A stretch of DNA of 32,000 nt. Source: Megasphaera elsdenii DSM 20460 (lineage in GTDB: Bacteria; Bacillota; Negativicutes; Veillonellales; Megasphaeraceae). The position numbers and the translations under genes are program-made. Shown in pieces: positions 1 to 32,000 of the stretch. The notes below the pieces were generated by a model that was not told the DNA's origin, ran no database searches, and worked only from the letters and a program-made list of their open reading frames with translations. Location: contig NZ_CP027570.1 of the NCBI RefSeq assembly GCF_003010495.1, forward strand, positions 1,740,001 through 1,772,000. Reading direction: 5' to 3'. Position 1 is the first letter of the stretch, and the number at the start of each line of letters is the position of its first letter.

Positions 1-90
1 ATCGTGCCCTTCATCATCGGACTCATCGGCGGTTCCCTCATCGGCCACTTCGTCTCCAGCAAAGAACCGGTAGAAGCCGAAGCGAAATAA
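1..90 (+). CDS. 3' end of an upstream CDS with a hydrophobic C-terminus (IVPFIIGLIGGSLIGHFVSSKEPVEAEAK*); product unknown
   Basis: Frame is open from the window edge to TAA at 88-90. A repeat and a terminator follow. Confidence 0.4.
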   Translation: MVPFIIGLIGGSLIGHFVSSKEPVEAEAK

Positions 91-118
91 CACTAACCAC
101 TAACCACTATCCACTAAA
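91..118 (-). repeat. Heptad array copy (minus-strand reading TAGTGGA TAGTGGT TAGTGGT TAGTG)
   Basis: Plus strand reads CACTAAC CACTAAC CACTATC CACTAAA, exact 7-nt phasing, between the stop at 88-90 and the terminator at 121. Confidence 0.8.
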
Positions 119-120
119 AA

Positions 121-149
121 TAGACTGCCTTTTGGGCAGTCTATTTTTC
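121..149 (+). terminator. Rho-independent terminator
   Basis: TAGACTGCC-TTTTG-GGCAGTCTA, a perfect 9-bp stem, then TTTTT. Confidence 0.8.
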
Positions 150-153
150 TGAC

Positions 154-182
154 TTGCATAATCGAGGACTTCTCTCTATAAT
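154..182 (+). promoter_or_regulatory. Sigma-70-type promoter for the aldehyde dehydrogenase gene
   Basis: TTGCAT (154-159), 17-nt spacer, TATAAT (177-182). Confidence 0.55.
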
Positions 183-216
183 TAAAGAATAATCTCGAGT
201 AAAAGGGGGTAGTTTC

Positions 217-1629
217 ATGGATTTGAAGAAATTATACATCAATGGTCAGTGGGTGGCACCTTTATCCGGCCAATATATCGAGGTCGAGAATCCGGCGGAT
301 AAGAGCGTCTTTGCTACGGTCGCTGCGGCCGGTGCCGATGATGTTGCTGCGGCTGCCAAGGCCGCGGCCATGGCTTTCTCGGCCTGGTCGGCTATGCCGC
401 TGGAAGACCGCATCACGTATATGAAAAATTTGCTGGTCCAGATGATTAAACTGGAACCGCAGCTCGTCGACGCTGTCGTCAAGGAATTAGGGGCACCGGT
501 GGCCTTTGCCCGGACTAACCATATCGGCTACCAGTTCGTGCGGACCCAGTCGTATATCGACTTGGCACCAGAATTGCCACTGGTCGAACATTTATCTCAA
601 TCCGTCGTCTATCGTCGGCCTTTAGGCGTTATCGGCTGCATCACCCCTTGGAATTATCCTTTAGGCCAGATTATCCAGAAAGTCGTCCCAGCTCTGCTCG
701 TCGGAGCGACGGTCGTCCTCAAGCCGAGCCAGCACACGCCGGTGACGGCGTACTATCTGGCCGAAGCCTTTGACCGGGCCGGTTTCCCAAAAGGTGTCTT
801 CAACCTCGTCGCCGGCCGGGGCAGCCAGGTCGGCAATGCCATCTGTGATGACCCGAATATCGCCATGGTTTCTTTTACCGGCTCGACGGCAGCTGGCATC
901 AAGGTCTCCCAACGCGCCTTGGGCTCTATGAAGCGCATCAGCATGGAATTGGGTGGCAAGTCGCCTTTCATCCTCTTGAAAGGGGCGGACTATGAAAAAG
1001 CCATCCGCCAGTGCTTCAATTCTATTTTCCTCAATAGCGGCCAGACCTGTACAGCCTTGTCACGTCTAATCATCCCTCGGGAAGAAAAGGGCAAGATTGA
1101 ACAGCTCATGCTGAAGATACTGCCGGAATACACGGTCGGCGACCCGTCCCTGGAAACGACGAAAATCGGCCCTGTCGTTTCGTATGACCAGTGGCAGACC
1201 GTCGATACATACATCGCCAAAGGCATGGAAGAAGGGGCAACCCTCTTGGCCGGCAGCCGTCCGGAAGCTCCGGAAAAAGGCTACTATGTCAAGCCTGTCA
1301 TCTTTACGGATGTGACCAACGATATGACCATTGCCCGTGAAGAGATTTTCGGGCCTGTCCTCTGCGTCATTACCTATGATACGGTTGAGGAAGCCCTGGC
1401 CATTGCCAACGATACGCCGTATGGCCTCAATGCGGCCGTCTGGGGCCCGGATAAAGCCGAAGCTTCCAAAGTGGCAGCGGCTATCCTGTCGGGCAATGTC
1501 TACGTCAACGACAGCCCGCGTGACGTCACAGCGCCTTTCGGCGGTTTCAAGGACAGCGGAATCGGCCGTGAAGGCGGCAAGGATGGGATGCTGGAATTTA
1601 CAGAACCTCAGGCCATTTTTAATGCATAA
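217..1629 (+). CDS. NAD(P)-dependent aldehyde dehydrogenase
   Basis: 470 aa. ALDH catalytic motifs MELGGKSP (Glu) and NSGQTCTA (Cys), plus FTGSTAAG. GGGGG RBS upstream. Confidence 0.9.
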   Translation: MDLKKLYINGQWVAPLSGQYIEVENPADKSVFATVAAAGADDVAAAAKAAAMAFSAWSAMPLEDRITYMKNLLVQMIKLEPQLVDAVVKELGAPVAFARTNHIGYQFVRTQSYIDLAPELPLVEHLSQSVVYRRPLGVIGCITPWNYPLGQIIQKVVPALLVGATVVLKPSQHTPVTAYYLAEAFDRAGFPKGVFNLVAGRGSQVGNAICDDPNIAMVSFTGSTAAGIKVSQRALGSMKRISMELGGKSPFILLKGADYEKAIRQCFNSIFLNSGQTCTALSRLIIPREEKGKIEQLMLKILPEYTVGDPSLETTKIGPVVSYDQWQTVDTYIAKGMEEGATLLAGSRPEAPEKGYYVKPVIFTDVTNDMTIAREEIFGPVLCVITYDTVEEALAIANDTPYGLNAAVWGPDKAEASKVAAAILSGNVYVNDSPRDVTAPFGGFKDSGIGREGGKDGMLEFTEPQAIFNA

Positions 1630-1655
1630 TCAGTTACAGGAGGAGTTTTAGCGTT

Positions 1656-2909
1656 ATGAATTTTGATGAAGAAGCCATGAAAATCCGCCGCGGCAAACAC
1701 GGCATTATTGAAACAATCCCCCGGGAAGTCCTCAAGACCCACGACGACCTGAGTATCCTTTATACGCCGGGCGTTGCCCAGCCGTGCCGGGAAATCACGA
1801 AAGATCCGGACCTGTCTTTTGACCTGACCTGCCGCGGCAACATGATTGCTGTCGTATCCGATGGGACCCGTGTCCTCGGCCTGGGCGACATCGGGCCGGA
1901 AGCGGCCATGCCGGTCATGGAAGGGAAATCGGTCCTGTTCAAGGTCTTTGGCGGTGTCAATGCTGTCCCTATCTGCCTGGATACGAAGGACCCGAAGAAA
2001 TTTATCGAAACGGTGAAACGCCTGCAGCCGTCTTTTGCCGGCATCAACCTGGAAGACATTGCTTCGCCGAAGTGCTATGAAATTGAACAGACCTTGAAGA
2101 AGGAAATGGACATCCCCGTCTTCCATGACGACCAGCACGGTACGGCCATTGCCGCCCTGGCCGGCGTCATCGGTGCTTTCCGCTATGTCCATAAGGACTT
2201 GAAGACGGCCCGCATCGTCATCAACGGCGCCGGTGCAGCCGGTGCCTCCATCGGCCGCCTCCTGGTCCGCGCCGGTGCCCGGAACGTCACTATGGTCGAC
2301 CGTCCGGGGATTCTCTATGATGGCATGGAAGGCCTCAATCCTGTCCAGGCTGAACTGGCTTCCCTGACCAATCCGTCCCATGCCCATGGGACCCTGGCCG
2401 ATGCCGTCAAAGGCGCCGACCTCCTCCTCGGCGTATCGGCCCCGCATATCTTTACTAAGGAAATCATCCAGTCCATGGCTGACGATGCCGTCGTCTTCGC
2501 CATGGCCAACCCCATTCCGGAAACAGACTATGCTTCCGCTAAGGCAGCCGGTGCCAAAGTCGTCGGCACCGGCCGGTCGGATGCACCGAACCAGATCAAC
2601 AACGTCATGGTCTTCCCGGGCATTTTCCGCGGCGCCCTGGCCGTCCGGGCCCGCAGCATCAACGAAGACATGAAACTGGCTGCGTCCTATGCCATCGCCT
2701 CTCTGGTCAGTGATGACGAACTGGCCGAAGACCATGTCATTCCCGACGCCTTCGATAAACGCGTCGCTCCGGCCGTCGCCGCCGCTGTCGCCAAAGCTGC
2801 CATGGACAGCGGCGTCGCCCGCATCACCCGCGACCCGGAAGACATCCGCCAGGAAGCAGCAGAAACTATCGACAAACTCCACGCCATGCTCGACTTGATC
2901 CATGGATAA
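1656..2909 (+). CDS. NAD(P)-dependent malic enzyme (short, malate-decarboxylating form)
   Basis: 417 aa. Motifs YTPGVA, VSDGTRVLGLGDIG, FHDDQHGTAI and the INGAGAAG Rossmann fold. AGGAGG RBS at 1638-1643. Confidence 0.9.
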   Translation: MNFDEEAMKIRRGKHGIIETIPREVLKTHDDLSILYTPGVAQPCREITKDPDLSFDLTCRGNMIAVVSDGTRVLGLGDIGPEAAMPVMEGKSVLFKVFGGVNAVPICLDTKDPKKFIETVKRLQPSFAGINLEDIASPKCYEIEQTLKKEMDIPVFHDDQHGTAIAALAGVIGAFRYVHKDLKTARIVINGAGAAGASIGRLLVRAGARNVTMVDRPGILYDGMEGLNPVQAELASLTNPSHAHGTLADAVKGADLLLGVSAPHIFTKEIIQSMADDAVVFAMANPIPETDYASAKAAGAKVVGTGRSDAPNQINNVMVFPGIFRGALAVRARSINEDMKLAASYAIASLVSDDELAEDHVIPDAFDKRVAPAVAAAVAKAAMDSGVARITRDPEDIRQEAAETIDKLHAMLDLIHG

Positions 2910-2913
2910 GGAA

Positions 2914-2971
2914 TAGTGGCTAGTGGTTAGTGGCTCGTTGTTAGAGAGTGGCTGAAATCTTAAATCTTGAA
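2914..2971 (+). repeat. Heptad array plus core motif copy
   Basis: TAGTGGC TAGTGGT TAGTGGC TCGTTGT TAGAGAG TGGCTGA, then AAATCTTAAATCTTGAA. Lies between the stop at 2907-2909 and the terminator. Confidence 0.8.
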
Positions 2972-3007
2972 GGGACTTACTACATGTTGGTGTGGTAGGT
3001 CCTTTTT
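2972..3007 (+). terminator. Rho-independent terminator of the malic enzyme gene
   Basis: GGGACTTACTAC / GTGGTAGGTCC stem with two G-U pairs, so it folds only on the + RNA. Followed by TTTTT. Confidence 0.7.
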
Positions 3008-3070
3008 ATATGGGTATAAAACATATTGTAAGTTGTAAAATATTGTAAATTATAATATGAAAAATTTTTC

Positions 3071-3100
3071 TTGATTCGTCAAGCAGATATACTCTATAAT
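3071..3100 (+). promoter_or_regulatory. Sigma-70-type promoter for the glycerophosphodiesterase/symporter pair
   Basis: TTGATT (3071-3076), 18-nt spacer, TATAAT (3095-3100). Palindrome CTTGA-TTCG-TCAAG overlaps the -35. Confidence 0.5.
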
Positions 3101-3131
3101 GGACACAGAATCATTACTAGGAGGTTTTTTT

Positions 3132-3854
3132 ATGAAGAATTTTGCACATCGCGGATTTAGCGGCAAATATCCGGAAAATACGATGCTCGCTTTCCGCAAG
3201 GCATTAGAATGTGGTGCCGATGGAATTGAAATGGATGTACAGCTGACGAAAGATGGTGAGCTCGTGGTCATCCATGATGAACGGGTCGACAGGACGACGA
3301 ATGGCACGGGCAATGTCCGCGATTATACGCTGGAAGAATTGCAGAAACTCGATGCTTCGTATATCTATTCAGAAGAAGTAGGCTTTCAGACCATTCCGAC
3401 TTTTGACGAATATTGCCGATGGGTAGCTGGGACGCCCTTGGTGACGAACATTGAATTGAAGACAGGTGTCTATCCTTATCCAGGGATTGAAGCTAAAGTA
3501 TGGCCTGTGTTGCAACGCTATCATTTAGAAGATAAAGTCATCATTTCGAGTTTCAATCATGAAAGTGTTCTGCGTATGAAAGCCTTGGCACCTGATTTAA
3601 AATATGGCTTGTTGACGGAAACGTGGCTCATCAATCCTGGGGCCTATACAGAAGGTGTTGGAGTTCAATGTTATCATCCGTATTATGGCAGTTTGACAGC
3701 AGAAACGGTGGCCGAAGTCAAGGCACATCATATTGAAATCAATACGTTTACTGTCAATGACGAAGAAAGTGTAAGGCAGCTGCGTGATTATGGTGTCGAT
3801 TGCGTCATTGGCAATTTCCCGGATATGGTGAAGCGCGTCTTGGAAGGAGTATGA
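3132..3854 (+). CDS. Glycerophosphodiester phosphodiesterase (GlpQ/UgpQ family)
   Basis: Motifs AHRGFSGKYPENT and IEMDVQLTKDGELVVIHD. I prefer ATG 3132 (AGGAGG at 3119-3124) over the track start at 3099. Confidence 0.85.
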   Translation: MKNFAHRGFSGKYPENTMLAFRKALECGADGIEMDVQLTKDGELVVIHDERVDRTTNGTGNVRDYTLEELQKLDASYIYSEEVGFQTIPTFDEYCRWVAGTPLVTNIELKTGVYPYPGIEAKVWPVLQRYHLEDKVIISSFNHESVLRMKALAPDLKYGLLTETWLINPGAYTEGVGVQCYHPYYGSLTAETVAEVKAHHIEINTFTVNDEESVRQLRDYGVDCVIGNFPDMVKRVLEGV

Positions 3855-3855
3855 C

Positions 3856-5214
3856 ATGGAAAATTTAGAGGCGATTGTACAATTGATTGACTCCTGGCTA
3901 TGGGGAAGATGGCTGGTTTTTGTTTTGCTGGCCTTAGGGGTTTTATATACTGTTTCTAACGGATTTATCCAGATTCGCCATTTTGGTTTCATTATTCGCC
4001 GGACCCTCATCGATTCTTATAAGTCCCGTCATGAAGATAAAGGGAATGGATCTATTTCCACTTTCAAAGCGATGATGGTCACACTGGCGGGCAATGTTGG
4101 CGGCGGCAACGTTGTCGGGGTCGCCACGGCTATTTTGTCTGGTGGCATGGGAGCCGTTTTCTGGATGTGGGTAGCTGCCTTTTTCGGCATGGCCTTGAAA
4201 TATGGTGAAATCGTCTTGTCCCAGATGTATCGCGGCAAAGATGAAAACGGTAACCTTCTCAGCGGTCCTATGTACTATATCCGCGATGGCCTTAAAATGC
4301 CCTGGCTCGGCGTCGTCATTGCCGTGCTGATGTGTACGAAAATGATGGGGGCTAACTTGGTACAGTCCAATACGATTTCAGGCATCCTTTATTCGAATTA
4401 CGGCGTCCCGACGTACATGACCGGTGTCGTCCTCATCATCCTGCTTTTATGCATCACTCTGGGCGGCTTGAAACGTCTGGCTAATCTGGCCATGAACCTC
4501 GTTCCGGCTATGTCCATCTTTTATATCGTCATCGGTGTATTAGTTGTCCTGCTGAATATTCAACAGCTGCCGCATGTATTTGTTGAAATCTTTACTCAGG
4601 CCTGGTCTTTTGATTCTGTAGCTGGCGGTACTGGCGGCTATGTTATTGCTAAAGCCATGCAGTACGGGATTGCCCGCGGCATGTACTCCAATGAAGCTGG
4701 GGAAGGGACCGCTCCGTTTGCTCATGGCTGCTCGATTGTACCGCATCCCGTCGATGAAGGAATTACGGGGGTTGCTGAAGTCTTTCTTGATACCATTGTC
4801 ATTTGCAGCATTACGGCTTTTGTAGTCGGCGTCACTGATATGCAGCATTCCGGCAATTCGGCAACAGTATTGGCTCTCAACGCTTTTGGAACCGTCTGGG
4901 AACCGTTGAAACACGCAGGCACATTGGCTCTGCTCATCTTCTGCTTTACGACCTTGATGGGGCAGTGGTGGAACGCCGCCAAGAGCTTTACGTATGCCTT
5001 CGGCAATAAAGTAACGAATGTCGTCAAATACATTTTTCCTTTCTTGTGTCTCGTCGGCTCCTTAGGAAAAATCAATCTCGTCTGGGGCATCCAGGACGTA
5101 GCGATGGGCTTAGTCGTCATCCCTAACATGATTGCCCTGCTCATTCTCTTCCCGCAGGTACGGGCTAAGACAAAGGAATATTTCAGTGATCCGAAATACT
5201 ACGACCATAAATAG
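3856..5214 (+). CDS. Alanine/glycine:cation symporter (AGCS family)
   Basis: 452 aa polytopic membrane protein. N-terminal region and GGMGAVFWMW are typical of sodium:alanine symporters. Starts 1 nt after the upstream stop. Confidence 0.85.
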   Translation: MENLEAIVQLIDSWLWGRWLVFVLLALGVLYTVSNGFIQIRHFGFIIRRTLIDSYKSRHEDKGNGSISTFKAMMVTLAGNVGGGNVVGVATAILSGGMGAVFWMWVAAFFGMALKYGEIVLSQMYRGKDENGNLLSGPMYYIRDGLKMPWLGVVIAVLMCTKMMGANLVQSNTISGILYSNYGVPTYMTGVVLIILLLCITLGGLKRLANLAMNLVPAMSIFYIVIGVLVVLLNIQQLPHVFVEIFTQAWSFDSVAGGTGGYVIAKAMQYGIARGMYSNEAGEGTAPFAHGCSIVPHPVDEGITGVAEVFLDTIVICSITAFVVGVTDMQHSGNSATVLALNAFGTVWEPLKHAGTLALLIFCFTTLMGQWWNAAKSFTYAFGNKVTNVVKYIFPFLCLVGSLGKINLVWGIQDVAMGLVVIPNMIALLILFPQVRAKTKEYFSDPKYYDHK

Positions 5215-5270
5215 CGGATATCACAGGCAGTTTTGTCTATCCCATCGTAATTTGTAAGGTAGCGTTGAAG

Positions 5271-5292
5271 TTAAATTTAAAGCCATCCGCTA
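5271..5292 (-). repeat. Core-motif copy of the 3'-UTR element (minus-strand reading GCGGATGGCTTTAAATTTAA)
   Basis: Near-identical to the core at 22231-22251 (GCGATGGCTTTAAATTTCAAA). Confidence 0.65.
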
Positions 5293-5310
5293 ACCAATTA
5301 AAAAAGTTTT

Positions 5311-5390
5311 TGTTCGTAGTTTATCGTTCATCGCGATGGATGGATATTTTTAATCCCATACGACAAACGATGAACGACCTACGATCAACG
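5311..5390. repeat. Palindromic heptad element (two convergent arms around the core CGCGATGGATGGATATTTTTAAT)
   Basis: The right arm on the minus strand reads CGTTGAT CGTAGGT CGTTCAT CGTTTGT CGTATGG, exact 7-nt phase. The left arm GTTCGTAGTTTATCGTTCATCG is its imperfect complement. Confidence 0.75.
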
Positions 5391-5396
5391 TAAAAA

Positions 5397-5426
5397 GAGG
5401 CTGTCTTTTGCGGCAGTCTCTTTTTT
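5397..5426 (+). terminator. Rho-independent terminator of the symporter gene
   Basis: GAGGCTGTC-TTTTGC-GGCAGTCTC, 9 bp including 2 G-U pairs, so + strand only. Followed by TTTTTT. Confidence 0.75.
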
Positions 5427-5441
5427 ACATCTTACGCTGTC

Positions 5442-5482
5442 TTGACAGTAGTATTGTCAAATCTTTACCGATACGGTATAAT
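5442..5482 (+). promoter_or_regulatory. nadABC promoter with an overlapping palindromic operator candidate
   Basis: -35 TTGTCA (5454-5459), 17-nt spacer, -10 TATAAT (5477-5482). Palindrome TTGACA-N7-TGTCAA (5442-5460) covers the -35. Confidence 0.6.
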
Positions 5483-5489
5483 AGGGTAA

Positions 5490-5605
5490 ACAAAAAACGG
5501 GTTGTCCTGTCCCGGGGTGAGCCGTTATGTACTTTGAACAAGAGAGGTTGTCACATAAAGAGTCGTCTTTGTGGGGCAACCTTTTCCCTGAAAGGATGAA
5601 GTTTT
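5490..5605 (+). promoter_or_regulatory. Structured nadA 5' leader with a terminator-like hairpin (candidate attenuator or riboswitch; class unknown)
   Basis: Stem AACGG...CCGTT (5496-5526). Long imperfect hairpin 5545-5582 followed by TTTT. GGTTGTC occurs twice (5500-5506 and 5546-5552), and both copies can pair with GGCAACC at 5575-5581. Confidence 0.45.
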
Positions 5606-6511
5606 GTGTATATCGAAGATGAGATTGCAGCGCTGAAGAAAGAGAAGCAGGCGATTATCCTTGCTCATTATTATGTTCCTGATGAAGTGCAGGAATATGC
5701 CGATTTTGTCGGCGATTCTTTTGGTCTGGCCAAGAAGGCGATTGAAACGGATGCCAAGATCATTGTCTTTGCCGGTGTCGATTTCATGGGCGAAAGTGCC
5801 AAGATGCTGAACCCTGAGAAGAAAGTTATCATGCCGGATGCGACGGCCAGCTGCCCCATGGCCCATATGGCTGATGTGGAGACGATTGAAAAGGTCCGTT
5901 CCCAGTATGATGACCTGGCCGTCGTTTGCTATGTCAACTCTACGGCAGCTGTCAAGGCCGTATCCGATGTATGTGTTACTTCGTCTAATGCCGTCAAGAT
6001 CGTCAGGAAGCTGCCGAATAAGCATATTTTCTTTACGCCCGACAAGAATCTGGGTCACTACGTTTCGACACAGGTCCCGGATAAGCATTTTATCCTCAAC
6101 AACGGTTTCTGCCCGCGCCACGATACGGTCGATCCGGCTTATGTGAAGAAGGTCCAGGCTGCTCATCCCCAGGCCCTGTTCCTGGCCCATCCGGAATGTC
6201 GTAAAGAAGTGCTGGCCCTGGCCGATTATGTCGGCAGTACGTCGGGAATCATCGATTATGCCGGGAAGTCCGACGCCAAGGAATTTATCATCGGTACGGA
6301 AGGCGGCGTCTTTTATGAATTAGAGACGCGCAATCCCGATAAGACTTTTTATCCGGCTATGGAAGATGCGTACTGCATCAATATGAAAAAGGTCACCTTA
6401 GAAAAAGTCCGCGACTGCCTGCGCGATGAAACGAATGAAGTCCACGTCGATCCGGCCGTCGCTAGTAAAGCCGTCCGTTCATTGGAACGGATGCTGGAAT
6501 TAGCCAAATAG
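5606..6511 (+). CDS. nadA: Quinolinate synthase
   Basis: 301 aa, GTG start, RBS AAAGGA at 5591-5596. Motifs ASCPMAHMA and HPECR. First gene of nadA-nadB-nadC. Confidence 0.92.
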   Translation: MYIEDEIAALKKEKQAIILAHYYVPDEVQEYADFVGDSFGLAKKAIETDAKIIVFAGVDFMGESAKMLNPEKKVIMPDATASCPMAHMADVETIEKVRSQYDDLAVVCYVNSTAAVKAVSDVCVTSSNAVKIVRKLPNKHIFFTPDKNLGHYVSTQVPDKHFILNNGFCPRHDTVDPAYVKKVQAAHPQALFLAHPECRKEVLALADYVGSTSGIIDYAGKSDAKEFIIGTEGGVFYELETRNPDKTFYPAMEDAYCINMKKVTLEKVRDCLRDETNEVHVDPAVASKAVRSLERMLELAK

Positions 6512-6526
6512 AAGAAGGTATATGTC

Positions 6527-7870
6527 ATGGAAACAGAAAAAACAGATATTGTCATCGTCGGTACCGGTGCCAGCGGCCTCTTTGCCGCCCTGCACCTGCC
6601 GCAGGATAAACAAATCCTCATGATCACCAAAGATGAAGTGGAAAATAGCGATTCTTTTTTAGCCCAAGGGGGCATCTGCGTCCTTCACGATAAGGACGAC
6701 TACGACAGCTTCATGGAAGATACGCTCAAAGCCGGTCATTATGAAAACCGCCGCGAATCGGTGGATATCATGATTCGCTCGTCGCGGCCGGTCATCGACG
6801 AACTCATCGGCTACGGCGTCGATTTTGCCCGCAAGGCCGACGGTTCGCTCGACTACACGCGGGAAGGCTGCCATTCGCGGGCCCGCATCTTGTTCCATGA
6901 AGATATTACGGGCAAGGAAATCACCAGCCATCTCTTAGCCGCTGTCCGTCAATTGCCCAATGTGACCATTCGCGATTTCACGACTATGGTTGACATCGTC
7001 ACCGACGGAAACCGTTGCCTGGGCATCATCGCCCGCGATAGCCAAGGCCAGTACCGGGCCATCCAGGCCGATGAAACGATCCTGGCCAGCGGCGGTGTCG
7101 GCGGCTTGTACGACCATTCGACGAATTTCCCCCATCTTACAGGCGATGCCCTGGCTATTGCCATGCGCCACGGCGTCGAACTGGAACACATCGACTACGT
7201 CCAGATCCATCCGACGTCGCTTTATTCTAAGAAACCTGGCCGGAGCTTCCTCATTTCCGAATCGGTCCGCGGCGAAGGAGCCAAACTGCGCGGTAAAGAT
7301 GGACAGCGTTTTGCCAATGAAGTCCTGCCCCGCGATTTGATGACGGCAGAAATCCGCAAACAGATGAAGAAAGATGACCGTCCTTTTGTCTGGCTCGATA
7401 TGACCGTTCTCGGCGAAGACGTCATTAAGCATCATTTCCCACATATCTATGAACGCTGCCTGGAAGACGGCATCGATGCGACCAAAGACTGGGTCCCGGT
7501 CACGCCGGCCCAGCACTACTTCATGGGCGGCATCCACGTCGATAAGTACAGCCAGACGACGATGGACCACCTCTATGCCGTCGGCGAAACGAGCTGCAAC
7601 GGCGTCCACGGCCGTAACCGCCTGGCCAGCAATTCCCTCTTGGAAAGCTTGGTCTTCGGCAAGCGCGCAGCCCAGCATATCGCCGAAATGGATAAGCAGC
7701 CTAAGCAGATTGTCAGTGAATCCGATTTCACCCAAGCTTGTGCATCGTCAGAAGCCTTTATCCGCAGCCATGAAGATACACTGGCTGAAGAATACCGCCA
7801 CCAGGTCTTAGATGAAATGGAAAGGGAGCGTGAATGTGATGAACAGCGTAACCATGAAATTGCAGGCTGA
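6527..7870 (+). CDS. nadB: L-aspartate oxidase
   Basis: 447 aa. FAD-binding IVIVGTGASGLFAAL, plus HYFMGGI and RNRLASNSLLE. Confidence 0.92.
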   Translation: METEKTDIVIVGTGASGLFAALHLPQDKQILMITKDEVENSDSFLAQGGICVLHDKDDYDSFMEDTLKAGHYENRRESVDIMIRSSRPVIDELIGYGVDFARKADGSLDYTREGCHSRARILFHEDITGKEITSHLLAAVRQLPNVTIRDFTTMVDIVTDGNRCLGIIARDSQGQYRAIQADETILASGGVGGLYDHSTNFPHLTGDALAIAMRHGVELEHIDYVQIHPTSLYSKKPGRSFLISESVRGEGAKLRGKDGQRFANEVLPRDLMTAEIRKQMKKDDRPFVWLDMTVLGEDVIKHHFPHIYERCLEDGIDATKDWVPVTPAQHYFMGGIHVDKYSQTTMDHLYAVGETSCNGVHGRNRLASNSLLESLVFGKRAAQHIAEMDKQPKQIVSESDFTQACASSEAFIRSHEDTLAEEYRHQVLDEMERERECDEQRNHEIAG

Positions 7871-8690
7871 CCCATTGATTTTGCAGGCCCTTCAGGAAGA
7901 CATTACGAGTGAAGACGTGACGACTAATGCCATTTTGCCGAAAGACTGTCAGGGTGAAGCGGAGCTCCTGTGCAAACAAGATGGCATCATTGCCGGCCTC
8001 GATGTCTTTGCCCGGGCCTTTACGCTGTTGGATGACAAGGTGTGGTTTGAATTCTTTACGAAAGACGGCGATGAAGTCCACAAAGGCCAGAAGCTGGCTA
8101 AAGTTGTCGGCAGTATGCAGGCCATCTTATCGGCCGAACGGGTAGGACTCAACTATTTGCAGCGCATGAGCGGCATAGCGACTTATACCCATCAGGTCGT
8201 ATCCCTGCTGGAAGGAACTGGGATTACCCTCGTCGATACGCGCAAGACGACGCCGAATATGCGGGTCTTTGAAAAATATGCTGTCACGGTTGGCGGCGGT
8301 AAGAATCATCGCTATAACCTGTCCGACGGCGTCCTCCTCAAGGACAATCACATCAGCGCTGCCGGTGGCGTAGCCAAGGCCGTTGCCTTGGCCAAAGCTT
8401 ATGCGCCTTTTGTCCGTAAAATCGAAGTCGAAACGGAAACGTTGGACATGGTCCGCGAAGCCGTCGAAGCCGGCGCCGACATCATCATGCTGGATAATAT
8501 GAGCCACGACATGATGAGAGAAGCGATAGCCCTCATCGACGGCCGGGCTGAAACGGAATGTTCCGGCAACGTGACCAAAGAAAATATTGCCGCCTTGGCC
8601 GATATCGGCGTCGATTACATCTCTAGTGGCGCCTTGACCCATTCCGCGCCTATCCTGGACTTATCCCTGAAACACCTTCATCGGATATAG
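7839..8690 (+). CDS. nadC: Nicotinate-nucleotide pyrophosphorylase (carboxylating)
   Basis: Motifs DTRKTTPNMR and HRYNLSD. I prefer ATG 7839 or GTG 7836 (GGGAG at 7824-7828) over the track start at 7812. Overlaps the nadB end. Confidence 0.88.
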   Translation: MNSVTMKLQADPLILQALQEDITSEDVTTNAILPKDCQGEAELLCKQDGIIAGLDVFARAFTLLDDKVWFEFFTKDGDEVHKGQKLAKVVGSMQAILSAERVGLNYLQRMSGIATYTHQVVSLLEGTGITLVDTRKTTPNMRVFEKYAVTVGGGKNHRYNLSDGVLLKDNHISAAGGVAKAVALAKAYAPFVRKIEVETETLDMVREAVEAGADIIMLDNMSHDMMREAIALIDGRAETECSGNVTKENIAALADIGVDYISSGALTHSAPILDLSLKHLHRI

Positions 8691-8760
8691 TGGCCCGTAG
8701 TTCGTGATTCGCAGTTCATGGCTCGTAGGGGCGACCACGTGGAACACCGTTTTGTTGCTT
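8688..8760 (+). repeat. Heptad array copy; the nadC stop codon is the first TAG of the array
   Basis: TAGTGGC CCGTAGT TCGTGAT TCGCAGT TCATGGC TCGTAGG GGCGACC, with CGT/CGC/CAT phased every 7 nt at 8696, 8703, 8710, 8717 and 8724. Confidence 0.8.
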
Positions 8761-8775
8761 GTTGCAATACATTAG

Positions 8776-8807
8776 TCCCTTGACAAGGGATGAAATAGCG
8801 ATATAAT
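8776..8807 (+). promoter_or_regulatory. Near-consensus orphan promoter
   Basis: TTGACA (8780-8785), 16-nt spacer, TATAAT (8802-8807). Perfect palindrome TCCCTTGACAAGGGA (8776-8790) spans the -35. Confidence 0.45.
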
Positions 8808-8816
8808 AGAATCAAA

Positions 8817-8863
8817 GAAAAGACAACGATGTCATGATTGATGTCGTTGTCTTTTCTGTTTTT
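8817..8863. terminator. Bidirectional intrinsic terminator hairpin
   Basis: GAAAAGACAACGA (8817-8829) / TCGTTGTCTTTTC (8844-8856), a perfect 13-bp stem. T-rich tracts follow on both strands. Confidence 0.7.
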
Positions 8864-8899
8864 GGTATTATCCGATCTTGAGAGGGGGCCTTCACATGT

Positions 8900-9130
8900 A
8901 TGTATGGCGAATGGAAAAGATTATGGCAGAAAATTTCCGCGAATGGAAAATGCTGCAGCAGTGTCAACTACTCCCGACTAAAGTCGGGAGCTTGTAAGTC
9001 GGAACTACATAGGTACTAACGACATCTAAAAGATGTCTTCCTAAATCCGCCTACATCATCGGGGGGGCTGACAACACCCGCTTTGCTAAGGAGTTTACTC
9101 CGAAGCAGTTGTTATTCTTTCATAACGAGG
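8900..9130 (-). ncRNA. Predicted TnpB omega-RNA (reRNA) region, spanning the tnpB 3' end and RE; extent is approximate
   Basis: Position follows established TnpB biology. Stem-loops seen on the element strand: GACATCT-N3-AGATGTC (9021-9037) and CTCCCGAC-N4-GTCGGGAG (8971-8990). Confidence 0.4.
8971..8990 (-). repeat. RE subterminal hairpin of the IS element
   Basis: CTCCCGAC-TAAA-GTCGGGAG, a perfect 8-bp stem. The loop and flank match the LE hairpin. Confidence 0.6.
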
Positions 9131-10321
9131 ATGGTTATCTCCGGAAATCCACATAGTTCCGAGGAGCTGAATATTCATAGCTCCGATACGGTCATCGTTA
9201 GATCTGTAACCACACTGGCAACGATATAAGTGTTTGTGATGGTCACGGTTTTCTTTGTGGATAGTACCGCATTTGGGACAACGTTGAGAGGTATACTTAG
9301 CAGATACCTTCAGAACTTCGGAACGATTTTCATGAGCCTTATAGGTCAGGAATTGCTCCAACTGATAGAACGCCCAGCTGCGCAGGTCGTAATTTTGTTT
9401 AGCCGTTTTTGAAAGATGGGACTCTTCGAAGCTAACACCGGTCAGATCTTCAAGCACAAACAGCGTATCTTTGCCGTATTTTTCAACGAGTGTCTTAGAA
9501 ATCTGATGGTTTACATCAGACATCCAACGGTTCTCTCGTCCAGAAATGGCTTTGAGTCTACGCTTTGCTGATTTTGTACCTTTAGACTGGAGCTGACGGC
9601 GGACTTCCTGAAATTTATGGCGTTTAGTAGCCATCTTCTTACCAGAGACGAATTCAGTTTTGCCCTGTTCGTCGTAACTAACAGTAAGAAAACGTAATCC
9701 GCGGTCAATACCGACAACATGACGGACGTTTTCTTTCTGAAAATCTTCGACAGCTTGGGTTACGGGAATGTGGAGATACCATAACCCTTTGAGTTCGACC
9801 AGTTTTGCTGTTCCAAGGTCATAAGCGCCATCAAGGTATTCAGCGAAATGTTCGCCCTCAAAAGTGCATTTGGTTCTTTTGCCGAGTGTATTGATAGATA
9901 GGATTTGACCATCATCAACGAAACTGTAATCTCGGTTACGGACCAAATCAGCTTGCGGACGAGTAAAGAATATCGGCTTCCAAAGCCATTCCAATGTCTT
10001 GGTAATGCGTTGCCAGTTGCCATTCTCATCCTTATATCTGTAAGGATTTTGGAAGAGCTGTTGTTTTACCGTTTTATATCTGGCAATCGTCGTCTTGATA
10101 GAAGACTGGGCTAGCTGCGATTTCAGACCGAACTGGCTGCGCAGGTCACTGTACAGCTCTCTGTTGAGACTTTGGTAGGTCATGTTAAATCGGTGGTCGA
10201 ATATGTACTGCGACACGAAGTTACAAGCCTGACGGTATTGTTCAGTCATCTGACGGAACAGCGTCTCTTGTTCGGGAGTAGCGTGTATACGAAGTTTTAT
10301 TGTTTTAGTTAGGTTAGACAT
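9095..10321 (-). CDS. tnpB: TnpB (OrfB_IS605) RNA-guided endonuclease
   Basis: 408 aa. RuvC D (VVGIDRG), E (FVLEDL) and D (NDDRIGAMNI) all present. Zinc finger CPKCG...CQCG. Confidence 0.9.
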   Translation of the reverse strand: MSNLTKTIKLRIHATPEQETLFRQMTEQYRQACNFVSQYIFDHRFNMTYQSLNRELYSDLRSQFGLKSQLAQSSIKTTIARYKTVKQQLFQNPYRYKDENGNWQRITKTLEWLWKPIFFTRPQADLVRNRDYSFVDDGQILSINTLGKRTKCTFEGEHFAEYLDGAYDLGTAKLVELKGLWYLHIPVTQAVEDFQKENVRHVVGIDRGLRFLTVSYDEQGKTEFVSGKKMATKRHKFQEVRRQLQSKGTKSAKRRLKAISGRENRWMSDVNHQISKTLVEKYGKDTLFVLEDLTGVSFEESHLSKTAKQNYDLRSWAFYQLEQFLTYKAHENRSEVLKVSAKYTSQRCPKCGTIHKENRDHHKHLYRCQCGYRSNDDRIGAMNIQLLGTMWISGDNHPRYERITTASE

Positions 10322-10365
10322 TTTTTCACCTGCCTTTCTAAAATCTATACTACTTCATCAAAATT

Positions 10366-10374
10366 ATTATATCA
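10366..10374 (-). promoter_or_regulatory. Extended -10 promoter element for tnpB
   Basis: Minus strand reads TGATATAAT (TGnTATAAT), about 45 nt upstream of the ATG. Confidence 0.4.
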
Positions 10375-10420
10375 TAATTTTTTTGCTAAAAGTCTATTAT
10401 TTATTATTGAAAGGAGGGGA

Positions 10421-10465
10421 GGTGCGGCTCCTCTCATGACTAAAGTCACGAGTCTCCGCCGCACC
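10421..10465 (-). repeat. LE subterminal imperfect hairpin of the IS element
   Basis: GGTGCGGC...GCCGCACC outer stem. Inner stem is CTCGTGAC-TTTA-GTCATGAG (element strand) with one mismatch. Confidence 0.6.
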
Positions 10466-10577
10466 ATAGTGATGAAAAGTATCAGAAAGGACGCCAAGCT
10501 GTTCAGCCTAAGAAAGAGAACCTGCGTCTCCGCGGCGGTGCCCATTCTGAAACGTGATGAAACTTAGAGAACACGTG

Positions 10578-10606
10578 TTTGACAAAAAGCCTCTGGATTT
10601 CTATAC
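10578..10606 (+). promoter_or_regulatory. mutY promoter
   Basis: TTGACA (10578-10583), 17-nt spacer, TATACT (10601-10606). Confidence 0.55.
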
Positions 10607-10644
10607 TAGTAGTTAATAGTGTAGAAAGAAAGAGGCTTATTTAT

Positions 10645-11703
10645 ATGGATATAAAGAAAGAACATTGGAGCCCGCTGCTCCTCGACTGGTTTGCCGCCCA
10701 TGGCCGGGACCTGCCCTGGCGCGATGAAACGCCGCGGGATCCGTATAAGGTCTGGGTCTCGGAAATCATGCTGCAGCAGACGAAAGTCGAAACAGTCCGC
10801 CCCTATTATGACAGCTGGATGGACCATTTTCCGACCATCTCCGCCTTGGCGGCGGCTTCTCAAGATGAAGTCCTGCGGCAGTGGCAGGGCTTGGGCTACT
10901 ACTCGCGGGCCCGCCATCTCCACCAGGCCGTCCAGGAAGTACAGGCCAAATACGGCGGCCACGTGCCGGAAAATAAAAAAGACGTGCAATCCTTGAAAGG
11001 CGTTGGTGATTATACAGCCGGCGCTATTTTAAGCCTGGCTTATGGACAGAAAGAACCGGCTGTCGATGGCAACGTCCTGCGCATCTTTGCCCGCCTTTAT
11101 GATATTGAAGAAAATATCTTGTCGACACCGGTCAAGAAGAAAGTCACAGCTCTCGTCGCAGAGCAACTTCCGGACGAAGCGCCTGGAGCCTTTAACGAAG
11201 CTCTCATGGACTTAGGAGCTATGATCTGCATCCCTAAGCATCCCCGCTGTCCCTACTGTCCTTTACAAGAGCTCTGCCTGGCTCATCGGGCTGGGAAAGA
11301 ATGTGAGCTGCCCATCCGCCTGGTCAAGAAGAAATCGCCTGTCGAAGATATTACTGTCGTCGTCGTCCGTAAGGGGAAACAGTGGCTCGTTCATCGCCGG
11401 CCGCCGACGGGCCTGCTGGCGTCGATGTGGGAATTTCCTAATGCCCAGGGGAAAGGGGAGGAAGGCCTGCATGCTGTCGGTCAGCTCTTGGCGCAGAAAG
11501 GACTGACCCTGGCTGCCGATGACCAGTCCATAGGCTCTCTGAAGAGCGTCTTTTCGCATAAGACCTGGCAGATGACGATTTATGAAGGTCGCATCACCCA
11601 GGGAAAACTCGAAGAAGAGGAGGATTGGCAGTGGATCGACTGTAAAGCTTATGCGTCCTTGCCCTGGGCCGGGCCGCATGGCAAGATTACTGCCATGGTA
11701 TAA
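10645..11703 (+). CDS. mutY: A/G-specific adenine DNA glycosylase
   Basis: HhH-GPD region and 4Fe-4S loop CIPKHPRCPYCPLQELC, with a C-terminal NUDIX-like domain. I prefer ATG 10645 (AAGAGG RBS) over the track start, which lies inside the promoter. Confidence 0.88.
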   Translation: MDIKKEHWSPLLLDWFAAHGRDLPWRDETPRDPYKVWVSEIMLQQTKVETVRPYYDSWMDHFPTISALAAASQDEVLRQWQGLGYYSRARHLHQAVQEVQAKYGGHVPENKKDVQSLKGVGDYTAGAILSLAYGQKEPAVDGNVLRIFARLYDIEENILSTPVKKKVTALVAEQLPDEAPGAFNEALMDLGAMICIPKHPRCPYCPLQELCLAHRAGKECELPIRLVKKKSPVEDITVVVVRKGKQWLVHRRPPTGLLASMWEFPNAQGKGEEGLHAVGQLLAQKGLTLAADDQSIGSLKSVFSHKTWQMTIYEGRITQGKLEEEEDWQWIDCKAYASLPWAGPHGKITAMV

Positions 11704-11706
11704 TTG

Positions 11707-12939
11707 ATGAAAGGGCTTTTTTTTATTAATTTCATGGTCATTACGTCCTGTATCTGCGTCGTCTCGGCCCTGTTATGGGATTATGTCGTCCGAACGGGCC
11801 ATCGCTGGCTGCTGCTCCTGGTGGCCTTGCTGCTGGCTGTCTTGTCGGCCTTCGGCCTCTATCACTATGAAGACCTCTTTCCCGGCCTCGTCGCTTCTGG
11901 CTGGGATGGCTTATACGACCGCAAGGCCATGGCCGGCCTGATTTGGCTGTTGGCCTGTCTCCTGGCTTTTCCCTGCCTGGCCGTCGTTGCCATAGCCCGA
12001 TTCTTCTGTCGTCCCAGGCGCCGCCGGCGACGGCGGCAGCGGCGGGCGTCCGGCGTGACACGGCGGGCTTTCCTCAAAGGCTTGGCCGCCCTGGTCCCGG
12101 CAGTGGCTCTGGCTACCAGCGGGGCCGGCAATCTCTTAGGCGAACGCGATTTAGACACGACGTATCACGTCTTGAAATACAAAAATCTGCCAGATTATCT
12201 CGACGGCTATAAAATCGGTCAGCTGTCAGACCTGCACATGGGGCTCTTCTTCAGTCCCCGGAGACTGCAGGAAGCTTTGGATGCCGTAGCTGCCCAGGGC
12301 GTGAACCGTTTAGAAATCACAGGCGACTTCATTGATGAATTGGCCCTTTTGCCGAAAGCCAGGGCCATCCTTGAAGCCAATGTCCATCGCTTTCCCGACG
12401 GCATCGACTTTTGTTACGGCAACCATGAGTATTACCGCGATTTCAATGCCATCACGGCCATGCTCGAAGCGACGCCGGTGCGGGTACTGCGCAATTCCTC
12501 TTTTCAGGCCAGCCGTGGCTGCGGTCAGGGCTTGAAAGGGCGTAATGGCCGCGACGGCCGGTCTTTTTATATTGCGGCTGCTGATTATAGTTTTGCCAAA
12601 GGCGACGAGGCCTTTGCCAAAGAACGGGAACAGTACGTCCGGGAAACCCTGGCCAAAGTGCCGGAAGACGCTTTTGTCGTCCTGCTGGCCCACCATTCGG
12701 CCTTTATCGATGAGGGCTTTGCCCACCACATCCCCTTGACCTTATGCGGCCATACGCACGGTGCCCAGTTCGCGCCCATTGCGCCGCTGGTTTCGGCCTT
12801 GGGCTTCAAATACCTCCGCGGCCTGTTCCAGAAAGGCGAGTGCAAGGGCTATGTCAACCGCGGTACGGGCCACTGGCTGCCTTTCCGCGTCCTCTGTTCA
12901 CGAGAAGCCAGTGTCTTTGAATTACGAAAACAAGCGTAA
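11707..12939 (+). CDS. Membrane-anchored metallophosphoesterase (YkuE/YaeI-like, COG1408)
   Basis: Motifs QLSDLHMG, ITGDFID, GNHEY and CGHTHG. N-terminal TM helices, a poly-Arg run, then the twin-arginine-like TRRAFLKG. Confidence 0.75.
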   Translation: MKGLFFINFMVITSCICVVSALLWDYVVRTGHRWLLLLVALLLAVLSAFGLYHYEDLFPGLVASGWDGLYDRKAMAGLIWLLACLLAFPCLAVVAIARFFCRPRRRRRRRQRRASGVTRRAFLKGLAALVPAVALATSGAGNLLGERDLDTTYHVLKYKNLPDYLDGYKIGQLSDLHMGLFFSPRRLQEALDAVAAQGVNRLEITGDFIDELALLPKARAILEANVHRFPDGIDFCYGNHEYYRDFNAITAMLEATPVRVLRNSSFQASRGCGQGLKGRNGRDGRSFYIAAADYSFAKGDEAFAKEREQYVRETLAKVPEDAFVVLLAHHSAFIDEGFAHHIPLTLCGHTHGAQFAPIAPLVSALGFKYLRGLFQKGECKGYVNRGTGHWLPFRVLCSREASVFELRKQA

Positions 12940-12955
12940 AGGATGAATACTCATT

Positions 12956-13957
12956 ATGATGATCAATAAAGCAGTACTCCATATTTTTGATTTCAACACT
13001 AATGTCTGCGTGGTATCCCAGAAAGACCTCGATTTCAGCAGCGATGTCGTCTACGAATACGTCAGCAAACGGCTGAACCGCATCATCGGCGATGCCGCCC
13101 AGAAGACAGGCGTCTTCTATGCGACCAGTGCCTTTCAGATGAAGCTGCAGGCTCTGGCCGACGGGACGATGACCTTCGACGACCTGGCATCCCAGACGGC
13201 CCGTGAACTCTATCAGCTCCTGGCTCACTGCGACGAACCGGAATCGACAGACCTCCTGGTCATTGATTTCCAGGATGACGACGATGTCCGCAACGTAGGC
13301 ATCCTCATGCTGGAAAACAAGACGGCCTATACCCATCAGATCCTCGACGACGAAGGGACGGTATACAACAAGCTCATCAAGCATTACGCCATCTTGCCCG
13401 GGACGGCGCAGAAAGCCGATGCCTATGCCCTCATCAGGCTGAGTGATTTTTCCATCCATTTCGTCGACAAGAAGCGGAAAATGGATGGCGAAGACGTCTA
13501 TCTCCTGCCGGACAAGCTCTTGCAGTGTACGTCGGTCATTTCCAGCAAGGAAGCCGTGAAAGTCGTCAGCAAGATTGCCGAGAAAGTGGCTGAAGAACAC
13601 GGAGCCAGTACGGTTGAAGCCTTGTCGAAGGCCAAGACCTATCTCGTAGAAAATGCTGAAACAGCCGATTCTTTTTCACCCCAGGACCTGGGCAGCGATG
13701 TCTTCGGCGATTCGCCAGTGCTGCAGCGGGAATTTGAAGAGCAAATCAAAGAAGCCAAACTGCCCGAGGCCGTGGCCATCGAAAAGGAATATGCCCAGAA
13801 AGCCGGCCGCAGCCATAAAATCAAGACCGATACGGGCATTGAAATTACCTTTCCTTCAGAATACATCGAAAATACCGATTTCATCCAGTTCATCAATAAT
13901 CCCGACGGGACCTTGTCCATTGAATTGAAGAATATCGGAAAAATCGTCAACAAATAA
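12956..13957 (+). CDS. Nucleoid-associated protein (NdpA/YejK, NA37-like)
   Basis: 333 aa. The N-terminus MMINKAVLHIFDFN... and overall layout resemble the NA37 family. Family assignment is from memory, not a search. Confidence 0.5.
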   Translation: MMINKAVLHIFDFNTNVCVVSQKDLDFSSDVVYEYVSKRLNRIIGDAAQKTGVFYATSAFQMKLQALADGTMTFDDLASQTARELYQLLAHCDEPESTDLLVIDFQDDDDVRNVGILMLENKTAYTHQILDDEGTVYNKLIKHYAILPGTAQKADAYALIRLSDFSIHFVDKKRKMDGEDVYLLPDKLLQCTSVISSKEAVKVVSKIAEKVAEEHGASTVEALSKAKTYLVENAETADSFSPQDLGSDVFGDSPVLQREFEEQIKEAKLPEAVAIEKEYAQKAGRSHKIKTDTGIEITFPSEYIENTDFIQFINNPDGTLSIELKNIGKIVNK

Positions 13958-13968
13958 GGAGGACTACT

Positions 13969-14250
13969 ATGTCACGCAAAAATCGGCGCAAAAAAGCCAG
14001 CCATACTGCGGCTGTTCCGGAAGGGACGACGGCAGCGGCACAGCCTAAAAAGAAGAAGGGACCTGTCCACGGGCTCGATACCCGTACCTGGGTCTTGTAC
14101 CTCGTCGGCTTTGCCGCCCTGGCCTGGTCGTATTTCGTCTTGTTTACCCGCAACTGGTCGGACGCAGGTTTTGCCTTTACCGTCCTGGTTACGGTTCTCT
14201 GGCCCTGGTCTCTCTATAGGAACTGGAAGAAGGGCCCTAAAAAGAGGTAA
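13969..14250 (+). CDS. Hypothetical small membrane protein with basic termini
   Basis: 93 aa. AAGGAGG RBS at 13956-13962. Two hydrophobic helices flanked by Lys/Arg-rich tails. Codon bias looks coding. Confidence 0.55.
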
Positions 14251-14255
14251 CGCTT

Positions 14256-16378
14256 ATGGATATGTCCCATTACAATAAAGATTACGATACGTCTCATCCC
14301 TTTCACGTCGTCGCCCCGTATGAACCGATGGGCGATCAGCCCGAGGCCATCGCCTCCCTGGCGGAAGGCGTCCGTTCCGGCCAGTGGGCCCAGGTCCTCG
14401 TCGGGGCTACCGGTACCGGGAAGACCTTCACCATGGCCAAGCTCATCGAAGCCGTCCAGAAACCGACCTTGGTCATCGCTCACAACAAGACCTTGGCAGC
14501 CCAGTTGTGCAGCGAATTTAAATCCTTCTTTCCCGATAATGAAGTCGGCTACTTTGTCAGCTATTATGACTTCTATCAGCCTGAAGCCTATATTGCCTCG
14601 ACGGATACGTATATCGAGAAAGATGCGTCCATCAACGATGAAATCGATAAATTGCGCCACTCGGCGACGATGAGTCTCTTTGAACGGCGCGATGTCATCA
14701 TCGTCGCTTCCGTTTCCTGCATCTATGGCTTAGGTGACCCGGAAGATTACAGCGAACTCGTCGTATCCCTGCGCCTGGGGCAGGAAAAATCGCAGGAAGA
14801 GATCTTGCATAAGCTCGTCGATATCCAGTACAGCCGCAGCGACATGAACCTCGAACGCGGGACTTTCCGCGTCCACGGCGATACGATCGAAGTCTTTCCG
14901 GCGGCTTTCGACAACTCCGTCATCCGCATCGAAATGTTCGGCGACGAAATCGACCGCCTGACCGAAGTCGATGTCCTGACCGGCGAAGTCATTGCCGAAC
15001 GCAAGCACGTCGCCATCTATCCGGCCAGCCATTATGTCACGACCAAGGACAAGATGGAACGGGCCTTGGGACGATCCGTCAGGAACTGGACGAACGGCTG
15101 AAAGTGCTGAAAGACGGGGGCCACTTGCTGGAAGCACAGCGATTGGAACAGCGCACGCGCTACGATATGGAAATGATGGAAGAAATGGGCTATTGCTCAG
15201 GCATCGAAAACTATTCGCGCCATCTGGCCGGTCGCAAGCCCGGTCAGGCGCCGTATACGCTTCTCGATTATTTCCCCGATGATTTCCTCATCCTCGTCGA
15301 CGAATCGCACGTCACCCTGCCCCAGCTGCGGGCCATGTATGCCGGTGACCGGTCGCGCAAAGAAAACCTCATCGAATACGGTTTCCGCCTGCCGTCGGCC
15401 TTGGACAACCGGCCTTTGAAATTTGAAGAATTTGTCGAACGCATCAATCAGATCGTCTACGTCAGCGCTACGCCAGGGCCCTATGAAATGGAAGTCCAGA
15501 CCAATCTGGCCCAGCAGATCATCAGGCCGACGGGCCTGTTGGACCCGAACGTGGAAGTCCGTCCCATTGCCGGCCAGATGGATGACCTGTTGGGGGAAAT
15601 CCGCCAGCGTACGGAAAAGGACGAACGCGTCCTGGTGACGACGCTGACCAAGAAGATGGCCGAAGATTTGACGGACTACCTGAAAGAAATGGGCGTCCGC
15701 GTGCGCTATCTCCATTCGGATATCGCTACCATCGAACGGGCCGACATCATCCGCGACCTGCGGGCCGGCGTCTTCGACGTCCTGGTCGGCATCAACCTCC
15801 TGCGCGAAGGCCTGGATATGCCGGAAGTCTCGCTGGTAGCCATCCTCGATGCCGATAAGGAAGGCTTCCTGCGGTCGGAAACGTCGCTCATTCAGACCAT
15901 GGGCCGGGCAGCGCGGAACGTCAACGGCACGGTCATCATGTATGCCGACAAGATCACCGATTCCATGGCCAAGGCTATGGAAGAAACCCAGCGCCGCCGG
16001 GAAATCCAGGATGCTTATAATAAAAAACATCATATTACGCCGAAGTCGGTCAAAAAAGACGTCGTCGACCTCATCGAACTGACGAAAGTCGCTGAAGATG
16101 AAGCGGCCTATGGCAGCCAGAAAGGGAAGAAAGGCGGCAAGATGACCCGCGAAGCCCTGAATAAGGTCATCAAGACCATGACCTTGCAGATGAAGGAAGC
16201 GTCGAAGAATCTGGAATTTGAAAAAGCGGCGGAGCTGCGCGACCGCTTAGGGGAACTGCGCCAGCAGCTGGCCGACATGAGCCACGACGACACCCTGCCC
16301 AAAGACATGCAGGGTGCCGACATGCCCAAGCGCCGCTATCGCCGCAAGATAAAGCGGCCTGACGCGAAAAGAAAATAG
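14256..16378 (+). pseudogene. uvrB: Excinuclease ABC subunit B, split by a 1-nt frameshift near 15068-15071
   Basis: ORFs 14256-15101 and 15104-16378 together make a full UvrB ([18 protein letters not shown] domain [13 protein letters not shown]). The downstream frame already reads [27 protein letters not shown] from 15071. Confidence 0.85.
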
Positions 16379-16420
16379 TCATGCAAAGGTTTTTGTCGGC
16401 ATACGCCATCCCTTTTATCC

Positions 16421-16510
16421 TATCGTTTGTCGTGGGTCGTTCATCGTTTACCGTGATGGATTAAATTTTTGAACATTTCCGTTGTAGGGGTCGCCGTGTG
16501 GGCGACCCGC
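16421..16510 (+). repeat. Heptad array + core + GTAGGGG/GC-hairpin copy in the uvrB-uvrA spacer
   Basis: CGT occurs at 16424, 16431, 16438, 16445 and 16452. Core CGTGATGGATTAAATTTTTGAA (16452-16473). GTAGGGG, then GGGTCGCC-GTGTG-GGCGACCC (16488-16508). Confidence 0.8.
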
Positions 16511-16552
16511 TGAGTCCGACATGTTTTATATAATATTGAGTATAGGAGCATC

Positions 16553-19408
16553 ATGGAAGATAAATATATTGTCATTAAAGGTGCGCGTCAGCACAATTTA
16601 AAGAACATCGATGTCAAGATTCCCCGGGACAAGCTCGTCGTCTTTACGGGCCTGTCCGGTTCGGGCAAGTCGTCCCTGGCTTTTGATACGATTTACGCCG
16701 AAGGCCAGCGCCGCTATGTCGAATCTCTGTCGGCCTATGCCCGGCAGTTCCTGGGCCAGATGGATAAGCCTGATGTCGATTACATTGAAGGCCTGTCGCC
16801 GGCTATTTCCATCGACCAGAAGACGACGAGCCGCAATCCCCGGTCGACCGTCGGGACGGTTACGGAAATCTACGATTACCTGCGCCTGCTCTATGCCCGC
16901 GTCGGCGAAGCGTATTGCCCGAAATGCGGCAAGCCCATCCGCCAGCAGACTATCGAGCAGATGGCCGATGCTGTCATGGCCCTCGGCGAAGGCGAAAAGG
17001 TCATGGTCATGGCCCCTGTCGTCGACGGCCGCAAGGGGACCCATCAGAAACTCCTGGCCAAATTGGTCAAGGACGGCTACGTCCGCGTCCGCGTCGACGG
17101 CGAAGTCTACCTTTTGTCCGACGATATTCCCTTGGATAAGAATAAGAAGCATACCATCGACGTCATCATCGACCGCCTGGTCATCAAGAACAGTATCTTG
17201 ACGCGCCTGACTGATTCTTTGGAAACGGCGGCTAAACTGGCCGATGGCATCGTCCACATTTTCCGTATGGCTACGAAAGAAGTCCTGACTTTCAGTCAGC
17301 ATTTCGCCTGCCCGGACTGCCACGTCAGCCTGCCGGAAATCGAACCGCATCTCTTTTCTTTCAACAGTCCCTTCGGGGCCTGCCCGGCCTGCTCCGGTAT
17401 CGGCAGTACCATGGAAGTCGATGCCCGCCTCGTTTTGCCGGACCGCAAGAAATCCTTTGCCGACGGCGCTGTAGCGGCTCTCAGCAGTAATCCCGATTCG
17501 TGGTTCATGCGCCAGCTCGGCGGTCTCCTGCGGCCTTATGGCTTTACCCTGGATAATTGTTACGACGACTTGCCGGAAGAACTGCAGGAAAAACTCATGG
17601 ACGGTTCTGACGACCTGTGCGTCTTTGAATATGAGAACCTGCGCGGCCAGGTAAAGCAGTTCTCGACGACTTTTGAAGGCGTCCTGCCCATGGTCCGCCG
17701 CCGCTACCGCGAGGCTTCATCGGATATGATGCGCGACCAGTTCGGACAATTCATGACCGTCAAGCCCTGTTCGACCTGCCATGGCACGCGCCTGCGCCAC
17801 GAAGCGCTGGCCATCAAGATAGGCGGCTTGAACATCGCTGAATTGACGGATTTGCCTGTCAGCGATATGATTCCCTTCTTCGATAGCTTGAAATTGACGG
17901 AAAAGCAGCAGCTCATTGGCAAACAGATTTTCAAGGAAATCAAGGCCCGCCTGAATTTCCTGCAGACCGTCGGCCTCGATTATCTCACTCTGTCGCGGAC
18001 GGCCGGGACCCTGTCTGGCGGCGAAGCCCAGCGAATCCGCCTGGCGACCCAGATCGGTTCGGGCCTGGTCGGCGTCCTCTACATCCTGGACGAACCGTCT
18101 ATCGGCCTGCATCAGCGGGATAACGACAAGCTCCTGGAAGCCCTCAAGCGCCTGCGCGACCTGGGCAATACACTCATCGTCGTCGAACACGACGAAGATA
18201 CCATGCGGGCTGCCGATTATATCGTCGATATCGGTCCGGCTGCAGGGGAACACGGCGGCACCATCGTCGCCCAAGGGTCGGCCGAAGATATCATGGCTTG
18301 CTCTCAGTCACTGACGGGCCAGTACCTGAAGGGGACCAAGTACATTCCCGTCCCGAAAGTACGGCGGCTGGGGAGTGGGAACTTTTTGGAAATCATCGGC
18401 GCAGCCGAACACAATTTAAAACATATAAACGTGTCCATCCCCATCGGGACCCTGACTGTCGTTACAGGCGTATCCGGGTCGGGTAAGTCGACCTTGGTCA
18501 ATGAAATCCTGTACAAGGGCATGGCTGAGGCCGTTTACGGAACGCCGCACCGGCCGGGCAAGTTCAAGGCCTTGAAAGGCGTCGAATACATCGATAAGAT
18601 TATCAACATCGACCAGTCGCCTATTGGTCGGACGCCGCGGTCCAATCCGGCCACGTATACGGGCGTCTTCGATGCCATCCGCCAGCTCTACAGCCAGACG
18701 GCAGAAGCCAAGGTGCGCGGCTACAAAGCCGGCCGGTTCAGCTTCAATATCAAAGGCGGCCGCTGTGAAGCCTGCAAGGGTGACGGCATCATCCGCATCG
18801 AAATGAATTTCCTGCCAGATGTCTACGTTCCCTGCGAAGTCTGCCACGGTGCCCGCTATAACCGGGAAACGCTGGAAGTCAAATACAAGGGCAAGAATAT
18901 TTCCGACGTCCTCAACATGACCGTTGACGACGCCTGCCAGTTCTTTGAAAATATCCCGCGCATCGTCAATAAGTTGAAGACGCTGCAGCAGGTCGGCCTG
19001 GGCTACATCCGCCTGGGCCAGCCGGCGACGACCTTATCCGGTGGTGAAGCCCAGCGGGTCAAACTGGCGACGGAACTGTCCAAGCGCAGTACCGGCCGGA
19101 CCCTGTATATCCTCGATGAACCGACGACGGGCCTGCACACGGCGGACATCCACAAGCTCATGGACGTCTTGCAGATGCTCGTTGACGGCGGCGATACCGT
19201 CGTCGTCATCGAACACAATCTGGACGTCATCAAGACGGCAGACTATCTCATCGACCTCGGTCCCGAAGGTGGTGCCGGCGGCGGGACCGTCGTCGCCACG
19301 GGAACGCCGGAAGAAATCTGCCAGGTACCAGCTTCGTATACGGGAAAATTCCTCAAGCCCGTCCTGGAACGCACCAAGGCCCTCATGGCCGGCGAGAAGG
19401 GAGAATAA
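16553..19408 (+). CDS. uvrA: Excinuclease ABC subunit A
   Basis: 951 aa. Two ABC modules ([18 protein letters not shown]; LSGGEAQR twice) and zinc-finger Cys clusters. Confidence 0.95.
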
Positions 19409-19411
19409 GCC

Positions 19412-21238
19412 ATGGCTGTCAGCGAAGCCGTCCGGGAAAAGGTTCGTAACCTGCCGACCCAGCCCGGCGTCTATCTTTGGAAAGATGAGAAGGGGAAAAT
19501 CATTTACGTCGGCAAAGCCGTCAATCTGCGCAACCGCGTGACCAGCTATGTCCGCCACGATGCCAACAGGGCGCCGAAAGTAGCGGCCATGGTCAGCCAT
19601 GCTGTGGACTTGGAAACGATAGTCGTCGCTACGGAAATGGAAGCCCTCATCCTGGAAAATACGCTCATCAAGAAATACCATCCCCACTACAACATCATGC
19701 TCCGCGACGACAAGACCTATCCCTATATCAAGGTCACCGTCCAGGAAGATTACCCACGCATCTTCATGACCCGCCGCGTCAGCCGCGACGGCGCCCGCTA
19801 TTTCGGCCCCTTTGCCGATTCGACAGCCGTCCACCGCGTCCTGAAGCTCATGCAGCGGGCCTACCACATCCGGTCGTGCCGGACCATGCCGACGGACCGG
19901 CCATGTTTGCAGTACCATTTGCATCACTGCGATGCGCCCTGCGTCCACTATATCACCAAAGGGGATTACGGGGTCCTGATCCGCCAGGCCCTGGATATCC
20001 TCGAAGGCCGGGACAGCGGCGTTTCCCAGGCGCTGCAGCAGAAGATGGAAGAGGCTGCGGAGGCCATGGAATTTGAAAAGGCTGCCATGTACCGTGACCA
20101 GATCAAGGCCATTGCCGTCATCCAGGAACAGCAGAACATCGTCAATACGACTGGCGGCGATATGGACGTCATCGGCCTGGCCCGTCAGGCCGGGCAGACA
20201 TGCGTCCAGATCTATACGGTCCGCATGGGCAAGCTCATGGGACGGGAAACGTTTTCCCTGGACAACGGCAGCGACGACGATGTGCCGTCCCTGATGGAAG
20301 CCGTCGTTGACCAGTATTATGGCGACGGGACTTTCATCCCGGCAGAAATCGTCGTACCAGGCCTGGAAGACCGGGAAGGCTGCGAACGCCGCCTGAGCCA
20401 GCAGAAGGGGAAGAAAGTCACTGTCGTCATCCCGCAGCGGGGGACGAAGAAACAACTCCTGGACATGGCTGCTGAAAATGCAGCCGGCCTTTTGGAACAG
20501 AAACGGCTGCAGTGGCAGCACGACGTGGACAAGACGACCGGTGCCGTCGAAGGCCTGGCGCGGATCCTCAACCTGCCCTGCCTGCCGGAACGCATGGAGT
20601 GCTTCGATATTTCCCATACCCAGGGCATCGAGACCGTCGCTTCCATGGTCGTCTTCGAGCATGGTCAGCCGGCTAAGAAGGAGTATCGCCGCTTTAAGCT
20701 GAAGACCGTCCAGGGCAAGCCTGATGACTTCAAGTCCATGGCGGAAATCATGGAACGGCGCTATGGTGAAAAGGATTGGCCCGTACCGGACCTGATCATC
20801 ATCGACGGCGGCAAAGGCCAGCTCCATGCGGCCCTGCCCGTCATCCGCCAGGCCGGCTGCGAAGCGCCGGTCATCAGTCTGGCCAAGCGCATCGAAGAAG
20901 TTTTCGTCGAAGGCCGCAGCGATTCTATCATCCTCAGTCACCACACGCCGGAACTGCAGCTGTTGCAGGCCATCCGTGACGAAGCTCATCGCTTTGCCAT
21001 TACCTATCACCGTCATTTGCGGGGCAAGCGCAGCCTCGTGTCCATCCTGGACCACGTCGAAGGCATCGGACCCAAACGGCGCAAGGCCTTGTGGACGGCC
21101 TTCAAGACCTTAGGCGACATGAAAGCGGCGTCCATCGAGGAACTGGCTGCCGTGCCGGGCATGAACCGCCAGGCTGCCGAAAATGTTTATTATTTCTTCC
21201 GCCTGGGAACCGATGAAAAGCGGAAAATGACCCAATAA
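19412..21238 (+). CDS. uvrC: Excinuclease ABC subunit C
   Basis: 608 aa. GIY-YIG (GVYLWKDEKGKIIYVGKA), UVR domain (MEFEKAAMYRDQIKA) and a C-terminal HhH. Confidence 0.95.
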   Translation: MAVSEAVREKVRNLPTQPGVYLWKDEKGKIIYVGKAVNLRNRVTSYVRHDANRAPKVAAMVSHAVDLETIVVATEMEALILENTLIKKYHPHYNIMLRDDKTYPYIKVTVQEDYPRIFMTRRVSRDGARYFGPFADSTAVHRVLKLMQRAYHIRSCRTMPTDRPCLQYHLHHCDAPCVHYITKGDYGVLIRQALDILEGRDSGVSQALQQKMEEAAEAMEFEKAAMYRDQIKAIAVIQEQQNIVNTTGGDMDVIGLARQAGQTCVQIYTVRMGKLMGRETFSLDNGSDDDVPSLMEAVVDQYYGDGTFIPAEIVVPGLEDREGCERRLSQQKGKKVTVVIPQRGTKKQLLDMAAENAAGLLEQKRLQWQHDVDKTTGAVEGLARILNLPCLPERMECFDISHTQGIETVASMVVFEHGQPAKKEYRRFKLKTVQGKPDDFKSMAEIMERRYGEKDWPVPDLIIIDGGKGQLHAALPVIRQAGCEAPVISLAKRIEEVFVEGRSDSIILSHHTPELQLLQAIRDEAHRFAITYHRHLRGKRSLVSILDHVEGIGPKRRKALWTAFKTLGDMKAASIEELAAVPGMNRQAAENVYYFFRLGTDEKRKMTQ

Positions 21239-21277
21239 ATATGGTATAATAAAAAGAAATGAAAGAGGAGGGATTAT

Positions 21278-21925
21278 ATGAAGAAAAAAGTCCTTACCAT
21301 TTTATGTGGCGCCTGGCTCATGGGGGCCGTCGCCATGGCTGCTTCGCCAGCCCTTATCCAGGATGCGCCGAAAGCCGTCTATACCCATAGCGATGGCAGC
21401 GTCCTCAGTATCCAGTACCCGGCCATTACCATGACCAACAACGCCGGAGCGGCCCAATTGATAGCCCAGTATTTTACCGATGAACAGCAGCAGGCCAAGA
21501 CCTTTTTCGACCAGCAGGGCGATAAGGGCATCAAATTGACGGAAGAAAAGACGTACACCGTCACCTTGAACGATGGCAAGTATTTGTCCTTCCTCGATGA
21601 AGGCTATCTCTATTTCGACAGAGCCGCTCATCCGACGAGCTGGAAGACCGGCGTCGTCTTCGATGTAGCGACGGGCAAGCGGATCACCAACTGGCGGGAT
21701 TTGGTCAAACCGGGTGATGAAAAGTATTTCACCCTGCAGAAAATCACGAATAAGCTGACTTTGAGCGGCCACGTCCTGTCGTCATATTTCAATGGATTGA
21801 CGGAAGATCCGAAGAATTTCTACCTCGACAAGAGCCGCAATATCCACTTCGTCTTCGGCCAGTATGAGGTAGCTCCGTACTCGTCGGGCATCATCGATAT
21901 CAATATGGGAAGACAGGCAAAATAA
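21278..21925 (+). CDS. Secreted DUF3298/DUF4163-like protein
   Basis: 215 aa. Signal peptide MKKKVLTILCGAWLMGAVAMAA. The DRAAHP and FVFGQYEVAPYSSG patterns resemble DUF3298. Family assignment is from memory. Confidence 0.5.
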   Translation: MKKKVLTILCGAWLMGAVAMAASPALIQDAPKAVYTHSDGSVLSIQYPAITMTNNAGAAQLIAQYFTDEQQQAKTFFDQQGDKGIKLTEEKTYTVTLNDGKYLSFLDEGYLYFDRAAHPTSWKTGVVFDVATGKRITNWRDLVKPGDEKYFTLQKITNKLTLSGHVLSSYFNGLTEDPKNFYLDKSRNIHFVFGQYEVAPYSSGIIDINMGRQAK

Positions 21926-22031
21926 GTCGTAAAATAATCTTGCTTTTTTTTGCCCAATATGATATCATAAACATGTCAAAAATAATTAATAAGAATTATT
22001 CGTTAATACGTTGATTCAGGAGGAAAAGAAC

Positions 22032-22193
22032 ATGGATAAGTACGAATGCAGCATTTGCGGTTATATTTATGATGAAGCTGAAGGCGACGCAGACAACGGC
22101 GTTGCAGCTGGCACGAAATTCGCTGATCTCCCGGCAGATTGGGTATGTCCGACCTGCGGCGCAGACAAAGACGCTTTCGTAAAAATGGACTAA
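22032..22193 (+). CDS. Rubredoxin
   Basis: 53 aa with two CxxCG knuckles (CSICGY, CPTCGA). AGGAGG at 22017-22022 supports ATG 22032 rather than the track start at 22011. Confidence 0.92.
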
Positions 22194-22202
22194 TTTTTGA
22201 AT

Positions 22203-22293
22203 GTGTGAAGTTTGATGTATGACGTTTGAAGCGATGGCTTTAAATTTCAAACCATCCACATCAAACATCAAACTTTTAACTTCAAACTTAAAA
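22203..22293. repeat. Best copy of the heptad element: 13 consecutive 7-mers forming an imperfect palindrome
   Basis: GTGTGAA GTTTGAT GTATGAC GTTTGAA GCGATGG CTTTAAA TTTCAAA CCATCCA CATCAAA CATCAAA CTTTTAA CTTCAAA CTTAAAA. Confidence 0.85.
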
Positions 22294-22294
22294 A

Positions 22295-22325
22295 GAGCTT
22301 GTCGCATATGCGGCAAGCTCTTTTT
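22295..22325 (+). terminator. Rho-independent terminator of the rubredoxin gene
   Basis: GAGCTTGTCGC-ATAT-GCGGCAAGCTC, then TTTTT. Confidence 0.8.
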
Positions 22326-22414
22326 ATTGACAATCTTCCGGAAGCACGATACAATGATTACTGTTAGACATAAATATTCGTCATGTTTCACATGATTTTG
22401 CAGGGGGTGCTTCT

Positions 22415-22810
22415 GTGAATTTAAAATATGTCAAAGGCAGTTACATGGATGAAATCATGTACGAAGGCCGGCCTGTCCTGTTCACTCTCGATGGCCTCGA
22501 TGAAGGCCATGAAGAGGAAGCGCAGCAGTACGGCGAAGAAGTTTGGAACTGGGTTTTGGCGCATCGCTCCCGTGTCATCGCTCACGCGCCGCTGATTGCG
22601 AATTTCAAGAACAAGAAATGGCGTTCTGACGGCGAACCGGAAGTGACAGCAGAGGAAATCCGCAGTTATTTAAGTCGCATCACTTCGATTTATGCCACTT
22701 ATAAGAAAGGCTTCGACGTATTCTTCGATACCAATGACGTATTCGATGAACGATCCATCGTCATCAGCATGGGCAAGAATTTCTTCTTTGAAGGCTTCAA
22801 ACTCTTGTAA
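22415..22810 (+). CDS. Hypothetical cytoplasmic protein (131 aa)
   Basis: GTG start 7 nt after AGGGGG (22402-22407). Codon bias looks coding. I recognise no family. Confidence 0.55.
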   Translation: MNLKYVKGSYMDEIMYEGRPVLFTLDGLDEGHEEEAQQYGEEVWNWVLAHRSRVIAHAPLIANFKNKKWRSDGEPEVTAEEIRSYLSRITSIYATYKKGFDVFFDTNDVFDERSIVISMGKNFFFEGFKLL

Positions 22811-22820
22811 TCCTGTCATA

Positions 22821-22849
22821 TTGTAGAATCACTGAGAATGTGGTAAAAT
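22821..22849 (+). promoter_or_regulatory. Promoter of the SCIFF operon
   Basis: TTGTAG (22821-22826), 17-nt spacer, TGgTAAAAT extended -10 (22841-22849). Confidence 0.5.
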
Positions 22850-22881
22850 AAGGAATAATCATTGATAGAGAGGTGAATATC

Positions 22882-23022
22882 ATGGCAAAACACATCATTA
22901 CGATCAACACAGAATCGATCCAGAAGACGGCACAGCACGCTGGCTGCAGCGAATGTCAGACGTCCTGCCAGTCCGCTTGCAAAACTTCTTGCACCGTTGG
23001 CAATCAGATCTGCACAAAATAA
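22882..23022 (+). CDS. SCIFF ('six cysteines in forty-five residues') ribosomal peptide precursor
   Basis: 46 aa: MAKHIITINTESIQKTAQHAGCSECQTSCQSACKTSCTVGNQICTK. It carries the family's GCxECQTSCQSACKTSCTVGNQ core with 6 Cys. RBS AGAGAGG. Too short for the ORF track. Confidence 0.9.
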   Translation: MAKHIITINTESIQKTAQHAGCSECQTSCQSACKTSCTVGNQICTK

Positions 23023-23036
23023 GTTACGTGAAGGAA

Positions 23037-23071
23037 AAGGGGCGTCGCTCGCGCGGCACCCCCTTCTTTTT
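23037..23071 (+). terminator. Intra-operon hairpin with T-run between the precursor and maturase (probably a partial terminator)
   Basis: AAGGGG...CCCCTT outer stem with a GC-rich interior, then CTTTTT. Confidence 0.5.
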
Positions 23072-23091
23072 GTATGGAGGAAACATTATTC

Positions 23092-24525
23092 ATGGCTGAA
23101 ATTAAACCAATGATTCATAAATACTGTCAGAACGGCACTTACATGCTCCTCGACGTCAACAGCGGCATCATCAACGTCATCGACAAGATGACCTACGATG
23201 TCCTCGACGTCTATGACGGTACCAATAAAGAAGTTGTCTATCAGGCTTTTGCCGGGACTTATGACAAAAAGGATTTAGATGAAACCCTGGGGGAATTGGA
23301 CGGGCTCATCGAAAAGGAAATGCTCTTCGCACCGATGACGGAAAACTTCAAGGTCGTTGCCGAAGAAGAACCGGTCATCAAGTCCTTATGCCTGAACATC
23401 GCGCACGACTGCAACCTGCGCTGTAAGTACTGCTTTGCCTCTCAGGGCGATTATGATACGCACAAGCGGGAACTCATGAGCTTCGACGTAGCTAAACACG
23501 CCGTCGATCTGCTCATCAAGAGCACCGAAGGCAAACGCCAGCACTGCGAAATCGACTTCTTCGGCGGCGAACCGCTGATGAACTTCGGCGTCGTCAAGCA
23601 GACCATCGAATACATCCGGGAACAGGAAAAGATCCACGATAAAGTCTTCAAACTGTCCCTGACGACGAACGGCATGCTTCTCGACCCAGCCAAGGTCAAG
23701 TATTTGACGGATAACCACATCAGCCTCATCCTCAGCCTCGACGGCCGTCCGGAAGTCCACGACCGCATGCGCCCCGACGCCGGTGGCCACGGCTCCTATA
23801 AGACCTGTGCGGACAATCAGGTCTATGCTGCCAAGCATCGCAATGGTGAAGAATATTACGTCCGCGGGACGTATACAAAATACAACCTCGATTTTACCAA
23901 AGACGTAGAACACATGGCCGACCTCGGCTTTGAAGGCCTGTCCATGGAACCTGTCGTCGGTGACGATCTGTCCTATGCCATTACGGACGACGATTTGCCC
24001 CGCATTTACGAAGAATATGACCGCCTGGCTGATTTCTACTTGAAGCGTATGGATGAAGGCCGTCCCTTCATTTACTATCATTTCATCATGGATCTCTACC
24101 GCGGTCCCTGTATCGCCAAGCGCCTGCGCGGCTGCGGTGCCGGTCATGAATACATGTGTGTCGTCCCCAACGGCGATATCTATCCGTGCCATCAGTTTGT
24201 CGGCCAGGACGACTACGTCATCGGCAATGTCTATGACGGCGTGACCAATACGGAACTGCCGCCGCTCTTCCGCGACATGCACGTCCTCAACAAGCCCATC
24301 TGCTGCGACTGCTGGGCCAAGTTCTTCTGCAGCGGCGGCTGCCATGCCAACAATATCAAGTACGGTGGCAATATCCAGACGCCGTATGAACTGAGCTGCA
24401 AGATCCAGAAGAAACGCATCGAATGTGCCATGTACATCCAGGCTGTCCTGGCCATGCGCGGCCAGAAAGCCCGCCTCTTCGGCGATCCCGAAGAAAACTG
24501 TGAAGGATGCGGCGCCTGTGAATAA
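23092..24525 (+). CDS. Radical SAM/SPASM thioether-forming SCIFF maturase
   Basis: CNLRCKYC (CxxxCxxC) and a C-terminal SPASM Cys cluster (CCDCWAKFFCSGGC). Sits directly after the SCIFF gene. GGAGGA at 23076-23081 favours ATG 23092. Confidence 0.88.
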   Translation: MAEIKPMIHKYCQNGTYMLLDVNSGIINVIDKMTYDVLDVYDGTNKEVVYQAFAGTYDKKDLDETLGELDGLIEKEMLFAPMTENFKVVAEEEPVIKSLCLNIAHDCNLRCKYCFASQGDYDTHKRELMSFDVAKHAVDLLIKSTEGKRQHCEIDFFGGEPLMNFGVVKQTIEYIREQEKIHDKVFKLSLTTNGMLLDPAKVKYLTDNHISLILSLDGRPEVHDRMRPDAGGHGSYKTCADNQVYAAKHRNGEEYYVRGTYTKYNLDFTKDVEHMADLGFEGLSMEPVVGDDLSYAITDDDLPRIYEEYDRLADFYLKRMDEGRPFIYYHFIMDLYRGPCIAKRLRGCGAGHEYMCVVPNGDIYPCHQFVGQDDYVIGNVYDGVTNTELPPLFRDMHVLNKPICCDCWAKFFCSGGCHANNIKYGGNIQTPYELSCKIQKKRIECAMYIQAVLAMRGQKARLFGDPEENCEGCGACE

Positions 24526-24538
24526 GCTGACGAAACTC

Positions 24539-24724
24539 ATGAAGCTCAAGGTCTTCTTGTGGATCGTCGTCTATGCCTATCTGTTTTATGCCATTGCCGT
24601 CGATGGCCCGTCGGCAGGTCTCTTAGGCCTGCTGGCGGCGGCTGTCGTCGTCTGTGTCATGCAGATTTGGATGCATAGCAAGGCACGGACCCGGTGGATG
24701 CATAATAAATTTGATAAAAAATAA
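24539..24724 (+). CDS. Hypothetical 61-aa two-helix membrane protein
   Basis: MKLKVFLWIVVYAYLFYAIAVDGPSAGLLGLLAAAVVVCVMQIW... GC3 bias is consistent with coding. No clear RBS. Starts 13 nt after the maturase stop. Confidence 0.35.
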   Translation: MKLKVFLWIVVYAYLFYAIAVDGPSAGLLGLLAAAVVVCVMQIWMHSKARTRWMHNKFDKK

Positions 24725-24745
24725 CCAGAAACGCTACTAAATAGG

Positions 24746-24774
24746 TTGACTTTATGGCGTTTATGGAGTACATT
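24746..24774 (+). promoter_or_regulatory. suf operon promoter
   Basis: TTGACT (24746-24751), 17-nt spacer, TACATT (24769-24774). Confidence 0.45.
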
Positions 24775-24888
24775 AAGAACAGTTCAGTAAGTGTATCTAA
24801 ATAGTACACTTTATCAATACAGAAATTTGCGTTTTATCCTGGCAGACAGGGTAGAAGAAAACGCATAACTTTTATAGGAGTGATACTG

Positions 24889-25626
24889 ATGAGTGAATTA
24901 TTACGAGTAGAAGGCTTGCATATCGCTGTCGAAGGCAAAGAAATCCTCAAAGGCCTCGACCTGACGATCAACACAGGCGAAACACATGTCATCATGGGTT
25001 CCAACGGCGCCGGCAAATCGACGCTGTTCAATGCCATCATGGGCAACCCGAAATATGTCGTCACAGCCGGCAAGATCTTCTTTGAAGGAAAGGATATTAC
25101 GGACGCTCCCGTCAACGAACGCGCCAAAGCAGGCATCTTCATGGCCTTCCAGCAGCCCATCGCTGTCCAGGGCATTTCCGTTGAAAACTTCATCCGTAAC
25201 GCCAAGAGCACTGTATCGGGCCAGCAGCAGCGCATCATGCCGTTCCGCAAGAAGCTCCACGCTCAGATGGAACAGCTGAAAATGGATAAATCCTATGCCG
25301 AACGCTATGTCAACGATGGTTTCTCCGGCGGCGAACGGAAAAAGACGGAAATCCTCCAGATGTGCATGCTCGAACCGAAACTGACCATGCTCGACGAAAT
25401 CGACTCGGGCCTCGACGTCGATGCTGTCCGCATCGTATCGGAAACGGTATCGAAGTACCACAATGAAAATAATTCTATCCTGGTCATTACCCACCACAGT
25501 GAAATTTTACAGCACTTGAAACCTGATTTCGTTCATATCCTCATCGACGGCAAGATCGTCAAGACCGGCGATGCATCGCTCATCCAGGCTATTGAAGCCA
25601 ACGGCTACGACGCATACAAAGGATAG
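24889..25626 (+). CDS. sufC: Fe-S cluster assembly ATPase
   Basis: Walker A GSNGAGKST and LDEIDSGLD. TAGGAG RBS 8 nt before ATG 24889. Confidence 0.93.
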   Translation: MSELLRVEGLHIAVEGKEILKGLDLTINTGETHVIMGSNGAGKSTLFNAIMGNPKYVVTAGKIFFEGKDITDAPVNERAKAGIFMAFQQPIAVQGISVENFIRNAKSTVSGQQQRIMPFRKKLHAQMEQLKMDKSYAERYVNDGFSGGERKKTEILQMCMLEPKLTMLDEIDSGLDVDAVRIVSETVSKYHNENNSILVITHHSEILQHLKPDFVHILIDGKIVKTGDASLIQAIEANGYDAYKG

Positions 25627-25640
25627 TAGGAGGTACAGCT

Positions 25641-27098
25641 ATGGCTGATAACAAAGAAAAACTTGTCGAACAGGAAAAAGAAAAACTGGCAGAAGAACGC
25701 CAGAAAATCGATACCTTTGCTGATTTCGGCAATATGTATAATTTTAAGAAAGATTTCACCTATTCCTATAAGACCGATGCCGGCCTGACGGAAGATATCG
25801 TCCGCGAAATTTCCGAAAAGAAACACGAACCGGAATGGATGCTCAATTTCCGCCTCAAATCGCTGGACATCTTCAACCATATGGACTATCCTGATTGGGG
25901 TCCGGATATCAGCGAACTCGATATGGATAACATCGTCACCTACGTCCGCCCGAACGCTCAGATGAAAGCTGACTGGAACGACGTACCGGATGACATCAAA
26001 GATACCTTCGACCGCCTGGGGATCCCGGAAGCCGAAAAGACATCCCTCGCCGGCGTCGGCGCCCAGTACGACTCGGAAGTCGTCTATCACAGCATCCAGG
26101 ACGAACTGGTCCAGCAGGGCGTCGTCTACACCGACTTCGATACGGCCCTTGAAAAATATGAAGACATCGTCAAGGCCCACTTCATGAAGCTCGTCCCGCC
26201 GACGGATCACAAGTTCGCCGCCCTTCACGGTGCCGTCTGGTCCGGTGGCTCCTTCGTCTATGTACCGGCCGGCGTCGACGTCTCCATCCCACTGCAGAGC
26301 TATTTCCGTCTCAATGCACCGGGTGCAGGCCAGTTCGAACATACCATGATTATCGTCGAAAAGGGAGCCAAGGTCCACTTCATCGAAGGCTGTTCGGCGC
26401 CGAAATACAATGTCGCCAACCTTCATGCGGGCTGTGTTGAATTGTTCATCGGTGACGATGCATCCCTGACCTATTCGACCATCGAAAACTGGTCCAAGAA
26501 TATGTACAACCTCAATACCAAACGGGCCATCGTCGGCAAGAACGGCACTATCAACTGGGTCACCGGTTCCTTCGGCTCCCACACGTCGTGCCTCTATCCC
26601 ATGAGTATCCTCCAGGGCGAAGGCGCTCATTGCGAATTTACCGGCGTCACCTTTGCCGGCAAGGGCCAGTACCTCGATACGGGCTCGAAAGTCGTCCACA
26701 ATGCGCCGAATACGACGAGCAACATCAACTCCAAATCCATCAGCAAGAGCGGCGGCGTCTGCATCTATCGCGGCAGTGTCGTCATCAATCCGCCGGCTGA
26801 CGGTGCCAAAGCCAACGTCAGCTGCGAATCGCTCATGCTCGACGAAGAATCGCAGTCCGATACGATTCCGGCTATCGTCGTCAAGAACGACAATATCGAC
26901 CTCGGCCATGAAGCTTCCATCGGCCGCATTTCCGATGATGCTATCTTCTACCTCATGAGCCGCGGCCTCAGCGAAGATGAAGCGCGGGCTATGCTCGTCC
27001 GGGGCTTCGTCGAACCGGTATCCAAGGCCCTGCCTCTGGAATATGCCGTCGAAATGAACAACCTGATCAATCTCGAACTCAAAGGTTCGTTGAAATAG
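25641..27098 (+). CDS. sufB: Fe-S cluster assembly scaffold protein
   Basis: 485 aa. Position after sufC and typical SufB sequence (FIEGCSAP, HEASIGRI). Confidence 0.92.
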   Translation: MADNKEKLVEQEKEKLAEERQKIDTFADFGNMYNFKKDFTYSYKTDAGLTEDIVREISEKKHEPEWMLNFRLKSLDIFNHMDYPDWGPDISELDMDNIVTYVRPNAQMKADWNDVPDDIKDTFDRLGIPEAEKTSLAGVGAQYDSEVVYHSIQDELVQQGVVYTDFDTALEKYEDIVKAHFMKLVPPTDHKFAALHGAVWSGGSFVYVPAGVDVSIPLQSYFRLNAPGAGQFEHTMIIVEKGAKVHFIEGCSAPKYNVANLHAGCVELFIGDDASLTYSTIENWSKNMYNLNTKRAIVGKNGTINWVTGSFGSHTSCLYPMSILQGEGAHCEFTGVTFAGKGQYLDTGSKVVHNAPNTTSNINSKSISKSGGVCIYRGSVVINPPADGAKANVSCESLMLDEESQSDTIPAIVVKNDNIDLGHEASIGRISDDAIFYLMSRGLSEDEARAMLVRGFVEPVSKALPLEYAVEMNNLINLELKGSLK

Positions 27099-27113
27099 GG
27101 GAGGAGGAACATC

Positions 27114-28250
27114 ATGGCAGTAAAGACAGAAAAAATCCAGTACAACCAACTCCCGCGTCCGACCTTCCGCTGGATGAAGGTCAATCACTTGGAATTGGAC
27201 CCCTTGAAAGCCCAGGCTCTCCCGGCTTACACGCCGGAAGAACGTCACGATGGCGAAGCAGCTGTCGCTTTCTATGAAGGCAACCAGATTGTAGGCCTCA
27301 ATGATTTCCAGGGTTCCAATGCGGAAGAACTTCAAAAAGCACTGAACCAGGCCAATTCCGGCTGCGCCGTCAGCGTCGGCGAAAACCAGAAAGGGTCGGT
27401 CCATCTCAAATACAGCCTCAGCGCCGATATGCCTCAGCTCACGGCACAGCTCAAAATCGAAGCGGCTGCCCACAGCGACTTGACCGTTTATCTGGAATTT
27501 GACGGCGATGCCGAAGACGGTTCCGTCAATTTCCTGACCTTCGTCAAGACCGGCGAAGGCGCTCACGTCAAAATCAGCAAGGTCCAGCTCAACGGCGAAC
27601 ACGTCCGCCACGTCGAACACCGCTATGGCGATGCCGGCAAAGAAAGCACCATCGACTACGTCAGTGCCGAATTGGGCGGCAAAGCAGCCATTGTCTACTA
27701 CAAGACAGACCTCATGCAGGATGAAAGTAATTTCAATAGCCAGGCCATGTACCTCGGCCATGACGACCAGATCGTCGACTTCTCTTACTGGGTTCCGACG
27801 CAGGGCGTCAAGACCAATACGGATATCCTGACGACAGGCGCTCTCCTCGATACGTCGAAGAAATTCTTCCGCGGTACCATCGACTTCCTCCGCGGCGGCA
27901 AGAAGGCTGTCGGCTCCGAATCGGATACGTGCATCCTGCTCAGCCCAAAGGTCCATTCCATTTCCGTACCGCTCCTCCTCTGCAAAGAAGATGACGTCGT
28001 CGGGAATCACGCTTCCAGTGCCGGCCAGATCGATAAAGACAAGCTCTTCTACCTCATGAGCCGCGGCTTCAACGAAAGCGGTGCCCAGCTGATCATCGTC
28101 GAATCGAACATCCGCCCGGTCATCGATGCTTTGGGCGATAAAGATTTAGAAAATAGAGCGCTCCAGGCTGTCCGTGAAAAGATGCAGTTCTGCCGCAAGA
28201 AAGGTGATTGTCATGCTAAATGTACGCAAAGATTTCCCCATCTTGACTAA
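27114..28250 (+). CDS. sufD: Fe-S cluster assembly protein SufD
   Basis: 378 aa SufB paralogue (GNHASSAGQID, LFYLMSRG) between sufB and sufS. Confidence 0.85.
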   Translation: MAVKTEKIQYNQLPRPTFRWMKVNHLELDPLKAQALPAYTPEERHDGEAAVAFYEGNQIVGLNDFQGSNAEELQKALNQANSGCAVSVGENQKGSVHLKYSLSADMPQLTAQLKIEAAAHSDLTVYLEFDGDAEDGSVNFLTFVKTGEGAHVKISKVQLNGEHVRHVEHRYGDAGKESTIDYVSAELGGKAAIVYYKTDLMQDESNFNSQAMYLGHDDQIVDFSYWVPTQGVKTNTDILTTGALLDTSKKFFRGTIDFLRGGKKAVGSESDTCILLSPKVHSISVPLLLCKEDDVVGNHASSAGQIDKDKLFYLMSRGFNESGAQLIIVESNIRPVIDALGDKDLENRALQAVREKMQFCRKKGDCHAKCTQRFPHLD

Positions 28251-29433
28251 AGTCCATAATGGACATCAGATCGTTTACTTTGATAATGCTGCGACGACGC
28301 AGAAACCGTACCAGGTCATCCACGCCATCGTAGACCTCCTGGAACACCACAACGGCAATCCCCATCGCGGCGCCCACGTCCTCAGCATCGAAGCTGGTGA
28401 ATTGTACGACGAAGCCCGCGAAGCAGTCCGTAAATTCATCAATGCCGCTTCGACGGAAGAAGTCATCTTCGTCCGCAATACGACAGAAGCGCTGAACCTC
28501 GTAGCCCGCAGCTATGCAGAACCGCGCCTGAAGAAGGGCGATAAGATCGTCATTCCCATTTCGGAACATCATTCCGACCTGGTCACGTGGCAGCGCGTCT
28601 GCCAGAAGACCGGGGCTGAACTCGATTACATGTACCTCGACGAAGAAGGCCACTTCACCGAAGAAGACCTGGCCAAGATCGACGACAAGACGAAAATCGT
28701 CGCCTTTGCCGCCGTCAGCAACGTCTTCGGCATGAAACGCCCGGTCAAGGAAATCGTCGCCAAAGCCCATGCTGTCGGTGCCATTGCCATCGTCGACGGC
28801 GCGCAGTCGACGCCGCATATGAAGACCGACGTCCAGGATATGGACTGCGACTTCTTCGCTTTCTCCGGCCACAAGATGTGCGGCTCTGCCAGCACTGGCG
28901 TCCTCTACGGCAAGAAAGCCATTTTGGAAGGCATGGAACCGTTCCTCCTCGGCGGCGATATGATTGAATACGTCAAAGAACAGTCGACGACGTTCAACGA
29001 ACTGCCCTTTAAATTTGAAGCAGGTTCCCAGAACGTCGAAGGCGCCGTTGCCCTGCACGCTGCTATCGACTATCTGGAAGATTTGGGCATGGACAATATC
29101 GAAGCCCATGAAGAAGAACTGACCCGCCACTGCCTGGAAGGGATGAAGAGGATTCCCCATATCCACATCATCGGCAGCACGGATCCGGCTGAAAAGACTG
29201 GCGTCATCACCTTCACCATCGACGGCGTCCATCCTCATGACGCAGCGACCATCCTGGACAGCTTCGGCATCGCCATCCGTTCAGGCCACCACTGCGCTCA
29301 GCCTTTAGGTGCTCATTTGGGCGTAGAAGCTTCCAACCGTGCCAGCTTCTATATCTACAATACCCTGGAAGAAGTCGATTACTTCCTGGAAAAACTGCCC
29401 CTCGTCCGCAAGCAGATGGGTTTTAAAGACTAA
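28213..29433 (+). CDS. sufS: Cysteine desulfurase, SufS type
   Basis: PLP-Lys motif FSGHKM and active-site RSGHHCAQP. I prefer ATG 28213 (MLNVRKDFPIL), which overlaps the sufD end. Confidence 0.92.
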   Translation: MLNVRKDFPILTKVHNGHQIVYFDNAATTQKPYQVIHAIVDLLEHHNGNPHRGAHVLSIEAGELYDEAREAVRKFINAASTEEVIFVRNTTEALNLVARSYAEPRLKKGDKIVIPISEHHSDLVTWQRVCQKTGAELDYMYLDEEGHFTEEDLAKIDDKTKIVAFAAVSNVFGMKRPVKEIVAKAHAVGAIAIVDGAQSTPHMKTDVQDMDCDFFAFSGHKMCGSASTGVLYGKKAILEGMEPFLLGGDMIEYVKEQSTTFNELPFKFEAGSQNVEGAVALHAAIDYLEDLGMDNIEAHEEELTRHCLEGMKRIPHIHIIGSTDPAEKTGVITFTIDGVHPHDAATILDSFGIAIRSGHHCAQPLGAHLGVEASNRASFYIYNTLEEVDYFLEKLPLVRKQMGFKD

Positions 29434-29447
29434 GGAGATAGAGAGTC

Positions 29448-29885
29448 ATGGAAAATATGAACGAATTGTATTCCGACATCATCTTGGAACACAATCAGTG
29501 TCAGGAAAACAAACATCCCCTGGAAGATGCCAACCTCAGCGAACACGGCCATAACCCCAGCTGTGGTGATGACATCACCCTCCAGGCCGACATCCAGGAC
29601 GGCGTCATCAAAGACGCCGCCTATACCGGCCACGGCTGTGCCATCAGCCAGGCTTCGGCGGACATCATGATCGACCTCATCAAGGGCAAGACCGTCAAAG
29701 AAGCCCTGCGTCTGGTCGACCTCTTCCTGGATATGATCAAAAGGGAAGTTACAGATGATGACAAGTTGGAAGAACTGGAAGATGCCATCGCTCTGAAGAA
29801 CATCTCCAACATGCCGGCCCGCGTAAAATGCGCCGTTCTGGCATGGCATACCCTGAAAGATGCCCTGGAACGGGAAGAAAAGTAG
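29448..29885 (+). CDS. sufU: SufU-type sulfur-transfer/scaffold protein
   Basis: 145 aa. Motifs GHNPSCGDD, GHGCAIS and RVKCAVLAW. Confidence 0.9.
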   Translation: MENMNELYSDIILEHNQCQENKHPLEDANLSEHGHNPSCGDDITLQADIQDGVIKDAAYTGHGCAISQASADIMIDLIKGKTVKEALRLVDLFLDMIKREVTDDDKLEELEDAIALKNISNMPARVKCAVLAWHTLKDALEREEK

Positions 29886-29927
29886 GAGATACTCGCCAGC
29901 GTCCCGTTTGTGGGAATCCCGTAAATC

Positions 29928-29984
29928 AAAAGAGGCTGTTGCATTAAGCACATGTTTTTGCTTAATGCAACAGCCTCTTTTGCG
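29928..29984. terminator. Bidirectional terminator shared by sufU (+) and lgt (-)
   Basis: Perfect 22-bp stem AAGAGGCTGTTGCATTAAGCA / TGCTTAATGCAACAGCCTCTT (29929-29979), flanked by an A-run and a T-run. Confidence 0.85.
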
Positions 29985-30007
29985 TGTACAGAGATTCAGG
30001 CGGGCCG

Positions 30008-30068
30008 CCTTTCAGGACGGCCCCTACGATGCAGCCAACAGGCCACTAGCCACGAACCACTAGCCACT
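30008..30068 (-). repeat. Heptad array + GTAGGGG/GC-hairpin copy; the lgt stop codon lies inside the array
   Basis: Minus strand reads CAGTGGC TAGTGGT TCGTGGC TAGTGGC CTGTTGG CTGCATC GTAGGGG CCGTCCTGAAAGGCGGCCC. Confidence 0.8.
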
Positions 30069-30848
30069 GATTTTTTCATCCACATTCCCCTTGAACTGTA
30101 GAACGATGAAAATGACCAGAGCGATGACAAAGGCGATGACGCTAGTCATCTGAGCCGATTTCAAGCCTAATGTCAGGTTGACGTAGTCGCCGCGGAGAAA
30201 TTCCAGGAAGAACCGTTCGACGGCGTAGAGCATGACATACAGGCAGAAGACCTGGCCCTTCTTGTGGGGGAAGCAGCTGTACAGGAGGAGGGCGACGAAG
30301 ACTAATACGTCGGCCTGGCCTTCCCAGATTTCGGCCGGCCACAAGGGCTGACTGCCGTAGGTGTGATAAGCCAGCGTCGTGTCGGGATAGACGATGCCGA
30401 AGTCACCGCCTGTAGGATGGCCGAAGGCGTCGCCGTTCATGAGATTGGCCATGCGGCCGATGGACTGGCCCAGGATGATAGCCGGTGCCAGGAGGTCGGC
30501 AAAGGCCCAGGTGTCGATGTGATGGTATTTGGTATACACGATGCCGGCGATGGCGCCGAAGAGCAGGCCACCCTGGATGGCCATGCCGCCCTGCCAGACG
30601 TAGGGGATTTCTGCCAGGTGGTTGTGGTAGTACGGCCAGTCGAAGAAGAAGACGTCCCACAGCCGGCCGCCGACGATGCCTGACAGGCCGCAGTACATGG
30701 TGAAATCAAAGATGTGGACGTGCCAGCCCCGGCCGTCGTGCTTCATGATATAGTAAGCCGTGATACCGGCAGAGACGATGCCCAGCATGAACAACAGCCC
30801 GTAAGCCCGGATCGGGAAAGAACCGATAAAAAATAGATATTGATGCAA
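30060..30848 (-). CDS. lgt: Prolipoprotein diacylglyceryl transferase
   Basis: Motifs GGRLWDVFF and GRMANLMNGDAFGHPT. I prefer TTG 30848 (AAGGGG RBS 9 nt upstream) over ATG 30884, which overlaps a divergent promoter. Confidence 0.85.
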   Translation of the reverse strand: MHQYLFFIGSFPIRAYGLLFMLGIVSAGITAYYIMKHDGRGWHVHIFDFTMYCGLSGIVGGRLWDVFFFDWPYYHNHLAEIPYVWQGGMAIQGGLLFGAIAGIVYTKYHHIDTWAFADLLAPAIILGQSIGRMANLMNGDAFGHPTGGDFGIVYPDTTLAYHTYGSQPLWPAEIWEGQADVLVFVALLLYSCFPHKKGQVFCLYVMLYAVERFFLEFLRGDYVNLTLGLKSAQMTSVIAFVIALVIFIVLQFKGNVDEKISG

Positions 30849-30973
30849 TATAAAACACCCCTTTGTTGTGGTATAATGAAACAATGTGAACAGAACCTGA
30901 ATAGGTTCACGGTTACCATAGAATTATACAGGATTGAAGAGTTTTTTCCAATCCTCATGAGGAGCAAATGACG

Positions 30974-32000
30974 ATGAAATACAACCATGTTATGCGGACG
31001 TCCTGCCTGGCCGCCTTGATCTGTCTGTCCCTGAGCGCTGTTTCCTTGGCCAATGGCCCGGTCACCGACAGTGCCAAGGCCTCGGACCCGGCTTTCAGCG
31101 TGCCTGTCGTGTCCAATCCGATTCCCAATGAAGCCATCAAAGATTTAGAAATCGTCGAAGACCAGGGCCGCTGGCTCGTCTCGGATAAAGCGCTGGAACA
31201 ATACGGCATCCGCGAAGCCGACCATGCCAAGGGGACGTACTGGTTCCGCCTGCCGAAGGCCCGGAACGGTTCGACGGCCTGGCAGAATGAAAATGTACAG
31301 CTGACCTTGCCGGGACGGGCTGTCAGCGGCGGCCGGACCATCAATATCCGCCATGTCCGCCGTCCACTGGGCATCAGCTATGTCCTGGGCAACGGGACGA
31401 CAGAAAAGAACGAACTCCTGCCGCCGTCCCAGCCCGTCCATACGGTACCGGAACTCCGCGAGGTGCAGGATGCGGCCCCGGCAGCAGTGAAAGAAGGGAA
31501 GATGGGGACGGTCCTCTTCTGGGACCCTGTCATGAAGGAAGACGCCAACCTGCCGTCCTTACAGACACACCAGCCTGTCATGTCTCCCTGCGCTTTCCGT
31601 CTGACTGAAAGCGGCATCGAACTGCGCAATCCCGACTTCGATATGCTGGCTTCGACGTATACCAGCAAGGGATACGCCATGTGGCCTTTGCTCGACAATA
31701 ATTTCAACCCCAAACTGACCCATCAGATCCTGAGCAACAGCCGCCTCCAGGATACCATGGTCCGCCAGCTCGTCGGCTACGCTTTATTATATGATTTCAA
31801 AGGATATAACATCGATTTTGAAAACATCAATTACAGCGATAAAGACGCTTTGACGGCTTTTGTAGCCAAGATTTCCCAGGCCTGCCATGCCTACGGCATC
31901 AAGCTTTCCATGGATGTCACGCCTCTTTCGGACAGTCCCAACTGGTCCCTCGTCTATGACCGGGCGGCCCTGGCCCCGCATCTCGACTACCTCATGGTCA
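30974..32000 (+). CDS. Secreted glycoside hydrolase family 18-like protein (5' part; runs off the window)
   Basis: Signal peptide MKYNHVMRTSCLAALICLSLSAVSLA. GH18 catalytic-type motif FKGYNIDFENI. GAGGAG RBS at 30959-30964. No stop before the window end, so it is absent from the ORF track. Confidence 0.7.
   Translation, partial: MKYNHVMRTSCLAALICLSLSAVSLANGPVTDSAKASDPAFSVPVVSNPIPNEAIKDLEIVEDQGRWLVSDKALEQYGIREADHAKGTYWFRLPKARNGSTAWQNENVQLTLPGRAVSGGRTINIRHVRRPLGISYVLGNGTTEKNELLPPSQPVHTVPELREVQDAAPAAVKEGKMGTVLFWDPVMKEDANLPSLQTHQPVMSPCAFRLTESGIELRNPDFDMLASTYTSKGYAMWPLLDNNFNPKLTHQILSNSRLQDTMVRQLVGYALLYDFKGYNIDFENINYSDKDALTAFVAKISQACHAYGIKLSMDVTPLSDSPNWSLVYDRAALAPHLDYLMV

Follow-up and report, generated by a model that had tools for sequence, protein, structure and literature searches.

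A tnpB-only element of the IS200/IS605 family and its conserved RNA scaffold in Megasphaera elsdenii

Introduction

Between nadC and mutY of Megasphaera elsdenii DSM 20460 a gene encoding a TnpB protein is found, which is not accompanied by tnpA. This raises the question to which kind of element the gene belongs, where this element begins and ends, and what TnpB might do in a host without the transposase. Here, the locus was followed up computationally; the window is the whole stretch of 32,000 nucleotides that was analysed, and all positions refer to it.

With a probability of roughly 80%, a non-autonomous member of the IS200/IS605 family, belonging to its tnpB-only (IS1341-like) group and present in seven intact copies, occupies the region 8963-10471 on the minus strand, encodes TnpB and its omega-RNA, is integrated into host DNA 3' of TTCAT and acts by the mechanism proposed below. 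This kind of element is already known: with its 1.5 kb, the locus is an unremarkable TnpB-only insertion sequence as found in gut Negativicutes. The TnpB and RNA sequences of the Megasphaera element form a lineage other than that of ISGst2-5, and a literature search revealed no paper on TnpB in Megasphaera.

Ends, copies and insertion site of the element

The original prediction regarded the target-adjacent motif (TAM), the guide and the exact ends as not fixable from a single copy. The copy is, however, not single: seven intact copies (95-97% identical) and a degenerate one (c8, a pseudogene with a longest frame of 232 aa) are present in the genome, and therefore ends (10471/8963), TAM (TTCAT) and guide (8962 downward) could be fixed. 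The alignment of these copies, a check proposed at the outset, defined the left end (LE), the right end (RE) and the flanking TAM as follows:

8963..10471, minus strand: whole element, 1509 bp, with the LE end at 10471 and the RE end at 8963, where conservation drops in the multi-copy alignment
10472..10476, minus strand: TAM or target motif TTCAT, host DNA directly 5' of LE
8963..8967, minus strand: end motif TTGAC, transposon-encoded, the last 5 nt of the element and right cleavage site
8911..8962 (5' part) and 10472-10557 (3' part), plus strand: host ORF of 45 codons (MEKIMAENFREWKMLQQ/Y...) between nadC and mutY, split by the insertion

Also the second proposed check, the search for an empty nadC-mutY site, was successful in four related species. 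In these congeners window position 10472 is joined directly to 8962 (...ACTTTTCAT/ACTGCTGCAG...), giving TTCAT/ACTGC without duplicated bases. Insertion 3' of a specific target of 4-5 nt and the absence of a target-site duplication are as in the IS200/IS605 family. TTCAT lies beside all seven intact copies and is kept in the empty sites. Of 22 insertions in the genus, 21 adjoin TTCAT, the exception being copy c8 with TTTAT. TTGAC forms the right end in 45 of 49 related loci as well as in the seven own copies. The 45-codon ORF is unbroken in the empty sites of two congeners and had no match in an NCBIfam search. The flanks of copy c2 lack conserved counterparts in the five genomes that were searched for its empty site.

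A 12-nt repeat adjoining RE (GCGAATGGAAAA) was considered as a part of the element and rejected, as both repeat copies occur in the empty site of a congener and are host sequence. Within the element, 150 nt upstream and 131 nt downstream of tnpB are non-coding. Neither solo scaffold/RE copies nor PATE-like derivatives were found, and nhmmer with the scaffold core returned exactly the seven tnpB-linked copies. Relative to the direction of replication (dnaA and skew minimum at ~0.85 Mb, skew maximum at ~2.28 Mb), four of the seven copies have one orientation and three the other, and a replication-strand bias is thus absent. The element occurs across several orders with an identity of up to 97%, which is typical of a mobile element.

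The TnpB protein and its gene

9095..10321, minus strand: tnpB, 408 aa, with RuvC residues D206, E291 and D377 and zinc-finger residues C348, C351, C368 and C370
10366..10374, minus strand: possible extended -10 element of tnpB, TGaTATAAT

Pfam and NCBIfam profiles, the catalytic residues and the predicted fold all identify the protein as a TnpB. It matches PF07282 (68.6 bits, cut-off 26.3), PF01385 (42.3 bits, cut-off 30.5) and the NCBIfam model NF040570, guided_TnpB (214.7 bits, cut-off 100), the latter covering residues 8-385. The D/E/D residues and the CxxC...CxC zinc finger expected for the 408-aa frame were recovered as GIDRG (D206), LEDL (E291), NDDRIG (D377), CPKC and CQC. Throughout 53 homologs, D206, E291 and the four cysteines are invariant and D377 is conserved in at least 90%; the catalytic residues align with GVDMG, MEDLTG and NAD of Cas12f chains. 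The AF2 model (pLDDT 94.3, pTM 0.87) has full-length Foldseek matches to AsCas12f (TM 0.70-0.72), ISFba1 TnpB, ISDra2 TnpB (TM 0.65 to 8h1j) and Fanzor2.

All seven copies encode an intact protein of 408 aa and keep the catalytic triad. Their dN/dS of ~0.10 indicates at the codon level that TnpB is under purifying selection, and the dS of 0.09-0.31 between the copies implies that no recent burst occurred. A consensus promoter scan revealed no convincing promoter and did not list TGaTATAAT, which was read from the sequence, is conserved in most copies and may serve as the -10 element.

The putative omega-RNA scaffold and the predicted guide

8963..9111, minus strand: putative omega-RNA scaffold core of ~150 nt with seven helices (RNAalifold and pair counts, 23 sequences)
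Helices, minus strand: 9111-9108/8968-8965; 9107-9098/9093-9084; 9080-9075/9065-9060; 9055-9046/9003-8993; 9043-9040/9013-9010; 9037-9034/9024-9021; 8991-8982/8979-8970
8943..8962, minus strand: predicted guide, the first 20 nt outside RE (ACTGCTGCAGCATTTTCCAT); the flank differs in every copy

An omega-RNA of ~200 nt had been proposed from the tnpB 3' end through RE. Here, a conserved and covarying structure is indeed present, but its core spans ~150 nt (9111-8963). As judged from the aligned sequences, strong covariation marks the region between the tnpB 3' end and RE as a conserved RNA structure: in the alignment of 23 sequences, 18 of 67 pairs display compensatory changes, pairing amounts to 96% versus ~40% after sliding, and none of 500 shuffles was as high. 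A covariance model (R1) matched at 51 of 65 related loci, each time abutting the tnpB 3' end. With 50 sequences, compensatory changes occur in 34 of 45 pairs and 96% of the cells are paired, in an alignment which was fitted to the model and thus leans its way. Upstream of 9111 the helices contain wobble-compatible changes only, so that the 5' end of the RNA is not defined by covariation. The stem-loop noticed earlier (9021-9037) corresponds to helix 9 of the conserved structure. The long stem GGAACUAUGUGG/CCUAUGUAGUUCC of the single-sequence minimum-energy fold was rejected as conserved pairing; the alignment favours 9055-9046/9003-8993. An Rfam scan of 8000-11500 (E <= 1) gave two chance-level eukaryotic matches only, and therefore the structure belongs to no known RNA family.

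In its structure and in its position across the tnpB 3' end and RE, with the guide beyond RE, the scaffold corresponds to an omega-RNA. The sequence just outside RE, where the guide had been predicted, differs in every copy, as expected of a guide. Each guide is unique to its copy and matches empty-site alleles only; for the window copy, TTCAT plus the predicted guide (ACTGCTGCAGCATTTT..., 8962 downward) is the exact empty-site allele of the congeners. No self-target, i.e. TTCAT followed by the first 16 nt of the guide, occurs in the whole genome.

Subterminal hairpins

10421..10465, minus strand: LE subterminal hairpin with outer stem GGTGCGGC/GCCGCACC and inner stem CTCGTGAC-TTTA-GTCATGAG
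8970..8991, minus strand: RE subterminal hairpin GCTCCCGAC-TTTA-GTCGGGAGT, which doubles as the last helix of the RNA scaffold

Hairpins built around GACTTTAGTC are present at both ends, and DNA folding agrees with the positions originally given to within 1 nt. The LE fold consists of an outer (10465-10458/10428-10421) and an inner stem (10452-10445/10440-10433) with -15.1 kcal/mol and z = -4.3, the RE fold of 8991-8983/8978-8970 with z = -3.5. The multi-copy alignment and the empty sites place both hairpins inside the conserved element, and the assignment of the ends stands. The non-palindromic core GACTAAAGTC occurs twice per copy, both times on one genome strand; same-strand subterminal hairpins and the absence of terminal inverted repeats are as in the IS200/IS605 family. 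Four other GACTTTAGTC sites in the genome were rejected as element remnants, since they look coding and their number is near chance (~5 for a 10-mer, hand estimate).

The RE hairpin is replaced in a compensatory manner in other element subtypes, LE and RE hairpins change jointly between subtypes, and both have been swapped wholesale between copies that are otherwise 95% identical. The hairpin cores are common to tnpA+tnpB IS605 elements in four congeners, and the tnpA-bearing IS605 elements of congeners carry the 21-nt inner LE hairpin without any change.

As a side observation, base -4 is paired with position 3 of TAM/TEM in each of the two element types that were compared. As in IS608, the cleavage sites seem to change together with bases located 5' of the hairpin foot, which in these two element types would be consistent with DNA-guide pairing.

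Transposase supply

As stated in the original prediction, no tnpA is present within the element. Furthermore, the complete one-contig genome contains no working Y1 TnpA but one IS200-type gene and fragments; the sole full-length Y1 gene carries an in-frame TAA before the region of the catalytic Tyr and is a pseudogene. Hence no Y1 HUH transposase is available in the genome to move the element, and due to this absence the element is non-autonomous, which is typical of the tnpB-only group. A TnpA with matching hairpins was seen only in related species, within a tnpA-bearing IS605 element.

This supply situation allows for an unlikely but serious alternative, namely that a genuine IS200/IS605 TnpB element is stranded and dead here, immobile and with TnpB and omega-RNA unexpressed or inactive, and has simply not yet decayed. 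Besides the lack of a functional Y1 TnpA, the decay of c8, the absence of a strong promoter match and the age of the copies relative to one another, visible in their dS, fit to this explanation. Against it, seven of eight copies retain full frames with all catalytic motifs at a dN/dS of ~0.10, and the RNA scaffold is conserved with compensatory changes. In addition, the congeners in which no Y1 gene was found, G018 and G020 (both 99-100% complete) as well as G003 (88% complete), still possess intact copies.

A conserved block inside tnpB

9485..9540, minus strand: nucleotide-conserved block, codons ~261-279, with invariant ACGAGAGAACCG and AAGACACTCGT around the hairpin 9520-9514/9508-9502

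Within tnpB, ~520-580 nt upstream of RE, synonymous codon entropy falls to 0.55-0.66 versus ~1.2 elsewhere (33 dereplicated coding sequences). The hairpin of this block is 92% paired versus 13-41% after sliding and includes one C-G to G-C swap. An antisense ORF (9416-9571) was rejected as its cause, as stops break the frame in many relatives. Pairing with the 5' UTR or the scaffold was likewise rejected, the 7-mer complementarities being at chance level and lacking covariation. Consensus scanning and reading revealed no recognisable sigma-70-like promoter in the block on either strand, and the literature search yielded nothing on an internal promoter or element in tnpB.

Tentatively, and with a rather low probability, the block could be a new cis-element of this TnpB lineage, which either signals processing or start of the omega-RNA or is bound by TnpB as an autoregulatory RNA site. 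If so, the block, the strong purifying selection on TnpB in genomes lacking any TnpA and the hairpin swap might jointly point to TnpB/omega-RNA modules whose persistence and re-equipment do not depend on any one transposase.

The block, together with purifying selection in genomes without TnpA, could also be read as domestication, in which protein and RNA serve the host, for example by TldR-like RNA-guided repression or other regulation. This is very improbable: TldRs are nuclease-dead, whereas the RuvC residues are present in all seven copies, and these occupy unrelated, variable sites with a different flank as guide each rather than a fixed single-copy locus. Moreover, transposon ends bound the element, the same site is empty in congeners, and the distribution over several orders is that of a mobile element.

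That the GACTTTAGTC hairpins are only RNA or terminator features of an element moved by a non-Y1 enzyme such as an IS607-type serine recombinase, to which the missing TnpA and the double role of the RE hairpin would fit, is hardly credible, since the LE hairpin, located upstream of tnpB, is not part of the omega-RNA, both hairpins change together between subtypes, identical cores flank Y1 tnpA in congeners, and a fixed pentanucleotide 5' of the insertion, with no duplication, is a Y1 signature.

Comparison with known systems

IS608 of Helicobacter pylori, the paradigm of Y1 TnpA, is autonomous (tnpA and tnpB) and uses the target TTAC. It resembles the Megasphaera element in its same-strand subterminal hairpins and in insertion 3' of a short target without duplication.

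ISDra2 of Deinococcus radiodurans has its own tnpA and the TAM TTGAT. Its TnpB/reRNA complex (8h1j, 8exa) is similar with respect to length (408 aa), fold (Foldseek TMq 0.65 to 8h1j, E 4.5e-13), the layout of D-E-D residues and zinc finger, a 5-nt TAM 5' of LE and a guide 3' of RE. In contrast, its TnpB is too dissimilar in sequence to appear in the phmmer list at E <= 0.01, and the conserved scaffold of the Megasphaera element lies almost wholly downstream of the stop codon.

The best solved relatives are the type V-F effectors Cas12f (AsCas12f 8j12/8dzj, OsCas12f 9nzq), with E 6.5e-18 for the sequence and TM 0.70-0.72 for the fold over the full length. However, the Megasphaera gene lies inside transposon ends without a CRISPR array or tracrRNA, and its predicted guide is the flank and not a spacer. 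No CRISPR array is adjacent, the 150 nt and 131 nt around tnpB are all conserved as LE and scaffold/RE, and the Cas12f2 model NF049972 scores 97.9 bits versus a cut-off of 450.

The closest parallel in organisation are ISGst2-5, tnpB/iscB-only IS200/IS605 elements of Geobacillus stearothermophilus (10.1101/2023.03.14.532601). They too occur in several copies without tnpA and depend on a TnpA encoded elsewhere. Their hairpins are subterminal, the pentanucleotide TTTAT or TTCAT serves as TAM, the end motif is encoded by the transposon, and the omega-RNA is located at the 3' end of tnpB with its guide beyond RE. The difference is that the G. stearothermophilus genome has a working TnpA, whereas in Megasphaera the gene is a pseudogene and the matching TnpA type occurs only in other species.

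Proposed mechanism

For the non-autonomous tnpB-only element, which remains the preferred reading, a mechanism can be proposed by analogy to ISDra2, IS608 and the ISGst paradigm, within the framework of Meers et al. 2023 (10.1101/2023.03.14.532601). Transcription of tnpB would start from the left end, and the last ~150 nt of the element (9111-8963) would fold into the omega-RNA scaffold. Read-through past the right end would yield an RNA whose guide of 16-20 nt stems from the flank (ACTGCTGCAGCATTTT...). With this RNA, TnpB would cleave TTCAT plus guide, a target present only where the element is missing, i.e. in an empty allele or at the donor joint left by excision. An occupied copy could then serve as repair template, by which the element would be restored or spread. 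Both GACTTTAGTC hairpins would be recognised by a Y1 TnpA that has to act in trans.

Since no working Y1 TnpA is present in the genome, the element is at present immobile here, with TnpB still selected, and the excision that would create the target of TnpB cannot occur here now.

Significance

The family is very large and well understood, and the element is one of its ordinary members. Nevertheless, a compact TnpB system is now fully specified, with 408 aa and a scaffold of ~150 nt, the TAM TTCAT, the end motif TTGAC and natural targets. In sequence and fold the Megasphaera TnpB is nearer to Cas12f than ISDra2 TnpB is. Furthermore, the locus provides a clean natural case of a TnpB under selection in a complete genome without a working TnpA, which bears on the role of TnpB after the loss of the transposase.

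Limits, Target and Copies of the Element

According to the original prediction, the ends, the TAM (the host pentanucleotide 5' of the left end, LE) and the guide (the sequence just outside the right end, RE) could not be fixed from a single copy. This has been superseded, since the genome of the strain (one contig, 2.48 Mb) harbors six more copies at 95–97% identity as well as one at 79%, and these further copies together with empty sites set the ends and the target. As had been proposed, the copies were aligned with their flanks; conservation begins directly after TTCAT on the left and ends after ...TAGTTGAC on the right. The suggested comparison with relatives revealed a nadC-mutY interval without the element in four related species, which reads ...ACTTTTCAT followed directly by ACTGCTGCAGCATTTTCC... 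and joins window position 10472 straight to 8962. Due to the copy alignment and the empty sites the limits are fixed, and the element is inserted 3' of TTCAT without target duplication.

8963–10471, minus strand: whole element, 1509 bp, delimited by the multi-copy alignment and four empty sites
9095–10321, minus strand: tnpB, ORF of 408 aa
G000:C1:1416144–1417403 (same genome, locus L008): eighth copy, degenerate, with 79% identity, a longest frame of 232 aa and TTTAT as its TAM

All seven own copies have TTCAT directly ahead of them, and so do 21 of the 22 insertions counted in the genus, the sole exception being the degenerate copy. The element ends in the five bases TTGAC at 45 of 49 related loci, drawn from about a dozen genera, and for own copy c3 empty sites are present as well, in three congeners. 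The predicted hairpins were borne out by single-stranded DNA folds, with a two-tier hairpin on the left (10465–10458/10428–10421 around 10452–10445/10440–10433, z = -4.3) and a hairpin on the right (8991–8983/8978–8970, z = -3.5). Both lie inside the conserved element, 6 nt and 7 nt from its ends.

All seven copies of about 95% identity retain an unbroken frame of 408 aa and the full set of catalytic motifs, whereas the 79% copy is broken. Pairwise, the seven display a mean dN/dS of 0.10 at a dS of 0.09–0.31; they are therefore old relative to each other, yet each has been kept functional.

Host DNA Beside the Insertion

8911–8962 and 10472–10557, plus strand: split host ORF of 45 codons (MEKIMAENFREWKMLQQYEKYQKGRQ...), codon 18 split by the insertion
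8907–8918 and 8939–8950: 12-nt repeat GCGAATGGAAAA, beside RE

Two congeners have this small ORF, a candidate gene, uninterrupted in their empty sites, and no NCBIfam family matched it. Both copies of the repeat, one of them mismatched, are found in the empty site of a congener inside the small ORF; the repeat is host sequence. A strong terminator-like hairpin (8816–8857, plus strand, 19 pairs and a T-run) follows nadC and precedes the small ORF.

The TnpB Protein

The 408-aa protein scores above the gathering threshold of two Pfam profiles, Cas12f1-like_TNB (68.6 bits) and OrfB_IS605 (42.3 bits), and matches NCBIfam NF040570, 'RNA-guided endonuclease TnpB family', over residues 8–385 (214.7 bits; cut-off 100). 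The RuvC triad and the zinc-finger motifs noticed earlier are all present, namely GIDRG (D206), LEDL (E291), NDDRIG (D377), CPKC and CQC. Across 53 aligned homologs of 28–60% identity, no variation is seen at D206, E291 or the four cysteines, and at least 90% retain D377; when aligned by phmmer with solved Cas12f chains, the three acidic residues fall on the RuvC D, E and D. An AlphaFold2 model (pLDDT 94.3, pTM 0.87) has full-length structural matches to AsCas12f (TM 0.70–0.72) and ISDra2 TnpB (8h1j, TMq 0.65), and further ones to OsCas12f, ISFba1 TnpB and Fanzor2.

The Predicted Omega-RNA Scaffold and Guide

For the scaffold, the predicted omega-RNA at the tnpB 3' end, 23 elements (own copies and congeners, 75–98% identity) were aligned over their last 270 nt and folded with RNAalifold; of the resulting 67 pairs, 18 show compensatory changes. 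Here, 96% of cells are paired, compared with 38–45% after sliding the 3' partners, and none of 500 column shuffles reached the observed values. The well-supported part comprises seven helices from 9111 to 8965; in the helices upstream of 9111 the changes are wobble-compatible only. The omega-RNA had been expected to run from the tnpB 3' end through RE, and a conserved covarying structure is indeed found there, with the qualification that its supported core starts only 17 nt ahead of the stop codon. Suppressed synonymous variation was not seen in the last 40 tnpB codons.

A covariance model of the core matches 51 of 65 related loci from public genomes, all on the tnpB strand and all starting at the last codons of tnpB, and extends to relatives sharing 57–70% protein identity, from MAGs that carry the labels Synergistales, Ligilactobacillus and Erysipelotrichaceae. 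In its alignment, which was fitted to the model and thus favors it, 34 of 45 pairs are compensatory and 96.2% of cells pair in comparison to 37–43% when slid. A search of Rfam returned no family matching the scaffold, and in the degenerate copy the region is not alignable beyond the stop codon.

The sequence directly outside RE differs at every copy, and this flank behaves as expected for a guide, in agreement with the position predicted for it. The TTCAT and predicted guide of the window copy equal the exact empty allele in three congeners, with one mismatch in a fourth. No TAM plus guide of any own copy was found elsewhere in the genome.

A Constrained Block Inside tnpB

9485–9540, minus strand: synonymous-constraint block, two nucleotide-invariant stretches flanking a 7-bp hairpin

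Synonymous-codon diversity along tnpB is flat (16 sequences) save a trough at codons ~256–285, which is repeated in 33 sequences dereplicated below 95% identity (0.55–0.66 vs. about 1.2 elsewhere); in these the block is kept down to 57% protein identity. Within the trough an Arg codon CGA, AAC, ACA and CTC are (near-)invariant, giving the blocks ACGAGAGAACCG and AAGACACTCGT, which surround the hairpin 9520–9514/9508–9502. The latter is 92% paired vs. 13–41% when slid, and six distant sequences carry one C-G to G-C swap, brought about by a change of serine codon family and the replacement of a Gln by Cys. As possible causes, neither an antisense ORF nor base pairing to the 5' UTR or scaffold nor a sigma-70 promoter found support when examined.

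Classification and Possible Mobilization

TnpB elements of the same kind have been characterized in D. radiodurans, and tnpB-only IS200/IS605 elements in G. stearothermophilus (10.1101/2023.03.14.532601). In every tested respect the element is a tnpB-only IS200/IS605 element, as seen in its ends, its target and the absence of a duplication, in the profile matches, fold and catalytic residues of its protein, and in the conserved 3' RNA; it has no transposase of its own, as is usual for this group. The lack of an array rules out a Cas12f system, and the intact triad together with several copies at variable sites rules out a TldR.

G000:C1:766044–766403 (locus L009, 1400–1935), minus strand: IS200-type tnpA with an in-frame TAA, ...FWCRGY (stop) VDTVGKYEGAIKEYIRNQ

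The genome has no other Y1 gene of full length; the remaining Y1 matches are fragments at 88 kb. Its TAA lies upstream of the KEYIRNQ tyrosine region, and by analogy with IS200/IS608 TnpA we take the catalytic tyrosine to be placed after it. Because of this in-frame TAA the gene is probably a pseudogene, truncated ahead of the presumed catalytic residue.

Y1 genes were scanned in 36 genomes of the genus and their loci searched for the ends of the element. In four congeners (loci L045, L063, L039 and L060) the 21-nt LE inner hairpin recurs without a mismatch on the 5' side of a tnpA. Two of these, L045 (congener G049, 1100–3100) and L063, are complete IS605 elements with a tnpA of 155 aa and an unrelated tnpB of 437 aa, and carry the RE core CCGACTTTAGTCGG as well. 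The motif pairs are TTGAT and ...GTTCAC in the congener IS605 vs. TTCAT and ...GTTGAC in the window element. At either end of either element, motif position 3 complements the base lying 4 nt 5' of the hairpin foot, which would fit the DNA-guide rule of IS608 and ISGst. The tnpA-bearing IS605 element of the congeners is a candidate trans-mobilizer of the window element. In the window's genome this IS605 type and its TnpA are absent. Intact copies of the TnpB family, with no Y1 gene found, are also present in congeners G018 and G020 (99–100% complete) and G003 (88% complete).

Exchange of Ends and Spread of the Family

G000:C1:466095–467655 (locus L007): copy c7, 95% identical in tnpB and scaffold

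In c7 the LE and RE hairpins are both exchanged for another type (ACCT...AGGT), the type of most relatives; given this coordinated swap, the ends are exchangeable modules. The GACTTTAGTC hairpin type agrees with the IS605 TnpA element of the congeners.

Copies in Mitsuokella jalaludinii (loci L066–L068, L109 and L112) share 96–97% protein identity with the Megasphaera element, which in a bacterium presumably of a different order would imply recent horizontal transfer. Near-identical proteins number in the thousands, making this a very common family, and the protein identities across genera, 97% in Mitsuokella and 85–90% in Selenomonas, Acidaminococcus, Dialister and Anaerovibrio, indicate that it has been transferred horizontally among gut and rumen Negativicutes.

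Follow-up and report, generated by a model that had tools for sequence, protein, structure and literature searches.

The rubredoxin copy

The DNA analysed here (the window) is a 32-kb stretch of the Megasphaera elsdenii genome, in which a rubredoxin gene is followed by a 7-nt-periodic, non-coding element (22194-22326) that begins at the base directly after the TAA stop codon. The parts of this region are listed below.

22032-22193, + strand: rubredoxin gene, 53 aa, stop codon TAA at 22191-22193 (Pfam PF00301)
22194-22232, + strand: left GT-rich arm (TRF period 14 at 22196-22229; lag-7 segment 22188-22234)
22233-22256, no strand assigned: 24-bp AT-rich dyad core GATGGCTTTAAATTTCAAACCATC (HMM E 6e-8, both strands)
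22257-22289, + strand: right AC-rich arm CACATCAAACATCAAACTTTTAACTTCAAACTT (TRF period 7 at 22258-22293)
22290-22326, + strand: intrinsic terminator with A-tract, stem GAGCTTGTCGC / GCGGCAAGCTC and T-tract (fold -25.8 kcal/mol)
22327-22355, + strand: promoter-like site TTGACA-17-TACAAT (11/12) of the next gene (promoter scan)

Identical rubredoxin and alanine-symporter proteins are found in M. elsdenii genomes, HE576794.1 included. The left arm consists of a TTTTT run and the heptads GAATGTG TGAAGTT TGATGTA TGACGTT TGAAGC, with a G+T fraction of 0.68, and since TGA returns in it every 7 nt it holds a stop in all three frames. The right arm is almost without G (G+T = 0.29), and the core GATGGCTTTAAATTTCAAACCATC, which reads nearly alike on either strand, is the hallmark of the family. 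The left arm pairs with the right, with RNA fold z values of -5.0 (+ strand) and -5.9 (- strand). An initial annotation of this DNA had described thirteen back-to-back heptads between stop codon and terminator; the gap is indeed filled, but by about five heptads, a 28-nt centre that is not heptadic, and about five further heptads. Its description of the two halves as imperfect reverse complements holds for the rubredoxin copy but not for the family, which has modular arms and about half of whose members fold no better than shuffles. The terminator, which was missing from the output of the promoter/terminator scan and was established by folding, is of the 'CTGTCGC' type common to most core-bearing copies, and the promoter-like site at 22327-22355 marks the close of the rubredoxin transcription unit.

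Seven-nucleotide periodicity in the window

Arrays with a 7-nt period occur in 7/14 intergenic gaps of the window. Tandem Repeats Finder (TRF) found period-7 or period-14 arrays at 91-117, 2914-2944, 22196-22229, 22258-22293 and 30042-30068, and an autocorrelation scan of the whole window returned 7-8 segments at lag 7 (79-127, 2899-2955, 5349-5401, 16409-16464, 22188-22234, 22239-22302 and 30024-30079) as well as a lag-14 segment at 8677-8731, all of them intergenic, while each of the control lags 4, 5, 8, 10, 11 and 13 gave 0-1 segments over the same sequence. The 2,441 nt of intergenic DNA held six lag-7 arrays versus 0.01 ± 0.11 in 300 dinucleotide-preserving shuffles of that DNA, and the core string GATGGNTTTAAATTT, allowing at most two mismatches, was matched five times in the window versus 0.26 times expected. 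By TRF, lag scan and shuffles, the dispersed, non-coding, 7-nt-periodic family at 3' UTR positions put forward by the initial annotation is real, and every string that it quoted was found where it had placed it. The probability that the pattern is due to chance or low complexity, or is a mis-read CRISPR array or coding repeat, is practically negligible: the AT-richness of the spacers is the sole point in favor of chance, which is refuted by the confinement of the signal to lag 7, by ORFs that hold no arrays and by the shuffle tests on both core and lag-7 arrays, a repeat read in one frame is impossible with a 7-nt period, and the unique spacers of CRISPR type are absent.

The arrays had at first been ascribed to a single T[A/C]GTNNN unit type, which did not hold, as they belong to at least 3-4 types (TAGTGGY, TAGTTTG, TGAWGTT and TCGTNNN). 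The other copies in the window are listed below.

91-117, - strand: TAGTGGN array (CACTAAC x4 on the + strand), by TRF; terminator at ~116-148
2914-2971, + strand: TAGTGGC/T array (2914-2948) leading into a degenerate core TGGCTGAAATCTTAAATCTTGAA, by TRF; terminator at 2969-3007
5236-5306, - strand: decayed element with core GCGGATGGCTTTAAATTTAAC (5271-5293, - strand) and arm remnants, HMM E 1.5e-4
5313-5391, + strand: TCGT-type palindromic element with centre CGATGGATGGATATTTTTAATCCCAT, by lag scan; fold z = -3.1 / -4.1
8688-8750, + strand: nadC heptad array TAGTGGC CCGTAGT TCGTGAT TCGCAGT TCATGGC TCG, by lag scan
16412-16510, + strand: uvrB-uvrA spacer with TCGT heptads (16420-16457), degenerate core (16455-16475) and hairpin
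29999-30071, - strand: lgt 3' end with TAGTGGC/TCGTGGC array (30031-30071), then a REP-like hairpin, by TRF

The element at 5313-5391 has the left arm TTCGTAG TTTATCG TTCATCG and the right arm ACGACAA ACGATGA ACGACCT ACGATCA ACG, and a terminator (5392-5426, -19.6 kcal/mol) follows it directly; the hairpin of its decayed neighbor at 5236-5306 was not significant in the fold test. In nadC the array opens with the stop codon itself, and it terminates in the REP-like segment GTAGGGGCGACC (8725-8750). REP-like hairpins are also present in the uvrB-uvrA spacer (GTAGGGGTCGCC-GTGT-GGGCGACCC at 16484-16508) and at the 3' end of lgt (GTAGGGGCCGTCC-TGAAA-GGCGGCCC at 30028-29999, - strand), where the stop codon (30060-30062) lies inside the array. 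The heptad arrays listed by the initial annotation are real, but the stretches 30000-30030, 8725-8750 and 16484-16510 are GC-rich GTAG hairpins and not heptads. A profile HMM trained on 13 copies supported only 22226-22263 (E 6e-8) and 5271-5293 (E 1.5e-4) in the window, whereas the proposed cores at 16452-16473, 5332-5354 and 2947-2971 are degenerate and are recognised not by score but by where they stand, in the middle of heptad arms or where these end. The scan for tRNA and tmRNA genes found none in the window, and the sole transposon gene there encodes TnpB; a link to this insertion sequence was rejected, as its ends (GACTAAAGTC hairpins) are unrelated to the repeats.

Placement, polarity and folding

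With gene calls from a codon-usage model, none of about 40 arrays lay in a predicted ORF, and 23/62 spacers carried arrays. Every copy in the window lies after a stop codon and before the terminator or the next gene, as first proposed, but this is not general, for in related species the 5' leader of selD holds one copy, preceded in three species by a TATAAT-like box. In L004 and L010, moreover, an allele of the uvrA leader places the array just upstream of the ribosome-binding site. The earlier observation that both orientations occur is correct but hid a strong rule: arrays adjoining a stop codon are GT-rich on the sense strand in 13/14 cases, and the order GT-rich, centre, AC-rich prevails by 10:1, the sole exception having a terminator hairpin between its two arrays. 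Since a hairpin would be equally possible with the opposite polarity, something else must set the direction of the arrays.

Stops in all three frames were found on the GT strand of 20/43 arrays versus 10/43 on the AC strand, and with the TCGT units lacking a stop altogether we rejected the three-frame stop as a general rule. A hairpin of RNA or DNA was likewise discarded as a feature conserved in all copies: only about half of them fold significantly, and copies with chimeric arms reach z values of about -1 to -2. Viewed as terminal inverted repeats of a MITE, the arms are mirror-oriented but often of different unit types, with 16-33 of 43 positions Watson-Crick palindromic. Periodic CTA/CTG as primase start sites was another candidate that failed, as the TGAWGTT and TCGT units are without them.

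Dispersal of the core and its arm

The exact core pattern, a 9 + 6 + 9 bp dyad, was found in 22 stretches across 185,579 species genomes. Heptads flank 13 of the 22, all in M. elsdenii, M. intestinihominis and two uncultured Megasphaera, with 1-5 exact cores per species-representative genome; the nine others, found elsewhere, have no heptads alongside. The HMM added five further imperfect cores at the same Megasphaera loci as the exact ones. A MAFFT alignment of 20 copies revealed a conserved arm AGTTTGTAGTAYGGAGTTTGTAGTTTGTAGAA, 32 nt long and irregular, with a non-repeat TAYGGAG unit, whose outer edge is sharp ((T)AT|AGTTTG) with unrelated flanks upstream, and terminator stems that can be aligned across copies. 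In four Megasphaera species the core and the 32-nt arm turn up at numerous loci that are unrelated to one another, and both are missing from outgroups; most arrays are without the AT core. From array density, a genome is likely to hold hundreds of arrays.

No window sequence matched Rfam at the gathering score (there was only sub-threshold hairpin and terminator noise at E up to 1), BLAST of the element against PLSDB plasmids and GenBank phages gave no match, and the core pattern had only two chance matches in IMG/VR, both without heptads. In about 200 kb of Megasphaera DNA we found no autonomous insertion sequence with the same ends. Orthologous sites were occupied in all three species compared, and strain comparisons yielded only allele replacement and heptad indels, with no clean pair of filled and empty sites bearing a target-site duplication. 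Conservation of the core at the selD site in three species was dropped as evidence, being uninformative because the flanks are equally conserved. A clade-specific 93-aa ORF beside uvrB was also dismissed as a partner, as its product is a small membrane protein in which no signature of nucleic-acid binding was found.

Strain variation and absence from relatives

Within the clade the arrays change in whole heptads. The array at 91-117, directly 3' of the TAA stop of the first gene, has 4, 5 or 6 units depending on the strain (alleles of +7 and +14 nt), that of lgt has 4, 5 or 7 (+7 and +21 nt), and that of the malic enzyme gene (2914-2971) has 1, 3, 4 or ~9. Alleles of the uvrA leader differ by 14 nt, and the nadC array is shorter by ~35 nt (five heptads) in L015 and L017. 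In L002 and L003 the whole segment from the rubredoxin stop to the T-tract is replaced, with the architecture kept and the arms different; the arms of one element may differ in unit type yet hold TAG/CTA in register. Three unrelated alleles of the uvrB-uvrA spacer exist within the M. elsdenii clade. This spacer, with heptad elements, measures 81-174 nt in M. elsdenii strains and is longer in the 90% relative; in outgroups it is absent, uvrB and uvrA being 1-3 nt apart.

Heptad arrays are present in the 90% relative, and none at lag 7 was found in 22 kb of syntenic DNA of M. stantonii (UvrC 81%) or of an 85% relative, in which a plain terminator follows the rubredoxin stop. Across the sampled genomes, the family occurs in the M. 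elsdenii clade and nowhere else. The outgroup L044 has GTAG hairpins without heptads, which makes hairpin and heptads separable components.

Comparison with known repeats

Intergenic heptamers have been noted in cyanobacteria from 1990 on, and since 2007 they have been recognised as the most over-represented long simple repeats of bacteria. The initial annotation could not assign the element to a known repeat class, a statement that must be withdrawn, as intergenic tandem heptanucleotide repeats are a described class that comprises the STRR (short tandemly repeated repetitive) sequences of Calothrix and Nostoc, Mrazek's LSSR (long simple sequence repeats), the GGGAATC repeats of Xanthomonas and the TAACTGA repeats of Beggiatoaceae (PMC4692102, PMC4679880). 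Their length varies by strain and species and their function is not established, and polymerase slippage has been proposed as the origin of STRR and LSSR (PMC4692102, PMC4679880). The Megasphaera arrays belong to this class by their head-to-tail 7-nt units in at least three copies (TRF, with specificity for lags 7 and 14), their over-representation in intergenic DNA (shuffles; ~40 arrays, 0 in ORFs) and the change of whole-unit copy number among close relatives. With STRR (Calothrix, Nostoc, Anabaena) and LSSR (GGGAATC in Xanthomonas, GGGGAYT in Nostoc) they share tandem 7-nt units of several types per genome, intergenic enrichment, inverted pairs, and changes of length and sequence among close relatives. 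They differ in their host, a Negativicute, in their units (TAGTGGY, TAGTTTG, TGAWGTT, TCGTNNN), in having mirror arms of fixed GT-then-AC polarity around a 24-bp dyad or a GTAG hairpin, and in adjoining stop codons and terminators; strict STRR (CCCCAGT, TTGGTCA and CAACAGT, in heterocystous cyanobacteria) are thus a different group by both host and units. In the literature searched, no paper mentioned Megasphaera together with 'heptanucleotide' or REP elements, and none described these heptamer units as repeats.

The TAACTGA repeats occur in marine Beggiatoaceae, cyanobacteria and Bacteroidetes, and S1, Csp and CsrA have been proposed as their binders (PMC4679880, MacGregor 2015). Like our arrays they are stop-bearing intergenic heptamers without forward read-through, with a patchy phylogeny that suggests horizontal spread (PMC4679880), and the uvrA leader of L004/L010 shows that a Megasphaera array can also sit just upstream of a ribosome-binding site. 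Unlike our arrays, they consist of one unit, lie mostly directly upstream of start codons, and have neither predicted structure nor dyad; as the Megasphaera units are different and lie mainly after stop codons, they are not TAACTGA direct repeats. We also considered 'YAGT' as a hallmark uniting STRR, TAACTGA and the Megasphaera units, and rejected it, as in-phase AGT occurs in only 36/222 viral arrays without TAGTGG.

The element had also been held to be unlike CRISPR, REP, BOX and ERIC sequences. This is right for BOX, ERIC and CRISPR (whose 24-48 nt repeats and unique spacers contrast with a 7-nt period and no spacers), but overstated for REP, as three loci bear the hallmark 5' GTAG followed by a GC stem (GC-rich hairpins at 8725, at 16484 and, on the - strand, at 30028). 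The segments 16484-16508 and 30028-29999 fit the REP palindrome (imperfect, GC-rich, 20-40 nt, with GTAG or GTGG before it) and 8725-8750 fits it weakly, whereas the AT core and the heptad arms do not. Short modules that form a mosaic in the spacers behind genes, predicted co-transcription in the 3' UTR and a nested insertion within a hairpin loop are further points in common with the RAYT-associated REP, BIME and REPIN elements; heptad arrays, an AT-rich core and single hairpins (REP form inverted pairs) set the Megasphaera elements apart.

Correia or nemis elements, a MITE of Neisseria, are co-transcribed with neighboring genes and their hairpins are processed by RNase III. The Megasphaera element resembles them in being palindromic, ~100-150 bp long and AT-rich at the centre, and its conserved arm begins with (T)ATAGT. 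The Correia repeat TATAGTGGATTAAATTTAAACC (PMC5039591) is similar to TTAGCGGATGGCTTTAAATTTAAAACC in Megasphaera, and GGATTAAATTT at 16457-16467 of the window is identical to it over 11 nt, a short and AT-rich resemblance that may be due to chance. Where the Megasphaera element has expandable heptads, Correia elements end in inverted repeats of a fixed 26 bp and have a TA duplication.

TAGTGG heptad arrays fill the intergenic gaps of many unrelated phage contigs, with the GT-then-AC polarity in a proportion of 68:5, and in viral contigs such arrays of period 7 are six times commoner than those of period 8 (114 versus 18). The presence of these arrays with the same polarity in phage contigs suggests that arrays of this kind are more widespread than hitherto appreciated.

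Interpretation

On balance, the feature in the rubredoxin 3' UTR appears to be a member of a lineage-specific mosaic repeat, MITE- or BIME-like, with hypermutable arms of the STRR kind, and co-transcribed with the gene that precedes it. Its full unit would consist of a T-run, GT-rich heptads (T[A/C]GTKKN or TGAWGTT), one of two centres (the 24-bp AT-rich dyad GATGGYTTTAAATTTWAARCCATC or a REP-type GC-rich GTAG hairpin), mirror AC-rich heptads, an A-run and an intrinsic terminator. Centre and adjacent arms have been dispersed to many intergenic sites, probably in the ancestor of the clade, and could have moved as a non-autonomous element like a MITE, REP or BIME, often carrying the 'CTGTCGC' terminator. 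The arms behave as hypermutable heptanucleotide repeats that are lengthened, shortened and exchanged 7 nt at a time, presumably through slipped-strand mispairing or unequal recombination, and such 7-nt steps would be the reason why copy number and unit type differ by strain while the flanks are conserved. Judging from the positions of genes, promoters and terminators, the units of the window would be transcribed within 3' UTRs, where, in about half of the arrays, the UAG or UGA found every 7 nt in the GT arm could halt ribosomes of any of the three frames on entry into the element. Complementary arms would fold into a long imperfect hairpin immediately before the terminator, which by analogy with REP and Correia elements is likely to stabilise the 3' end or to be a substrate of RNase III, and the G-poor AC arm may provide an unstructured run before the terminator or the next ribosome-binding site. 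In our view the family is mainly selfish or neutral DNA tolerated at gene ends, with any host function secondary. Of the three roles considered by the initial annotation, a mobile or dispersed element fits best: dispersal is seen at unrelated loci, although the orthologous sites of three species are all occupied and no clean pair of filled and empty sites with a target-site duplication was found. Slippage also leaves unexplained the restriction to a few GT-rich unit types and the strict order of GT arm, centre and AC arm, also 68:5 in unrelated phage contigs, and neither the three-frame stops (20/43 versus 10/43) nor the strong hairpin, seen in only about half of the copies, is general.

A bolder and rather unlikely proposal is that GT-centre-AC heptad arrays are a cross-phylum intergenic 'punctuation', made or used by one horizontally transferable machinery. 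The M. elsdenii clade, the cyanobacterial STRR, the TAACTGA repeats of Beggiatoaceae and many phages, in which nearly all gaps between genes hold such a pair, would be examples of it. Such machinery could be a strand-specific, heptad-reading protein that binds RNA or single-stranded DNA. Alternatively, a transposase or nuclease could repeat the 7 nt at a hairpin's foot, and it may be akin to the enzyme that moves the Correia elements of Neisseria. If the proposal is true, the recent gain in M. elsdenii, set against the absence from the M. stantonii regions examined, would make the machinery findable through a comparison of gene content.

The HutP site in the hut mRNA of Bacillus subtilis, (UAG-N4)x3, is bound by a hexamer, and its UAG triplets 4 nt apart recur with the same 7-nt period in the TAG-type arms. 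Exactly this spacing (UAG, 4 nt, UAG, 4 nt, UAG) speaks for the arrays being docking platforms at which an oligomeric protein would bind the RNA, recognise one short motif per 7 nt and exert global post-transcriptional control at gene ends (a HutP-like hexamer, a ring of TRAP type, S1 of the ribosome, or cold-shock proteins, each of which covers ~7 nt), an idea that we nonetheless regard as improbable. Within arrays the NAG or TGA trinucleotide is retained although the rest of the unit changes, mixed unit types in one element hold the TAG/CTA register, the strict polarity and the sense-strand bias at stop codons suit a strand-specific reader of RNA better than a neutral hairpin, and S1, Csp and CsrA have been suggested for the TAACTGA repeats (PMC4679880). 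However, neither NAG nor a stop trinucleotide is present in the TCGT-type and TCGTGGC units, reading at least four unit types would take several proteins or a single one of very loose specificity, a tuned binding site would not be expected to vary freely between 1 and ~9 units at one locus, and the close relatives sampled are without arrays in the syntenic regions examined. In the hut mRNA, moreover, one leader carries two sets on the same strand, whereas here there are many 3' UTR arrays of several unit types with mirror arms; the second arm reads CUA, so that the second same-strand site is missing, and with the 3' UTR location and TCGT units without NAG the arrays are not RNA sites of the HutP type.

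There is also a low probability that the arrays are a pure mutational by-product, arising in place from short direct repeats beside hairpins because the replicative polymerase of the lineage prefers to slip by 7 nt (Mrazek's hypothesis), with neither dispersal nor function. Length changes are multiples of 7, arrays stand at the foot of hairpins with heptads grading into the stem (TTCGTAG into GTAGGGG, GGTTAGCGGATGG into GATGG), some open with the stop codon of the preceding gene itself (nadC), among long simple repeats heptamers show the strongest over-representation in many bacteria, and the sixfold excess of period 7 over period 8 in viral TAGTGG arrays (114 versus 18) points the same way. 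Independent origin is contradicted by the 24-bp core and the 32-nt irregular arm, which are found with sharp boundaries at many unrelated loci and whose conservation there requires copying. Nor does slippage predict the GT-then-AC polarity, and arrays are absent from the examined regions of relatives whose replisome is presumably very similar.

The omega repressor of pSM19035, whose targets are direct or inverted 7-bp WATCACW repeats, is a model for reading the heptads as iterons of double-stranded DNA, on which a ribbon-helix-helix or nucleoid-associated protein would nucleate at the dyad and spread along the arms, the centre being alternatively a tyrosine-recombinase site. A 9 + 6 + 9 bp dyad between arms of mirror polarity has the geometry of a symmetric DNA-bound complex, and arm complementarity would be unnecessary, which fits the chimeric copies. 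We nevertheless hold this to be quite improbable, as the AT core is absent from most arrays, the units vary widely in sequence, the arrays are placed with respect to stop codons and terminators and not to promoters, and the likeness to WATCACW is limited to CATCAAA.

Still less credence is due to the arrays as precursors of small RNAs, whether 3'-UTR-derived or stand-alone. A stable hairpin with a terminator would yield a discrete, stable 3' fragment, and one copy follows a TATAAT-like box upstream of selD in three species; against this, there is no match to an Rfam family, the sequence is hypervariable among strains, no single-stranded seed region is conserved and half of the copies are unstructured.

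As a cultivable rumen and gut bacterium in which about half of the spacers have arrays and strains differ by whole heptads, M. elsdenii is an unusually clean case, and a comparison of gene content between its clade and the 81-85% relatives could reveal which factor produces or uses the repeats. The arrays are ready VNTR markers for strain typing. They can also put spacers into operons, as between uvrB and uvrA, and they remodel the C-termini of proteins, as in lgt, whose stop codon lies within the array.

Organization of the heptad arrays

The spacer that follows the rubredoxin gene is organized as listed below:

22191-22193, rubredoxin stop codon (TAA), after which the element begins
22194-22198, TTTTT run
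to 22232, GT-rich arm of about five heptads, TGA recurring at 7-nt intervals
22233-22256, dyad core GATGGCTTTAAATTTCAAACCATC
22257-22289, nearly G-free arm of about five heptads (CATCAAA / CTTCAAA)
22290-22326, terminator (A-tract, 11-bp stem and T-tract; -25.8 kcal/mol)
22327-22355, near-consensus promoter of the next gene, directly after the terminator

Arm-arm pairing in this copy gave fold z-scores of -5.0 (+ strand) and -5.9 (- strand). The initial annotation had described thirteen heptads here; heptads are present, but the spacer is better described as five heptads, a 28-nt centre and five heptads. All the strings it quoted were found where it had placed them. Tandem Repeats Finder, applied to the window, returned period-7 or period-14 arrays at 91-117, 2914-2944, 22196-22229, 22258-22293 and 30042-30068, and a lag-autocorrelation scan detected 7-8 segments at lag 7 and seven at lag 14, every one in a spacer and at the loci already proposed, with 0-1 segments for each lag that is not a multiple of 3 or 7. 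The intergenic sequence totals 2,441 nt and contains six lag-7 arrays, compared with 0.01 ± 0.11 in 300 dinucleotide shuffles confined to that sequence, and the core motif occurs five times for 0.26 expected; therefore, the 7-nt periodicity is real, and so is the recurrence of the core. Among the core copies first proposed, those at 22226-22263 and 5271-5293 were the only ones in the window backed by a profile HMM, while those at 16452, 5332 and 2947 are degenerate. Arrays occupy 7/14 window spacers of 30 nt or more and, as counted by inspection, 7/8 spacers of at least 100 nt located 3' of a gene end.

A dispersed and modular family

The family is dispersed and restricted to one clade. A scan of 185,579 species genomes with the core pattern GATGGNTTNAAATTTNNANCCATC yielded 22 stretches. 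Heptad arrays flank each of the 13 found in M. elsdenii, M. intestinihominis and two uncultured Megasphaera species; they are missing beside the core in the remaining nine, which come from unrelated phyla and look like chance matches. The profile HMM added five imperfect cores in the same Megasphaera loci. An alignment of 20 copies revealed a shared core and a conserved, partly irregular arm, AGTTTGTAGTAYGGAGTTTGTAGTTTGTAGAA, whose outer boundary is sharp (between (T)AT and AGTTTG), the sequence past it being unrelated between copies. The second arm varies in type, as the reverse complement of TAGTGGY, TAGTTTK or TGATGTT arrays, and an A-tract and a terminator with an alignable stem (…CTGTCGC…GCGACAG…) end the copies. 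The arms are thus modular, and poorly complementary combinations of unlike arm types were found in five comparison loci (L003, L022, L031, L037 and L041). Hairpin potential is a property of some copies: of 18 copies, only about half fold more stably than shuffled sequence (z below -4), and chimeric copies have z of about -1 to -2. Some arrays without the AT core directly adjoin one another (L012:716-777), and other coreless ones terminate, still in phase, at a GC-rich hairpin that has GTAG in front of it, as at 8725, 16484 and 30028 (- strand) in the window and at many more sites in other loci.

Two further spacer modules, a terminator-like hairpin with the conserved loop CACGAAGGTTTYTGCCATCATG, whose GAAGG…CCATC stretch recalls the core stem, and a GGAGAGCTGTCAGCGAAGCTGACTGAGAGG segment, recur beside core elements in Megasphaera (L026, L029, L032, L034, L040, L041 and L042). 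In three Megasphaera species (L029:300-480, L032:2660-2850 and L040:2330-2520) a core element is found upstream of selD, after a TATAAT-like box and before the gene start, which is a 5'-leader position and not a 3' UTR; where selenocysteine is expected, this selD has an in-frame TGA.

Paired arrays in Megasphaera run GT-rich, centre, AC-rich, whichever the strand (10:1), and in the lone exception a terminator hairpin separates the two arrays. Similarly, 13/14 arrays abutting or overlapping a stop codon are GT-rich on the sense strand, the remaining one being that at 91-117, whose unit CACTAAC still contains TAA. The stop codon of nadC is the first TAG of the adjoining array, and that of lgt lies inside the lgt array. 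Closure of all three frames was rejected as a general array property (20/43 on the GT strand versus 10/43 on the AC strand), and units of the TCGT type contain no stop codon. The C-terminus of lgt (30060-30884) varies with the repeat allele, the product having 262 aa when the stop is inside the TAGTGGC array and 273 aa in strains in which the gene enters 10-nt repeats, CTGCTTTTCA (L004, L009 and L010, ~17950-18040).

Variation among strains and relatives

Identical copies of the 53-aa rubredoxin (22032-22190) and of the alanine:cation symporter (3856-5211) are encoded on M. elsdenii genomes including DSM 20460 (HE576794.1) and CP027569.1. Matches to these proteins provided 20 syntenic loci, drawn from strains and from metagenomes, which together span the entire window and 6 kb upstream. 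Between strains, arrays change by whole heptads: 4, 5 or 6 units at 91-117; 1, 3, 4 or about 9 at 2914; 4, 5 or 7 at 30042; and 2 or 4 in the uvrA leader, with a 35-nt difference after nadC. The rubredoxin element is the same in 8/10 loci except for 1-2 core SNPs; in L002 and L003 the full segment from stop codon to T-tract is swapped, terminator included, between identical flanks, with its architecture unchanged and its arms different. Three unrelated alleles occupy the uvrB-uvrA spacer: a TCGT arm with degenerate core and GTAG hairpin, a GC segment with CATCAAA heptads and a complete palindrome of the TCGT type, the last in a relative with 90% UvrC identity. This spacer is missing from two species outside the clade, M. 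stantonii (UvrC 81% identical) and one at 85%, in which uvrB and uvrA are 1-3 nt apart; there a plain terminator follows rubredoxin, and 22 kb from each contained no lag-7 arrays, although GTAG hairpins do occur. Therefore, the heptad system arose or invaded after the clade had split from these relatives. Since then it has been inherited at orthologous sites, two of which are occupied in three species each, and it is still changing, both in slippage-like steps and through allele exchange.

In the nifU-lgt spacer of L002 and L003 (~17990-18070), a nested insertion of ~75 nt lies in the loop of a GTAG hairpin that the window carries uninterrupted (29999-30028), and four TAG heptads separate the nifU stop from a second GTAG hairpin, which the window lacks.

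Heptad arrays in phage contigs and known repeats

Three consecutive TAGTGGN units were found in 114 IMG/VR stretches, against 18 for a period-8 control with the same hexamer, and 946 kb of these stretches (G+C 0.33 to 0.71) contained 512 lag-7 arrays, against 59 and 48 arrays for lags 8 and 5. The two contigs checked, L085 and L157, encode portal or terminase proteins, and in such contigs nearly every gene gap holds an array pair in the order T-run, GT arm, centre and AC arm, with centres that differ from the Megasphaera core. Polarity is 68:5 for GT-then-AC. Since these contigs share layout and polarity, and the Megasphaera core was not found in them, the arms represent a type of heptamer array that is widespread, and the core is clade-specific. 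Their units include TAGTGGN, TAGTTGA, TAGTCAC and CAGTTTT (L085, L139, L141, L157 and about 110 other IMG/VR loci), and L139 has up to 26 arrays in 13.6 kb.

Heptamer repeats in intergenic DNA are on record as the STRR of Calothrix and Nostoc, as heptameric long simple sequence repeats (in many genomes the most over-represented class), as GGGAATC in Xanthomonas, and as TAACTGA in Beggiatoaceae, cyanobacteria and Bacteroidetes; for these, polymerase slippage or binding of S1, Csp or CsrA has been proposed (PMC4692102, PMC4679880). Our literature searches found no report of the present units as repeats, and no paper pairing Megasphaera with "heptanucleotide" or with REP elements. Membership tests placed the arrays among heptanucleotide tandem repeats as a kind; they did not assign them to STRR narrowly defined, to REP or MITE, to the HutP sites or to the TAACTGA repeats. 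The GTAG hairpins resemble REP, of which GTAG before a GC-rich hairpin is a hallmark, and the palindromic, AT-centred and probably co-transcribed unit resembles the Correia/nemis MITEs. The Correia sequence TATAGTGGATTAAATTTAAACC (PMC5039591) looks like TTAGCGGATGGCTTTAAATTTAAAACC of the family, a likeness that serves as a lead only because the stretch is short and AT-rich. It also matches window positions 16457-16467 (GGATTAAATTT) exactly over 11 nt, and the conserved arm starts with (T)ATAGT, as Correia does; both may be coincidental.

Interpretation

On balance, the best-supported reading is that of a clade-specific mosaic repeat, which would have dispersed as a non-autonomous element often carrying its terminator, and whose arms would be hypermutable heptanucleotide repeats tolerated at gene ends. 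Established by the analysis are the dispersal itself, the confinement to one clade, the variation by whole heptads, the polarity, the location between genes and, for some copies, the potential to form hairpins. Slippage would account for the changes in heptad steps, the arrays would be transcribed in 3' UTRs, and they might influence mRNA stability, termination or the stop of translation. Neither slippage nor hairpin formation accounts on its own for so strict a polarity or for the small number of GT-rich unit types, which keeps two other models alive: a shared, transferable machinery that makes or reads heptads, which we consider unlikely, and a strand-specific protein reader of the heptads, which we hold to be slightly more doubtful still.

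Neighbouring genes

The gene order of the window is aldehyde dehydrogenase, malic enzyme, GDPD, alanine symporter, nadABC, TnpB insertion, mutY, NA37, uvrBAC, DUF3298, rubredoxin, SCIFF and maturase, sufCBDSU and lgt. The TnpB-only IS200/IS605-type element (OrfB_IS605 and Cas12f-like TNB; ~8963-10465, tnpB at 9095-10321, - strand) is present in the window and five loci, is missing from three, and splits a 50-aa ORF after CTGCAGCAGT; it was dismissed as kin of the heptad family, to which its GACTAAAGTC end hairpins are unrelated. A 93-aa ORF (13969-14250) between NA37 and uvrB, with lysine-rich ends, a hydrophobic middle and no significant Pfam match, is found in the M. elsdenii clade and missing at that position in both outgroups. 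In uvrB (14256-16378), four other M. elsdenii loci read GGGG where the window, at 15064-15067, has GGG; the gene is thereby split into two frames (14256-15101 and 15104-16378), through either a frameshift particular to the strain or an error in sequencing. The gene for a SCIFF peptide (PF13165) is located, with that for the radical-SAM maturase of the peptide, two genes downstream of the rubredoxin gene (22882-24525).
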